Of a DNA stretch of 64,000 nt, positions 1-64,000 are shown one piece after another (the stretch's first letter is position 1; each line of letters starts with the position of its first letter). The notes below the pieces were generated by a model. The model had not been told where the DNA came from, ran no database searches, and saw only the letters and a program-made list of their open reading frames with translations. Both the position numbers and the translations under genes were made by a program. The stretch is from Callorhinchus milii (Eukaryota): contig NW_024704742.1 in NCBI RefSeq assembly GCF_018977255.1, forward strand, positions 100,938,001 through 101,002,000. Direction: 5' to 3'.

Positions 1-169
1 TAATTTTACCTTGAATCACAGTGAAGGTCAATATATTATCACATTTTGTGAAAGTATTAAATGTGACATTAAGATAAAAGTGAACAATGAACAGTGTCTT
101 CAAAGGTAAGGAGTGGTCCTTTTCATTATGAATTAAGTTTTACGATATTGATACTGTATTAACTAATAA

Positions 170-295
170 ATATCCCTGAAATTTCCATGCATAGGTTGGA
201 AGCTTGAAATTCTCAGTTAGGTTTGGATTGGACACTCTTAAGAAGGGTGATGGGTTTCCGTATGTGTCAAACACCCGACTGATGCCCCCAAAATA
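170..295 (-). repeat. Unclassified ancient interspersed repeat ('family X'), terminal fragment
   Basis: GGTGATGGGTTTCCGTATGTGTCAAACAC matches the ends of the copies near 23400-23440 and 24516-24558; the reverse complement of the upstream part matches ~60361-60420. Strand is relative and arbitrary. Confidence 0.6.
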
Positions 296-332
296 TTGAA
301 AGCATTGTCCTTGGCTAGTTATTTGTTGAATT

Positions 333-3300
333 CAACAACAGCAACAACAAGATTACATTTGTATAGTGTGTTTCATATCAGGTGGATGTCCCAAGGTGCT
401 AGACATTTCAGACCAGAGCTGGAGTCAGAGAGGGAGAAGGGAGGGGAGGGGAAGGTGGGTGGCTGATGGAATGGTTGAAGAGGAGGGTTTTGAAGCAGGA
501 CTTGAAGGAGGCTAAGGAGGGTCGAGATGGAGTGACTGGGGGATGGAATTCCAGAAGTTGGATTCAGAGTGGCTGAAGGCTCTCCGCCAATGGTGGGGTG
601 GGTGGGTCGGGGGATGTGGAGCAGGCTAGAGCTGGCTGAGTGGAGGGAATGGGCAGGTTGGTAGGGGGTTAGGAGGTTGCAGAGGTAGGGTAGGGTGAGG
701 CAATGGAGGGCTTTGTGGAGTCCTGTAGCTCAGTGATTGAGCACTCGCTTTGCAAGCGAGAGACCTGAGTTCATTTCCAGGCAGGGCGAAACCTTGGGCA
801 AGTTTCCTTACTCCACACGCCTAATAATAATCCCTCCAAAACCAAAAACAATAATAAATTGGTCATTTTCAACCCATGACTGTTTGTGGGACATTGCTGT
901 GCGCAATTGGCTGCCGCGTTCGCCCACAAATATACAGTCAATTCACTTTACAGTGTGTTCTGTGAAGCGCTTTGGGACGTCCTCCTGACGTGAAAAGCGC
1001 TATATCAAATGCAAGGATTATTATTATTATTATTATTATTATTATTTGTAGGTGAGGACCAGGATCTTGAACTGGATCCTCTGAAAGATAGAGAGCCAAT
1101 GGATTTGGGCGAGAATGGCGGAGATGGGGTCACGGAGTTCGGTGCGGGAGAGGACATGGGCTGCAGAGTTCTGGATTATCTGCAGCTTGTGGAGGGAGGA
1201 ATTGGGAAGGCCGACAAGCAGGGCCTTTGCATAGTCGAGTAGTGTGATGTTACGGAGGTGAGGGAAGGCAGAGCGGGTCATGGCTTGAAGGTGGGGAAGA
1301 AAAGACAGTTGAGGGTTGAACAAGACACCTAGGTTCCTAACTGTTTTGGTGAGTTGTAGTGTGCAGCCATGGAGGTTGATGCTGCCAGAGCCTGAGGTGC
1401 AGAGGCGCTGGCGCGAGCCAATCAGGAGGGCCTCAGTCTTGTTCACATTCAACTGTAGGAAATTTGCCCTCATCCAGGACTTGATGTCCGACCGGCAGTC
1501 TGTCAGGACAGCAGTGGTCCTGGAGTTGAGGGTGGAGGCAGAAAGATAGAGTTGGGTATCATCCGCATACATGTGGAAGTTGACCCCATGTCTGCGGATG
1601 ATGTCACCAACAGGGGAGCAAGTAGATAGTAAAGAGGAGAGGGCCAAGGACATAGCCCTGGGGGATGCCAGACGTGAAAGTGCGGGGCCCGGAGGAGAGA
1701 CTGTTAGAGGCAACAAAGTGGAGATGGTGAGAGAGATAGGATTCGACCCAGACAAGGGCAGGTCTGTGAAGATTAAGTAAAGAGGAGAGGCAGTGTATGA
1801 GGATGGAGTGGTTGACAGTGTCGAAGGCGGCAGAGAGGTCGAGGAGGACAAGGAGGCAGAGAGAGCCCTGATCATAGATATTCAGAATGTCATTAGTGAC
1901 TTTGACCAGGGCTGTTTCCGTGTTATGAGCAGCGTGGAAGCTGGATTGGAGGGGTTCAAAGAGGGAATGGTGAGAGAAAGGAGCAGAGCTGGGATGTGGT
2001 GACTCATTCCAGGACCTTGGAGAGGAATGGGAGGTTAGAGATGGTGCGGTAGCTGGAGAGGGCGGATGGATCCAGTGAAGATTTTTTTAGTTTGGGGGTG
2101 ATGACGGCTGTTTTTAGGAAGGTGGGAACTGAAGCAGTGGACAAGGAGAGGTTGATGAAGTCGGACAGGAGAGGGGCCAGAAGGTGGAGCTGGGGGATGA
2201 AGGGATGGGATCAAGGGAGCAAGTGGTGGGTTTGAGTTTGCAAACAATGGCGGTGAGGGAGGAGGCAGAGATAGGGTCTAAGGACTATAGGGGGGATGGG
2301 TGGGGGGTGGGTCGTGAGGGAGAGGTGATGTGGGGTTGGCTGTGGATGGGGCTGAGGTGGCTGAACATATCCCCTCGATTTTGGATTGAAGTAAGTCCAG
2401 CATCTCCTCACAGTTGGAGTTTGAGGAGAGGATGGGCGAGGCATGGGAAAGTGGATGGAGGAGATGGTATGTGGTGGAAAAGAGAAGCCTGGGATTGTCC
2501 TTTGCCTCCAAGATAACCTTAGAGTAGAAGGAGGATTTGGCGGAAGCAAGAGCTCAGCGGTAGGTCTTGGTATGGTGAAGCCAAATCTGCCGATGGACCA
2601 TTATTTTGGATTTGGTCCAGGCGCATTCAGCAGCTCGCACTTGTGCCTTGAGGGAATGGCGATGGCTGGTGTACCAGGGGAATTTACGGGAGTATGAGGC
2701 AGTTTGGGAAATGAGGGGGTAAGGGAGTCCAGAATGGAGGAGAGGGAGTTGTGGAGAAAAGAGAGCGAGGAGTGGAGATCGGTCAGGGAGGGCCAGAGGT
2801 GTAGGAGTTCAGATGACTCCAGGGCAGTGGAGAGAGAAAGGGAGGAAAATTTTTTCCACGGATGTTATGTGATGGTAGAGGGTTGAGAAAGGCGAAGGAG
2901 TATGGAGGTGTTGAGGGAGATGAAGTGGTGGTCTGAAATTGCTTTGTTGATGATGATGATGTCCGAGATGGTGAGGCCCCAGGTGATCATCAGATCAAGG
3001 GGGTGGCCACGGTCGTGGATGGTAGAGTGGATGTGGAGGGAGAGGTTAAGGGAAGAGAGGAGGGAGGAAAAGTCAGCAGAGGTAGAGCAGGAAGGGGTGA
3101 AGTTGAAGTTGCCTAAGATTAGGAGATCTTCAGAGCAGAGGGAGAGGGAAGATAGAAGGGTGGAGATGTCCGAGAGGAAGGTGGAGGAAGTCTTGGGGGG
3201 GACGGTAAATAAGGAGGATTTTGAGGGAAAACCAGGAGGGATGGTAGAGGATAAGGTGTTCAAAGGAGGGGAAGGTTCTGGAGGAGTAAGGGGAAAGGCT

Positions 3301-3349
3301 GAGGGGGACCGGGAGATGAGAGCCACACCACCGCCACTGTGATTAGGCG
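333..3349 (-). mobile_element. L2 LINE (subfamily 1), 5'-truncated, decayed ORF2 (APE endonuclease + RT), interrupted by a SINE
   Basis: (CAA)n tail at 333. Minus-strand fragments: RT 'HMYADDTQLYLS' and 'WMRANFLQLNVNKTE' (1042-1875); APE 'GGGVALI', 'LGNFN', 'HDRGHPLDL', 'ISDHHFI' (2865-3340). Frameshifted. Confidence 0.93.
717..1044 (+). mobile_element. tRNA(Ala)-like SINE, short young subtype, full length, nested in L2
   Basis: Head GGAGTCCTGTAGCTCAGTG...TTTGCAA...GAGTTCATTTCC (A/B boxes), Deu-type TGTTTGTGGGACATTGCTGTGCGCAATTGGCTGCC, L2-like tail and (ATT)n. TTTGT duplicated at 712-716 and 1045-1049. Resembles the chimaera SINE2 consensus as I recall it. Confidence 0.95.
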
Positions 3350-3480
3350 ATTATTCCTTGTAAGAACTCATAGAATGAAACACACAACATATATATATCC
3401 TGCAAAATATACAATATTTTTATAATTATACCTTACATCATATTGCAGCCTGAAAGAGTACACAACAAATGGTATTAATG

Positions 3481-3555
3481 CAAAAACAGAAAATACAGGA
3501 TATGAGCAAAGGGAACAATATGTTGGCATTTCTGATGTGACCTTTATCAGAACTA
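3481..3555 (-). mobile_element. Highly degraded Penelope-like pLTR/hammerhead remnant
   Basis: Starts CAAAAACAGAAAAT; the reverse complement contains AGTTCTGATAAAGGTCACATCAGAAATG, resembling the HHR core of the copies at 30889 and 41423. Confidence 0.45.
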
Positions 3556-3690
3556 ATGTTAAACAGATCCTTAATTAATTACAATCTTGCAACTTCATGC
3601 ACGGCTATCTCTTTATAACATCCAGGACAGGTGTAGCTCACAGAATAACATATTCTGTGGTTTTAATATCCACTTCTTCTTGTCCCCCTG

Positions 3691-3753
3691 AAACAACAAC
3701 AAGATTACATTTGTATAGCGCCTTTCACGTCAGGAGGACATCCCAAGGTGCTG
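3691..3753 (-). mobile_element. L2 subfamily 1 tail-only insertion
   Basis: AACAACAACAAGATTACATTTGTATAGCGCCTTTCACGTCAGGAGGACATCCCAAGGTGCTG matches the 3' end of the L2 copies at 333 and 31291. Confidence 0.85.
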
Positions 3754-4971
3754 AACAAAACCTCACTGTGTGGTATTGATGCTGTTTTTCCTGCACCATT
3801 ACTGTTCTAACCTCATGCGATGAGAATGCGTCACGTGTAAGATGATGGACAGGTGTTTTTTTGAAAACAGTAGTCCAACTATGCAGCTTTGATGATTATA
3901 CACATTTGCAGAATAGAAGCTATTATTCCCACTAATATTTATTACCTCAGCACTGCTATTGTATGCTTGTAACTTTAATGAGATCTGTGTGTCGTGCATA
4001 AATGAATGAAAAAAATTTCGATTTGTAAAGTCAAAGGAATATTATCTCTCATTTATGTGAAGCCTTTATACTGTGCAAGTAACCTAATAAAGCACATTGC
4101 TGTATAGAATGATTTCTGTTGGATCTGTGTGAATGAAAATCACACTTAATGATTTTGACGAACAATTCAGCAATGGAAAATTCACCTCCAGAAGGAGGCA
4201 GGAATCATCTTGTGACTCAACCTTCATTTATATGACTTTAAATTCCAATAAAATATCACTGGATTTAATTCATCAAAATTGAAGCTTATTACTATTTCTA
4301 TTACTATTTTGTATTAAAATTTATGTTTCACTATGTAATCGTGAGAAATTTGTGGCTAATAATAATAATCCTTGCATTTGATATAGCGCCTTATCACACC
4401 TTTGAGAAGTCTCAATGGCTAACTTCTGAACTATGGGCTGTTGGTTGAGAGCCATTGTTAGTTAGGTGCTTGCAGCTTCAAACTGGAAATCATAGGTGGG
4501 ATCATTAAGAGCCGCCGGTTAGATCATTAGACAATGTAGCAATATTTCTCACTGTAGCAATATTTCCATTTAATGATCATCTGTTGTAAAACTGTAAAAA
4601 GAAATCTAGCTGTGGTTACACAAAGGCTTTCATGAAAGATTCCAACTTTCTGAGCTATTTTAGAGCCCCTCCTGCGCACACCACATCATTCCCTGCCAAG
4701 ATTGTGAGCAGGTGGTAATGTTCACAGGTTTGTTCTAATGCTGTCCTATTATCAATTGCTAGGAAATGTGGACAAGTGGCCTGCATTGAATCATTGTTTT
4801 TCTCTTCCTTGCTCAGGGCAAGTGGTGTGACTTGGTGACTCTCCTTGTTGACCAGGTGTAAAAAAAAAGGTATGTGATGGGATAATTGTCATCACATCAT
4901 ATTTTGGAACCCTGAGACACATATACATTGTGCCAGTAAACTATCAAGTGGACTCTGTTTCCAGGGGCATC

Positions 4972-5330
4972 CAACAACAACAACTTGGATTTATATAGCA
5001 CCCTCCACGCCAGACAGCAGCTCAGAGTGCTTCACAGTAACGAATCCCAGGGCCGAGCCAGGAGGAGGGGAAGGAAGGTGACCAAAGGCGCGGTCGAAAA
5101 GAGAGGACTTCAGAAGGGACCTGAACGTAGGAAGAGAGGGGACAAGGCGAAGGGAGTGAGGAAGGAAATTCCAAAGCCTCGGGGCATAGTGGCTGAAGGC
5201 ACAGCTGCGAGGGTGGACCGGAGAACTCGGGGGGTGAGGAGGAGGCCAGACCCAGAGGATCGAAGGCAACGGGTACTGTTAGAGTAGTCCAGCTGAGTGG
5301 TGACAAAGGCATGGACTAGGGTATCAGTCA
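4972..5330 (-). mobile_element. L2 LINE (subfamily 2) 3' fragment
   Basis: (CAA)n tail; '[23 protein letters not shown]' and 'LVHAFVTTQLDYSN' are L2 ORF2 C-terminal motifs; internal deletion. Confidence 0.9.
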
Positions 5331-5609
5331 GCATCCACTCAGCGATGCAGCAAGAAGCAACTATACAATCAGTGCATCATTGTAATGTGACAGAGGGTTC
5401 TTGTAGTTTACGCCAATAGATAAGCATAACTTTAACCCTCTAATACTGGGAAATATCTTACAGGAACATTGCCAAATGTAGTTCAAACTGAATTATGGAT
5501 TCTGAGAAACTATTCAGTTTGGTATCTATTTTCACAAGATTGTTACAATTCCTGTAATGTTGAATAAGCAGATAAAAAAATAAATACTTCTAATATCTCA
5601 CATGCGACT

Positions 5610-5872
5610 TGTAGCAAGCCTGTTACGCTTTCCCCAGCCCCTCCATGCCTCCATCGGTGTCTTTGTCTTCAGGGACTGTGCCTCTATGCTCTGGAACTTT
5701 CTGCCTCAATCCCAATGCCTTCCTCTTTTATCTATTTTTAAATCCCATTTAAATCCCATTTTAAAATTTACCTTTTTGCCTGTGCCTATGGTAATTTTCC
5801 CCTCCCCCTTCTCTCCCCTCCCTCTTGCCACTATCCTGCATGAGGGGTGCTACATAAAGTTGTTGTTGTTGC
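5610..5872 (+). mobile_element. Degraded L2 3' end
   Basis: 'LWNFLPQS..FKSHL' motif, ending GCTACATAAAGTTGTTGTTGTTG. Confidence 0.7.
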
Positions 5873-8858
5873 AATCCATATAAATTCATTTTCACAATTT
5901 CCTCATTCTGAATCTTGTTTCAACAAAATTTGTTTTGCCTCTAGTCTTGCAGCAGAAAGCCAAGATTATAATATACCACATGATTCTCCAACAATCTGAG
6001 CTAACTGGGGAGTTCTTAATGATCCTAACCCATGACTCACATTTGAAAGCTTGAAACCATTGACCTAACAATACCTAGGGAGTTTAACGGCTCTGGAATG
6101 TCTGCTTCCAGTTGAGAAAGTAATCACAGCTTCACAATGAAAAAATGAACAACACTTCAGTTAAAGAATGAAGAAATTAATGATGAATCACATTTCTATT
6201 GTTGGGTTATTGACACTGGCGCATCTTTTTCATTTAATTAAACACTGCAAACAAACAGGTTCTTTTTCTGTTGTTGATGTATTCTTCCTTGTAAATATGA
6301 ATCTCAAGTCCAGACGTTTAGAAGTCCCTTGTTAGTTTCATTTAGTTCCAGGCTGTTTGCAGCAATTATCCTGGAAGAGTGAAGGGATTTCAGATTCCCC
6401 ACTTAAGAGGAGGTTGTAGCAAGGGTGTATCATAAGTGCTAAGTATGCATCAGAACGTGTAGCCAGGAAATGAAAAGATAAGCTGCAAATGCTGGAAACT
6501 TGCAACAAAAACAGAAATATCAGGAATGCACCGAAAGTCATCAATATTTTGGAGTGTCTCTTTCTCAGAATAATTCTGCTAAACATTCTGATGCTTATTG
6601 ACCCCTTGTACACAGCAGCTTATTTGACATGTTTTTCCAATGTTTTAGCCACATGGATTGCTGCGACATGTTGAATCCTTTCTCTGGATAGGACAAATAG
6701 AAACTCTCAGCATATGTTTGGCTCATGTTTATATCACTTACAATATCATACCATGTTCTATTCAATAGCAGTCTTGTTTCCATTCAATACTTTTAATAGT
6801 CAGGGAAAACAATGCACATTAGCAGTTCAATTGTTGATGTTTGGATTTGAATTTCAAACTACATTTCAGTTATTTCACTCTTCCAAAATCAGAATGATTT
6901 TTTAGCTGGTATAGTGCAGGTAGTAGTTACTGACACTATTAAACATGCAGCCTGAGTTCCAGCACTCGTAAGCTGTTTGTATTATAATTATCGTCTTCTG
7001 GCTTGAAAGCATGAGTTGGAGATTAAAAGGTCAAGAACTCTCCAGATCCATCTATTGAGCTCTGGCTGTTTATTGTAAAATGTCTCCCAAAGGGCAGTCA
7101 AATATTATCATTTCTCAGCTGTGTGTTGCTGCACAGTATTGGAGTATGTATTTACTGTGACCGTGAGCTTTTCTCACTTGGCTTTTTGTTCTCTTGACAT
7201 TCCTATCTTCTTAATTACTGTATTTTATTTTCCCTAGTGCATTTTACTGCTTTTTCGCTTCTTTTCTTACCTTATTCTCTGGAGCGCTGATTCAAGCTGG
7301 AGTATGATTTCATGCTCAATTGACCATACTTTATGCTTGAACCTATCTGAGAAGTCGACAGGCTCTTTGATCACAGTGGGTAACCTGCAGAACTCCTCAC
7401 CTCCCTCAGTCTTCTCTTGCTCTTAGTCGACACAATTTTAAAATGCAAAGCTGGTGTCACCTAATCAATGTAACTTGTCTTGCTTTGTTTATCTTTTCAA
7501 TCTTTATGGTGTCCTGTAGTAGGAGCTACTAGTGCTTTGTTTAGCTTTCTCAAGTGTAACAATATTATCAACTTATTTTTAAAAATTATATCAATAAAAG
7601 TTTTTATATTTGTGACAAGTTCTTGAAATCTATGGAGAGAAGTTTCTCTCACATCTAGATTTACTCTATTTTTGTAGCATTTCAGAGTTTCCAGAATTTG
7701 GCAAATTCTTAAACACAGTATTAATTTTGAATTTGGTTTTCTATAGTTCTTGAAAGAAATTTACAGAAAAATATCTTTAAAGTTAAGGCTGAATTGAACA
7801 CTTTTGCTAAATTATGATTGCTCTGAAATGTTATGGAAATGAAGCAAATCTAGACCGAGGTGGAATTTATTTTCCTCTAAACAGCTAACAAAATGCTTGT
7901 AATATTTATAGAGGCGAGATATTCTTGTTGCTCCTGCTCACTCTTGTTCTGCAAAACACCGTCACTATACAGTCATTATACAATACAATTTATATTTATT
8001 GAGCACCTTTCTTGTCAGGAATATGTCTCAAAATACTTAAGTATCCTGTAAAGCTCTTTGAGACTTGCTCCCGATGTGGAAGACATTATATCAAATGTAA
8101 GGATTATTATTATTATCAATAATTATTTTTCAGCAGATTATCCTCCATAAACCAAAGGCTTTTTACAGAGTGTTTCCACCTAAGCAAAGATGCTCCTGAT
8201 TAATGAACATCTGCTTCAAGTTGGGTTTTAGCATTGAAAGAAAAGGACATTAGAGCTTCTGGCACCTGCAGTGGTTCACAGCTGGACTAAGACTGAATGA
8301 ATATACTGAAGCTTTTCTCTTTGTCTGTTTTTAATGAGACTTCAGCTCTCACCAAATTACATGTTGGTGATTTATAATTTTTGCATAATTTGCTATGTAA
8401 AAATCTAGGTTTGCATTCTCAATGAAACATCAAGATGTATGTTACATAATTATGTTCTTGGCATGCCACTGATAATGTTAAAAAAAAGGTGTGTTTGATG
8501 TTCACAAAGCCATGCTGGGAAGAAAGAAAGAGCCTAACTAGTGTTTCTCATCGTGACACTGCAAAAGCTATTTCCCTGTATTCTGCATTGTGGGAACAAA
8601 TGATTTTTTTTTGCTATTTGATGAGCAAGGAACCAGAATATCACCAAGATTCACCACGGTTACTCATTCGGGAGTCAGTTACCTTCACTCAGAAGAAAGA
8701 CACTTTTTACTAATGAGGACCAACGCAGCCCCTACCTAACAAAAGGTTACAATGTGGAGAGAAAGTGATGATCCAGGTCTCTGTCACATAGAATGGTCAT
8801 GGTGATAATGAAGCAATACTTCACCTATTGGAAGTTATCCGGGTATCTCATTATAAAA

Positions 8859-9179
8859 GGAGTCCTGTAGCTCAGTGGTTAGAGCACTCGCTTTGCAAGT
8901 GAGAGACCTGAGTTCAATTCCCGGCAGGGCGAAACCTTGGGCAAGTTTCCTTACTCCACACAGAGCCTAATAATAAACCCTCCAAAAAAAAACAATAATA
9001 AATTGGTCATTTTCAATCTACGACTGTTTGTGGGACATTGCTGTGCGCAATTGTCTGCCGCGTTCGCCCACAAATATACAGTTAATTCACTTTACAGTGT
9101 GTTCTGTGAAGCACTTTGGGACGTCCTCCTGACGTGAAAAGCACTATATTAAATGCAAGGATTATTATTATTATTATTA
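8859..9179 (+). mobile_element. tRNA(Ala)-like SINE, short subtype, full length
   Basis: Near-identical to 717-1044; intact A box (TAGCTCAGTGG) and B box (GAGTTCAATTCC); (ATT)n tail. Confidence 0.95.
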
Positions 9180-9644
9180 AATTGATTCTGCAAAATGACA
9201 GAGATCTGAAACTGAACTAAACGTTTGACCTGTTCTTATTGCAATAGAAAGTATTTTGTGTGCCATAGCCTACACGTTTTTTCTCCAGAGATACTATTAA
9301 AATGGAAACCAGCCATTTTACATTTTCCTGATTGTTTTAAAATGATCGCAACTGCTGCCCTTGAAGAGCACAGCTTTACTGCAAAAAACTTAATCAATCG
9401 AGTTAACTGAGCTGTGCATCTGAGGCGTGGTGAAGGCATTTACACTGCATTTACACTGCATCTTTGAGGGCAATTTTGAAAGCTAGTGACTGGCAAACAC
9501 GAATTATCAGCAGGGTCTCAGGCAGCATGAATCACTCTGACGCCACGCTCTGCAATACACTGGAGGACGTGATTTCAGGAGGACTCATATCCATGCAGCA
9601 TAAAATGGCAGGAGTAAATCTTGCTGGACAATTTCGGCTGATGT

Positions 9645-10180
9645 CTATTCAAAGGTCTCGGTCATGCGCACTTTAGGAAGTCCGTCAAGGCATTGGAGAG
9701 AGTCCAAAGGAGATTTACCAGGATGGTACCAGGAATGAGGGACTTCAGTTATCAGGAGAGGCTAGAGAAGCTAGGATTATTCTCTTTGGACCAGAGAAAT
9801 TTAAGAGGAGACTTAATAAAAGTTTTCAAAATTATGAGGAGATTCGAAAGGGTGAACAAGGAGAAATTATATCCACTGGAGGATGGGTCGGTAACCCAGG
9901 AACACCAATTTAAAATAGTTGTTAAAAGAAACAGAGGGGAGGTGAGGAGAATTTTTTTCACGCAATGAATTGTTTGGATCTAGAATGCATTGCCTGAAAG
10001 GGTGGTGGGAAGCTGATTTGATAACAACTTTTAAGAAAGAAGTAGATAATTATTTGGGCAGGGCTATGGGGAGAGCAGGGGGAGTGGGATTGATTTGGAT
10101 AGCTTTTTCAAAGAGCTAGCACAGACACGATGGACCGAATGGCCTCCTTCTGTGCTGTATAATTCTATGATTCTATGATT
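9645..10180 (+). mobile_element. CR1 LINE 3' fragment
   Basis: 'ERVQRRFTRMVPGMRDFSYQERLEKLGLFSL..LRGDLIKVFKI' is the CR1 ORF2 C-terminus; 3' UTR GGACCGAATGGCCTCCTTCTGTGCTG followed by (TTCTATGA)n. Confidence 0.92.
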
Positions 10181-12229
10181 TTATGAATAGTAAAATCGTC
10201 TTTGGTTTTCTTCCACCTGAACATTTTGAAAGCGGTGTGGAGCAAGAAATACAAAACAGACATCTTGAAGTATAAAACATTGCTCTGTTGCCGGGACAAT
10301 GGTTGCGATGAGTTGATGTTTCTCGAAGAAGTCAACTGTCAAATCTCTGGCCTCAACCTGCTGTCCTTCCATATCAAAGTGTAACAGAAATTATCTGAGG
10401 GTTTGTCTTTCAAGCTCAGTGTTAGGTCAATTGTCTAAAACAGCAAGCTTTTCATTGCATCTTTATAATGGGACACACGCAAGTAAGAGAGGATGTCCTA
10501 TGTAGCATTAGTGGTTCATTAGCAGGTTGTAGTGATTTTTAATCTGGGACATCGCAGGGTGCTTGAAATTGAACAGACATGATATATGCATCCTCCCTGG
10601 GAAAAAGAACTAGACGTCACCAAATTAGCAATTGTAAATAGGTGAGACTAATTGTGGAATCAGCACTGGTGGCTTCCTGAGGTGTAGCAGACTAAGGCAG
10701 CTGTGACTTTTGTATTTACTGTTCAAAAAAGATACAGCCCATCAAAATGATTCCGTGGGGTCTAATTTGTGGATTTCATAACAGTTTTTACTTCTGGAGT
10801 TGATTTCCTGTAGGTTGATGGGAATTCTAATGGGGTTTCTTATAAGAAGTATCGCAAGTTAACCCCCTCCCTTCCCCTCACTCTTACCCTCCGTATCTCT
10901 GTTGGTTTATTTTTATGTTTATTGACAGGCAAGAAGAGAACACAAGGAGAACACAAGACAAGGTTAAAGAATGGGTCCCACAGAGAGAATGTGCCCCTGA
11001 CCTGGAAATGCTGCAACATGAGAGATGATGAGATTATGCCAGTGTTGCATTGATAATTAAGTGGTGCACTGGACAAAGACATTTCGCTATCTATAATAAT
11101 AAATTCCAATAATAACTTTTCAGTTTCTCAGATCATTAGATCCCCTGCCTCTGAAGACAAGCACTTGGTGAATTGAGAGTTGATCGCTTGGTGCTGCTTG
11201 AGTGCCTACCTCTCACCAAACAGTGCACCCTACAAATACATGTGTTTAGGAGAAAATAATACATTGTCTAGTAGGCAATCAGAACCGCAGTCAGAGCCTG
11301 AAGTACTATGCTTACTTTGGTTCCAATTGTAATGGTATAGGCACCGAATGAGCCATTAGCTGCTTAATTTCACTTTATTTTCTTATTGAACTACGCACAC
11401 TGGGGCGGGGATCTCAATGCCATGTATATATTTCAATCGTTAATTCCATTACTTGTGTCACTGTTTAAATCCAGTTGATTTATTCCCTCCTCTTTAAGTA
11501 GACTCCCACTCCCAGTCAAACACCATCCCACGGCTGGCTCGGTGCCAGTTCAGAAATTTGCTGTTGGGTTCGTAAAACCCAAGAAATTTCAGGAAAGTAA
11601 AAATGAAACAACTGAATGTGCAGTGGTTTCCTTAGCTGTCAAGCATTATGAGGGTATAAAATGGGGCATTCTCAAGACATAATTGTACTAATTGGGACAC
11701 AGAGGTTAATTAGTAACTAGAACAGATTATCAGGCAGGATGGTTAATGCCAGAATGCTTGGAATTATTTCAGAAATACCTTGATGCCATCCTGGTATCTA
11801 TTTGGCTGAATTGGGGTGTTTTGTCTCACCTTAACCTCTAATTCTGAAGGCAGCATGTCAAACTTTTGTGCTCATGTACTCATCTTGTACGTGAATTTAG
11901 CAGCCAATTTGCACACTGCAATGTCACAAAAATAGCCATCTTTATGAATAATTTGATGAACAATTTTATTTGGAGGATTGTTGGCCAGGGCTCAGGAGAA
12001 ACATCTCCTTGACTTCTGGAGCATGGTTTCTCCTGCCAGGCTGGTCAGAACTCAAGCAATTGCCTTTTTTGTAAGTTAACAAGAACACTAAAACCTTTAT
12101 TTTAGACCGAGTGCTTTCTTTAGGTTTTGTAATCTTGATTTCAGAAAGATATGAAATGGTGAAGCTGAGTTAAATCACTGGTTCCACAGCTGGGAATAAT
12201 GTTGGGTCTCTGATCTGTCCGTTCTTTAG

Positions 12230-12535
12230 GTATCAACCTGGCTCAGTTGGTAGCACGCTTGTTTCCAAGTTAGAAGGATATGGATTCAAGCCCTATGTTA
12301 AAACTTTGAATTTACAGTGTATGCTGATACTTCAGTGCATTGTTGGGGAATGCAGTATTGTGTGAGGTGCTGTGCTTCATTTAAAAAACAGGTTGATGCT
12401 GGAAGGACAGAAGAATTTTGCCCACAAAATATACAATCAATTTACCTTATAGTATATTCTGTGAAGGGCTTTGAGACGTCTAGAAATATGATAAGGAGCT
12501 ACATCAAGTGCAAGGATTATTATTATTATTATTAT
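12230..12535 (+). mobile_element. Old Deu/SacSINE1-like SINE head, followed by a tRNA-Ala SINE 3' half
   Basis: TGGCTCAGTTGGTAGCAC...GGATTCAAGCCC head, GCTGATACTTCAGTGCA; from ~12415 SINE body and (ATT)n tail. Confidence 0.65.
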
Positions 12536-14100
12536 GGAGGGATGAGATCAAATCGGCTGAAGGGCCTTTTTCATCCAAACCAATCTTGTGATCTTGTGAA
12601 GGTTTGTGGCAGATGCACAAGTTTATTTCTTTCCGAATTCATAGCCATTTTCCAGCTAAACACAATCACTTTGGTAACCGGACAGGAGAAGTGGAGAAGA
12701 AGAGGTGATGGAGGGAAAAAGAGAGAAACAGAATTTGATTAGAATTCCTAGCCTTCTGTCCTGATTACATCTTCAGTGTGTTTGCTGATGTCTCCCGAGG
12801 TGTATAAGGATCTATGTAACTCATTGATGAGGAGGGCCACATCCAGAATATTCTGTGCAATTTTGTGCAGTTTATCTTCAAAAGAGCATGGATGGATTAA
12901 AGAGAGTCTTGAGAGAAGTGACAAAGATAATTTAGGATTTAGAACTCCACTTTATAAAGAATGACTCACACGGTTGAACTTGTTTCCCTAGCAGAATGTA
13001 AGTTATTGTAGCAATATCATCCACATCTTTAAATCTGCTGAAAGGCATGACTAATGTACTTGACAGCAGATTATTTAATGTGAACTATCATTGCAAAACT
13101 TGTGGACATAATTATAAACTGGTGCTGCTCAGGCAGGACTATTCTCGAAAAGCGAATATTGAGAAATGACATGATGGCTTTCCTAAAAATTCTGAAGGGG
13201 GTAGACAATATAAATCAGGATAGGCTGTTTCAACTTGTCCAGAACCAGAGGACGTGGGCTGCGATTGAAAGGGGGTAAATTCAGAACAAATCTACGCAAA
13301 CACCATTTCAGTGAGTGAATAGTGAACCTGTGAAAGAAGCTCCCTAGGGAGATGGTTGAAGCAGGAAGTGTTGATTCTTTCAGAACAGATTAGGTAGGTG
13401 TTTTAGGAAATCACATCGTGGGATACAATACATAGGTAGTTCGGGACATATGTGCATGCGACTACCTGGAAGATGGAAGGCGAACTAGATGGACCTTGGG
13501 ACGTCCTCCCGACGTGAAAGGCGCTATACAAATGTAATCTTGTTGTTGTTGCTCTTTTTTCATTTAGCATTTATTATGTTCTTAAGCTCTTAAAACTAGA
13601 GAGTAGAAGAAGGAGTTTTCTGCACAGTAGATATGCAAAATAGATTCCGAATCAAAATCATTAAAACTTGTGTCACTTAAAGGGGAAATAAGATCTAGGG
13701 CACCTACTTTCGGTTCAAAGTGACTCCAGCTATAGAAGAAAATAATAGAGCTATAAAAATATACCATTTGTAGTGAGTTAATCCTTGAATCTCAGGACAA
13801 TGATTTCACAAGCTAAAGCTCTTCAGTTCTTGAGAGAAGCCAAATCAGAGGGGACCTGAGGGAAAATAAGATTTTGAATCAGATTGAAAAAGTAATCCCA
13901 GACCAATACTTTAGAATCAAACAGGACAGTAGAACAAGAGGATATGGTTTAGAATTGTTAAGGGCAATTTCAGGACAGACACAAGAGATAATTTCTTAAC
14001 TCAGAGGGTGATTAACAACTGGAAAGTTAGAGTGGGTATTCTGAAGGGATGAGATTGAATGGGCTAAAGGGCTTTCTTCATCCAAGCCAATCTTGCAATC
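12536..14100 (+). mobile_element. Cluster of old CR1 fragments, with an L2 tail inserted at ~13495-13551
   Basis: CR1 3' UTR motifs (GGCTGAAGGGCCTTTTTCATCC, GGCGAACTAGATGGACC, GGGCTAAAGGGCTTTCTTCATCC) and degenerate RT C-terminal sequence; includes some unassigned sequence. Confidence 0.65.
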
Positions 14101-14286
14101 TGGTGTTGTCTCCTCCCCTGCTAGATGTTCCTTTCACTGATGAGCAGGAACTTTATACTTTCTTTATTCTTGCCAAATTTTCTCTATTGCCATCTTAGGT
14201 ACAATAATAATTAATAATAATGATTGTCCTTGCTATATCATATCTCACTTATAACATTAAAATGTCTCAACACGTCTTACAGCGTT

Positions 14287-14868
14287 GGCTCAACTATGCA
14301 AACTCCTGGCTTGTCAGCCTCCCCAACTCCTCCCTCCACAGGCTGCAGATCATCCTGAACTCTGCAGCCCATGTCCTCTTCCGCACAAGGCTCCATGACC
14401 CTATCACCACCATCCTCACCCGACTCCACCGACTTCCCATCACACAGAGGATACAGTTCAAGATCCTGGTCCTCACCTTCAAAGCCCTCCACGGTCTTGC
14501 TCCCCCTACCTCTGAGACCTCCTAACCCTTTACCATCTTATTCACTCTCTCCGCTCAACGGGCTCTGGCCTGCTTCACGTCCCCTGCCTCGCTCACCCCA
14601 CCATTGGCGGGCGGACCTTCTGCTAATCTGCCCCCACACGCTGGAACCCCATCCCACAGTCCCACCTCCTCGTCCCCTCCCTTGCCACATTCAAGACCAA
14701 TCTCAAGACCCTCCTCTACGAATCTGATTTCAATCTCCCTGCTTCCCCTGCTGCCCTCCACCATCCCCCACCCCAACCCCTAGCTCGGGTCTATAACTCT
14801 GTCCAGCACCTTGGGATGTCCTCCCGACGTGAAAGGCACTTTACAAATGTAATTTTGTTGTTGTTGTT
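14287..14868 (+). mobile_element. L2 subfamily 1, 3' fragment
   Basis: 'LNYANSWLVSLPNSSLHRLQIILNSAAHVL..RIQFKILVLTFKALHGLAPP'; (TTG)n tail. Confidence 0.92.
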
Positions 14869-14906
14869 ATAGCGATTACTGTTAAGTGTTGTGATTGTAT
14901 TTATAG

Positions 14907-17319
14907 CCCTCAACCATTCTCTACTGCCCTTGGAAAAGGCTACCGCCTGAGACCCTCACAAAAGCTCTCACGTCATCAAATATCCTATTCCTCTGGCCTT
15001 CCACCCACGGAGATCCTGAAACAGCCGTCCAGCTGCTCCATGATCACCTCTCCTTCACCTTCAACTTCCTCGTCCCCCTGAAATCCAGGACCATCTCCAA
15101 ACCCACCCGATCCCCCCGGTACAACAACCATCTCCGCTTCCTAAAAACCCAAACCCGACAGTTCACCGCCAATTGTGGTTCGAGCATCTCCACAGCCACC
15201 GCCATTCTTTGACATGCGACAAAACAGCCTTCTACTCCAACATCATCTTGGAGGTTAAACACAACCCTAAAATCCCTTTTTCCACCACCGACTACCTCCT
15301 CCGTGCCACCCCTCAGACCTCCTCAATCTTTGTATCAAATACCAAGTGCGAGGAGGTCATGGACTTCTTTTCATCTGAAATAAACAACATCGGCCAGGCA
15401 GCCTCATCGACCTCCCTCTTGTCACCCACCACCACCCCCTTTCTGTCCCCCTCACCCTCCCCAACATCTGCTCCTACCACCACCGCCATCCTAATTCCTT
15501 CCTCCCCATTTCTCCCTCCTCCCTCTCACCTACCATCACCTCCTTGAAACCTACCAACTGCTGCCTCAGCAACAACAACAACAACAACATTGCATTTATA
15601 GAGCGCCTTTCACGTCGGGAGGATGTCCCAAGGCGCTGGACAGTTGGGTCGGGCCCTGAGCAGGAGGGAAATGGTGAAGGGAGGGAGGGAGCGAGGAGGG
15701 GATAGAGAGTCGAGAGGGCCTCGACCCCCTCCCCACCAATTTGCTGGTCACACAGCTCCCCCTCCTCTGCTCACTACTGGCTGATGACATCAACCAGTCC
15801 CTCTCCTCCGGATCAGTCCCTGCCCCCCTCAAAACTGCTATCATCACCCCCCTCCTCAAAAAACCCTCCTTAGATCCCTCAAACCCCGGCCACTACCGCC
15901 TTATTTCTAACCTGCCCTTCCTTGCAAAAGTTCTAGAACACATTGTTGCCAACCAACTCCGCACACACCTCTCCTCCCACTCCCTCTTCGAACCCCTCCA
16001 GTCTGGTTTCCGCTCTGCCCACAGTACAGAGACTGCGCTTGTGAAAGTCACAAATGACATCCTCTCTATCTGTACCAGGGCTCCCTCTGTCTCGTTGTCC
16101 TCCTGGCCCTCTCCGCCACGTTCGACACAGTCGATCACGCCATCCTCCTCCACCGCCTTTCCTCCATTATTCACCTCAGTGGGACCGCACTCGCCTGGTT
16201 CGAGTCATACCTCACAAACCACCAGCAGTACATCTGCACAAACGGCTTCTCTTCCCGCTCTCACCCGGTCACCTGTGGGGTACCCCAAGGATCCATCCTT
16301 GGCCCCCTCCTCTTTCTGATCTACATGCTCCCTCTTGGGTATCTCATCTGCAGACATGGGGTACATTTTCACAGGTATGCAGACGACACCCAACTCTATT
16401 TTTCCACCTCTCTTTGCAACCCCCAGTCCCCTGATATTCTGTCAGCCTGCCTGTCAGATCTCAGGGGCTGGAGAAGCGCAAACTTCTTTCAGCTGAACGT
16501 TGACAAGACGGAAGCCATACTCTTTGGCTCTTGTCAATGTCTAAAATCTCACGGCTCTCACCTCCTCCACCTACCCGACCTCCCCCTAAAACTCTCCGAA
16601 CCCGTACGCAACCTAGGCATCAGGTTCGCCCCCAATTATCCTTTGTGCCCCACATCCGGTCCCTCACCAGCACTGCCTTCTTCGAACTCCGAAGCATTGC
16701 CCGTCTCTGCCAATACCTCTCTCCGAAAGCTGCTGAAACCCTGTTTCATGCCTTTGTCACCTCTCGGCTGGACGACTTGAACACCCTCCTCGCCGATCTC
16801 CCATCCACTACCATCCATAAAATCCAGATTATTCAAAACTCTGCCGCCCGCATTCTCACCCGCATCAAACTCCACTCCCCGATCACTCCAGTCCTTGCCA
16901 GACTGCATTGTCCCAGAGAGGATCGACTTCAAGATCCTCACCCTTGTCTTCAAATCCCACCACTTCTCTGCATCCCCCTACCTCTCTGACCTCTCTCCTC
17001 AAAATTGTACCCGTTCCCTAGGTTCCTCGGGTTCTGGCCTCCTCCTTGTCCCCCGAGTTCTCCGCTCCACCCTCGGCATCCGTGCCTTCAGCCACTATGC
17101 CCCGAGGCTCTGGAACTGCCTTTTTCACTCCCTTCACCTCGCTCTCTCTCTTCCTATTTTCAGGTCTCTGCTGAAGACCTTGCTTTTCGACTGCCCCTTT
17201 GGTCACCTTCCTCCCCCTCCCGATGGCTCAGCTCTGGGATCCATTACTGTGAAGCGCTCTGAGATGCCGTTCGGTGTGGACGGCTCTGTATAAATCCAAG
17301 TTGTTGATGTTGTTGTTGT
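14907..17319 (+). mobile_element. L2 subfamily 2, 5'-truncated, decayed RT ORF
   Basis: '[18 protein letters not shown]', '[22 protein letters not shown]', 'YADDTQLYFS'; frameshifts; (TTG)n tail. Confidence 0.93.
15568..15717 (-). mobile_element. L2 subfamily 1 3' end nested antisense in the subfamily 2 L2
   Basis: (AAC)n tail plus the stem-loop tail; GCCTC present on both sides (15563-15567, 15718-15722). Confidence 0.85.
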
Positions 17320-17379
17320 AATCGAGCCTCGGAAACAATTTGCCTAGAGCAGTGACCCCAAAAACTTAGGACATGACCA

Positions 17380-17640
17380 TGACTGACCAATTTACCTGGA
17401 GGATTGTTGCCCAGGACCTCAGGAGAAACTTGGGTTTCTCACTATTGATTATTTAACATCCACTTGAACAAGCAAACAGGACCTCAGTTTAATGTCTTAC
17501 CTAAGTGATCTCTGACAATGTGGTGCTCCCTTCAGCCCTGCATTGTGGTGTCAGCCTGGACAAACAAAATCCCTAAAGTGTGACTTGAACCCAGAACTTT
17601 CAGACCCAATGAGATTTCTACTGACGGTGCCAAGATGAGG
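17380..17640 (-). mobile_element. Old Deu/SacSINE1-like SINE
   Basis: TTTAACATCCACTTGAAC...CTCAGTTTAATGTC...CTCTGACAATG...GTGTCAGCCT...GACTTGAACCC, the reverse Deu body and B box. Confidence 0.7.
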
Positions 17641-17814
17641 CTATCACTTTTACTGGCATCAAGAAAAATCTTGGTATATTAGCTAGGAGGGTTACAGGAA
17701 ACATCAGATTGCTCCATCAAGCCAATATTCCTGACAAAGTTCTTTCTTGTCATTTTTCTCCTTTGCTGAATGGGTTTGATTCCTTTTTTTTAACTCTTTA
17801 CTGGGATATGATTC

Positions 17815-18295
17815 AACAACAACTCACATTTATATTGGGTCCTTTATCTGGGTAGCATCTCAGAACACTTAATAGTGCGATAGTTTGACACCAAGGTGGA
17901 GAGACAGGGGCGGTGACCATAGGCACGTTCAAAGAGGAAAGTCTTCAGGTGTGGTCTGAAGTCAGACAAAGAGGGGGTAAGAAAGAAGGATTGACACAGG
18001 GAGTTCTGGAGGGTTGGGCATAATGGTTAAAAGCACGGCCAGCGATGGTGCAAAGGAGGGATCGAGGGACATGGAGAAGGCAGAGCCAGTTGAGCAAAGG
18101 GGGCAGGTAGGGGAGTGACATGTGAGCAGGTTGAAGAAGTAAGGAGGTGCCAGGGCATGAAATGATTTGTACGTGAGTGTAATGATCTGACATTTAATCC
18201 ATTTTGAACAGGGAGCCAGTGGAACCTGCAAGGACTGGGCTTATGGGGATGCGGTGTTCAGTGCGGATGAGAATATAGGCTGCTGACTTTGGAAT
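17815..18295 (-). mobile_element. Old L2 3' fragment
   Basis: (AAC)n start; 'LTYKSFHALAPPY' and 'IAGRAFNHYA' on the minus strand. Confidence 0.8.
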
Positions 18296-19775
18296 TAATT
18301 GGACTTTGTGAATGATAGAGCTGGAGCCTCTGGTACCACACCAAAATAGCTATTATTCATATGTAAATTGTGACAGTGAGTGTGAGTGGGCTGTGCATTT
18401 GTGGGAGCACAATTGCCAATTGACATTGACAGTTTTCCAGAACAGATAAAATCCATGATATGAGGACTCAGTCCCATCAGGGGAATGTCTTCATGGGAAG
18501 CTATGATGTTTTTCATCTCTATATACTTCAACTCCATATACTGAAATGTGCAAAATAAATGGGTACTACAAAAAGTGGTACTAAAAAAAAAACGAATGAT
18601 CTGTTATTAGTAGCACCTACAATGTTCTCAGTTAGAGATTCAATTTGACTTATCTAATCTCCTATGAGAGAGTTGGATATCATTCTATATTCACTATGAT
18701 TCTTGGGATCAAGCAGTTTTGTACCATCTCCCTGGTCAAAGGTGGCTGTCCAGACCCCCTGTGCTGAAACCACCTTGTGAAACACACTGATATTACCCAC
18801 ATCAGTGTAAATCCAATAAGTGCAATTGGATTCAGTGTCTTCATCAAAAGTTCCTTTAACTTATTTAACTTACAGACTGGTGTTAAAATTAAAAAAAACA
18901 ATATTGGATTTCTGTGCATATGCTTAGTAACAAATGTGAAGAACTCTCCTGGGTGGGTGTGATGAGAGCAAAAACACACACAGTAGCAGGCTTCCTGCTG
19001 CATATGACTCCACTACTGGAAGCAATATCACTTCTCTTCCAACATCATAATATGTGAAATGATTGAAAGATCTGCATGAGTGACCAAAATACATAGTCAA
19101 TGCACTTTACAATATGTCCTGTGAAGCACTTTGAGACACCTTGATGACGTGGTAAGCCTCTATACTGAATGTAAGGATTATTATTCTTACATTTCTTGAG
19201 ATATCAGTGACAAGTGGCTTAAAATTCAATGCTAAAATTGGGAGAGGGTGTAATGCTGGATTCCTGGTTGGATGAGAATAAGTAAGTAAAGACAATGCAG
19301 GAACCAGTTAATCACAATGAGCAGCAGACCACGAGCGGAGAAAACACAATGGAAGCAGCAGGAATGACTGGATAGAGGTAATCAAAGGGCATATTACGAA
19401 GTGAGGGTTTGGCAGAAGGGAATTAATAGTGTGATATAAAGACAGTGAGATATAAGTAATGATAAAATTAATTGGGTTGTTTATTTTCTAGCACCATCGG
19501 TAAAGGGGGAGAAAATTGCACTTGTGATATGTTAACTATTTCTCATATCATTTGTAAAAACAGTCAACGAGTCTAGTCGGTAACTGAAATAAGATATACA
19601 TGAGGAAGAGCCATGAGATAGTGGAGTATTTTGCAAAGATACGAGACAGGACAGTATTGCTATTGATAAGGGCTGACTTTGAACGATAGACACAATTTCT
19701 ATACAACAGTAGAAAGGGAGAGGTATCAGAAACAAGCTTGGTAATAAGCTGGTAATAATAGCAAATCAAAATAGT

Positions 19776-21868
19776 AACAACAACTTGGACTTATATAGTG
19801 CCCTCCAAGTAGGGTAGCGTCTCAGAGCACTTAACAGTGGCAGAGCCTGACTCTGAGCAGAGGGGGCAAGGTGGAGGGATTGAGGGAGAGTGTTCCAGAG
19901 TTTTGGGCATAGTGATTGAAAGTTTAACCTCCAATCGTGGAGTGGAATGCGTGAGGGACAAGCAGGAGGCCGGTGGAAGTCGAGTGGCGACGCCGGGTGC
20001 TGGGTTGGGGCATGAGGAGGTTGGAGAGGTAGGTGGATGCTGGGGAGTGAATGGTTTTGAACATGAGTGTGAGGATCTTCAAGTCAATCCATTTAGTGAT
20101 AGGGAACCAGTGGAGCCTGGCCACAACTGATAAGGTGGGGTTACAGAGTTTGGTCCAGGTAAGTATGTGGGCAGCAGAGTTCTGAATGAGCTGGATTTTT
20201 TGAATAATGGAGCCGCGGAAACCAGCGAGGAGTGCGTTTGAGTAATCCAGGCAGAAGGTGACAAACGCATGCACGAGGGTTTCGGCTGCATTTGGGGTAA
20301 ATTACTGTCGGAGGCGGGCAATGTGGCGGAGGTGGAGGAAGGTGATCCTGGTCAGAGACTGGATGTGGGGGAGGAAGGACAGCTGGGTTTTGAACCAGGT
20401 GCCTAGATTGCGCACTGGTTCAGTGAGTCGAAGAGAGAGAGGGAGGGAGGTTGACAAGTTTAGATCCACAGGAGTGAAAATGTTGACAGGAACCAAAGAG
20501 TATGGCTTCCCTCTTGTCCACATTCAGTTGCAGGAAGTTTGCACTCATCCAGGCCTTGTTGTCTGCCAGACAAGCTGATAGAATATTGGCGGACCTGGAG
20601 TCGATGCTGGAGAAGGCAAAGTAAATATGTGTGTCATCTGAATGTATGTGGAAGGTTACCCCGTGTCTGCGGATGACATTGCCAAGAGGGAACATATAGA
20701 TGAGGAAAAGAAGGGGACTAAGGATAGAGTCTTGGGTACCCCACAGTTGACCGGGTGGGGGTGGGAGGAGAAACCATTTCCCGAGATGAAGTGGAGCTGG
20801 TTGGTTAAGTAGGACTCGAACCACGTGAGTACAGTTCCACTAAGGTGGATGAGGGAGGAGAGGCGATGGAGAAGGATGGCGTGGTTGACTGTGTCGGATG
20901 CAGTAGAGAGGTCCAGGAGGATGAGGAGGCAGAGGGAGCCCTGGTTACAGATAGAGAGGACGTCATTTGTGACTTTGACAAGCGCTGTCTCTGTTCTGTG
21001 GGTGAAAACCAGACTGCAGGGGCTCGAGGAGGGAGTGGAGGGAGAGGTGTGACCGAAGTTGACCTGCAACAATGCATTCCAGGACTTTGGCAAGGAAGGG
21101 TAGGTTGGAGATGGGACAGTAATATGAGAAATTAGAGAGATCGAGGGTGGAATTTTTGAGGAGGGGTGTGATAACAACAGTTTTCAGGGGGAGTGGAACA
21201 GAGCTTAAGGAGAGAGACTGGTTGTCCGTGTCAGCCAGCAGTGGGGTGAGGAGTGGGAGTTGAGTGACCAGCAGGTGGGTGGGGAGTGGATCAAGGTGGC
21301 AGGTGATGAACTTCATGTGGGTGCTTGTGGTTGAGAGGGAGGATAGAGAAATGGGGCAAAGGAGTGTAAGGAGTGGGGATTAGCAGGAGCCATGGTGGAG
21401 GGTGAAGGCAGTGTGGATGGTTTGGGTGGGGTGGAAGGGGAAATGGGGACTGGGCACGAGGATGCAGAGAAGTGGATGTTTTCAATCTTTTAGCCACAGA
21501 TGGTGGTGAATCGTGAGGCCAGATTTCTGCCATCTGTGCTCGAGCATCCGGGTTTGGATTTTAAGTGAGTGGAGATGAGTGGGTGGATTTGGAAACAGCC
21601 CTGGATTCCAGGGGAGCCAAGGAATTGAAGGTTGCGGAGAGACAGTCATTTATCAGCTTTATGGCTGCATCAGGATCGCTTCGGGTGTAGGGTCAGAGTG
21701 AGAGGAGGTCTGAGGAAGAGAGGGCATTTGTGAGGGACTCAGGGGGAGCTTTTTCCAGGGGCCAAAAAATGGTGGCGGCTTGGAAGAGGGGAGAGGAATG
21801 CGGGCCGAGAGGGAGATGAGGAAGCGGTCTGAGATGGCCTTGTCCGTGATGAATAGGTCGGAAATATC
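19776..21868 (-). mobile_element. L2 LINE (subfamily 2-like), decayed RT plus the end of the APE domain
   Basis: '[15 protein letters not shown]', 'HSDDTHIYF', '[13 protein letters not shown]', 'LLILLDLSTASDTVNH', 'AISDRFLIS'. Confidence 0.92.
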
Positions 21869-21872
21869 AAAT

Positions 21873-22040
21873 AATCCACGACTGTTTGTGGACACAGCTG
21901 TGCGCAATTGGCTGCCGTGTTTTGCCCACAAATATAAGGTCAATTCACTTTACAGTCTATTCTGTGAAGCGCTTTGAGACGTCAAGAAGACATGAAAAGC
22001 ACTATATCAAATGCAACGATTATTAGATTATTATAATAAT
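21873..22040 (+). mobile_element. 5'-truncated tRNA-Ala SINE
   Basis: GACTGTTTGTGGACAC...GCGCAATTGGCTGCC...(ATT)n; further partial SINE and Deu-SINE copies follow on the minus strand to ~22850. Confidence 0.85.
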
Positions 22041-22899
22041 TAGGAACTTAGCAACTACCAGCTCAGTATTCGTGAAAGATGTGAGAGTGGTCTTACATTT
22101 GAAATAGCCTTTAGCAGTCTATGATAAAGGTCTGTAATAATAATAATAATTCTTGCATTTGAAACAATGCCTTATCACGTTGGTAAAATGTCTCAAAGTG
22201 CTTCACAGGATTCAATGCAATTATAATAATAATCTTTTTATTTGGTCTAACATCTTATCACATCATTGAGTCATCTTGAAGTGCTTCACAGTATACACTG
22301 TAAAAAGAATTGACTGTATTTTGTGGGCAAAATGTGGCAGCCGATGGCACGCAGCAATGTCGCATAAATAGCCATGGAATGACTGAACATTTTTTGGGAG
22401 GTGTGGGGAGATTGTTGGCTAGGAATAGCATCATGGAATCTTTAAAATCCACCTGAACAGCCAGATGGGACCTTAGATTAATGAAGTGTAGTGAGTGGTA
22501 TTTGTAGGTGAATGAAACAGCTATTTTTGTACAGCAATGTACCATGAATTGAATGATCAATATTTTATCTGGAGAATTGTTGACCTGGGGAGCAGGAGGA
22601 ACTCCCTTTGCTTTTCAAAATGTCATAAAGTTTTTTTAAAGTCTACCTGAACAGGCAGAAGGAACTCTGAGTTTAACCTCTGTTTAAAGTCTTATTCGAA
22701 GGGTGAGATCTCTGACAATGCTCAGCCATCACTGCACTGAAGTGCTAGCCTAGGTTAGGAACTCAAAATCCCAATATGGGTTTTGAACCTTCAACCTTCT
22801 AACTCAAATGCGAGGATGGTACCAAACTGACCCAGGTGAACACCTGCAGTCTTCAGTAACTTGCAAATTATTTAATCTTTGGGTTTTGTCATTATCTTA

Positions 22900-23445
22900 G
22901 AATAAGACTATCTTGTCAGCAGGACTTGGAGGGACAGACCAGTTCCTGGGCCCATGGATTCTTCACACTCAGCTCCTGTTAACTCCGAAAGCCAAAGCCC
23001 CAAAAGATAGGGTTGTTTCAGCTGGACAGAAGGAATCTCACCAGACAGTGCTCATTACGGCAACTTGCACAGTTTTACTTGGTTAATCTCCAGTAGCATC
23101 CCCAAGACACACTCTGGGTTTGCTTTTGCTAACCACATAAGAATATAAGAACATAAGAATTGCTAGTCAAAACAAGACTAAGGTCCTTCCAGCTCGCCTT
23201 CCACCATCCTGGCAGTCGCATGCACATGTTATGTCCCAAGCTATATACTGCGTCCCATGATAATAAGAACAAACACCTAACACTTTTTGGAATAAGCCAA
23301 CCAGAGTGTGTCCTTCCAAAGATGTACATTCTATTGTAGATATAGGGAAATTTCCATTCATATGTGCAAATCTCAATTTGGTTTGGATACTCTTAAGCAA
23401 GGCGTTGGGTTTCCGCATGTGTCACACACTTGGCTGACCAAAAAC
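22900..23445 (-). repeat. Family X copy, interrupted by a CR1 3' tail (~23135-23250)
   Basis: Core reverse complement GATTCTTCACACTCAGCTCCTGTTAAC within 22953-22985; terminal GGGTTTCCGCATGTGTCACACACTTGGCTGACC; CR1 tail (ACATAAGA)n. Confidence 0.7.
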
Positions 23446-23584
23446 AAACCCTGAGGACAGTTAATTTGATGGAGATGTTAAATATTGAACTTGGGATTTT
23501 CCTGCTGCATATAGCTTAACATTGAGCATCAGTGGAGTTCAAGTCTTTTGAATTGTGAGCAGTTTTGTATAATGAATTCACACA

Positions 23585-23705
23585 CCAAGAACTGGATAAA
23601 GACTGCACACTGATTGCCTTATGAATTTCATAGGTGGCAGAGAGAGAAAGCTTTTACCATCTGTTCAGTTTGGATTTGAGCTGCAGTCCCAAAGGTGAGG
23701 GGATT
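23585..23705 (-). mobile_element. LF-SINE-like 5' fragment
   Basis: AGAACTGGA..AGAC...TGGATTTGAGC...CCCAAAGGTGAGG resembles the reverse complement of the LF-SINE head, compared with the consensus from memory. Confidence 0.4.
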
Positions 23706-24242
23706 GTTAATGTTGTAATATGGGATCTGGAAATGCATGGTAATGCATAACAGGACCAGCAGTATTAACAATTTAATTTTCACATTGGCTTACATGAACC
23801 TTCTCTGCCTCTTATGAATTCTAATACTACTGCAGGTTAGAATAGAAACTTTTAAACAGGATTTGATTCTGTCAAAATTGCTATTAAGGGAGTTCAATTT
23901 CAAATCATTTTAACATATTCTTTCATGGATTACATTTGTTAAAGTAGCTGAAAATAATTTTCATCGTAAGAACTGAAATGTAAAATCCCCTGCTGCAAAG
24001 CTATGAATATTTTGACAAATAGAATAGCAACCATAAATGAAACTCTGCAAAAAGAAACTCAAAGATTTCTCAACATGAAAATGTATCCCCAAGGCTTAAT
24101 CTCTTTCAGCCTAACACAGTTGGTAGCACTTTCATCTCTGAATCAGAGAGTTGTGGTTTTAAGCCCCATGTTGGGTTTTGGAACTCATCCAATGAGTGCA
24201 ACACTCCAATGCAGGCTTGAATCCACAACTCTTGACTAGGGC

Positions 24243-24560
24243 AAGGCTTCTTCTCACTCAGCTCATGATAACCCTATAAATTAAAGCTCTAATGGGTAGG
24301 GTTGTTGCAGCTGAACAAGCAGTCGGAAGTTACCAGACAGTAATTTCAATGGTAAGCTTTTAGATGGTTAAACTCCAGCAATACCTGAACACGCACTCTG
24401 GAGTTCCAAAGCCTTGGATCTGGCCACTCTATGCCCAATAATCCCTGGAATTAGGTAAACATCCTGGATAGAGAATATGTATTATCATTTCATACACAAG
24501 AAAATGTCCTTGATGCATGGTGATGGGTTTTCACAAGCGTCACACACCTGGCTGACCAAA
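24243..24560 (-). repeat. Family X copy
   Basis: CTTCTCACTCAGCTCATGATAACCC core and GGTGATGGGTTTTCACAAGCGTCACACACCTGGCTGACC end. Confidence 0.7.
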
Positions 24561-24719
24561 AATAAATGAAGAAAACCCTTACATTATCTAGCAAACTTTG
24601 AAGACTTGAGGCTAGCAGTTGTGACTGCCATTCACAAGCCTCTATTGTTCACCTTACTCTGCACCATCATTGCTTGTTATGCTCCAATTCAATGTCTGAC
24701 GCTACAAATCAGATACCAT

Positions 24720-24915
24720 ACAATACAAAATTAAATTTGAAAAGCGCCTTTCACGTCGGGAGGATGTCCCAAGGCGCTGAACGATCAGGGGTTAGGACCC
24801 ACGTGGGGAGTTGGTGGAAGTTGGGATCAGGGAGGGTGGAAGGCAGAAGGCCCGACCGCTGATGGTGGGGTAGGCCGGGCGGGGGACATGAAGCAGGCTG
24901 GAGCCTGCTGAGTGA
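24720..24915 (-). mobile_element. L2 subfamily 1 3' fragment
   Basis: AGCGCCTTTCACGTCGGGAGGATGTCCCAAGGCGCTG tail with adjoining ORF2 end and an internal deletion. Confidence 0.8.
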
Positions 24916-26479
24916 AGCGGAGATTTATTAGTACATCACAGTAATTGATGGACTCCCATCAAAGAGTTAGGATCTCAACCCTCCTTGGTTGTCGAAAAGT
25001 AACTTGGAGAGTGCAAGGGGTAGAAATCTAAATGGGAATAAAGTGAAATTGCTGATCTGATCATCCCATGAACATTACAGTGGATATGGAATTCATTTTG
25101 TGAACAAAGGGACTGATGACATATGTTTTCTTATGAATTCACTTTCATACAGAATAATACCTTTTTGTCATATGCCACCTGAGTCTTACTTGAATTCGTG
25201 TCCTTTGACTCCTCTGTGGTTCTTGACACAAATTAAAAATAGTTCTGAAGTTTCCATCTGAGAACAAATCAATCTTTAAACTTATAATTGACTGGGATAG
25301 TTAAAAAGAAATTAGATAAAGACATGCAGAGTATTAGAAAGAGCAGGGATTATAATAGATTGCTTCAATAGAGGAGCAAACGTTGACACTAATACAGTGG
25401 GACAAATTGCTCCTTTGTCATGGTTTCTATGGGTCTTTGGTTCCCGATTTATCTGATTTTTTATAATGATGGTTTAAGAAAAAGCCATCCAATGTGTTTC
25501 AGGATTTTCAATGCTTCTGAAATTTATTTTCACAAAATGTACGTTTATCTGATTTAGTTTAAAAACAAATCTCCTGAATTAAATGTCAAAGTTTACTGTC
25601 AATAGCAGCTAAATCTCTAACACAGTTTATCAGTTTATCAGCAATCTACAAGATAGATTGAAATTACATTTTGAACAATATTGTGAAACAGTGAGAAATG
25701 AAAATGAATGGTAATAAATGGAAGCCCTTTTTGCTCCTCCACAGCAGTAGGATTTTATTCTGGTTCTTAGTATCTTTGAATATTTATGAAGAAAATCAAT
25801 GGCTGTGGGTTTCAATTCCTATGGAAAAGTCAGATATGAAAAGGCTGAAAAGGGCAGTTATGCCAAACCTAAAATGAATGCAGGGATGAATGTGATTGAT
25901 CTTGAAACTCAAAAGTTGAATTAAAATTGTTTGGTTATATAAACCTTTATTAATTGGCTTTATGAAAGTATAAGTGGTCAGAAGTTTTTATTAAGCTCTA
26001 ATCTTATTGTGGAAACTTTGCCAATCAATTTATTTCACTTTCTATCCAATGCCAAGTTGGCAATGAACTCACCAAAAATCAACTAATGTGCTATTGCCTC
26101 TGAGTAAAGATGTCCCATGATACCAGCTGGAAAGTTATTACAGCTTGCTGTTTCCTCTGGGCCAATGAGAATGAATTCAGTATCGATAGTTAGTATCCAT
26201 ATTAATCTGTGAACTAAGCATCAAATTCCACAGTAATCAAAGGATTCTTGCATCTGATTTCTCTAATGATCTAGGGACCTACATGTCTGAGTATTTGACC
26301 TCCATGGTGGCAATATCCATTGTGTAGGATAACTGAGTCTGAATGTTGATCAAGCCTGAGATTGGACATTACAACTGAGTTATAGTTACCAAAGTTTACT
26401 GTCCTTGACTGTCCAGTGGTATGTCCCCCTGTTTTGTGCTCAGAATAATAGTTTCTCACTGCAATTATAATTACAGATC

Positions 26480-27860
26480 CTCACACTCATGTTCAAATCC
26501 ATTCACTCCCTGGCACCTCCCTACCTCTCTGACCTCCTCACTACCCAATCCACCATCTGGCACCTCTGCTCAACTGGCACCGGCCTCTTGCTTGTCCTTT
26601 GCACCCTCTGCTCCACCATTGGAGGTTGCGCTTTCAGCCACTACCACCCGAACCTCTGGAACACTCTCCCTCAATCCCTCCACCTTGCCCACTGTAAGAT
26701 GTCCAATTTAACCCTGCAGTGCAGTAAAGACTGAGACAAATCTTGTACAATGAATCAAGGTTTATCAATTTAATAATGGTTATAGGTAGTTAAAGAATAC
26801 AACAGAATAATGTTTATGTATCTATGTACAGTTGACAACGATTAAAGTTAACCAGACTAAATGTTGCGGAAGAGATGGAGGACTAATGTCCAATTTATTG
26901 TCCAATTTAATGCCCACCAAAAGGTATTCAGGTACTGCTGCACTGCTGCTCGCTCAGTCAATGAAAAGGTATCCAGGTACTGCAGTACTGTTACTTAGTT
27001 TGAGAGCATTGATAAAATTGTTGACAGTTGTCTAAGTCTTAGACTTGATTTTCCTTCTTTAGAAGGTGGAATATGGTTCACTGCTCCAAGTTCCAATTCC
27101 GTGTCTCTTCTGATTTTTTCCCCGAATCGATTTCTCTTTATCCAGTTGGTACATGATCTTTCACCTACTTCACTTTTTACAAGATGGTTTTCTTTTTGTC
27201 TCTAGTTTTTTCTCTGAAAGAAAATGAAGTAAGCCCCCATCATCCTCAAGCTGCTAATGAGCTAGAGCAGGCTCTTTTTGCGTGGGAAAATAACTGAAAA
27301 GGAGAAAGAGAAATGGGCAACTTTTTGGGAGGTTTCCTGTTTCTAAGTCTTGAGATAAGCAGATGTCCAGGAGTGTGCTTTCCTGTCTGAGCCCCTTATT
27401 TTCGCATCCATGCTCAAGGAAATTATTAATCAAAACTCAGATGGGAGTATGACATGTACCAACACACCGGACAAGGAAAAGTTATCAGAATCTGACCTCA
27501 GCTGGGGTCAAGCCAATATATCTTTACCTTGTTATTGCTAATTGACACATATACCCTCTTAGGGGCCCTAAGTTAGTCATTTAAAACAAACAACCCTATG
27601 AGGCAGGTTGCGTTCTAAAAGTATATTCAGATGAATTAAAAACCTTAAAAAAAATCAAGCATCACAATTATACTTTCAGATAATATCTAATACATTAATT
27701 ACAGAATACTTACAACCCTCTCACCCCTTTTTCAAGTCCCGTCTAAAATCGTTCCTTTTCAACTGTCCCACCAGATCGGAGTCAGGTTCCATTACTATTA
27801 AGTGCTCTGAGATGTTATCTGCAAGGTGGGCACTATATAAGTCCAAGTTGCTGTTGTTAT
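26480..27860 (+). mobile_element. Old L2 3' fragment split by an LTR insertion (L2 parts 26480-26692 and 27715-27860)
   Basis: 'FKSIHSLAPPYLSDLL..IGGCAFSHY..LWNTLPQSLHLA' stops at 26692; TTCAAGTCCCGTCTAAAA ('FKSRLK') and the tail resume after 27714. Confidence 0.8.
26693..27714 (-). mobile_element. Solo LTR (~1022 bp)
   Basis: TGTAAG...CTTACA inverted termini; interrupts an L2; both ends are homologous, as reverse complement, to the LTR at 28887-29620; internal tandem duplication of AAAAGGTAT(T/C)CAGGTACTGC. Confidence 0.8.
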
Positions 27861-28306
27861 AATTTGCTTATAATAATAACAATCTTTGCATTTGATATAA
27901 TGCATTTAATATAATTTCATGTTGCTGAAACATCTCAAAGTGCTTTACAGGATTTTACTATTAAGTGTAGTTTCTGTGTATTTGTAGCCAAAAGTTTTGT
28001 ATTTGATAACAGTACCAAGATATCCTGTTTTTGCTTACTTCACTATTATAACAGTGAGGACAATGGGTTAACAAATTATTATGAGGCTCTTAGAGATTAG
28101 GAAAGAATGATTCTGTTTATTAGGAATTAATTTTATCAAGATTTGTCCTGTTGGACTGAGTACAGTTAGGTTTACAATTGTCTTCTCCTCCATCAGGCTC
28201 TGTGAGCCCATCACCCAATACTCATTCAATTCCACTGGCGCTCCATCCTCCATCAGATCAAATTCATGGTCCTTGCAACATTTCATAGTTTAGCACCATT
28301 TGGCAA

Positions 28307-29620
28307 TGTAGGATTTCTGTAATTAATATGTTTAATGTTTATATATATTTGAAACATGTAATCAATCTCATGTAAGAGAGAAAATTCACAGTTTTCTAAT
28401 CATAATGTCAAATACATTCACATTTTAGTAGTTTCAATTGTTATAAATGTTACAGTGTCAATTATCGCAATATTACTTGATTTATTTTGATTTATTTTCT
28501 GTATTATTTATTTTTGTGTATTCCAGTATTTAATCAAATAAATGTGCCAATACAAAAAGGAACACCCACTGAAGTGATATTTTAATTTTTGTGGTAATAC
28601 AATTTAAGTATGACATTGTGAGCTTTTTTATTTATATAATTATTAATAAGATTTACTCTAATTGTTGGATTATGCATCGGATAAAAAAACATATAAAATG
28701 TTTTTTAAGAACATTTAAGAATCATAAAAAATGTTAAATTAGTTTGGTTTAAAATAATGTTAAACTAGTTTAGTTTGGAGATTGAATGCGGTGAGAGAGA
28801 TGGAGCAGAATGGTACCGATTTTACACTAATTGCAGTAAAAAAAAGTGGGTTTATGTTTGTAACCTTAACCCACTTCAGGGTGGACTGTAGGATTTCTGT
28901 AATTAATGTGTTAAATAATATCTGAAATTTTATTTGCAATGTTTGTATATATTTGAAGCATATGATCAATCTCATATGAGAGGAACTGGTTGTGACTAGC
29001 TTCGAAGAAGATTCTTGCTCGAGGAGATGCAAAAGATTGTTTATAAACAGTCATTTCATTCCTTATCAGTTATTTTCTCATGGAAAAATGGTCTGCAGCT
29101 GGAGAGAGCTATGTTGCATTTGTTTTAAAAAGGAACCATCTTGCAAAAGACAATAGGCGAGAGGTCACCTATTCAACAGTATAAACAGAGATCAAATTGA
29201 AAGTGAAGGAAGAAATTGGAACTTGGAGTCGCGAACCATATTCCAGCTTCTAAAGAAGGAAGATCAAGACTATGATTTGAACAACTCTAAACATACAATA
29301 ATATCTGGATACTTTTGGGTGATATCAAACTGGAAACTAAACTGTACAACAATACTTGGATACCTTTACAGGACATATATTTGGATTCAAATGGGACATT
29401 AAATTAGACATTACTCCTCTATCTCTCCCGCAGCATTTGGTTTGATCAACTTAAATCGTTGTGAATTAAAGTATATGTATATACGTAAGCATAATTGGAT
29501 GTATTCATTTAATTACTTATAACCATTATTAATCTGAATTAATAAACCTTGATTAATTGTACACCATTTGTGTCAGCCCTTACTTCACCACAAGGTCATG
29601 AAAATAAATTAACCCTCACA
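28307..29620 (+). mobile_element. Deleted LTR element: short 5' LTR start (28307-~28380), AT-rich spacer, complete LTR (28887-29620)
   Basis: TGTAGGATTTCTGTAATTAAT occurs at both 28307 and 28887; the LTR ends ...CCCTCACA and has AATAAA at 29541; AGGGTGGAC precedes the second LTR (PPT-like). Confidence 0.7.
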
Positions 29621-30459
29621 ACAATAATCATTCATCTTTAGAGAGATCACAATAATGTTTGGTATCGGGAATGAGAACTTTCAGACTGGTGCGGTAGGGT
29701 GTGATGTTTTGTGATTGGGGTTAAGGAACATTTTACGAGATATTTAGTTTTGAATGGGAGAAGTTTTACTCTGAATGCTGTAATTAACCCTACAAGTATG
29801 TAATGCTGCTACTTGGTTCCAAAAGCAGAAAACGGCAATTTTCTCCAGTTCTGACATCCTTTATATTAATGAATAAAAGAAAAGAACCATATGTACACTG
29901 ATAACTGATTTAAACATAGGCTATTGAGCAATCAACATTTCACTCAATGACTCACCAGAATGCAACAATAGAGCGGGTCAAGTGCAAGTGACTATGCCAG
30001 TTTCAGAGATGCGAGTCTGTCTAACTGAATTCACCAAACAAAAATACAGAAGAGAGCAGATACAGAGATCGGTAATAATAGTACTAACATTGCCTACTAT
30101 AATACTGCACTCATTATGAAGCCTAAGGATCTAAGTTGAAGTTGCACTCAATAATGAAGACAGAGGATCTCATTAAGGTTCCTTTCAGAGTATTGGGGTC
30201 AACCTAGCACCTTGAGGCTAGTAATTTTCATAATATCTTCCAGAATAATATGATGTTTATATTGTAAGATACAATTAGTGGAACCACAGACCATTTCTTA
30301 ATTTAAATTGTTTGGGTGAAAAATATTGCAACCTTGTTCTATTTCTCGCTTGGTACAGGTCTGCATTTGAGTGACTATCTGCTGCCTATTGGAGCATGTC
30401 TTAGGAAAAAGGAAAACCTGTGATTTGCTACAACACATTTCAGGACAATTGAGCCCAAT

Positions 30460-30750
30460 GACATGGCATAAGTTTACAATTGAAAAGTGTCAAGAGGCAG
30501 AAAAGATTTAAAGTAAACCAAATCCTGTATTGTAGTGAATATGTGGAAAAGATTCTGAAAAAAACAGTCAATGTAATGTTGAATAACTCCTAAAGATATC
30601 TGGATAATCACATCAGAGACCAATGTTGCAGGACATAAAGATGGACTTGGACTCAAATGTACAAATGCTCTATTTATGTGGAACAGGTGGAATTTTATTT
30701 GGAAAGAGGAAGGCCACATTTGGATGGAACAACCTTGGGGGATGCATGAA
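30460..30750 (+). mobile_element. Degraded CR1 ORF2 fragment
   Basis: ATTTAAAGTAAAC...TGTAGTGAATATGTGGAA...GGACATAAA...AAAT resembles CR1 C-terminal sequence, apparently rearranged. Confidence 0.4.
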
Positions 30751-30797
30751 TATTGTGTAGTTTCTCTTTGGTTCTAATACTTCTAATCCACTTTATA

Positions 30798-31185
30798 AAT
30801 AATAATAATAATACTTGCATTTGATATAGCGACTTATCACATCTTTGAGACATTTCAAAGCACTTCACGGAATATACTGCAAAGTGAAACACCAAATACT
30901 GCAGATGTTGGAAATCTGAAAACAAAAACAGAAGTTGCTGGGAACACTCAGAAGGTCAGAACTGAGTTTGAGTTCTGATAAAGGGTCATGGACCTGAAAC
31001 GTTCACTCACTTTCCTTTCTCCATAGATGCTGCCTGACCTGCTGAGTGTTCCCATTGTCTTCTGTTTTTGTTATACTGTAAAGTGAATTGATTGTATATT
31101 TTGTGGGTGAAATGCGGAAGCCAATTGTGCACAGCAGTGTCCCATAAACAGTCGTGGACTGAGTGATCGATTTTGTTATTATTAT
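30798..31185 (-). mobile_element. tRNA-Ala SINE 3' half (older tail type) hosting a PLE insertion
   Basis: (AAT)n, reverse-complement tail, Deu-type body; interrupted at 30889-31071. Confidence 0.9.
30889..31071 (+). mobile_element. Penelope-like non-autonomous insert (inverted tail + pLTR) with a minimal hammerhead ribozyme motif
   Basis: 16-bp duplication TATACTG(C/T)AAAGTGAA at 30873-30888 and 31072-31087; inverted arms CAAAAACAGAAG..GGGAACACTCAG / CTGAGTGTTCCC..CTTCTGTTTTTG; core AGTT-CTGATAA-AGGGTC-ATG-GACCT-GAAAC-GTT at 30971-31003. Confidence 0.8.
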
Positions 31186-31290
31186 TTTTGCAACATTCAC
31201 TGTGAGTTGTTATCAGATATTATTGTTTCAAACAGTATCTATGCAGAACTGATAGATAAGGATATCAAGGAATATGGAGCAAAGGCAGCT

Positions 31291-33735
31291 ACAACAACAA
31301 CAAAAACACGATTATATTTGTACAGCGCCTTTCATGTCGGGAGGACGTCCCAAGACGCTGGACAGTGTACAGCATTTCAGACCCGAGCTGGGGTCAGGGG
31401 TGGTGAAGGGAGGGGAGGGGAAGTGGGATGGCCGATGGCATGGTCGAAGAGGAGGGTCTGGAGGCGGGACTTGAAGGAGGCTAAGAAGGGGACGAGGCGG
31501 AGTGATTGGGGGATGGAATTCCGGAGGCTGGAGGAAGAGTGGCTGAAGGCTCTCCCACCAATGGTGGGGCAGGTGGGTCGGGGGACGTGGAGCAGGCCAG
31601 AGCCGGCTGAACGGAGGGAACAGTTCGGTTGGTAGGAGGTCGCAGAGGTAGGGTGGAGTGAGGCCATGGAGGGCTTTGTAGGTGAGGACCAGGATCTTGA
31701 ACTGGATCCTCTGAAGGATAGGGAGCCAATGGAGTTGGGCGAGAGTGGGGGAGATGGGGTCACAAAGTTTGGTGTGGGAGAGGACACGGGCTGCAGAGCT
31801 CTGGAATATCTGCAGCCTGTGGAGGGAGGAGTTGAGAAGGCCGACAAGCAGGGCGTTTGCATAGTCGAGCCTGGAGGTGATGAAGGCATGAACAAGAGTT
31901 TCAGTGGCCTGAGGGGTGAGGTAGAGGCGGAGTTGGTCGATGTTACGGAGGTGAGGGAAGGCAGAGTGGGTCATGGCTTGAATGTGGGGCAGAAAAGACA
32001 GTTGAGGGTTGAACAAGACACCTAGGTTCCTGACTGGTTTGGTGAGTTGTAGTGTGCAACCATGGAGGTTGATGCTGCCAGAGCCTGAGGTGCTGAGGCG
32101 CTGGCGTGAGCCAATCAGGAGGACCTCAGTCTTGTTCACATTCAACTGTAGGAAATTTGCCCTCATCCAGGACTTGATGTCCGACAGGCAGTCTGTCAGG
32201 ACAGCAGTGGTATTGGAGTTGAGGGTGGAGGCAGAAAGATAGAGTTGGGTGTCATCCGCATACATGTGGAAGTTGACCCCATGTCTGCGGATGATACCAA
32301 CGGGGGAGCATGTAGATATTAAAGAGGAGAGGGCCAAGGACAGAGCCCAGATGTTTAGAATGTTATTGGTGACTTTGACCAGGGCTGTTTCCGTGCTGTG
32401 GGCAACGCGGAAGTCGGATTGGAAGGGTTCAAAGAGGAAATGGCGAAAAAGAAAGGAGTGGAGCTGGGACCTGACGACTCATTCCAGGACCTTCGAGAGA
32501 ATGGGAGATTAGAGATGGGGTGGTAGCTGGAGAGGAGGGATGGATCCAGGGAAGGTGTTTGCAAGATGGGGGTGATAACGGCTGTTTTTAGGGGGGTGGG
32601 AACTGAACCGGTGGACAAGGAGAGGTTGATGACATCAGACAGAAGAGGGGCCAGAAGGTGGAGCTGGGAGATGAGGAGAGAGGTGGGGATGGGATCAATG
32701 CAGCAGACAGTGGGTTTGAGTTTGCGGACAGTCATGGGGAGGGAGGAGGGAGATATAGGGTCTATGGAGTATAGGGGGTGATGGTTGGGGGGTGGGTCAT
32801 GAGGGAGATGTGATGTGGGGGTGGCTGTGGATGGGGCTGAGGTGGCTGAACGTTTCCCCTCGATTTTAAATTCAAGAAAGTCCAGCATCTCCTCACAGTT
32901 GGAGTTTGAGGAGAGGACGGACGAGGTATGGGAAGGTGGATGGAGAAGTTGGTTTGTGGTGGAAAAGAGAAGCCTGGGGTTGTCCTTTGCCTTCAAAGTA
33001 ACCTTGGAGTAGAAGGAGGATTTGGCGGAGGCAAGAGCGCAGCGGTAGGTCTTGATGTAGTGAAGCCAAATCTGCCGATGGACCGTTAGTTTGGATTTAG
33101 TCCAGGCACTTTTGGCAGCTCGCACTTGTGCCTTGAGGGAACGGAAATGGCCCAAAGGAAATGGGGGATTTATGGGAGTATGAGGCAGTTCGGTAGGTGA
33201 GGGGGAAAGGAAGTCCAGAATGGAGGAGAGGGAGTTGTGGAGAACGAGAAGTGTGGAGGGGAGCTCGGTTAGTGAGGGGCATAGGTGTAGGAGTTCAGAT
33301 GAACTCCAGGGCAGTGGAGAGGGAGAGTGAGGAAATTTTTTCCATGGATGGTATGTAATGGTGGAGGGTTGGGAAAGAGGAAGGGGTACTGAGGTGTTGA
33401 GGGAGATGCAGTGGTGGTCCAAGATGGCTTTATCGACGATGGTGATGTCCGAGACGGTGAGGCCCCGGGTGATCACCAGATCAAGGGGGTGGCCATGGTC
33501 GTGGGTGATGGAGTAGATGAGGAGGGAGAGGTTAAGGTAAGAGAGGAGGGAGGAGAAGTCGTCAGAGATAGAGCAGGAGGGGGTGAAGTGGAGGTTGAAG
33601 TCGCCTAAGGTAAGGAGGCGTTTAGAGCAGATGGAGAGGGAAGATAGGCGGGTGGAGATGTCCAAGAGGAATGTGGGGGAAAGCTTGGGGGAACAGTAAA
33701 CAAGTAGGGTTTTGAAGGATAGCCTGGATTGGTGG
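31291..33735 (-). mobile_element. L2 subfamily 1, 5'-truncated, APE and RT remnants
   Basis: 'LGDFNLH', 'THDHGHPLDLVITRGL', 'LDHHCI', 'YADDTQLYLS', 'LVHAFITSRLDYANALL'; internal deletion near 32350; paralogous to 333-3349. Confidence 0.94.
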
Positions 33736-33738
33736 TAT

Positions 33739-34683
33739 AGCGCTTCACATAAACGGATCCTGGGGCCGAGCCACGGGGAGGGGGAGGAAGACGACCAAAG
33801 GCGTGGTCAATAGGAAAGATCTTCAGCCGAGACCTGAAAGTGGGAAGAGAGGGGGCGAGGCAAAGGGAGTGAGGAATGGAGTTCCAGAGCCTTGGGGCAT
33901 AGTGGCTGAAGGCACGGCCAATAGTGGTAGAGCGGAGGACTCGGGGTAAGGGGAGGAGGCCAGAGCGAAGGCAACGGGTACTGTTGTGAGGAGAGAGGAG
34001 GTCAGAGAGGTGGGGGTGCAGAGGAGTGGAGGGATTTGAATAAAGGTGAGGATCTTGAAGTCGATCCTCTCTGGGACAGGCAGCCAGTGTAGTCTGGCAA
34101 GGACTGGGGTAATCGGGGAGTGGAGTTTGGTGCGGGTAAGAATGTGGACGGCAGAGTTTTGGATGACCTGGATTTTGTGAATGGTAGTGGAGGGGAGACC
34201 GGTGAGGAGGGCATTTGAATAGTCCAGCCGAGAGGTGACAAAGGCACGGACAAGATTTTAGCGGCTTTTGGAGTGAGGTATTGTCGGAGACGGGTGATGC
34301 GTTGAAGAATGGAAGAAAGCGGTGCTGGTGAGGGACTGGATGTGGGGGAGGAAGGATAATTGGGGGTCGAACCTGACGTCTAGGTTGTGTACGGATTCGG
34401 AGAGTTTTAGGAGCAGGTCGGGTAGGTGGAGGAGGTGAGGACCGTGAGATTTTAGACATTGACGAGAGCCAAAGAGTATGGCTTCCGTCTTGTCAACGTT
34501 CAGCTGAAGGAAACTCAAGTTCATCCAGCCCCTGAGATTTGACAGGCAGGTTGACAGAACATCAGTGGACTGGTGGTCGCAAAGAGAGGTGGAAAAATAG
34601 AGTTGGGTGTCGTCCGCGTACATGTGGAAATGTACCCCATGGCTTCAGATGACATCCCCAAGAGAGAACGTGTAGATCAGAAA
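33739..34683 (-). mobile_element. L2 subfamily 2 3' fragment lacking its terminal repeat
   Basis: 'MYADDTQLYFSTSLCD..FLQLNVDKTEAILFGS' and '[15 protein letters not shown]'; closely matches ~16310-17260. Confidence 0.92.
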
Positions 34684-34893
34684 GGTAAATGGAGTTGAGT
34701 TACAGATCAGCCATGATCTAACAGAAAGGAGGAACAGGCTTGAGGATCTGAATGGCCTATGTCCCGATGATTGCTGAGACATAAAACTGAAAGGATGAAT
34801 TCTGGATTTGAATACATTTACCTGGATCTGTGGAAGGAACTGGCTTGATGGGCTGAGTGCCTTTTTCTCGTTCTGTGCTTTCGTATGTTCTTG
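34684..34893 (+). mobile_element. CR1 3' UTR fragments
   Basis: CAGATCAGCCATGATCT...GGAACAGGCTTGAGG..CTGAATGGCCTA and GGCTTGATGGGCTGA..GCC...TTCGTATGTTCTT. Confidence 0.75.
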
Positions 34894-35451
34894 AAACACA
34901 GTAAGTGAATAATGTACCAAACAGTCACAGACTTTAATTAAATGCACTTTTATCCAGATGTACTCCATCAATTCTCGAAGCATATTTGCAAATGTTGAAA
35001 ATACTGTTTTGAATGAAATAATCACAAATCACACTAAACTAAAATAAGAATGTTGAATCCAACTGCAGTTTCAAATTAAACAAAGCCTCAATAAACCTTA
35101 ATGTGTAAATAATCCAGGAATTGATGCCATTTTCTTGCACTGCTAAACCAGCCTTCATACCCTATCCTATAATGATCATAAAAGACAGAGGTGGGTCATG
35201 CAAGATAAAAGAAAGTTTAATGAATATAAATCTTGATCTGGCATAAGGATTCAATAGGTCAGAATTTGCTGTGATTAATGATGGAAATGGAGCCAAATCT
35301 TACCTTTGAAAGCTTCAATGCAAATTAATTTGTTATTTTCTGCTGGAAATACTGAAGTTTGGTTAATTTCATTGAACTTAAGGCAATGTCACAGCAGAAA
35401 GTGTAGAGGGTATCATTTTATAAGCTGAAGTGTCTGTCTGGGAAAGAAACC

Positions 35452-35823
35452 AATAATAATAATAATAAATAATCCTTGCATTTGATATATCAGATCTTCG
35501 AGATGTCTCAAAGCACTTCATAGAATATACTGTAAAGTAAATTGACTGTATATTTTGTGGGTGAAATACAGCAGCCAATTGCACACAGCAGTGTCCCACA
35601 AACAGTCATGGATTGAGTGACCAAATTATTATTTCTTTTAAGAGTTTATTACCCCCAGGAAAGCGATCCACCAATTGACTAACAACCGGGTTCATACTTA
35701 CTGGTAAGTAAATAGAGGAGTGTGGAGTAAGGAAACTTGCCCAATGTTTTGCCTGCTCGGGAATCGAATCCAGGTCCTCTCAATTGCGAGATGAGTGCTC
35801 CAACCACTGAGCTACAGGACTCC
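35452..35823 (-). mobile_element. tRNA-Ala SINE, long subtype, full length
   Basis: Head ends at 35823; carries an extra central segment (CCTCTATTTACTTACCAGTAAGTATGAACCCGGTTG...) absent from the short subtype. Confidence 0.92.
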
Positions 35824-38039
35824 ACCAATGTCACTCTGAGCCTGTAGTAACTATCTTGGGACAACTGCACCTGGGGATTAAACATGTGTTATTTGGGAAG
35901 CTGTTCAGGGCCTGAAGCTTCTGCCCAGGGGAAATTGTTAACATTATCTAAGGCCACGTCTCAGTATGTTCACATCTCAGATTTATTTTTACTAATTTGC
36001 ATGTTGCCAGCTGTTTTGGGGGCATCTGCCAGATCTTGCTGGAAGACTTCATGATCTTGAGTAAGCAAGTCTTATATAAAAAGTTTGTTTAAACAACTTT
36101 TGTGATATTCTTAATATCTTCCAATGCAAGACATAAAAATTAATGCTGGCATTCAATAGTGCTGAGAGTATGGCATATTTCCACAATTCAGCAATATACT
36201 CCGTTTTCACCCACAAAATACACAGTTAATCCACTTTACAGTATATCCTGTGAAGCGCTTCGAGTCATCTAAATGACATGATAAGGCCCTATATCAAATA
36301 CAACAATTATTATTATATATGTTTAAACATTTTGTGGAAAATTGGCTTCCAAAATCAGCTTCCAAAATTCTGCACAATCCTAAATTCTAAGACAATGATC
36401 TTACAGCTAAGACCTTATAAAATGTTGGATTTTTGGACTGAGCATTTTCTTCTGGGAGAGAGGAAGAGAAATATCTCACTTAATAATAATAATAATAATC
36501 CTTGCATTTGATATAGCGCTTTTCACGTCGGGAGTCACGTCACTTCCCCTATACCCAGATGACACAGTTACCAGAAAGCAGGCAAATTGATCTCAAAATG
36601 GTCTTTATAATAATGCTGAAATTGAACTAGGTAAAATCATGCAGTTTATGAAAGACTTCTATTGCTTGTCTATCTAAAGCTTGTGGGATTGGGACCAGTG
36701 AATATACTCTCAACAAATTATTAGGTGGCAGGTATGTATGACCCCAAAACAATGCCTTATTTCATTATCCCAACTTTGTCGAAGGCACAACACAGTTATA
36801 TGACTACGGTTAATGTTTTTCCTCCCTTATCTTTGCCCTCCCCAATCCCCTTAGTTCTCAATCCCAGTTGGGTGCCCAGCCGGCATTGTTAAGCACTTTG
36901 TAATGTCCTCCTGACACGAAAGGTTCTATATAAGTAACTCTTAGATGCTTTTTTTCATGAAGGGCACTATATAAATATAAGTTGTTGTTCTTGTAAATTA
37001 TTGCAAAAAATGAGTTTTTTTAATAAAAATCTGTTCTAGGTTATTAAATCTATTAGTTATTATTCAGAATACTAATTTTTCTATTGCAAATTTGGACTGT
37101 AATCTTTCATCTACACTGAAAACAGCAGTGGACAAGGTGATAAACCAAAGAAAAATCATTACCCTTTTACAATCCTATTGGTTATAATCGAAACCACCAG
37201 TGGATGTGTTACAGACAGGATGTGCAACACTATTTCATGAAGGTGACCAGAAGGACAGGTGTATTGTGTTATGTTTGTTTCTCTTCACTTGGCAGATGCT
37301 TTAACCTTTTCTTCAGGGAGTTTCAGTGGAACCCTTTTCTCATTTAGGTTATCATTAGGCACACACAAGACACAGCCTCACAGATCAAATGAGCAGCTTA
37401 AAAACCAATGTGTTTTTCTATCCTTAATGCTGCCTCCAGGAATTTCTGAAAGGATAATTACTGTGCTCCCTGATAAACACATGCTGCAGCTGGTGTCTGC
37501 ATTATAACATTTCTAATAATGGTTGCATTAGAAGGATATATGCCCTGAAGCTTTTCAAATGTGTGACTGCTGGATGTGCAGAATATGTAATGAGGGTTAA
37601 TAGAGTTAGAAATTGTTGAGTTTCACACACAGGAGACACAAGCAGTTGGATGGTTGTACTCTCTGAACAGTGTTTGAGGTTAGCGTTTATCTGTACATTC
37701 CTTTGCTTAATCATAATTGACACATTCCTAAATAAAACTTTTTATTTCTTCCTTTATTTGCTTCACTGGCAACAATTGCAATTTTCTTATGGTTATGTGA
37801 AAATCTGGACATGCAAACTGCGTGGGTTAGATAAGCACACCAGGTGAGTGATATCATCTCTGTACAGAGGGAGGTTATTTGCTGTCAGTTTTCGATGGTG
37901 CAGAGAAAATTCAGTGTCTCAGGGCTGTGTTACTAATAGATGGTGCTGTTTTGTGTGTGATTAAGCCAATCTGCGGGATGACTCAAACTATTGAGTAATT
38001 CTTTGTTGATTACTGGGAAATCCAGGAATTTTGTATCTG

Positions 38040-38420
38040 AATTTAAGTTTTGCCTTAAAGTGTAGTGACTGAGTATTTTGTAAGTGGGTGCGGCAGCTAA
38101 TTTTTACAGCAATGTCCACCAAACAGCCATGAAGTGAATAACTAAATTAATCTGTGCGATTGTTAGCAAGGACACCGGGAGAAGCTCCTTTACTTTTCGA
38201 GTAGTGCCATGGGATCTTTAATGGCCACCTGAACAGGCACAGATGGAATTTCAATTGGATGTCTCATTCAAAGGAGAATACATTCAAAAATACAGTCCAC
38301 CCTAGCATTGCATTGGAGTGTTGGCCTAGACTATATGAATTCAAAGACCCAATGTGGGGCTTGAACTCACAATGTTGTGACTTAGAGGCAAGATTGCTAC
38401 CAGCTGCACCAAGTTGTCAC
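38040..38420 (-). mobile_element. Old Deu/SacSINE1-like SINE
   Basis: AGTGCCATGGGATCTTTAATGGCCACCTGAACAGGCA...TCTCATTCAAAGG...GGGCTTGAACTC. Confidence 0.75.
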
Positions 38421-38449
38421 AATATCTTCCTCTTACTTACTAATCCTAG

Positions 38450-39052
38450 TGTAAGCTGCCAAAGCTGCAAAATGGAAAACCATCAAGATGAAAACCATTG
38501 AGTCGAATGACCTCAGGACATGCATAGACCAACTTGCAAGGAAAAGACAATGTCTAACACCAACTTGCTATAACAAAAGGCTAGGCGTTAACTCGATCAA
38601 ACACAATGAACTGACTGAAACTGGACTCAAGAAATGCATCAAACACCATGAACTGACTAAAACTGGATTCAGGACACTTCGAGTCCAGGGCAAAAAAAAC
38701 AAGTTCTTGTATGGTCAATAAAAGACTCAAAAATAATTAGTGGAGGATGGAAGGTAAAAGGGGCTACAAAAACTTGAGTGAGCAGCGGCAGGGGAGAGAT
38801 CGTGGCTGTGGCAGAGGAGCGACCTACCTAAGCTAAGAACTACAAGCAACATCAATAAGTGGTTACTCGTATATTCAGGTCTTTCAGGTTAAGAATCTTG
38901 ATTGAACCGAGCCCTGAATCATCTTCCGTGTTCTATAACTGTTGTAACCATCATTTTGGTAAGCAATAAATGATATCTGGTTTACTGTATTTTGTCTCTG
39001 ATCAAATACCTTACCTCAGGGTGAACAATTGGAACGGGTTGACGGATAAACA
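38450..39052 (+). mobile_element. Probable solo LTR (~600 bp)
   Basis: TGTAAG...AAACA termini; internal ~42-bp tandem duplication (AAACACAATGAACTGACTGAAACTGGACTCA); AATAAA near 38966 followed by a GT-rich tract. No clean TSD. Confidence 0.6.
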
Positions 39053-39139
39053 CCATCGGCATAAAACTCTGCATTAGACCATAGCAAAAGACTTTCCCAA
39101 TTGAACAGACACAATTCAATGCATGCTTTACTTGTATCC

Positions 39140-39450
39140 TCTGTGGTATTAGTTTTAATATAATTAGGTTTTAAGTCCCATGTTGGGATCTCAACTCATA
39201 GTCTAGGGGTGACATTCAAAAGCACTACTGGGGAGAACTGCACTATTGGAGTTCATTAAATTGAGATCCTGTCTGTGTGTTTAGGTGGATGTCAAATATC
39301 CTATAATGCAATACAAAAAGACAAACTTTTTTTGTGTGGTGTCTCTTTGCCAACAATTCTTCAGATTAATTGTTAATTCTCCTTGTGGCTGTTTGTGAAA
39401 TCTTTGATGCAGTAAATGACTCCTGAGTTTGCCACAAAAACAGTCACTAC
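39140..39450 (+). mobile_element. Old Deu/SacSINE1-like SINE
   Basis: AGGTTTTAAGTCCCA...TGACATTC...TTAGGTGGATGTCAAA...GCTGTTTGTG. Confidence 0.6.
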
Positions 39451-41151
39451 ACAAACATCACAAGAAAGGTTCTGATGATAAATTCTTTTTGGCTACTTAA
39501 TCTAATTTTTCCATAATTACTGTTTTCCTATTGCAGCATTGATCTGTGACTTAAATAAGCTCAGCCTCCTTGCCTCTACCACCTTTTCTAGGAACCTGAT
39601 TACCCTCTGAAGAAATATTTCCTGGTGTGTGTCCTAAAATTGCACCTCACAACCATGAACCTATTAATTCTTGTCCCACTGTCTTGGCATGTTTGAAAGT
39701 ATTTTTCTTAGTTTATTTTCTTTGTCCCATTTATATATGCCAGTACTAACTTATTCTTCCTTATAATAAATTCTAATAATAATCCTTCCTTTTCTTTCCT
39801 TCCTCCTTTCCTTCATCCATTCTTTTTTACTGGACTGTCAGGAAATACTGTATATTTAAGAGAAGACTTGATGCATACATGGGGGAAAAGGGAAGAAAAG
39901 GGCATAAAAGAAGGGTGGGGGCTTGTGTGGAGTATAAACACTAACATGAACTACTTGGGCTGAATGATCACACAGTTACTCTATGTAACCGGATCAATGT
40001 TTCAATGTTACCATTAGTGAATGTAACTGGAGGCACAGTAAAAGCACAACATGAGTGAGAGAATAATTATTCATGTAATAATAATCATCCTTGCATTTGA
40101 TATAACGCCTTATCACGCTATTGAGATGTCTCAAAGCATTTTAGGATATGTTGTAAAGTATAGTGACTATATAAACTACTGTAATAGTAGGGAAAAGAAC
40201 ATTCACAAGGTGGAGTGATTATAGATGCAGAACAAGCTACCGCTCATCTTTAATCTCCTTTTACATTTACCCGATGTTTACCATTCCTGTCTATGAGGTA
40301 TAGCCCTTTTTATTATATTTATTATATTCAGCTCTTTCTGACATTAACATATCAGAAAGCTGGCACCATTACTAATCTCTATAGACAGACATGCAATCAT
40401 TTGATCAAAAGAAACAGGCTTTTACTCAGAATAAGCTCCTGCGGTGACTTCCCTTAAAGTGACAGTTTTTTTTATTTAAGGGCTAGTGTTTATGTTCCAC
40501 GTGAGACCCACAATGTATAACTTCTGTTATTTTCTCCCTTTAGTGTATATTTCAATTTGTCACACAAGATATTAAAGAATAATTTTAATTGTCTTTAATA
40601 ATCCATATTTAAAATAATGTATCAAGCAGTAGAAATTACTCTGTTTAATTAAGAGATATGTGCACTTAGTGAAGTACAGATGTCACATAAAATTACATTG
40701 AACTTTACAGCACAGAATCAGGCCAACTAGTCTGTAATAGTGTTGATATTCCTTGGGAGCCTCTATACCTCCAATTACCATCTCCTATATCCTTCTATTC
40801 CCTTCTCACTAATCTGCTAATGGCTATTATATGTATGTACCCTTGTTTTGGTTTCACCATCCTAGCAAATCTAAGACTGATTCAATCCAATGTTACAATA
40901 TTCCTCCTGTTATCAGCAACACAGAACTATTAGAGAGAAATTTCACCTAGATCTGGATTTATTCTATTCACATAACATTTCAAGACATCCAGAATTTGGT
41001 AAGTTGTGGAATTTAGTCTTAACTGTGAAGTTAATTTTCTGTAGCTCTTAAAGGCTTCAAAATTAAGTTTGTATTAAGAATTTGCCCAATTGTGGATGCT
41101 CTGTCAGGTTAGAGGGCAACCATGGGGATCACAACATAGCCATAATCCTCT

Positions 41152-41697
41152 AGTTCTGTGGTTAGAGCACTCGCCTCGCAAGCGAGAGACCTGGGTTCAA
41201 TTCCCGGCAGGGAGAAACGTTGCGCAAGTTTCCTTACTCCACACGCCTCTGTTTATCTAGCTGTAAGTCAATTGGCGGATGGCTTTTCCGGGGGTAATAA
41301 TTCCTTCTAAATAAATAAATAAGTTGGTCACTCAATCCACGACTGTTTGTGGGACTCTGCTGTGAGTAATTGGTTGCCGCGTTTCATCCATAACATATAC
41401 AGTCAATTCACTTTACAGTATAAACAAAACGCAAAATACTGCAGATGCTGGAAATCTGAAAACCCAATATCCCCTGTCCTCTACCCCATTTTCTCCTTTG
41501 TCTTCCTAGGCCTACCTCCCCCCTCTCTGTTAGCCCTTAAAAGCCTCTCCCTCCCAACATGCCCCCAGTTCTGACGAAGCGTCATGGACCCAAAACTTGA
41601 CTCACTTTCCTTTCTCCATAGATGCTGCCTGACCTGCTGAGTGTTCCCGGTGACTTCTGTTTTGTTTTCACTTTACAGTATATTCTGTGAAGTGCTC
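41152..41697 (+). mobile_element. tRNA-Ala SINE, long subtype, hosting a PLE insertion
   Basis: GTTAGAGCACTCGCCTCGCAAGCGAGAGACCTGGGTTCAATTCCCGGCAGGG head, long central segment; interrupted at 41423-41666; 3' tail missing. Confidence 0.9.
41423..41666 (+). mobile_element. Penelope-like insert with a hammerhead motif (GAAA mutated to AAAA)
   Basis: Perfect 16-bp duplication TTCACTTTACAGTATA at 41407-41422 and 41667-41682; AAATACTGCAGATGCTGGAAATCTGAA inverted tail; CAGTT-CTGACGA-AGCGTCATGGACCC-AAAAC-TTGACT at 41566-41602. Confidence 0.8.
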
Positions 41698-41844
41698 TCT
41701 GCAATACTGAACAGTGAGGTCAAGAATTATCTTAAGGAAATCAAAGTGAATAGTTTTAGGAACTGTAAATGGATTTTAATGTGGCCAAATGCTAGGTAAT
41801 GTGCATTGCAACAGAAAACACAAATCATATACTGTACACAAAGG

Positions 41845-42164
41845 ATAATAATAATAATAATCCTTGCATTTGATATAGCGCTTTTCACGTTGGGAGGATG
41901 TCCCAAAGTGCTTCACAGAACACACTGTAAAGTGAATTGACTGTATACTTGTGGGCGAACGTGGCAGCCAATTGTGCACAGCAATGTCCCACAAACAGTC
42001 GTAGATTGAAAATGACCAATTTAATTATCGTTTTTGGTTTTTGGAGGGATTATTATCAGGCGTTTGGAGTAAGGAAACTTGCCCAAGGTTTCGTCCTGCC
42101 TGGAATTGAACTCAGGTCTCTCACTTGCAAAGCGAGTGCTCTAACCACTGAGCTACAGGACTCC
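41845..42164 (-). mobile_element. tRNA-Ala SINE, short subtype, full length
   Basis: Reverse complement matches 717-1044 and 8859-9179 throughout. Confidence 0.95.
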
Positions 42165-43899
42165 ATAAGGATGGATTTTCATTAGCTAAAATAGAAAATA
42201 ATTTGAGTATATTTATTGATCATACACTGAAAGCATCTAATCAATCTCAAGTGACTGTCAACAAGCTGTCAATAATATACTATAATGCCTCTCAAGGACA
42301 TTTGATTAGAAGTCAAAACGATATATTTTAACACTGTAACTGGGTGTAAAATCTATATGTGAATTCTATAGATTTGGGCACTCTATCATTAAAAGGAAGT
42401 TTTAGGAGAAGAGTAGGAAAGATGCACCAATAATGGCAAGTTTATGGCAAGGAAGTTAGTTACAACAAAAAGCAATTCTAGTTGCATGTGGAAAGTATAA
42501 TTGTCAAATAACGAAAATTAAGACAATAAAACAATAAAACTGAAAAGACAAGAAAAAATCTTGTTTGTGCCAACCATAACCAATGGTAACCTAGAATATT
42601 TCTATGCTATGGCATCAGACTGCAACCAGCATGTGAGGGTCACCTTCTGGTTGGTTCAAGTCATTAGATGCTACATTTCCATGCAGTCAGCTGAATGTAG
42701 CTTCCTGGAATGGGATTATTAGTGACTTTGTGTCCTGGCATAAATAAACAAATGCAGTCACAGTACTCAACAGTGCAAATGAACAAGAAACTCAGGATTG
42801 GGTTAGTCAGAAGTTCACGGTTGGGTTAGTTGGCCTGCTTTCTGCACACAAATGGATGCTGAGTAAAGGAGCAGTGAAAAGGGGAGGCATTGTTGAAGAG
42901 GTGGTTTACCTAGTTTCATTGGATGTCTGGTTGAAATCAAATCTGGTTCTGAAGGAGAGAAATGAAGATTATCTTGAGCTGGCAGAGATCACTAGACTTG
43001 ACTTATCAATCTCATGTTTTTTTTCCATAGAAGGCATCTCAAGAGCTGAACAAAATTGCTGAGATGTGTTTGGTGAGATTCAAAACCAAGCTTGAAGTTT
43101 TCCTGAAGGTTGTTCAGAGCAAGTGTCTGACAGCCCTTCTGTTCTTGAGCCAGCATTTTGAGACTTCAGGACATTTTTTGAGCACCTTGGGTCGTCCTTC
43201 TGTCGTGAAAGGTGGTATACAAATGTAGTTTTATATTGTACTTTGGAGACTGTGGGGAGGACTAGAGTCAGGTCTGCCAACTGTTTTTCAGCTGGATATC
43301 CAGCAGACATGCAACATTTTGTCAGGAAACAGAGTGAACTGTGAAGTAATAAAAAGGATGTGCACTGCAATTTTAAATTAAACTGAAGCAATCAATGTTT
43401 TTTATGATGTAAGGTGCTTGAGCCTTAAATTGCATTTGGGAATTGGAATTTTTTGTAGGAGAAAGAGAGCCTTCTTATTCTTCATCTGTTGGAATGAAAT
43501 AACATATAAATTATCTTTACACTGGAGTAAATGTATTAAAAATTATTTGAGTTATGATGTTTGACTGCATAGTATTAATGTTTGCAACAGCAGCAACATT
43601 TTAGGCGTTTTCTGACAACTCGCTGAGAAAATAGTCACACAAAATATATCAAAACTGTACTGATAAGTAAAATTGTCAACCCTCACAAGTAGCAAAATAG
43701 TTGTTGCAATATAATTTTCTTTTTTTGATCATGCTGAAATTATATTGCATGTACATTTTTAGATTGAGCTGTACAATTTTTTTGTTAACAAGATGCAACT
43801 TAGCTAATGATAAGCATTAGAATTAATGACAGAATGATTTGTTTATTATATTTTTAAATTGCTTTTTATTTTCACAATACAAGTTGGGACCTGATCCTT

Positions 43900-44262
43900 G
43901 TTGACGAGGAAGAAATGGATGCTTTAGCATGGGCATAATGACAGTGTTGCTTCTTCCCTTGATTTGTGTGGAGTTGTACAAAAGAAATCCCTCAGACAGT
44001 TCAATTTTCCTCAAGACTGATGAAAGCTGCCTCAAGGGGAGGCACAAGTGCGATATTAGTCAAAGCGGAGATCAGACAAGAGAGACTTTCTCTCTTGAGA
44101 ATCCAAAGCTCCAATCATCTAGCTATAGGGCAACAATCTTTTTCAAAACCTCTTTTTATTGAAAGATTCCAAAACATCAATTCATCTCCTGCATTGTGCA
44201 CATAGAGATACTCTGAAATGATTAAATCAAATGGGCTTCTTCATCCAAACCTCTCTTGTAGT
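43900..44262 (+). mobile_element. Degraded CR1 3' fragment
   Basis: CAAGGGGAGGCACAAGTGCGATATTAG...CTTTCTCTC and 3' UTR ATGGGCTTCTTCATCCAAAC. Confidence 0.5.
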
Positions 44263-45029
44263 CTATAATACCTACAATGGCGTGCAATATGGGAGCTATG
44301 TAAACCATATGGAATAGACATGTACAGAGGGGTGCCCTGAATTATGCAATGAACAATCAGGAAAAAGAGATTAGGTTAACAAATCAAATAAAAACAAAAG
44401 ATGACCAATGGCTTAAGCTAAGGTACTTGTTGGAATCCAATGTATGCTGAGGACTAAATACTGCACTGCAAAATGATCTTTATAATGGGAAATCCAATTG
44501 AAGCACACACAGGAATTGGAAAATAAATGTTTACGCTTTAAATTGACTACATAGATAATTAATTATGTAGTCCCAAGATTGCTTTCAAAATCCTTCTGCT
44601 TAATTTGACTGCAACTACAATGAAGGGCTGTTCCTTAGGTCCATTTGAAAAAAATTACAGATTCCCTCTTGGATTAAGCCTGATTCGAACAAATTATTAA
44701 TAAACTGTAAACTTGTATCAAATGTCAAATGTTCAGGTGAACTTTAAACCCTGTAAATTTAAGAAGAAAATTGAGTTGCTGCTGATGTTGTGCCAACCTC
44801 TCCACACCCCCGCCCCCCCACTCCCAAATTGACTGCTGCATGTGCCTACAAATATACAGCCATTACACTCTACAGTAAATCCTGTGAAATGCCTTGAAAA
44901 TGTCCTCCTGACATGAAAGAAGCTTTCTAAACTGCAAGGGTTATAAGGATTATTATAACATGGCACCTTTTCCCACCACATCCAAAAACATACAATATTT
45001 TACGGTATCCACTTTCTCTTTCTCTGGAA

Positions 45030-45465
45030 AATACTCCCTTCCTGGAGGGATATATCCTGCTTACCTAATTCCAGAGAGTATTAGGCGCAGGCTACCAAGA
45101 GTCAGAGTGTGCATTGGGGTACTGCTGGATTCTAACAGTTAAAGCTGCATAGCTTGACATTGGGAGCACTGTCAAGCAAGCTTTTCCACTGCTTGACTGG
45201 CCAGCTAAGATCACACTACCTATTATGACTTTGACTTGCAGGGTTAACAGGAGTTGAGTGGGAAGAATCCCTGCCTGGTCTGACCCTCCAAATCCTATTG
45301 ATGAGCCGAGTTGACAGGGCTATCATCAGCATGACCTGGAGCCCAGGATTAGTACAGATTTAATTTGCTCGGAAACAGAACTGCTGAGACCACCACAGAG
45401 GATTGATGTAATTCTGATAATGCATTGCCAAGCATGTCACCATGAAGCCATTTCAGTTTCAAGAA
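45030..45465 (+). repeat. Family X copy
   Basis: CCTGCTTACCTAATTCCAGAGAGTATTAGG and GGGTTAACAGGAGTTGAGTGGGAAGAATCCCTG; colinear with 60460-60855. Confidence 0.8.
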
Positions 45466-47079
45466 GATTCCACTTACCTCCCACCCAGGAAGATAAGCAG
45501 TGGCACAAATATGAGAGCTGAATGGCCTCTTTCTTTGCTGAAAATGTATTTGTTTCATTGAACAAAGACCCTTATGCCACTTGAACAGTTTTATCATTCC
45601 ATAACACTGGTTTTGCTAAAACCTCAATGTGATGTTATGCGTTTACATCACAGTTGCGTCTGTGAAGCGTTTCAGAACGTTTATACCTGGTGAAAGATGC
45701 TTATTGCAGTGTATGTGTTCTCGGAAAAAGGAGGATCAAGACTGCAGGTAAACAAATTTAGAAAAGGAAAGGGATGTACAGCAGAGGAGAAACAGGCAAT
45801 AAAAGGAGTGTTGGAGTTGGTTTAACAATAAAAGCAAACAAAGTAAGAGCACATACGAAAATTAAGACATGGGCTAGAGCAGCCAACCGAACAATTGGAA
45901 GATGTGTGGTCAGCACATTTGTAATAGAAACACTCAGATATATTGTACAGTAAAACACAAAAGTAGCAAGTATGAGGCTGAGTAGAGATTTCTTGTTCAA
46001 TTTAATTTAATTGGGGCCTGAAGAGAGATCAGCTAATGGAGACAGTTAATAATTCAATTGAGGGTGGATGCAATGAGCCTATAAAATGAATTGCATTTCT
46101 AGAAAAAGTGCTATTACAGATAGCAGCATTTACGTATTTATAAATTGTGGTATATATAAATGCATCACTTCTCTACTGACCATGTACATTCAGAATTTTA
46201 ATAAATGGCCAACTATGGCAAAGAGCATGGATGCTTCTGTATTTGCCGTTATCTCTATTATGACAGGAATCGCCTGAAGTATAAATCATGTTCAATCGGG
46301 AAATAGGAGTTAGCTTATTTTGTGCAAAGAAAAAAAATGATCATATTCACAGAAAATAAATAAATGCAGATGGCCAGCCATTGTACATTGTTCCCAATTG
46401 GTGCCATTAACATCTACATGTTTAGCAGTAATGCTAAAGTCAGGAATATTGGAAACTTTTATTTATGAGAAAAGAGCACTGTTAATTTCAAGCTTACTGA
46501 AGTGAACAGATCCTCAGCAATTTTTTCTTGCAGTTACATGCTCAGAAAGAGATCCTACCTTTTCTTTCCAAATAAAAAGAAATATCAATGCAAATAAGTG
46601 TGTCTAGAAGGGAAAGATTTATAGCTTCTGTTCCTGAGCCTGACCGTGATTTCTGTAATAAAATAAACATTAAAAATCTTAGGGAGTGATATTCTGCAAG
46701 TGATAAAGTTGCGTGGGGAGCTCTTGTGGACTGTAACAGTACAGGGAGCGCAATGTGGATTGGACTCGTGACAGCAGTCACTAATGAGGCACCTGCAATG
46801 AAGCATTTTTAATACAATTCGTACCATAAATGAACCAATTAAGCTCTTAAATAGGTCCACTGCTGATTTTTGCCCTGTATAGAGCAGGAATGTTTAGTGC
46901 AATGGTGGAGAACTACAGTTAAAAAGCATATTTTTCCCAGCAAGCCCAGCATATTGTAATGAGAGTCCTGGATCAGTCGAGGATATTTCTGGTGCACCTT
47001 CCCTGGGTGAGGTCACCTCCTAAGTCAATGTAGCCTCAGAAACTTTGGCTCTGTACCCTGTAAAGTTGGTAAATTCTGA

Positions 47080-48050
47080 AAGACTTATTAACCCTGGAAA
47101 GCGATACACCAATCGAATAGCAACCAGGTTCCTACCTCCTGCTAGGTAAACAAAGGTGTGTAGAATAAAGAAACTTTCCCAATGTTTCGCCTTGCTGGGC
47201 TGTGGGGGCTTGTACCAACGATCTTCTGACTCACAGGCAAGAGTGCTATTGACTGAGTCAGGCTGACACTTAATGTGTGTTGAGGGTATACCCGGATGTT
47301 GTGGAGATGGAAGAAAGCCGACTTCTGGATGAGATGTTAGATCAAGGTGTTGTTTGCCTGCTCAGGTGGATGCTGAAGATCTCATGGTACTACTCGAAAA
47401 GAGAAGGGAGTTTCTCCTGGTATCCTGGCCAACAATCCCCCAAATATATAAATTGGTCATTTGTTTCATAGCTGTTTGTGGGACACTAATGTGCACAACT
47501 GTGCTGTTGTGTTCTCTTACAAATACAGTCACTTTACTTCACAGTAAATCCTGTAAAGCACTTTTAGAAATCTCCAACATGAAAGCGCTATACTAAATGC
47601 AAGAATGAGTACTCATTTTGGTCAGAGCCCAGAAGAAAGGTTTTTGTTTGAAGCAGATTTGTGAGTTAAAATAAACACCAAAGTTATGTACAGGCTCCAT
47701 GACTGAAAGTGAGCAACCTAATCAAAATAGTCAGTGCCTTGGGTGAAGAGACATTGATAGGAGTTGAGCAGGATAGCCTAGGTTTTATTGATGTTGAGTT
47801 GGAGAATATTATGGTTCATTCAGGACAGGCAGTCTGTGCTAACTATAGTGTTCCTGTAGGTCAGGGTGAAATAATAATAATAATCCTTGCATTTGATATA
47901 GCACTTTTCACATCTTCTAGACGTCTCAAAGCGCTTCACAGTGACTATAAAGTGAATTGACTGTAAATTTGTGGGCGAAATGCAGCAGCCAATTGTGCAC
48001 AGCAGTGTTCCACAAACAGTCACGGATTGAAATGACCAATTTATTATTAT
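47080..48050. mobile_element. Cluster of SINE fragments (long-subtype body, Deu-SINE pieces, SINE 3' half at 47871-48050 on minus) with a short L2 remnant
   Basis: Recognisable SINE body and tail motifs on both strands. Confidence 0.7.
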
Positions 48051-48055
48051 TTATA

Positions 48056-48093
48056 AATATATATATATATATATATAGAATATATATAGATAT
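48056..48093. repeat. (TA)n microsatellite
   Basis: Directly visible TA-repeat run with a few interruptions. Confidence 0.9.
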
Positions 48094-50569
48094 AGCTATC
48101 TACATGTGTTTTTGAGTCATACAAACTATGGATGAAGATAGCAAAATGTTTTTAACAGCACAGTAGGCACCATTCTTGCCTCTGATTTCAAAGTTTTTGA
48201 GCTGAAAGGACTTGGAGCTCATAATAATAGTCTGGGCTTACACTCCAATGCACTGTTGTGGAATGCTACATTTTGGGAGATGTCGTACTTTGGATTTTAA
48301 ACCCAGGTTCCTTCTGCTTGTTCAACTGAACAGTAAAGATCCCATTGCACTATTTTAAAACGATAAGGGAGTTTTTCTCAGTGTCCTGTAAGGCAATTAT
48401 CTAGTAAACATTGAATCATTCAGTTCATGCCTAGTAATGGCTCTTTGCTGGGCATAAATTGATTGCCGTGTTTGCCTGTAAATACACAATATTAATTAAA
48501 AATATTAATGATAAAAACTCTGTGAAGCTATTTACTTTGGACATTTTGATGTGATAAGATGCAAAGATTATTATTGATTAATAATTCAAAGAATACTAGA
48601 ACTCCCAAAAACATGTTTATGATACGCCCCTTGTATAAAATCTCAGTTTGATCTACTAGAGTTTATGATTTAGATTTTTATTGAATTTAGGATGCTCCTC
48701 CTCCTGGATTCATATGACCATAAACGTTGTTCCTATTCTTGATATTCACCCTGTGTCCCGACCTCCAGTAAATTGATCATTCACCTGCTGACTGTGGGTC
48801 ATTACTGTGCATACATTGGCTCCTGTGTCCTACAAATACACAGTCTTTATATCTACCAGTGATTACTGGTTTACAGTGCTTTGAGATTTTTTGACATAAG
48901 ATGCTATATCAAATGCAAGGATTCATTACTATTTTATGACCAAATATCAGTCATTGAGAGTGAACCATAATTGATTAAAATTCTCTATCATATATTCAAG
49001 ATTTAGCTGAGTTTAACTTGCTACTTCTTATTACATGAAACACAGACATTTAGCTGTGATGACCAAGAATGTCAAAGGAATATAATTAATCATCTTTGTA
49101 TTTTTTTATGATACATTAGATCTGCACTGAAATTTTAAAAAAAAATATGGACCTGAAGAGTCACAAATTATTTTGATTACATCCTGGGAACCAAAGTTGT
49201 TTAATCTAGTTCTCTGAAAATCTGGGAGAGTGAACTATGTTTATAGCAGAGCTTAAAGTGATTACTATTTGATTTTAAATGGATGGCCATTTTACACCAT
49301 TTATTGCAGGTGCCACTTGAAGCAGCTCTTGCTTTACCTTGTCAGAGCACTTTCATGTCATCTTTTTATCAGCTAGCTACCAATAATGAAGATTAGTTAA
49401 CACCGATGTTCAACCTTCTCTATTTGTTAATTCACTCTGGTAAACTTTGAGTGTGCAAAGTATCGAAAATTAGACTTTTCTTTCCTTCACAGTTTCTAAT
49501 TGAAGGCAATGCCTACACCTTTACTCTTCACTGTGACCTACTTTTACCAGCAATTCTGCTGATGCAGTTATTGATGCAGCACTTTCCAATACATTAAAAG
49601 CTACTTTACTGCTGACCCAACCATCTTTGCACAGATCAGAATTATTAATGGGCATTTTCTGCTTCGTCCAGGTCCTTAAATGATTCTCAATGAAATGGTA
49701 TTTTCTGATATTCTCTGTCAATTTCTCAAACTGGGATTTAATGGCAGCGATAAACGGAATTTTTAGAATACCAAATGTACTGAAAGAATGCATTCTTCAG
49801 CACATTTAATGTTTTAGAAATTCAATACTGACGCATTTCTTGTTTAAAAATTTGCTATGAAATATCATAAATTAGCCCGTGATGACTGCTAATCTATCTG
49901 TTTGGCTTCTGCCAGGTAAAACAGATAATATTCAATTTGGAATTTTTTTTCATTACACATCAAAATAATTACAGGAAACCACAGGCTTGTAATTTTCTTC
50001 TCCTTTTTGTGGAGCCGGAATGTGAAGAAGTGTGAATAGTGCTGTTATGGCTCTGGAGACCAGAGATCAGACTCACTGGTTCTCTCTTCTTATTTCTGGA
50101 TAAATGTACCTATGTTTCTCTTCCAATCCCAGATGCATTTTTTTTCTTTTCTAAACCTCTATCAGTGTCTGACTGAGCTCCCAGGAATAGGATGATGCCC
50201 ACCACTGTGAACAATTTGCAGTAAAATTTGATCTTCTTTGTGCTGCTCTGTGAAAAATCCATTTCAAATTACTGGAACGCTTTTTTTTGTACGAGCTGTG
50301 AGTTTTGTGACCAGTATTTCAATCGTGTCACATGAAGTATTTGATAAAGAATAAATCTAATCCTGCCTTTCAAGCGGTTTATTCAATTTGGAATCCACAA
50401 AACAACAGTGGAATACAAGTCACACTTGATGCTTTTCTTGAGTGATGTAATAATTATGGTGAAAAGAAATCTGCCAGATCTTAAGAAGCTTTCCTTAAAA
50501 AAAAATCCCCTCCATCCCTTAAGATACAAATGCATATTGGGGAACATTTCTACAAGTACCAGTTGCTTT

Positions 50570-50815
50570 CAGCACCTGTCAGCCAAGTGTGCTCTGCACG
50601 TGGGAGCTGACATTGTGATTGTCGACAGGCTATTTAGTTGTGGGGCGTATCGCAGCCGGGTTTGATCCTATCCTACACTGATATTCCTACATATGTATTT
50701 TCCCCTAAGGGTTGCAAGAAGGTTGTCAACAGCAGATTCCCCTGGCTGATTTTTCCTTTTTCCTGGCAAAATGCACCAATGTCAGTCATAGCAGTTCATT
50801 GACACCCGAGTTGAG
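50570..50815 (-). mobile_element. Ancient SINE-like repeat (possibly UCON3-related)
   Basis: GTCGACAGGCTATTT...TGATCCTATCCT...CCCTGGCTGATTTTTCC; related pieces at ~7285-7430, 53620-53720 and 55790-55865. The family name is from memory only. Confidence 0.45.
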
Positions 50816-50834
50816 GCAGAATCTTAGAAAGTTT

Positions 50835-51715
50835 ACAATACATAGATTTACATGGAATGGTACAGCATGAGAAAAAAAAAGATTCAGCCCAACTAATCTG
50901 TGTCAGTAGTCACTGAGAACACTCAGCAAGTCAGGAAGGATCTCTGGAGAAAGGAAAGTGAGTCAACATTTTGAGTTCACTACCCTTCGTCAGAACTGGG
51001 GCATGTTGGGAGAGATACGCTTGTAAGGGATAACAGAAAGGATTGCCTCCCCCCTTTTTTGCTTCAGATTTCCAGCAACTGAAATATTTTGCATTTAAAC
51101 TGTGTCAGTGTTTATACTTTATATGAGCCTCAATCCCTTCAATTATTCTCTTCTATGCCCCCTTGATTCCCTTCTCCCTCAAGTGTGCATGATGCTTTTG
51201 TTCTCAAAACAGTCATGATATTTGATGTAACCACACTCTCACCACCCTCTGCATGAAGAAGTTTCTTCTAAACTCCCTGTTAGATCTTATATTTATGCAC
51301 TCTAGTTTTGTAAATGCAAGGCAGTTGTTTTTGGTATCCTGACCAATAATGTACAGATAAAATTGATCATTCATTTTATGGGTGTTTATGGGACATTGCT
51401 GTTTGCAAATTGGTTGCCCTGTTTGCCCACAAATAAATGCAAGTTGGTATTGTGATTTTGCACTCTCCAACAAGTGTAAACAGCCTATCAACATCCACTT
51501 TATCCAATGCTTTCATCATCTTAAACACCGTTGTTGAGCCCACTCTCAATTGTCTTAACTCTAAAGAGAAAAGTTGCAACCTGGCCAATCTTTCTTGAGA
51601 GCTTTATCCACTCACAAATGATAATATTCTTGTAAATCTGCACTGTGCTCTGTCTGATGCTATAACATATTTTCTGTAATGTGTCCACCAGAAGTCTGTA
51701 TAGCACTCCACAAAC
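50835..51715 (-). mobile_element. CR1 3' fragment, with nested PLE and SINE pieces
   Basis: 'REFRRNFFMQRVVRVW' and 'RLQLFSLELRQLR..VFKMMKALDKVDVDRLF'; tail CATAGATTTACATGGAATGGTACAGC. Confidence 0.85.
50908..51099 (-). mobile_element. Penelope-like insert with a degraded hammerhead motif, nested in the CR1 3' UTR
   Basis: 10-bp duplication CTGTGTCAGT (50898-50907, 51100-51109); reverse-complement core CAGTT-CTGACGA-AGGGTAGTGAACTC-AAAAT-GTTGACT; same inverted-tail architecture as the other copies. Confidence 0.75.
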
Positions 51716-51769
51716 AGAAGACCATTTAATCTGTTAAGTCTGCGATGTGCACATCTGATGTGTGAGTCT

Positions 51770-52088
51770 GGTTCACTTGATGCCACTCTTGTCTCTCAGG
51801 ATGTGAGTTCAAGTCTCACATTGGGACTCTGATCTCATAGGCTGACACTCCAATGCAATACTAGAGGTGTACGGCTGTGTCAGAGGGTAGTGTCCTTTTC
51901 AAGAAATATTAAAGTAAAATCCATCACTCTGTTTATGTGATGGTAAAGATTCCCTGACATAATTTGAAAAGAGAACACAGTTCAACCAACACAACTCCAC
52001 ATAAAATTGATAATTACTTAATGGCTGTTTGTAGGACATTATTATGTGCAGATTAGTTTCCCTTGTTGGCCTACAAATACACAGTTGC
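51770..52088 (+). mobile_element. Old Deu/SacSINE1-like SINE, tail displaced by the CR1 insertion and resuming ~52845-52925
   Basis: GAGTTCAAGTCTCAC...GGCTGACACTCCAATGCAATACT...GCTGTTTGTAGGAC. Confidence 0.65.
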
Positions 52089-52089
52089 T

Positions 52090-52837
52090 ATAGAATATAG
52101 AAACATAGAAATCTACAGCCTAAAAGGAGGCCAATCGGTCCTTCGAGTCCGCAAAGACTCACAGAGCAAGGAGATCAATTCAATCCCACTGCCCCACCTT
52201 ATCCCCATATACCTTCAAGCCTCTCTCTTTCATATGCCAGTCCAATTCCCTGTTGAAAGCTACAATGGATCCCTCCCAACCACCTCTACCACTCTACTCA
52301 GCAAGGTGAAATAACTCTCTGGGTGAAAAAAATCCTCCTAAATTCTCCTTTCGCTATTCGTCGTGTGGCTATCTTAATCTATTTATCCTATGTATTGCAG
52401 TCAATGACTCCCCTAACAATGGAAATAACTCCTCCTTACTTACCCTGTCAAAGTCTTTCATAATTTTGTACACCTTTGCCAGGTCCCCCTCAACCTTTTC
52501 TGGTCCAATGAAAACAGACCCAGTCTCTCCAATCTCTCCACATACCTGTAGTCCTTCACTCCTGGAATGATTCTCGTAAACCACCTACACACCCCCTCTA
52601 AGGCCTTAATATCTTTACTAAAGTGAGGTGCCCAGAATTGGATGCAGTACTCCAGTTGCGACCTGACCAATGAATTGTATAAACATAGCATTATTGCTTT
52701 AAGTGTGTGCTCTATGCCCCTGTGTACAAAACACAGCATGCTATTAGCTTTCTTTACAGCCTTGGCCATTTGCAATGACACATTCAATGACTTATGCAAC
52801 TGCGGTCCCAAATCCCTTTGCTCCTCAACTCTTTGCA
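52090..52837 (-). mobile_element. CR1 LINE 3' fragment (ORF2 C-terminal pseudogene)
   Basis: 'EEQRDLG..AVKKANSML..LYNSLVRSQLEYCIQFWAPHFSKDIKALE..YVERLERLGLFSL'; (CATAGAA)n-type tail. Confidence 0.93.
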
Positions 52838-53189
52838 CGATACTTGTACTTTATAAAAAAAATCCATAAAGCCCTTATTAGTGTTACATGTGCTATATCA
52901 AATTCATGGATATTATTATCATTATATTAATCCTATTCACCTGCTCTTTCCCTATAGCCTTTATTATTATTATATTTCTTCAAGTTTTCATCCAATCCCT
53001 TTTTAAATTCACTTGAACAGACATTTTAATATTTTAAGCTCCCTTTTTATTCCTTTTTGTCATGATCCTCAATTTATTGAACCTGTTCATAGACTTTTAG
53101 TGGGGATTCCTTAGGAAAAGCACCATATGAAAGACACTGTATAAATGCAACTTGTTAATGTAGAAATTGCTGGATATTAAATCTCCTTG

Positions 53190-53573
53190 ATAATAGTAAC
53201 AATAATCCATGCATTTCATACAGTTCTTATCATGTCTTCAAAAGTCTCAAAATGCTTCACAGAATATACTGTAAAATGAATTAACTTTATATTTTGTGGG
53301 CAAAACGCAGCAGCCAATTGCGCACAGCAGTGTCCCACATACAATCGTGGATTGATTGACCAAAGTATTCTTATTTTTAAAAAAAAATTGAATGGATTAT
53401 TACCCCACAAAGTGATCTGCCAAATGAATAACATCCATGTTCTTACTCACTGCTAGGTAAACAGAGGTGTCCAGAGTAAGGAAACTTGCCTAACGTTTCA
53501 CCTTGCCGAGGAATCGAACCCAGATTCTTTCAGTTGCAAGGCGAGTGCTCTAACCAATACACTACAGGACTCC
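53190..53573 (-). mobile_element. tRNA-Ala SINE, long subtype, full length
   Basis: Head ends CTACAGGACTCC at 53573; TGCTAGGTAAACAGAGG central segment. Confidence 0.9.
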
Positions 53574-53999
53574 ACAACCAATACCAGCAGGACTGTATAC
53601 CCCCTTTCTATTTACTCAACACATCAGCTAATTCAGTACAGGCTGGGAATCGATCTTGCTATTCCTCTCATCTGCTTGTCTCAGTTCCACATAAGCAGCG
53701 AGCTTATCAACTGAGCCACACAGTACAAAAGCTTTTTTTTAATATATCAAAATAAGTTTCTGTGATGATAGTGGATACATACACAGTATAATCATGAGAA
53801 GAAAATCTCCAAACATTGATGGAAATCTAAGTAAAACAATTCATTCAGCCATCGTTCATCAAGTTGTACTTTTTGAGGATGGATGCCGCTGAGTGCTCCA
53901 TCCATGTTGCACAAATTCATTAATCTTAATCAGAGAGTTAAAGGCTTAAGGCCAGAATTTTGTTAACAAATTCTGCCCCAATGTCACTGAGAAGTTGAT

Positions 54000-54290
54000 T
54001 GAAATAATAATCCTTGAATTTGAAATAGCACATGAGGATGACGCAATGTGCATCACAGGGTTTATTGTAAAGTGGTGTGACTGTTTTGTATTTTGTAGGG
54101 AATTGCGGCAGTCAATATGCTCACAACAATGTCCCACATCCAGCCGTTACTTCAATGACCAATTTTATCTGGAAGATTATCGTCCAGGATACGAGGAGAC
54201 CTAGACTGTAGGTTCAAAGACCTAATATTAAGCCCACAACTTTCTGACTCAGAGGTGAGAATGCTACTAACTGAGCCAGGCTGACACAGA
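54000..54290 (-). mobile_element. Old Deu-type SINE
   Basis: (AAT)n, reverse-complement tail, CAATGTCCCACA, head CTGACTCAGAGGTGAGAATGCTACTAACTGAGCCA. Confidence 0.7.
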
Positions 54291-56429
54291 TGAACCTCAG
54301 AGGCAAGAGTTAAGACATAGACGGCACTTGGGCAGAGGTACTGTCTTTTGGAATGATAACTTAAACCAAGAGACATCAATTGCATCTTCTGCAGGGAATC
54401 ATTTTCAGTCATATCGTCATGACAGACCATGGGGTAAAAAATGCATACGTGTAAGTTATCGCATGATCAAACAGTGCAATCCAAATCTTTAATTATTGAC
54501 AGGTTTGAGTAAATATTCTGCCAATTTCAATACAATGGCTTGGTCTGAAATGAGATGAGACCTCTGAGCATCACTGCTTTTGTATTGTTCTCCTTCAGTT
54601 CTGCTGTTTGGAATACTGGGAAGCTCATTAGAGTTTGGCTGATATCTCACAATTTCAGTCAGTGAGACACACGTGGAGTTCTCTGTAGGAGAAACATTTC
54701 ACATTTGAGGTGCTTTTACTGGACAGGGGTGAAAGCTGTGTTGAGATACTGGACGCTGTATTTGTATTTGGCCTTTTGATAAAACTGGCTTAATTCAGGA
54801 GGGAGGTTCCCCATTAGGAGAACACGGAAAAAAAAGACTGCTCATGATTGCATAGCAAAAGGTTTGTTTCCCAAGTAAGCTTTGCACTGGTCTTGAGCGC
54901 GATTATCTATTTATTATGATCCCACTATCTGTCCTCCCAGGAGGCCAGCAAATTCCTTTAATACAAGATAAGAAGAAATCCTTTTTTCAGGATTTGAATG
55001 CAAAAACCTTGTTCGCTTTGCTCGTGAAAGATAAGTAAAATAAAATCAATGGCAGCAACCATTGACGTAGCGGTAACAGTTTTACATGTATAAGAGAGAA
55101 ACTGATTTTTTCGCATACATTCTTTTGCTCGTTTAAATTGAATTTCTTCTTAATAATATAATGGCATTCAGACAATAAATAGCTTGCCACAGAAAAGATC
55201 AACAGCTCAAAGTATTCCTTAGCAGCAATGCACTAAGTCATTTCATGTCAGTTTCTTTGAGTTTCATTGCTAGATCATTGCTAGATTGTAATATGCCAAG
55301 TCTGTGATTCCAAACAGTTTCCCAGCAGTTTATTTGTTTGCTGCTTTTTCAATTCTTGCTGCATGACAATAACTGAAATTCAAGGCATCTCCCTGAAATT
55401 ATTTCAAAATCTATAACTCACTGCTCTCAGGGAGTTTACATATAATTTTGATTTCTCTGTTTTTCTCCTCTCCTGAACGCACAGACTCTTGCTGGAGTAT
55501 AGTTGTTTAGATGGCAAGCTTATCTCCAGTGCATGATGCAGGTGACTATTCATTTCTGAATTCAGACAGAGTGCATTGACTATTACTTTACAAAGGTGCG
55601 TGTGTGTGGGTGGGAGGGCGTGGGGGCTTATCAAAATCAAGATAGAGATCACAAGTAAAACTAATCCTTTCCTCATTTGACGTTAAGCATAGATCAATAT
55701 ATAAGGATCAGGAGAAGGTAACTTGGATGCTTTTTCCCTTCCGTAATTCACGATCACTAAGATCAATTATAGCAAATCTACCGATGTTCTGTCTGAGATT
55801 CGCTAACGCAGCACAGCTTGGAAATTGCTTTGAAGCTGAGACCTTCCTGGTCTCATCTGAACTCAATGAAACATTATTTACCATTAATGTGATTCAGTCT
55901 TGGAATATCCTGCTTTGGGATGTGAACTAAACAGGATTTCCATGCGGTTAATCTGCATCTGAAAAGATACACTTCATAACGCTATGAAGGTCCTCAATAA
56001 TCCTTGGCATTGTTAACAGTTGACCAGTATGTCTGGTTTATCAGTGACACTTGGAGGAATAGATACAATATATTCTTACCCATGCAAGCCAAATCCTTAA
56101 TAGGTAAGTCAATCCTAATTGGCAAGAACTGTAAAAGTTGTCAGCGCTTTTTACTGTTAACTGTGCAGTTATCATTATTTTATACTTACATTTATATAGC
56201 ACCTTTCACATTGGGAGGATGTCCCAAGAAGGCAAATTTGTGAGGCAAGAGCACAAATAATGTGAATAGATTTCAGCGGAACACTACAAAATAAATCATC
56301 CTTATTCTGTTCAACACACTTAATGTCAATAAATACCAAACTGCTGCTCTGCTGGACACAATGTATGTTTACAACAGACTTAAATGTGCACCATGCAGTA
56401 ATGAACAGATAGAGTGCTTATTTAATTTA

Positions 56430-56735
56430 ATTGTCCCTATATTAAACCAAGGTTCGGTCTGCCTTTTCAGGTAGATGTTAAAGACTCCATGGCGCAATTT
56501 AAAAAGAAAAGGGAGTTTTTCCTAGTGTCCTGGCCAACAAATCCTACTGTATTAAAAGTTGATCATTCACTCCATGGCTGTTTGTGGGACATTTCTGCTT
56601 GCAACTGGCTGCCGCACTTTGCCCATGAAATACAGTTAAACCACTTTAAACTACCTGTCAAGCACTTTGGACTCCTCGATGAACTGATAAGACATGACAT
56701 GGTCAAATAGAAGGATTATTATAATTATATTATTA
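56430..56735 (+). mobile_element. Old Deu-type SINE 3' part
   Basis: ATTAAACCAAGG..GTCTGCC..CAGGTAGATGTTAAAGA..CCATGGC...GTGTCCTGGCCAACA...GCTGTTTGTGGGAC. Confidence 0.75.
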
Positions 56736-58624
56736 AAGAGGAATATAGGAAAACAAAAACAGGAGGAGACCATTCAGCACTTCAAGCCTGTTGCGCAAAT
56801 TTATCGGATTTTAACACATATTTTAATCCCAATTCTCCATCCTATTGCCATACCCCTTAATAACCCTAGTGGTTGTCTATCTCTCTTTAAAACATCCTTA
56901 TTGATTCTGCCTTTATACCATCACGCACGACCAATTTATCAGGAGAATTGTTGTCCAGGACATCAGAAGAAACACCTTCCTCAGTTCATCCAAAGGACAT
57001 AATTTTCGTCAATGCAATGTTCTCCTGAAGTGTCCTCAAAGTTCTATCATGGGCTTGAACCCACAACCTTCTGATTCAGTATCAAGAGCGATAGCAATTA
57101 AACCAGACTGACACATACGTTAACGCAGCAATACATCCAAATGATAGGGCTTGAATTTGGCAGGGGTGAGATAAATAACACAGCAATTGTTCATGAATGA
57201 ATAATGGCAATAATTCATTAGAAAATCTTGCCAATCTCTGCAGTTATTTTGGATGTTTGCTTTGGGGCAAATTGTTGCTGTCTTCTGTTGTGTGTGATGG
57301 CAAACAAGGAAACCGCAACAACTAGCATCTCAGAGCACCTATAAGAGGAACGATTGGAGTTCAGAAGGAGAGGAACTGACTGAAATATTCATTATTCATA
57401 AAAACACACTAAAATTGGTACGGTCCTTTCCTCATACCTCAGAATTGTGTAAAGGTACATGCTTGTGCTTTACTGATCAGCTTTGAAACCCGTGTTGTGA
57501 TAAGCTAGCTTATTACAGCTGGGATGGCAGTAGGAATCTATCTTGTCACTTTGCTGGAAAGTAAGTAATGTGCACATTGTTTGGAGACGGCACGAGGCTT
57601 GACTTTAATGCTTTATGGTTGATTGACCTACTAACACTCATTGGATAGTGAAAGATAGGCCAGTGTGGAATCATGTTGGTGCCTAAAACAAATCAAAGAA
57701 CAATGGCCTCAGAAGAGAAGAGAGAAATTTAGGAGCAAATGAAACAGTGACTGAGATGCATGAAATTAGGTAGATGATCGACTGGGATATTTAATAGAGA
57801 GATGGACACAAACTTACAAAGTAAGCTATGAAGAAAAGATAAGAAAATAAGGATTAAAATAAGAATGAAAAGATTTGCCACAATGTAATAAAATGGTAAA
57901 ACTACTTGAAATGGTTGAATGGCCTATTCCAGTTCATATATTAAAATATGTCAAGCTCAGTTCCCTAGCTACTATATTTTTAGTTTGTCTTTTTTTAAAA
58001 AAAATCATTAGCCTCCAAAAGAGCATTTATGATATTTTTGTTGAAGTCCAATATTGGTAGTTATTGTCTGTCAACTCCCCTTTAAGCTTTAAGTTGCACT
58101 TTGCACTCATACTAAAGAGCTCAAAAAGAGTTGGTAATTTAATATTTCTTCAAATGTAACCATAGATTACCTCTTTGGCCTATGAAGTTAGCCAACTGTA
58201 CCAAGCATACTTATAACATTGCTAATTCTTGGTATTTGGATCTAACTGGCAGTCTGTGATTTGCAATAATTTGTAGTCATACTGTTAATGATTTTCTTTA
58301 ATGATGGTCATAATAGACAGTGGTAATAGTACAAAAAAACTGAGTGATTTTAAAGCATGTGAAAAACAAATCTGAATTTATTTTAACAGAAGCAATAAGT
58401 AGCTGTTCTGATGGTCACTGGGTCAATGATTATTATTGACTTAGGCCAAACAGTTCTGATGTACTTTGGATAAATACTGTTCTGGTTTATTTTCAACACA
58501 GAGAATCACAGATAATCAGCACTGCTATTGCAGAAGCCATTTGTTACAACTGAGATGTATTCTACTTTAATAAAATTCAAACTGACCATACAAATCCTAG
58601 TCCATGTTTTATCTTCTAATTCTG

Positions 58625-58840
58625 CCAGATCGCTTTCCAGGGGGCAATAATCCCTTCAATAAAATGAAATAATAATTTTGTCACTTCATCCACGATTGTT
58701 TGTGGGACACTGCTGTGTGCAATTGGCCTTTGAGTTTCGCCCACCAAACATACAATCAATTCATTTTACAATATATTTTGTGAAGCACTTTGAGATTTTA
58801 TAAGACACTATATCAAATGCAACAATTATTATTATCTTAT
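58625..58840 (+). mobile_element. tRNA-Ala SINE, long subtype 3' part
   Basis: GATCGCTTTCCAGGGGCAATAATCCC...TGTTTGTGGGACACTGCTGTG...(ATT)n. Confidence 0.85.
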
Positions 58841-58959
58841 TCTTATGCTGTGTCAATTAAAGTGAATATAAGCCATGCACAGGAGCAGCACTTGTAAAAG
58901 AGATGACATCAGTGGAGTTGCAAATATTGTAATGGCTGCTATATTATCCACCTTGATTG

Positions 58960-59600
58960 GTTTGCAGAGAGGTAAGTAGCTCCAGTTCAAGCTCCACACC
59001 TCTAACTGGTGTAACCATCGCTCAATGGGATGGGATGTGTGTCCAAGCTGTGGTCAGGAAGATGGTGGCAATGCTCTCAACATTTCATGCTGAGCTGTAT
59101 TGCCCATCAGGGAGCTCGCAGGGAGTTTCTAGTACCTGCCATCCACCTAGCGAGGGCTTAAACATGCGCTTGCCAGATGTCGAATGACCAACTAGTGACT
59201 ATTCTCCTTGGAAGAGGCTCTTCTTGGAGCTTAACTGGCTCCAAGATGACATATTTGACAACAGAATGCCAGAATCAAGCCATCTTCTGGGGCAGTCTCA
59301 GTAATCCAATTCTTGAGCCAAGTGGGTCTGCAGTTTTCCAGGGAACAACAACAAGATTCCATTTATAAAGCGCCTTTCACGTCAGGAGGACGTCTGAAAC
59401 ACTGATGACAGCCTGCATGGATCCTCAGAAGGACTTGGAAGGGCAAACCAGTCATTGATGGCAGGGAGTCTTCCCACTTAGCTCCCATTAACCCTGCATG
59501 TCAAAGCCCTAACAGATTGGGTAGTCCTAGCTGGACAAGCAGCAGGAAAGCTTGCCAGACACCCGGCTGCCCAAAATAGATATTCAAACCGCTCTGACCT
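58960..59600 (-). repeat. Family X copy, interrupted by an L2 tail (59344-~59404)
   Basis: 59268-59343 matches the reverse complement of ~60748-60825; core reverse complement at 59462-59494. The left boundary is a guess. Confidence 0.65.
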
Positions 59601-60254
59601 AATACTTCCATGGCAGTCAAACACTGATATTTCCTAATGTTCTTGGGAAGGTTTGTTCTTTGGACTAGGATCAGACCTTTATTTTTGTATTTAAGCTAAG
59701 TGAATAAATGTAGTGAACCAAAACTATTTTATTTTCTTTCCTTATTTTACTTTCAAAATGTTTGCCAATCTACCTAAATATATTCGTTCTTTCATTTTCA
59801 TCCTATGAAATTTGCTGACAAGAGGATTTTCTACCTCACCCTCACTTAATGTAAGGAAACTCTAAAATTACATAGAATTCAATTTGGGTTTGAAATTGAA
59901 CACAAACGTAAAATTTGCAATGTTCAATAATCTAACAACTTGCATTAATTAATGCTGGCATTATTGAATACTGCATATTTTACCCCAACCACTTTACATA
60001 GAAAAACAGGGTCCAATTTAAAATATTTCTCAACAACTTACTTCATGTCAGAATATCGTTTGTGACGTACTTCCAATTACTGGATGGTGTCCGATTCGGA
60101 TTTCTTAATCAATAAACCATTAAGAAATACTGTATAATTGACCATAAAGTACATACGTTTATCTCAGTGGACTAATACATTTATAACATTTTCACTATTT
60201 TTGTGGTTGATGACCTAGCAATCTGATGCATGCAGAAATCCATCACTCTATGCT

Positions 60255-60855
60255 TATCCAGCTGGAACCGAAACTACCTATCAAGGTTTTTCCTTGTGGG
60301 ATTAACAGGAGCCGAGTGGGAAGAATCCCTGCTCCCAATGGAGGGATTCTGCCCCCTCAATCATCCAAACCAGACTGAGAGTTCCAAGATGTATGTCACT
60401 TACACGTAGAAGTTTCCCTGAACCTGGAATGGAATCCACACTCGCCCCCTGCAGAAATGCACCCTGCTTACCTAATTCTGGAGAGTATTAGGCCCAAGTT
60501 GATCAGAGACAAGACAAGACTTGGGGATGCTGGAGTTTGTGTTGGGATACTACTGCCGTTCAACCAGCTAAAATGGCAGATTGCCATTGAAAGCATTATA
60601 TGGCAAGCATTCAGCTGCTTGTCTAGCTAGGACCACCCTGTCATTAGGGCTTTGAGTTTCAGGGTTAACAGGTGCTGAGTGGGAGGAATGCCTGCCCCAC
60701 CTTGTCCTGCCGATGAGCCAAGTTGGTTGGTCTGTCATCTGCCGTACCCTGGAAGTATTGTGGAATCCCTGGCTGAAGAACTAGACTGCTGAGGTCACCA
60801 TAGAGAGTTGGCTTGATTCTGACATACAGTTGCCAATTATGTCACCTTGAAGCAA
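60255..60855 (+). repeat. Family X, core fragment followed by a longer copy
   Basis: The core motif occurs twice (60298-60331 and 60662-60694); 60460-60855 is colinear with 45055-45450. Confidence 0.8.
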
Positions 60856-61180
60856 GGTTTTCAACCATGTTATAATACTCTGAGCTAGACAGTTGATCAC
60901 TAGCCCTAATAAATAATTGCTATGTTGTAGTTGATTTTCAAATATTTGACATTGCTCTTACATCTGCTTTTTTAACTGTAATGGCTCAGTGTCATGGATT
61001 TATTGGGCAATAAATAGGAATATTTCCTGTGTTAATATAGCACCATGATCAGTCAATGAAGTGCCACTCTAGACTCTTCAAAACACAAATGTAAACTTAC
61101 TTGTTGTTATCACAAGGCAATTAAATTTAGTAGAACACACCTCATGTAATTAAATATTAAAACATTACAATTATAATATT

Positions 61181-61475
61181 AATAATATTTGATAGTGCTT
61201 TTCACGTCTTTGAGATGTCTCAAAGCACTTCACAGAATATACTGTAAAATGAATTGACTGTATATTTGTGGGCGAAACTTGGCAACCGATTGCACAAGGC
61301 AGTGGCCCACAAACAGTCGTGGACTGAGTGACCAAATTATTATTGTTTTATTCCTGAGGGATTATTGTCAGACATGTGGAGTAAGGAAACTTGCCCAAGG
61401 ATTTGCCCTGCCGGGAATCAAACCCAGGTCTCTTGCTTGAGAGACGAGTGCTCTAACCACTGAGCTGCAGGACTC
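61181..61475 (-). mobile_element. tRNA-Ala SINE, full length
   Basis: Head reverse complement GAGTCCTGCAGCTCAGTGGTTAGAGCACTCG; older-type tail; lacks the long central segment. Confidence 0.9.
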
Positions 61476-62739
61476 AATTAGTAGCAAGATACATCATCTG
61501 ATCCCTTGCTGGCAGTTTTAGTCAATGTTGAATCATTCAATAATGATGCTCTTTGTGTGTTTAACATCACAGAGACATTATGTAATTCAACTTAAAATTG
61601 TATTGTTTGTTGTGACTAGAGTACTTCCTGTTATACTATGTTTTTCCCCCTCTATCACATTACCCTTCTTTAGCACCAAAGAGCCATATTCTTGTGATGT
61701 CTCTGCACAAATTGTACTTCTACAATATGCAGTACAATTAACATTTACAAAGTGCCTTTCATGTCAGAGGATGTCCCAAAGCACTTTACACAGCTGGCTA
61801 GGCACCCAAGCCGCGGTGCTAGGAGCCGAAGAGGATATTGGCAGGAGATAGATGTAATCAAAAGCACAGTCAAACAGCTAAGTTTTGATTGGCTTTGAAA
61901 TTGGGGTGAGGGGAGGGGGTGAGATGGACTCTGGGATGGAGTTACAGCTAGCGGGAGCAAATATTTATGCTTACAAATGGCATCATTCTGGAACTAAAAT
62001 CCCAGGTTGAAATTGCTTAATCTGAATGTATGCCATTCAGTGCCCTTGATGCACTGTCTTGATCAAGAGCCATCGAATATGAGTCAGTTCTTAGCCTTGG
62101 AAAATGACACCTGAAGCCAACCCATAGCACCAGAATCAGCCAGGGTTTATTTTTCTGGTGACTGTTCCACAAAAGTCTGGGACAAATGATGACACTTAGT
62201 GTCACCCAAATGGATGAGCCAAGAACCTGCTGTGTGGGTCCAGCTGCACTGGAATTGTAAGTAAATTCATTTATTGAGTTCTCCCACACAAGCCTAATAC
62301 CTTTGTGCTCCACAGGGTAGCAATGATGGCATTATAAAGATGTTGATTTAGAAGTTTCCTTTTATTGGAGACTTCTGAACCACTCGATTGTTCACAGTAC
62401 TGAATGTTAAGCATGACATTTTCAGCATCCACTCAGTCAGTTACTGTATGTGTGGGTCACACTAAAGGCATGATGGGTTTGTCTGGGGAGGAGGAAAACA
62501 CATACAGGATGGTTCAATTGAATCAGTGCCAAGACAATCAAAAGCACTCAGAACCACATCCACCAGTTATGCCTACCACCCCCACATCCCCAGTGCATCT
62601 TAACCCTCTCTGAATTTGGAATTATCAAACATTTACAAATGTCCAGATGATACCTCCTGGAATATGCAATGAAAGCGCTTCTCATCCCATAAAATACAAA
62701 TAGCAGCAAATCCCACCAAGATAGTGACACCAATAAGTT

Positions 62740-63150
62740 TGGGTGCCATTGCAGTTCTGCTCGTAACATTCTTGCCTCTGGGTTAGAAGCTCGTGGGCTC
62801 AAGCCCCACTGCAGGACTTTGAACTCATAAGTCAATACTTGTTGAATATTTGTAGGTGCCGTCTTTCACATGAGATGTTAAGCAAGTTCCATTTGCCTGT
62901 TCAGGTGCTTTAGAGATCCCATGTTATGGATTTAAAATAGAAGGGTTTCTCCCAGAGTCCAGGGCAACAATGTCCCAGTTAAAATAGGTCATTCACTTCT
63001 TGGCTATTTATAACACACCAATGTGTGCAAATTGGCTGCCATGTTTGGCTACAAAATACAGTCTTACAATTTACAGTAAATCTTGTGAAGACTTTAGAGA
63101 CATTCTATGGGAAAACGCTGTATCAAATGCAAGGATTACAATAATAATAA
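62740..63150 (+). mobile_element. Old Deu/SacSINE1-like SINE
   Basis: TGGGCTCAAGCCCCACT...GGTGCCGTCTTTCACATGAGATGTTAA...AGATCCCATG...GTGCAAATTGGCTGCC. Confidence 0.75.
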
Positions 63151-63654
63151 TCCTTACATTTGGCATAGCATCTTTCATATCAGGAAACATGGATTGTTGG
63201 CCAGGACACTGGGATAAATGTCCTTCTCCTCTATTTAAAGAGAAATGTGAGTTTCTTTCATGTCATGACCAACAGTCCTCCAGATATAATTGTTCTTTTG
63301 TTTCACAGTCGTTTGTTGACATGGTGCACAAAGTGACTGTTGCATTCGCCTACAAAATATTCTTGACAGCAACTACCTGTGCAGCGCTTTGAGATATTTT
63401 GACATTGTGATATTTTATTCGAATGCCAAGATTCTCCTGACTGGTATATTCTGTGAAACGTTTTGAGACGTCTCAAAGACGTGACAAGGTGCTATATCAA
63501 ATGCAAAGATTATTATTATAATGTGTTGTCAAGAAAACCTTTTACAAAATAATGAAATTCATTCTTAATTTTATTTTTTGCCATCAGTGCATTATCTTGT
63601 TAGTGTGTAATATACTGAGCCTATGGAGAAGCATTATATGAAATTGGTTAGAAG

Positions 63655-64000
63655 AATAATCCTTGCATTTGATATAGCGCATTGTCACGCCTTCAAGATG
63701 CCTCAAAACATTTCACAAAATATGCTGTAAAGTGAATTGACTGCATATTTTGTGGGCAAAACATGGCAGCCAATTGCATACAGTGTTCTACAAACAGTTG
63801 TGGATTGAGTGGCCAAATCATTATTAATTATTTTTTTGAAGGGATTATTGCCCCTGGGAAAGTGATCCGCCAATCAACTAACAAATAGGTTCCTACTTAC
63901 TGATAGGTAAACAGGTGTGTGGAGTAAGGAATTTTGCCCAACATTTCGCCCTACTCCTGGAATTGAACTCAGGTCCTCCAGCTTGTGAGGTGAATGCTCT
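63655..64000 (-). mobile_element. tRNA-Ala SINE, long subtype, head cut by the window edge
   Basis: Reverse-complement tail, Deu-type body, central segment and B box GAGTTCAATTCC near 63958-63972. Confidence 0.9.

Follow-up and report, generated by a model that had tools for sequence, protein, structure and literature searches.

A Penelope-like retrotransposon with an insertion hotspot in an abundant SINE of Callorhinchus milii

The window, a 64,000-nucleotide stretch of Callorhinchus milii contig NW_024704742.1 (positions 100,938,001 to 101,002,000), contains two SINE copies that are each interrupted by an insert of the same family (Table 1). Insert A (183 bp, 30889-31071) and insert B (244 bp, 41423-41666) occupy the same 16-mer of these two different SINE copies, and in each case the target is duplicated, with one mismatch around insert A and perfectly around insert B. 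The SINE that hosts insert A lies on the minus strand, is 5'-truncated and retains its (ATT)n tail. The host of insert B lies on the plus strand and has a tRNA-like head (Rfam tRNA match at 41151-41207, 40.1 bits); its match to other SINE copies ends after about 41697. Since A and B run in the same direction on the plus strand, their orientations relative to the SINE are opposite. Uninterrupted SINE copies within the window contain the 16-mer only once, so A and B arose by genuine insertion and duplicated their target. A third member of the family lies in non-SINE DNA and is flanked by a 10-bp duplication. The same-site double insertion proposed by the sequence-only reading is borne out by these coordinates, and by junctions that recur genome-wide far above expectation.

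Table 1. Features of the two occupied SINE copies and of the third copy (window coordinates)
Feature	Position	Strand	Description
SINE copy A, 3' part	30798..30888	-	(ATT)n tail 30798-30812; ends in first target copy TATACTGCAAAGTGAA (30873-30888); matches other window SINE copies
Insert A, inverted arm	30889..30960	-	antisense PLE 3' end, reference about -34 to +37; the optional tail is mostly included
Insert A, filler	30961-30970		10 nt between the two arms
Insert A, direct arm	30971..31071	+	last ~100 nt of PLE, ending in 'short' 3' end; starts at 5' edge of degenerate min-hammerhead motif (30971-31010, core CTGATAA)
SINE copy A, body, 5'-truncated	31072..31185	-	begins with second target copy TATACTGTAAAGTGAA (31072-31087)
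SINE copy B, tRNA-like head and body	41152..41422	+	ends in first target copy TTCACTTTACAGTATA (41407-41422)
Insert B, inverted arm	41423..41461	-	antisense copy of the ~39-nt optional PLE tail only
Insert B, direct arm	41462..41666	+	last ~200 nt of PLE 3' UTR/pLTR, up to the short 3' end; holds a degenerate min-hammerhead motif (41567-41605, AAAAC in place of GAAAC)
Second target copy and SINE B remnant	41667..41697	+	target TTCACTTTACAGTATA (41667-41682), then short SINE piece
Third PLE copy, two-armed (inverted tail and direct arm)	50908..51099	-	outside any SINE; flanks ACTGACACAG at 51109-51100 and 50907-50898; degenerate motif at 50997-50958

The 3' region of the insert family runs upstream into an open reading frame. 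At locus L004 this frame, as judged by eye, ends ...VVYCICCSRCGLYIGETKHRLGD(stop)FAEHL..., with a GIY-YIG-like part that is preceded by a CxxCxxC motif (CRRCNTC). A further upstream part of the frame (L003:2364-2858, minus strand) has 52 homologues at E<=0.001, the best of which are elasmobranch proteins with 64-66% identity. Nearly all of these homologues carry PF26215, several carry PF00078 (RVT_1) together with PF28514, and four carry PF01541 (GIY-YIG). The reverse transcriptase (RT) and GIY-YIG domains are read from the precomputed annotations of relatives, and the 1.5-kb flanks around this genome's own copies stop short of the catalytic RT part; a Pfam search for GIY-YIG in the one broken L004 frame, in halves or whole with X at the stop, returned no family. 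This combination agrees with the earlier assignment of the inserts to a real Penelope-like element (PLE) family. Judged by their sequence, inserts A and B are defunct remnants, truncated at the 5' end, of a Penelope-like retrotransposon that probably carries an endonuclease.

In each window insert, a 3' fragment in inverted position bears the optional ~39-nt tail and is followed by a direct arm. Relative to a natural reference copy (the window being locus L061), the inverted arm of insert A, an internal inverted repeat, corresponds to block -184 to -112 on the minus strand, and that of insert B to block -246 to -205 on the minus strand (reference +3 to +44). The same two-armed structure is found in 24 of 37 copies at the SINE site. 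The tail is present on about half of 65 unselected 3' ends, a sample made of the first 65 places as 150-270-bp pieces that cover 3' ends but neither 5' ends nor duplications. Window copy B has its tail, inverted, at the 5' border; in most genomic copies the tail segment is inverted and lies downstream of the element 3' end. Target duplications vary in length, as is usual for PLEs, from 9-14 bp at 12 insertions away from the SINE site to 14-16 bp at the site. PMC8557442 describes inverted 5'-truncated copies that have a tail at one end as typical of PLEs, and 5' truncation, such inverted copies and an optional 30-40-bp tail at one end are all found here. This arm anatomy matches the published PLE signature of cleavage and extension of both strands. 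Both orientations relative to the SINE are indeed seen, but they mean less than the sequence-only reading assumed because most inserts carry the element 3' end at both borders.

The inserts had also been described as hammerhead-bearing. All three window copies do carry a CUGANGA...GAAAC motif, yet each has mutations in the core, which ends ...AAAAT in the third. Across 72 copies the motif AGUU-CUGACGA-A-GGGUC-NNN-GACCC-GAA-ACGU-U/GACU is intact in seven, with CTGANGA in 37 and GAAAC in 34. The minimum free energy fold of L004:1600-1650 forms helices I and II, but with z = 0.10. Rfam reports no hammerhead in the window at the gathering threshold, none in copy B or the L004 3' region at E<=10 and none in 20 loci at E<=1. 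Published minimal hammerheads (min-HHRs) lack helix III, and the missing helix may explain why Rfam overlooks the motif. Unlike the min-HHRs of metazoan PLE pLTRs (Cervera and de la Pena 2014, PMC4209133), the motif here has no Rfam match and is rarely whole. A small group of arm ends, at -61 to -66, falls where the cut is predicted (-65), which is at most an indirect hint of self-cleavage. The hammerhead is a call at the level of the motif only.

How often does the element enter the SINE at this position? With up to three mismatches allowed, the genome contains 146 junctions in one orientation and 35 in the other, while reversed-pattern controls gave 1 and 0. Exact patterns gave 29 and 10, with controls of 0. 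From 6708 element 3' ends (a 30-mer with up to two mismatches), 181,977 SINE sites and 991.5 Mb of sequence, random insertion would yield 0.62 junctions per orientation; the observed numbers, which cover chosen registers and the short-end junction only, correspond to an enrichment of ~60-240-fold, depending on orientation. At the second AATT site of the same SINE (CAAT^TGGCTGC), a comparable exact pattern found no junction as opposed to 29. The pattern GACTTCTGTTTT N{0,5} TATACTGTAAAGTG gave no matches; most junctions of that orientation begin with ATACTG or TACTG, and the corrected pattern gave the 10. PLE insertions also occur in the (ATT)n tails of SINEs. Locus L054 was considered as the same target outside a SINE, and was set aside since its left flank, by eye, is a short SINE remnant and so offers no independent evidence. 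The SINE 16-mer is a genuine recurrent target of this PLE in both orientations, as the sequence-only reading had proposed, and the counts lie far above the background expected from SINE copy number.

The strength of this preference is a separate matter. The hotspot accounts for (146+35)/6708, or ~2.7%, of the countable 3' ends of the family. Among the 65 unselected 3' ends, none is certainly at the hotspot and one (L113) possibly is; the 29 top-scoring long copies include none. Strict targeting as in R2, where most copies sit at one target sequence, is therefore not what we observe. Insertions away from the SINE site carry unrelated 9-14-bp duplications with no clear motif, which indicates that the specificity of the endonuclease is loose. 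A strong endonuclease preference for the SINE motif is supported just in part: the hotspot is recurrent, but takes only ~3% of 3' ends. To say that the element parasitises a SINE overstates the case. The site is a hotspot with a quantitative preference and not an exclusive target.

We consider it probable that A and B are dead, 5'-truncated PLE copies that arose by nicking and priming on both strands at this non-exclusive hotspot. The PLE ribonucleoprotein would nick both SINE strands at CAAT^TCAC...CAGTAT^ATTC with a stagger of 14-16 bp, each nick apparently falling just 5' of an ATT. Both 3'-OH ends would then prime reverse transcription near the RNA's 3' end, at either of two internal start sites that yield the 'short' end or the ~39-nt 'tail'. 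Head-to-head joining of the two cDNAs would leave an inverted and a direct 3' fragment, in that order, within the target duplication. Since both strands are primed, the product may sit either way round at one site, and since the genome offers at least 182,000 copies of the SINE, insertions would strike the hotspot repeatedly. Priming on both strands is suggested by the arm anatomy together with published in vitro work on an Anolis PLE. The nick positions are deduced from the junctions. The commonest A-type junction, ...TTTTTG|ATACTG, has no letters common to both sides of the joint, which would put the nick of the top strand at GTAT^ATTC. On the bottom strand its position is ambiguous, since element and target have TTCA/TTTCA in common at the joint; because of this overlap the duplication may span as few as 11 bp, and microhomology could help to select the site.

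This microhomology raises the possibility that priming, rather than cutting, selects the site. The nicked strand end ...GTGAA-3' could anneal to the UUCA with which the RNA tail begins, so that breaks at this position are converted more efficiently without any special affinity of the endonuclease. The shared TTCA/TTTCA occurs at the commoner junction, the orientation that contains it is about fourfold more frequent (146 vs 35), and 4 of 32 unselected short-end junctions follow ...TGTTT(T)CA, three of these four continuing with C. On the other hand, the other orientation and the opposite border use the same site without microhomology (...TTTTTG|ATACTG), and a four-base pairing is far too common genome-wide to single out one site. 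The overall similarity between tail and target is not significant: the best local alignment is just CAGTAT.TT, equalled by 1452 of 5000 shuffles, and we also rejected homing of the ribonucleoprotein through mimicry by the RNA tail on this basis. We regard priming as an improbable source of the preference, though one that deserves some weight, and infer that the endonuclease sets it. A more specific proposal is that the PLE protein, probably as a dimer, recognises a partly palindromic sequence of about 20 bp, AAT|TCACTTTACAGTAT|ATT, and cleaves each strand just 5' of ATT, the two cuts being staggered by 14 bp. We put this forward tentatively and think it rather less likely than not to be correct in full. 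The palindromy is modest (7 of 10 pairs), is equalled by 293 of 20,000 composition-preserving shuffles, and concerns a site picked post hoc.

A second alternative derives the copies of each orientation from a single ancestral SINE+PLE composite that multiplied as a SINE subfamily, its palindromic insert being trimmed afterwards in a different way from copy to copy. Loci L048 and L050 are indeed unrelated, yet their SINE copies contain one and the same rearranged insert (only 353 bp in common, at 89% identity); at least this one composite was copied as a unit, so that a small part of the recurrence is amplification. Breakpoints also cluster near the palindrome centre, as expected of secondary deletions, and 9 of 37 site copies have no recognisable left SINE part, like 5'-truncated retrocopies of a composite. 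Nevertheless, the arms break at different points in 25 of 26 further B-type loci, several copies have much longer arms (direct arms of 201-442 nt), and the occupied SINE copies vary in their own truncations. SINE flanks vary to the same extent in occupied and unoccupied copies (0.840 vs 0.845, permutation p 0.33, sample of 18), a comparison that alone cannot rule out an old composite master, for which reason we relied on variants of the target itself. Ten private variants, in 9 of 23 loci, are common to both target copies of a locus; shuffled pairings gave a mean of 1.6, and none of 20,000 reached 10. These variants indicate that the target was duplicated in situ, in SINE copies that had already diverged. 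By arithmetic on the same data, ~2.8% of SINE divergence precedes insertion and ~4.2% follows it. Furthermore, the two-armed insert contains T5 runs on both strands. Such runs should terminate Pol III, in this case before the SINE tail is reached. We judge a general composite origin very unlikely, and the independence of A and B, as claimed from the sequence, is upheld. Finally, a coincidence of two unrelated insertions at one SINE position could appeal to the rarity of the draw, two of three copies in one window at a site used by only ~3% of 3' ends, but the 146 + 35 junctions against ~1.2 expected, with reversed controls of 1 and 0, leave this explanation practically no chance.

The preferred reading, priming on both strands at a SINE hotspot, resembles twin priming by L1, in which both nicked strands prime cDNA and one target duplication encloses an inverted 5' and a direct 3' segment. 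In L1 an internal stretch of the same RNA supplies the inverted segment. In the present inserts, by contrast, both arms start in the 3' end region of the element and overlap in content, which implies that the 3' end was copied twice. The closest biochemical parallel is the Poseidon PLE of Anolis carolinensis (PAc), which in vitro cuts both DNA strands, with a preference for 5'-ATT-3', extends both, and initiates reverse transcription at two internal sites that bound a 30-40-bp tail (Frangieh et al. 2024, PMC11167929). The present family shares with PAc the optional tail between two start sites and a min-hammerhead motif ~90-130 nt upstream of them, and probably the RT and GIY-YIG class, the use of both strands and the ATT preference. 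Unlike the main text on PAc, which describes neither a sequence hotspot nor a SINE target, we find a defined 14-16-bp site used in both orientations, known here from sequence alone. Insertion bias, complex tandem or inverted insertions and a tail at one end also characterise Neptune, Nematis, Naiad and Chlamys PLEs, whose bias is attributed to the endonuclease or to a Zn-finger-like CX2-5CxxC linker by Craig et al. 2021 (PMC8557442); CRRCNTC parallels this linker. According to the same text, these elements favour simple repeats ((TA)n, (CA)n, (C)n), where duplications are unreadable, whereas the target here is a unique, partly palindromic SINE sequence with readable duplications. Supplements aside, we found no report in the literature of a PLE hotspot inside a SINE. 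The element is not a new kind, but a PLE with a hotspot in an abundant SINE.

Among the major mechanisms of retrotransposition, the integration of PLEs is understood least, and the PAc in vitro system, the only one that we found, now has an in vivo counterpart. Hundreds of independent events at one readable site in a vertebrate genome of ~1 Gb provide a natural, base-precise PLE target. According to the junctions one nick falls just 5' of ATT and, less certainly, so does the other; they also point to priming by both strands and to the use of both RT start sites. The target requirements of the endonuclease are now directly testable with a 40-bp oligonucleotide. If dimer recognition holds, AAT|TCACTTTACAGTAT|ATT would be the first natural recognition site outside repeats to be resolved to the base for the endonuclease of a vertebrate PLE, and the SINE, with at least 182,000 copies, would be a genomic 'safe harbour' that shapes PLE accumulation. 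An abundant SINE can serve as a sink for another retroelement, in this genome a minor one.

Both inserts interrupt copies of a single tRNA-derived SINE with an (ATT)n tail. SINE copy A lies on the minus strand and is 5'-truncated; SINE copy B lies on the plus strand, carries a tRNA-like head, and loses similarity to other SINE copies after about position 41697. Self-comparison of the window identified more than 12 further copies of this SINE that contain the 16-mer only once. Inserts A and B are therefore true insertions with target-site duplications. Reading of both regions and scripted motif positions confirmed the anatomy described in the sequence-only reading. Every Rfam tRNA match in the window is the head of the same SINE family, and none is a tRNA gene.

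Inserts of the Penelope-like element (PLE) and SINE-head matches in the window
Feature	Position	Length	Strand	Flanks or basis
Insert A	30889-31071	183 bp		TATACTGCAAAGTGAA (30873-30888) and TATACTGTAAAGTGAA (31072-31087); motifs located by script
Insert B	41423-41666	244 bp		two perfect TTCACTTTACAGTATA copies (41407-41422 and 41667-41682); motifs located by script
Third PLE copy	51099-50908		minus	non-SINE DNA, between two ACTGACACAG copies
Head of SINE copy B	41151-41207		plus	Rfam tRNA
Other SINE heads	8861-8932, 42091-42162, 61403-61474, 719-789, 35752-35818			Rfam tRNA

A search of the genome (991.5 Mb on 1762 contigs; the window is C1:100938001-101002000) with insert B as query returned 4315 first-look candidates. 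In other copies, positions 39-241 of insert B extend upstream into a much longer element, and positions 1-39 are usually found downstream of position 241 in the opposite orientation. This usual placement shows two forms of the canonical 3' end, a "short" one (...GACTTCTGTTTTTGTT) and one lengthened by a "tail" of about 39 nt, which is present in about half of the 3' ends in an unselected sample of 65 copies. Insert B consists of the inverted tail alone, joined to about 205 nt of direct, 5'-truncated sequence that finishes in a short end. In insert A, an inverted stretch of about 70 nt from the 3' end, including most of the tail, is followed by 10 nt of filler and a direct copy of about 100 nt. 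The outer borders of both inserts are element 3' ends on both sides, and the third copy in the window has the same two-armed build. In one further copy (L037) a run of 25 N falls within the insert; two-armed PLE copies may assemble poorly, a point made in the literature.

Passages of Craig et al. (2021, PMC8557442) describe typical PLE copies as 5'-truncated, adjoined by an inverted 5'-truncated copy, and tailed at one end only. The Poseidon element of Anolis uses two adjacent internal reverse transcription start sites, the spacing of which corresponds to an optional 30-40-bp tail of the genomic copies (Frangieh et al. 2024, PMC11167929). Set against these descriptions, as far as the passages of the former go, the anatomy of the inserts is canonical. 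The inserted element proves to be an ordinary PLE, and its two-armed insertions are of the canonical kind. Two long copies (L003 and L004) have an ORF lying upstream of their 3' region. The L004 version runs ...CRRCNTC...VVYCICCSRCGLYIGETKHRLGD, a stop, and FAEHL..., and finishes at a natural stop about 420 nt short of the 3' end. Inspected by eye, it resembles a GIY-YIG-type C-terminus after a CxxCxxC motif. Pfam assigned no family to this part, whether its halves were tested separately or the stop was replaced by X. For the ORF segment lying further upstream (L003:2364-2858:-), 52 homologues score E<=0.001; uncharacterised elasmobranch proteins with 64-66% identity rank highest. PF26215 occurs on nearly all of the 52, PF00078 (RVT_1) and PF28514 on several, and PF01541 (GIY-YIG) on four. 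We take the family to be an endonuclease-bearing PLE.

The description of the inserts as hammerhead-bearing holds only at the level of the motif. The family contains the motif AGUU-CUGACGA-A-GGGUC-NNN-GACCC-GAA-ACGU-U/GACU, with a predicted cut at ...GAAACGUU/GACU (position -65). However, Rfam hammerhead models gave no match at any threshold tried, the whole motif is intact in only 7 of 72 copies, and all three window copies carry core mutations. The local fold of the motif is no better than that of shuffled sequences (z = 0.10). A functional hammerhead is thus weakly indicated. In copies at the SINE site (L032-L071 and L075-L090), short-arm 5' ends concentrate between -93 and -101, counted from the GACTTCTGTTTT end, at the 5' edge of the hammerhead motif. 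Fewer lie at -61 to -66, in a second cluster that coincides with the predicted cut. These clusters suggest discrete template 5' ends or a preferred point of template jumping; the smaller one hints at cleaved templates, although it proves nothing.

The 3' junctions of the window copies, used as queries, recovered the same joint at 26 further loci in the orientation of insert B relative to the SINE (B-type) and at 9 further loci in that of insert A (A-type). Whole-genome pattern counts were each paired with a reversed-pattern control. The abundance of the SINE-site 28-mer alone makes this SINE a major component of the genome.

Whole-genome pattern counts with reversed-pattern controls
Pattern	Count	Control
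Element 3' end, 30-mer, <=2 mismatches	6708	0
GACTTCTGTTTT, exact	4925	412
SINE site, 28-mer, <=3 mismatches	181,977	0
B-type junction, exact	29	0
A-type junction, exact	10	0
B-type junction, commonest register, <=3 mismatches	146	1
A-type junction, two registers, <=3 mismatches	35	0

Random insertion would yield 6708 x 181,977 / 991.5 Mb / 2, or about 0.62 junctions per orientation. The 146 B-type and 35 A-type junctions exceed this value roughly 240-fold and 57-fold, which bears out the proposed recurrence at the same 16-mer in both orientations. A second AATT site in the same SINE (CAAT^TGGCTGC..., CAATTGGCTGC) showed no joints, as compared to 29 at the hotspot with a comparably strict pattern. 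The proposal of a strong preference is partly supported by this excess, but the hotspot accounts for only (146+35)/6708, or about 2.7%, of countable 3' ends. Among 65 unselected ends (the first 65 places of the 30-mer listing, chosen solely by the element's own 30-mer) the B-type joint is absent, and a single end (L113) may be a degenerate A-type case. Nor does any of the 29 other long copies with top scores occupy the site, and 12 other insertions with readable borders have unrelated target duplications of 9-14 bp. The duplication at L002 is longer or more complex than the usual 9-16 bp; past the PLE 3' end, its right flank carries a tandem repeat of about 24 bp, imperfect and overlapping (tatcacagacattagttgagttta...), and a related stretch lies in the left flank. 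The literature searched (main text and passages) contained no report of a PLE hotspot inside a SINE.

SINE (ATT)n tails were struck about 7 times in 94 copies that were not selected by flank (L005, L009, L010, L023, L024, L110, L153), well above the genome share of such tails. This fits the 5'-ATT-3' cleavage preference published for the Anolis Poseidon protein (PMC11167929). L079, too, sits in or at such a tail. A bias of PLEs toward microsatellites, possibly via a CX2-5CxxC linker, is mentioned in the passages of Craig et al. (2021, PMC8557442).

The two window inserts had been read as independent events rather than one amplified composite, and the genomic copies agree with one exception. 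Of the 26 further B-type loci, 25 have arm breakpoints of their own, as does every one of the 9 further A-type loci. Direct arms at the site measure 25 to 442 nt, and the occupied SINE copies vary in their own 5' truncations. Right flanks of 18 occupied SINE copies are as diverse as those of 41 unoccupied copies (mean pairwise identity 0.840 versus 0.845, permutation p 0.33). Among 23 loci with both target copies, the same non-consensus base occurs in both at 10 positions in 9 loci; shuffled pairing gave 1.6 on average and 7 at most, with none of 20,000 shuffles reaching 10. These private variants show that the duplications were formed on the spot, after the SINE copies had acquired mutations. 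The balance of shared and unshared variants suggests SINE divergence of about 2.8% before insertion and about 4.2% after.

The exception is a pair of unrelated loci, L048 (C1:85.72 Mb) and L050 (C1:86.47 Mb), with the same rearranged SINE and insert (353 bp in common, 89% identity). This likeness indicates at least one event in which a composite was copied whole. The SINE in L050 is more 5'-truncated than that in L048. Two pairs of 3-kb loci on different contigs, L013/L015 and L072/L073, are identical over their full length to 99.3% and 100%, which points to recent segmental duplication or to contig redundancy in the assembly. At C12:194662-194903, two A-type junctions on opposite strands face each other 214 bp apart, so that the two flanks correspond to one and the same side of the SINE site, inverted. 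A fold-back of insert and target would fit this locus better than a direct duplication.

In the commonest A-type joint (...TTTTTG|ATACTG...), element and target have no letters in common, and the top-strand nick can be placed at GTAT^ATTC. TTCA/TTTCA occurs in both element and target at the joint most frequent for the B-type (...TTTTTGTT|TCAC...), which leaves that joint ambiguous. If the canonical short end ...TGTT was used, the bottom-strand nick would be at GTGA^ATTG, and both nicks would fall just 5' of ATT, 14 bp apart. The surrounding 20-mer AATTCACTTTACAGTATATT shows partial palindromy (7 of 10 pairs, equalled by 293 of 20,000 shuffles).

The site preference may stem from cutting or from priming. 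Microhomology between TTCA and the PLE RNA could favour priming at the SINE site, in line with the 4:1 orientation bias, but the opposite border and the A-type joints lack such microhomology, and the overall similarity between tail and target lacks significance (1452 of 5000 shuffles reach its score). We infer instead that the endonuclease attacks the SINE site symmetrically, probably as a dimer, and that both 3'-OH ends act as primers. Attack and priming on both strands would lead to use of one site in both orientations. Purified Anolis Poseidon protein indeed cleaves and extends both DNA strands (PMC11167929). The SINE site is a real hotspot for this PLE, with many independent insertions in two orientations; the preference is quantitative, and as the target of a few per cent of insertions the site is a minor sink.
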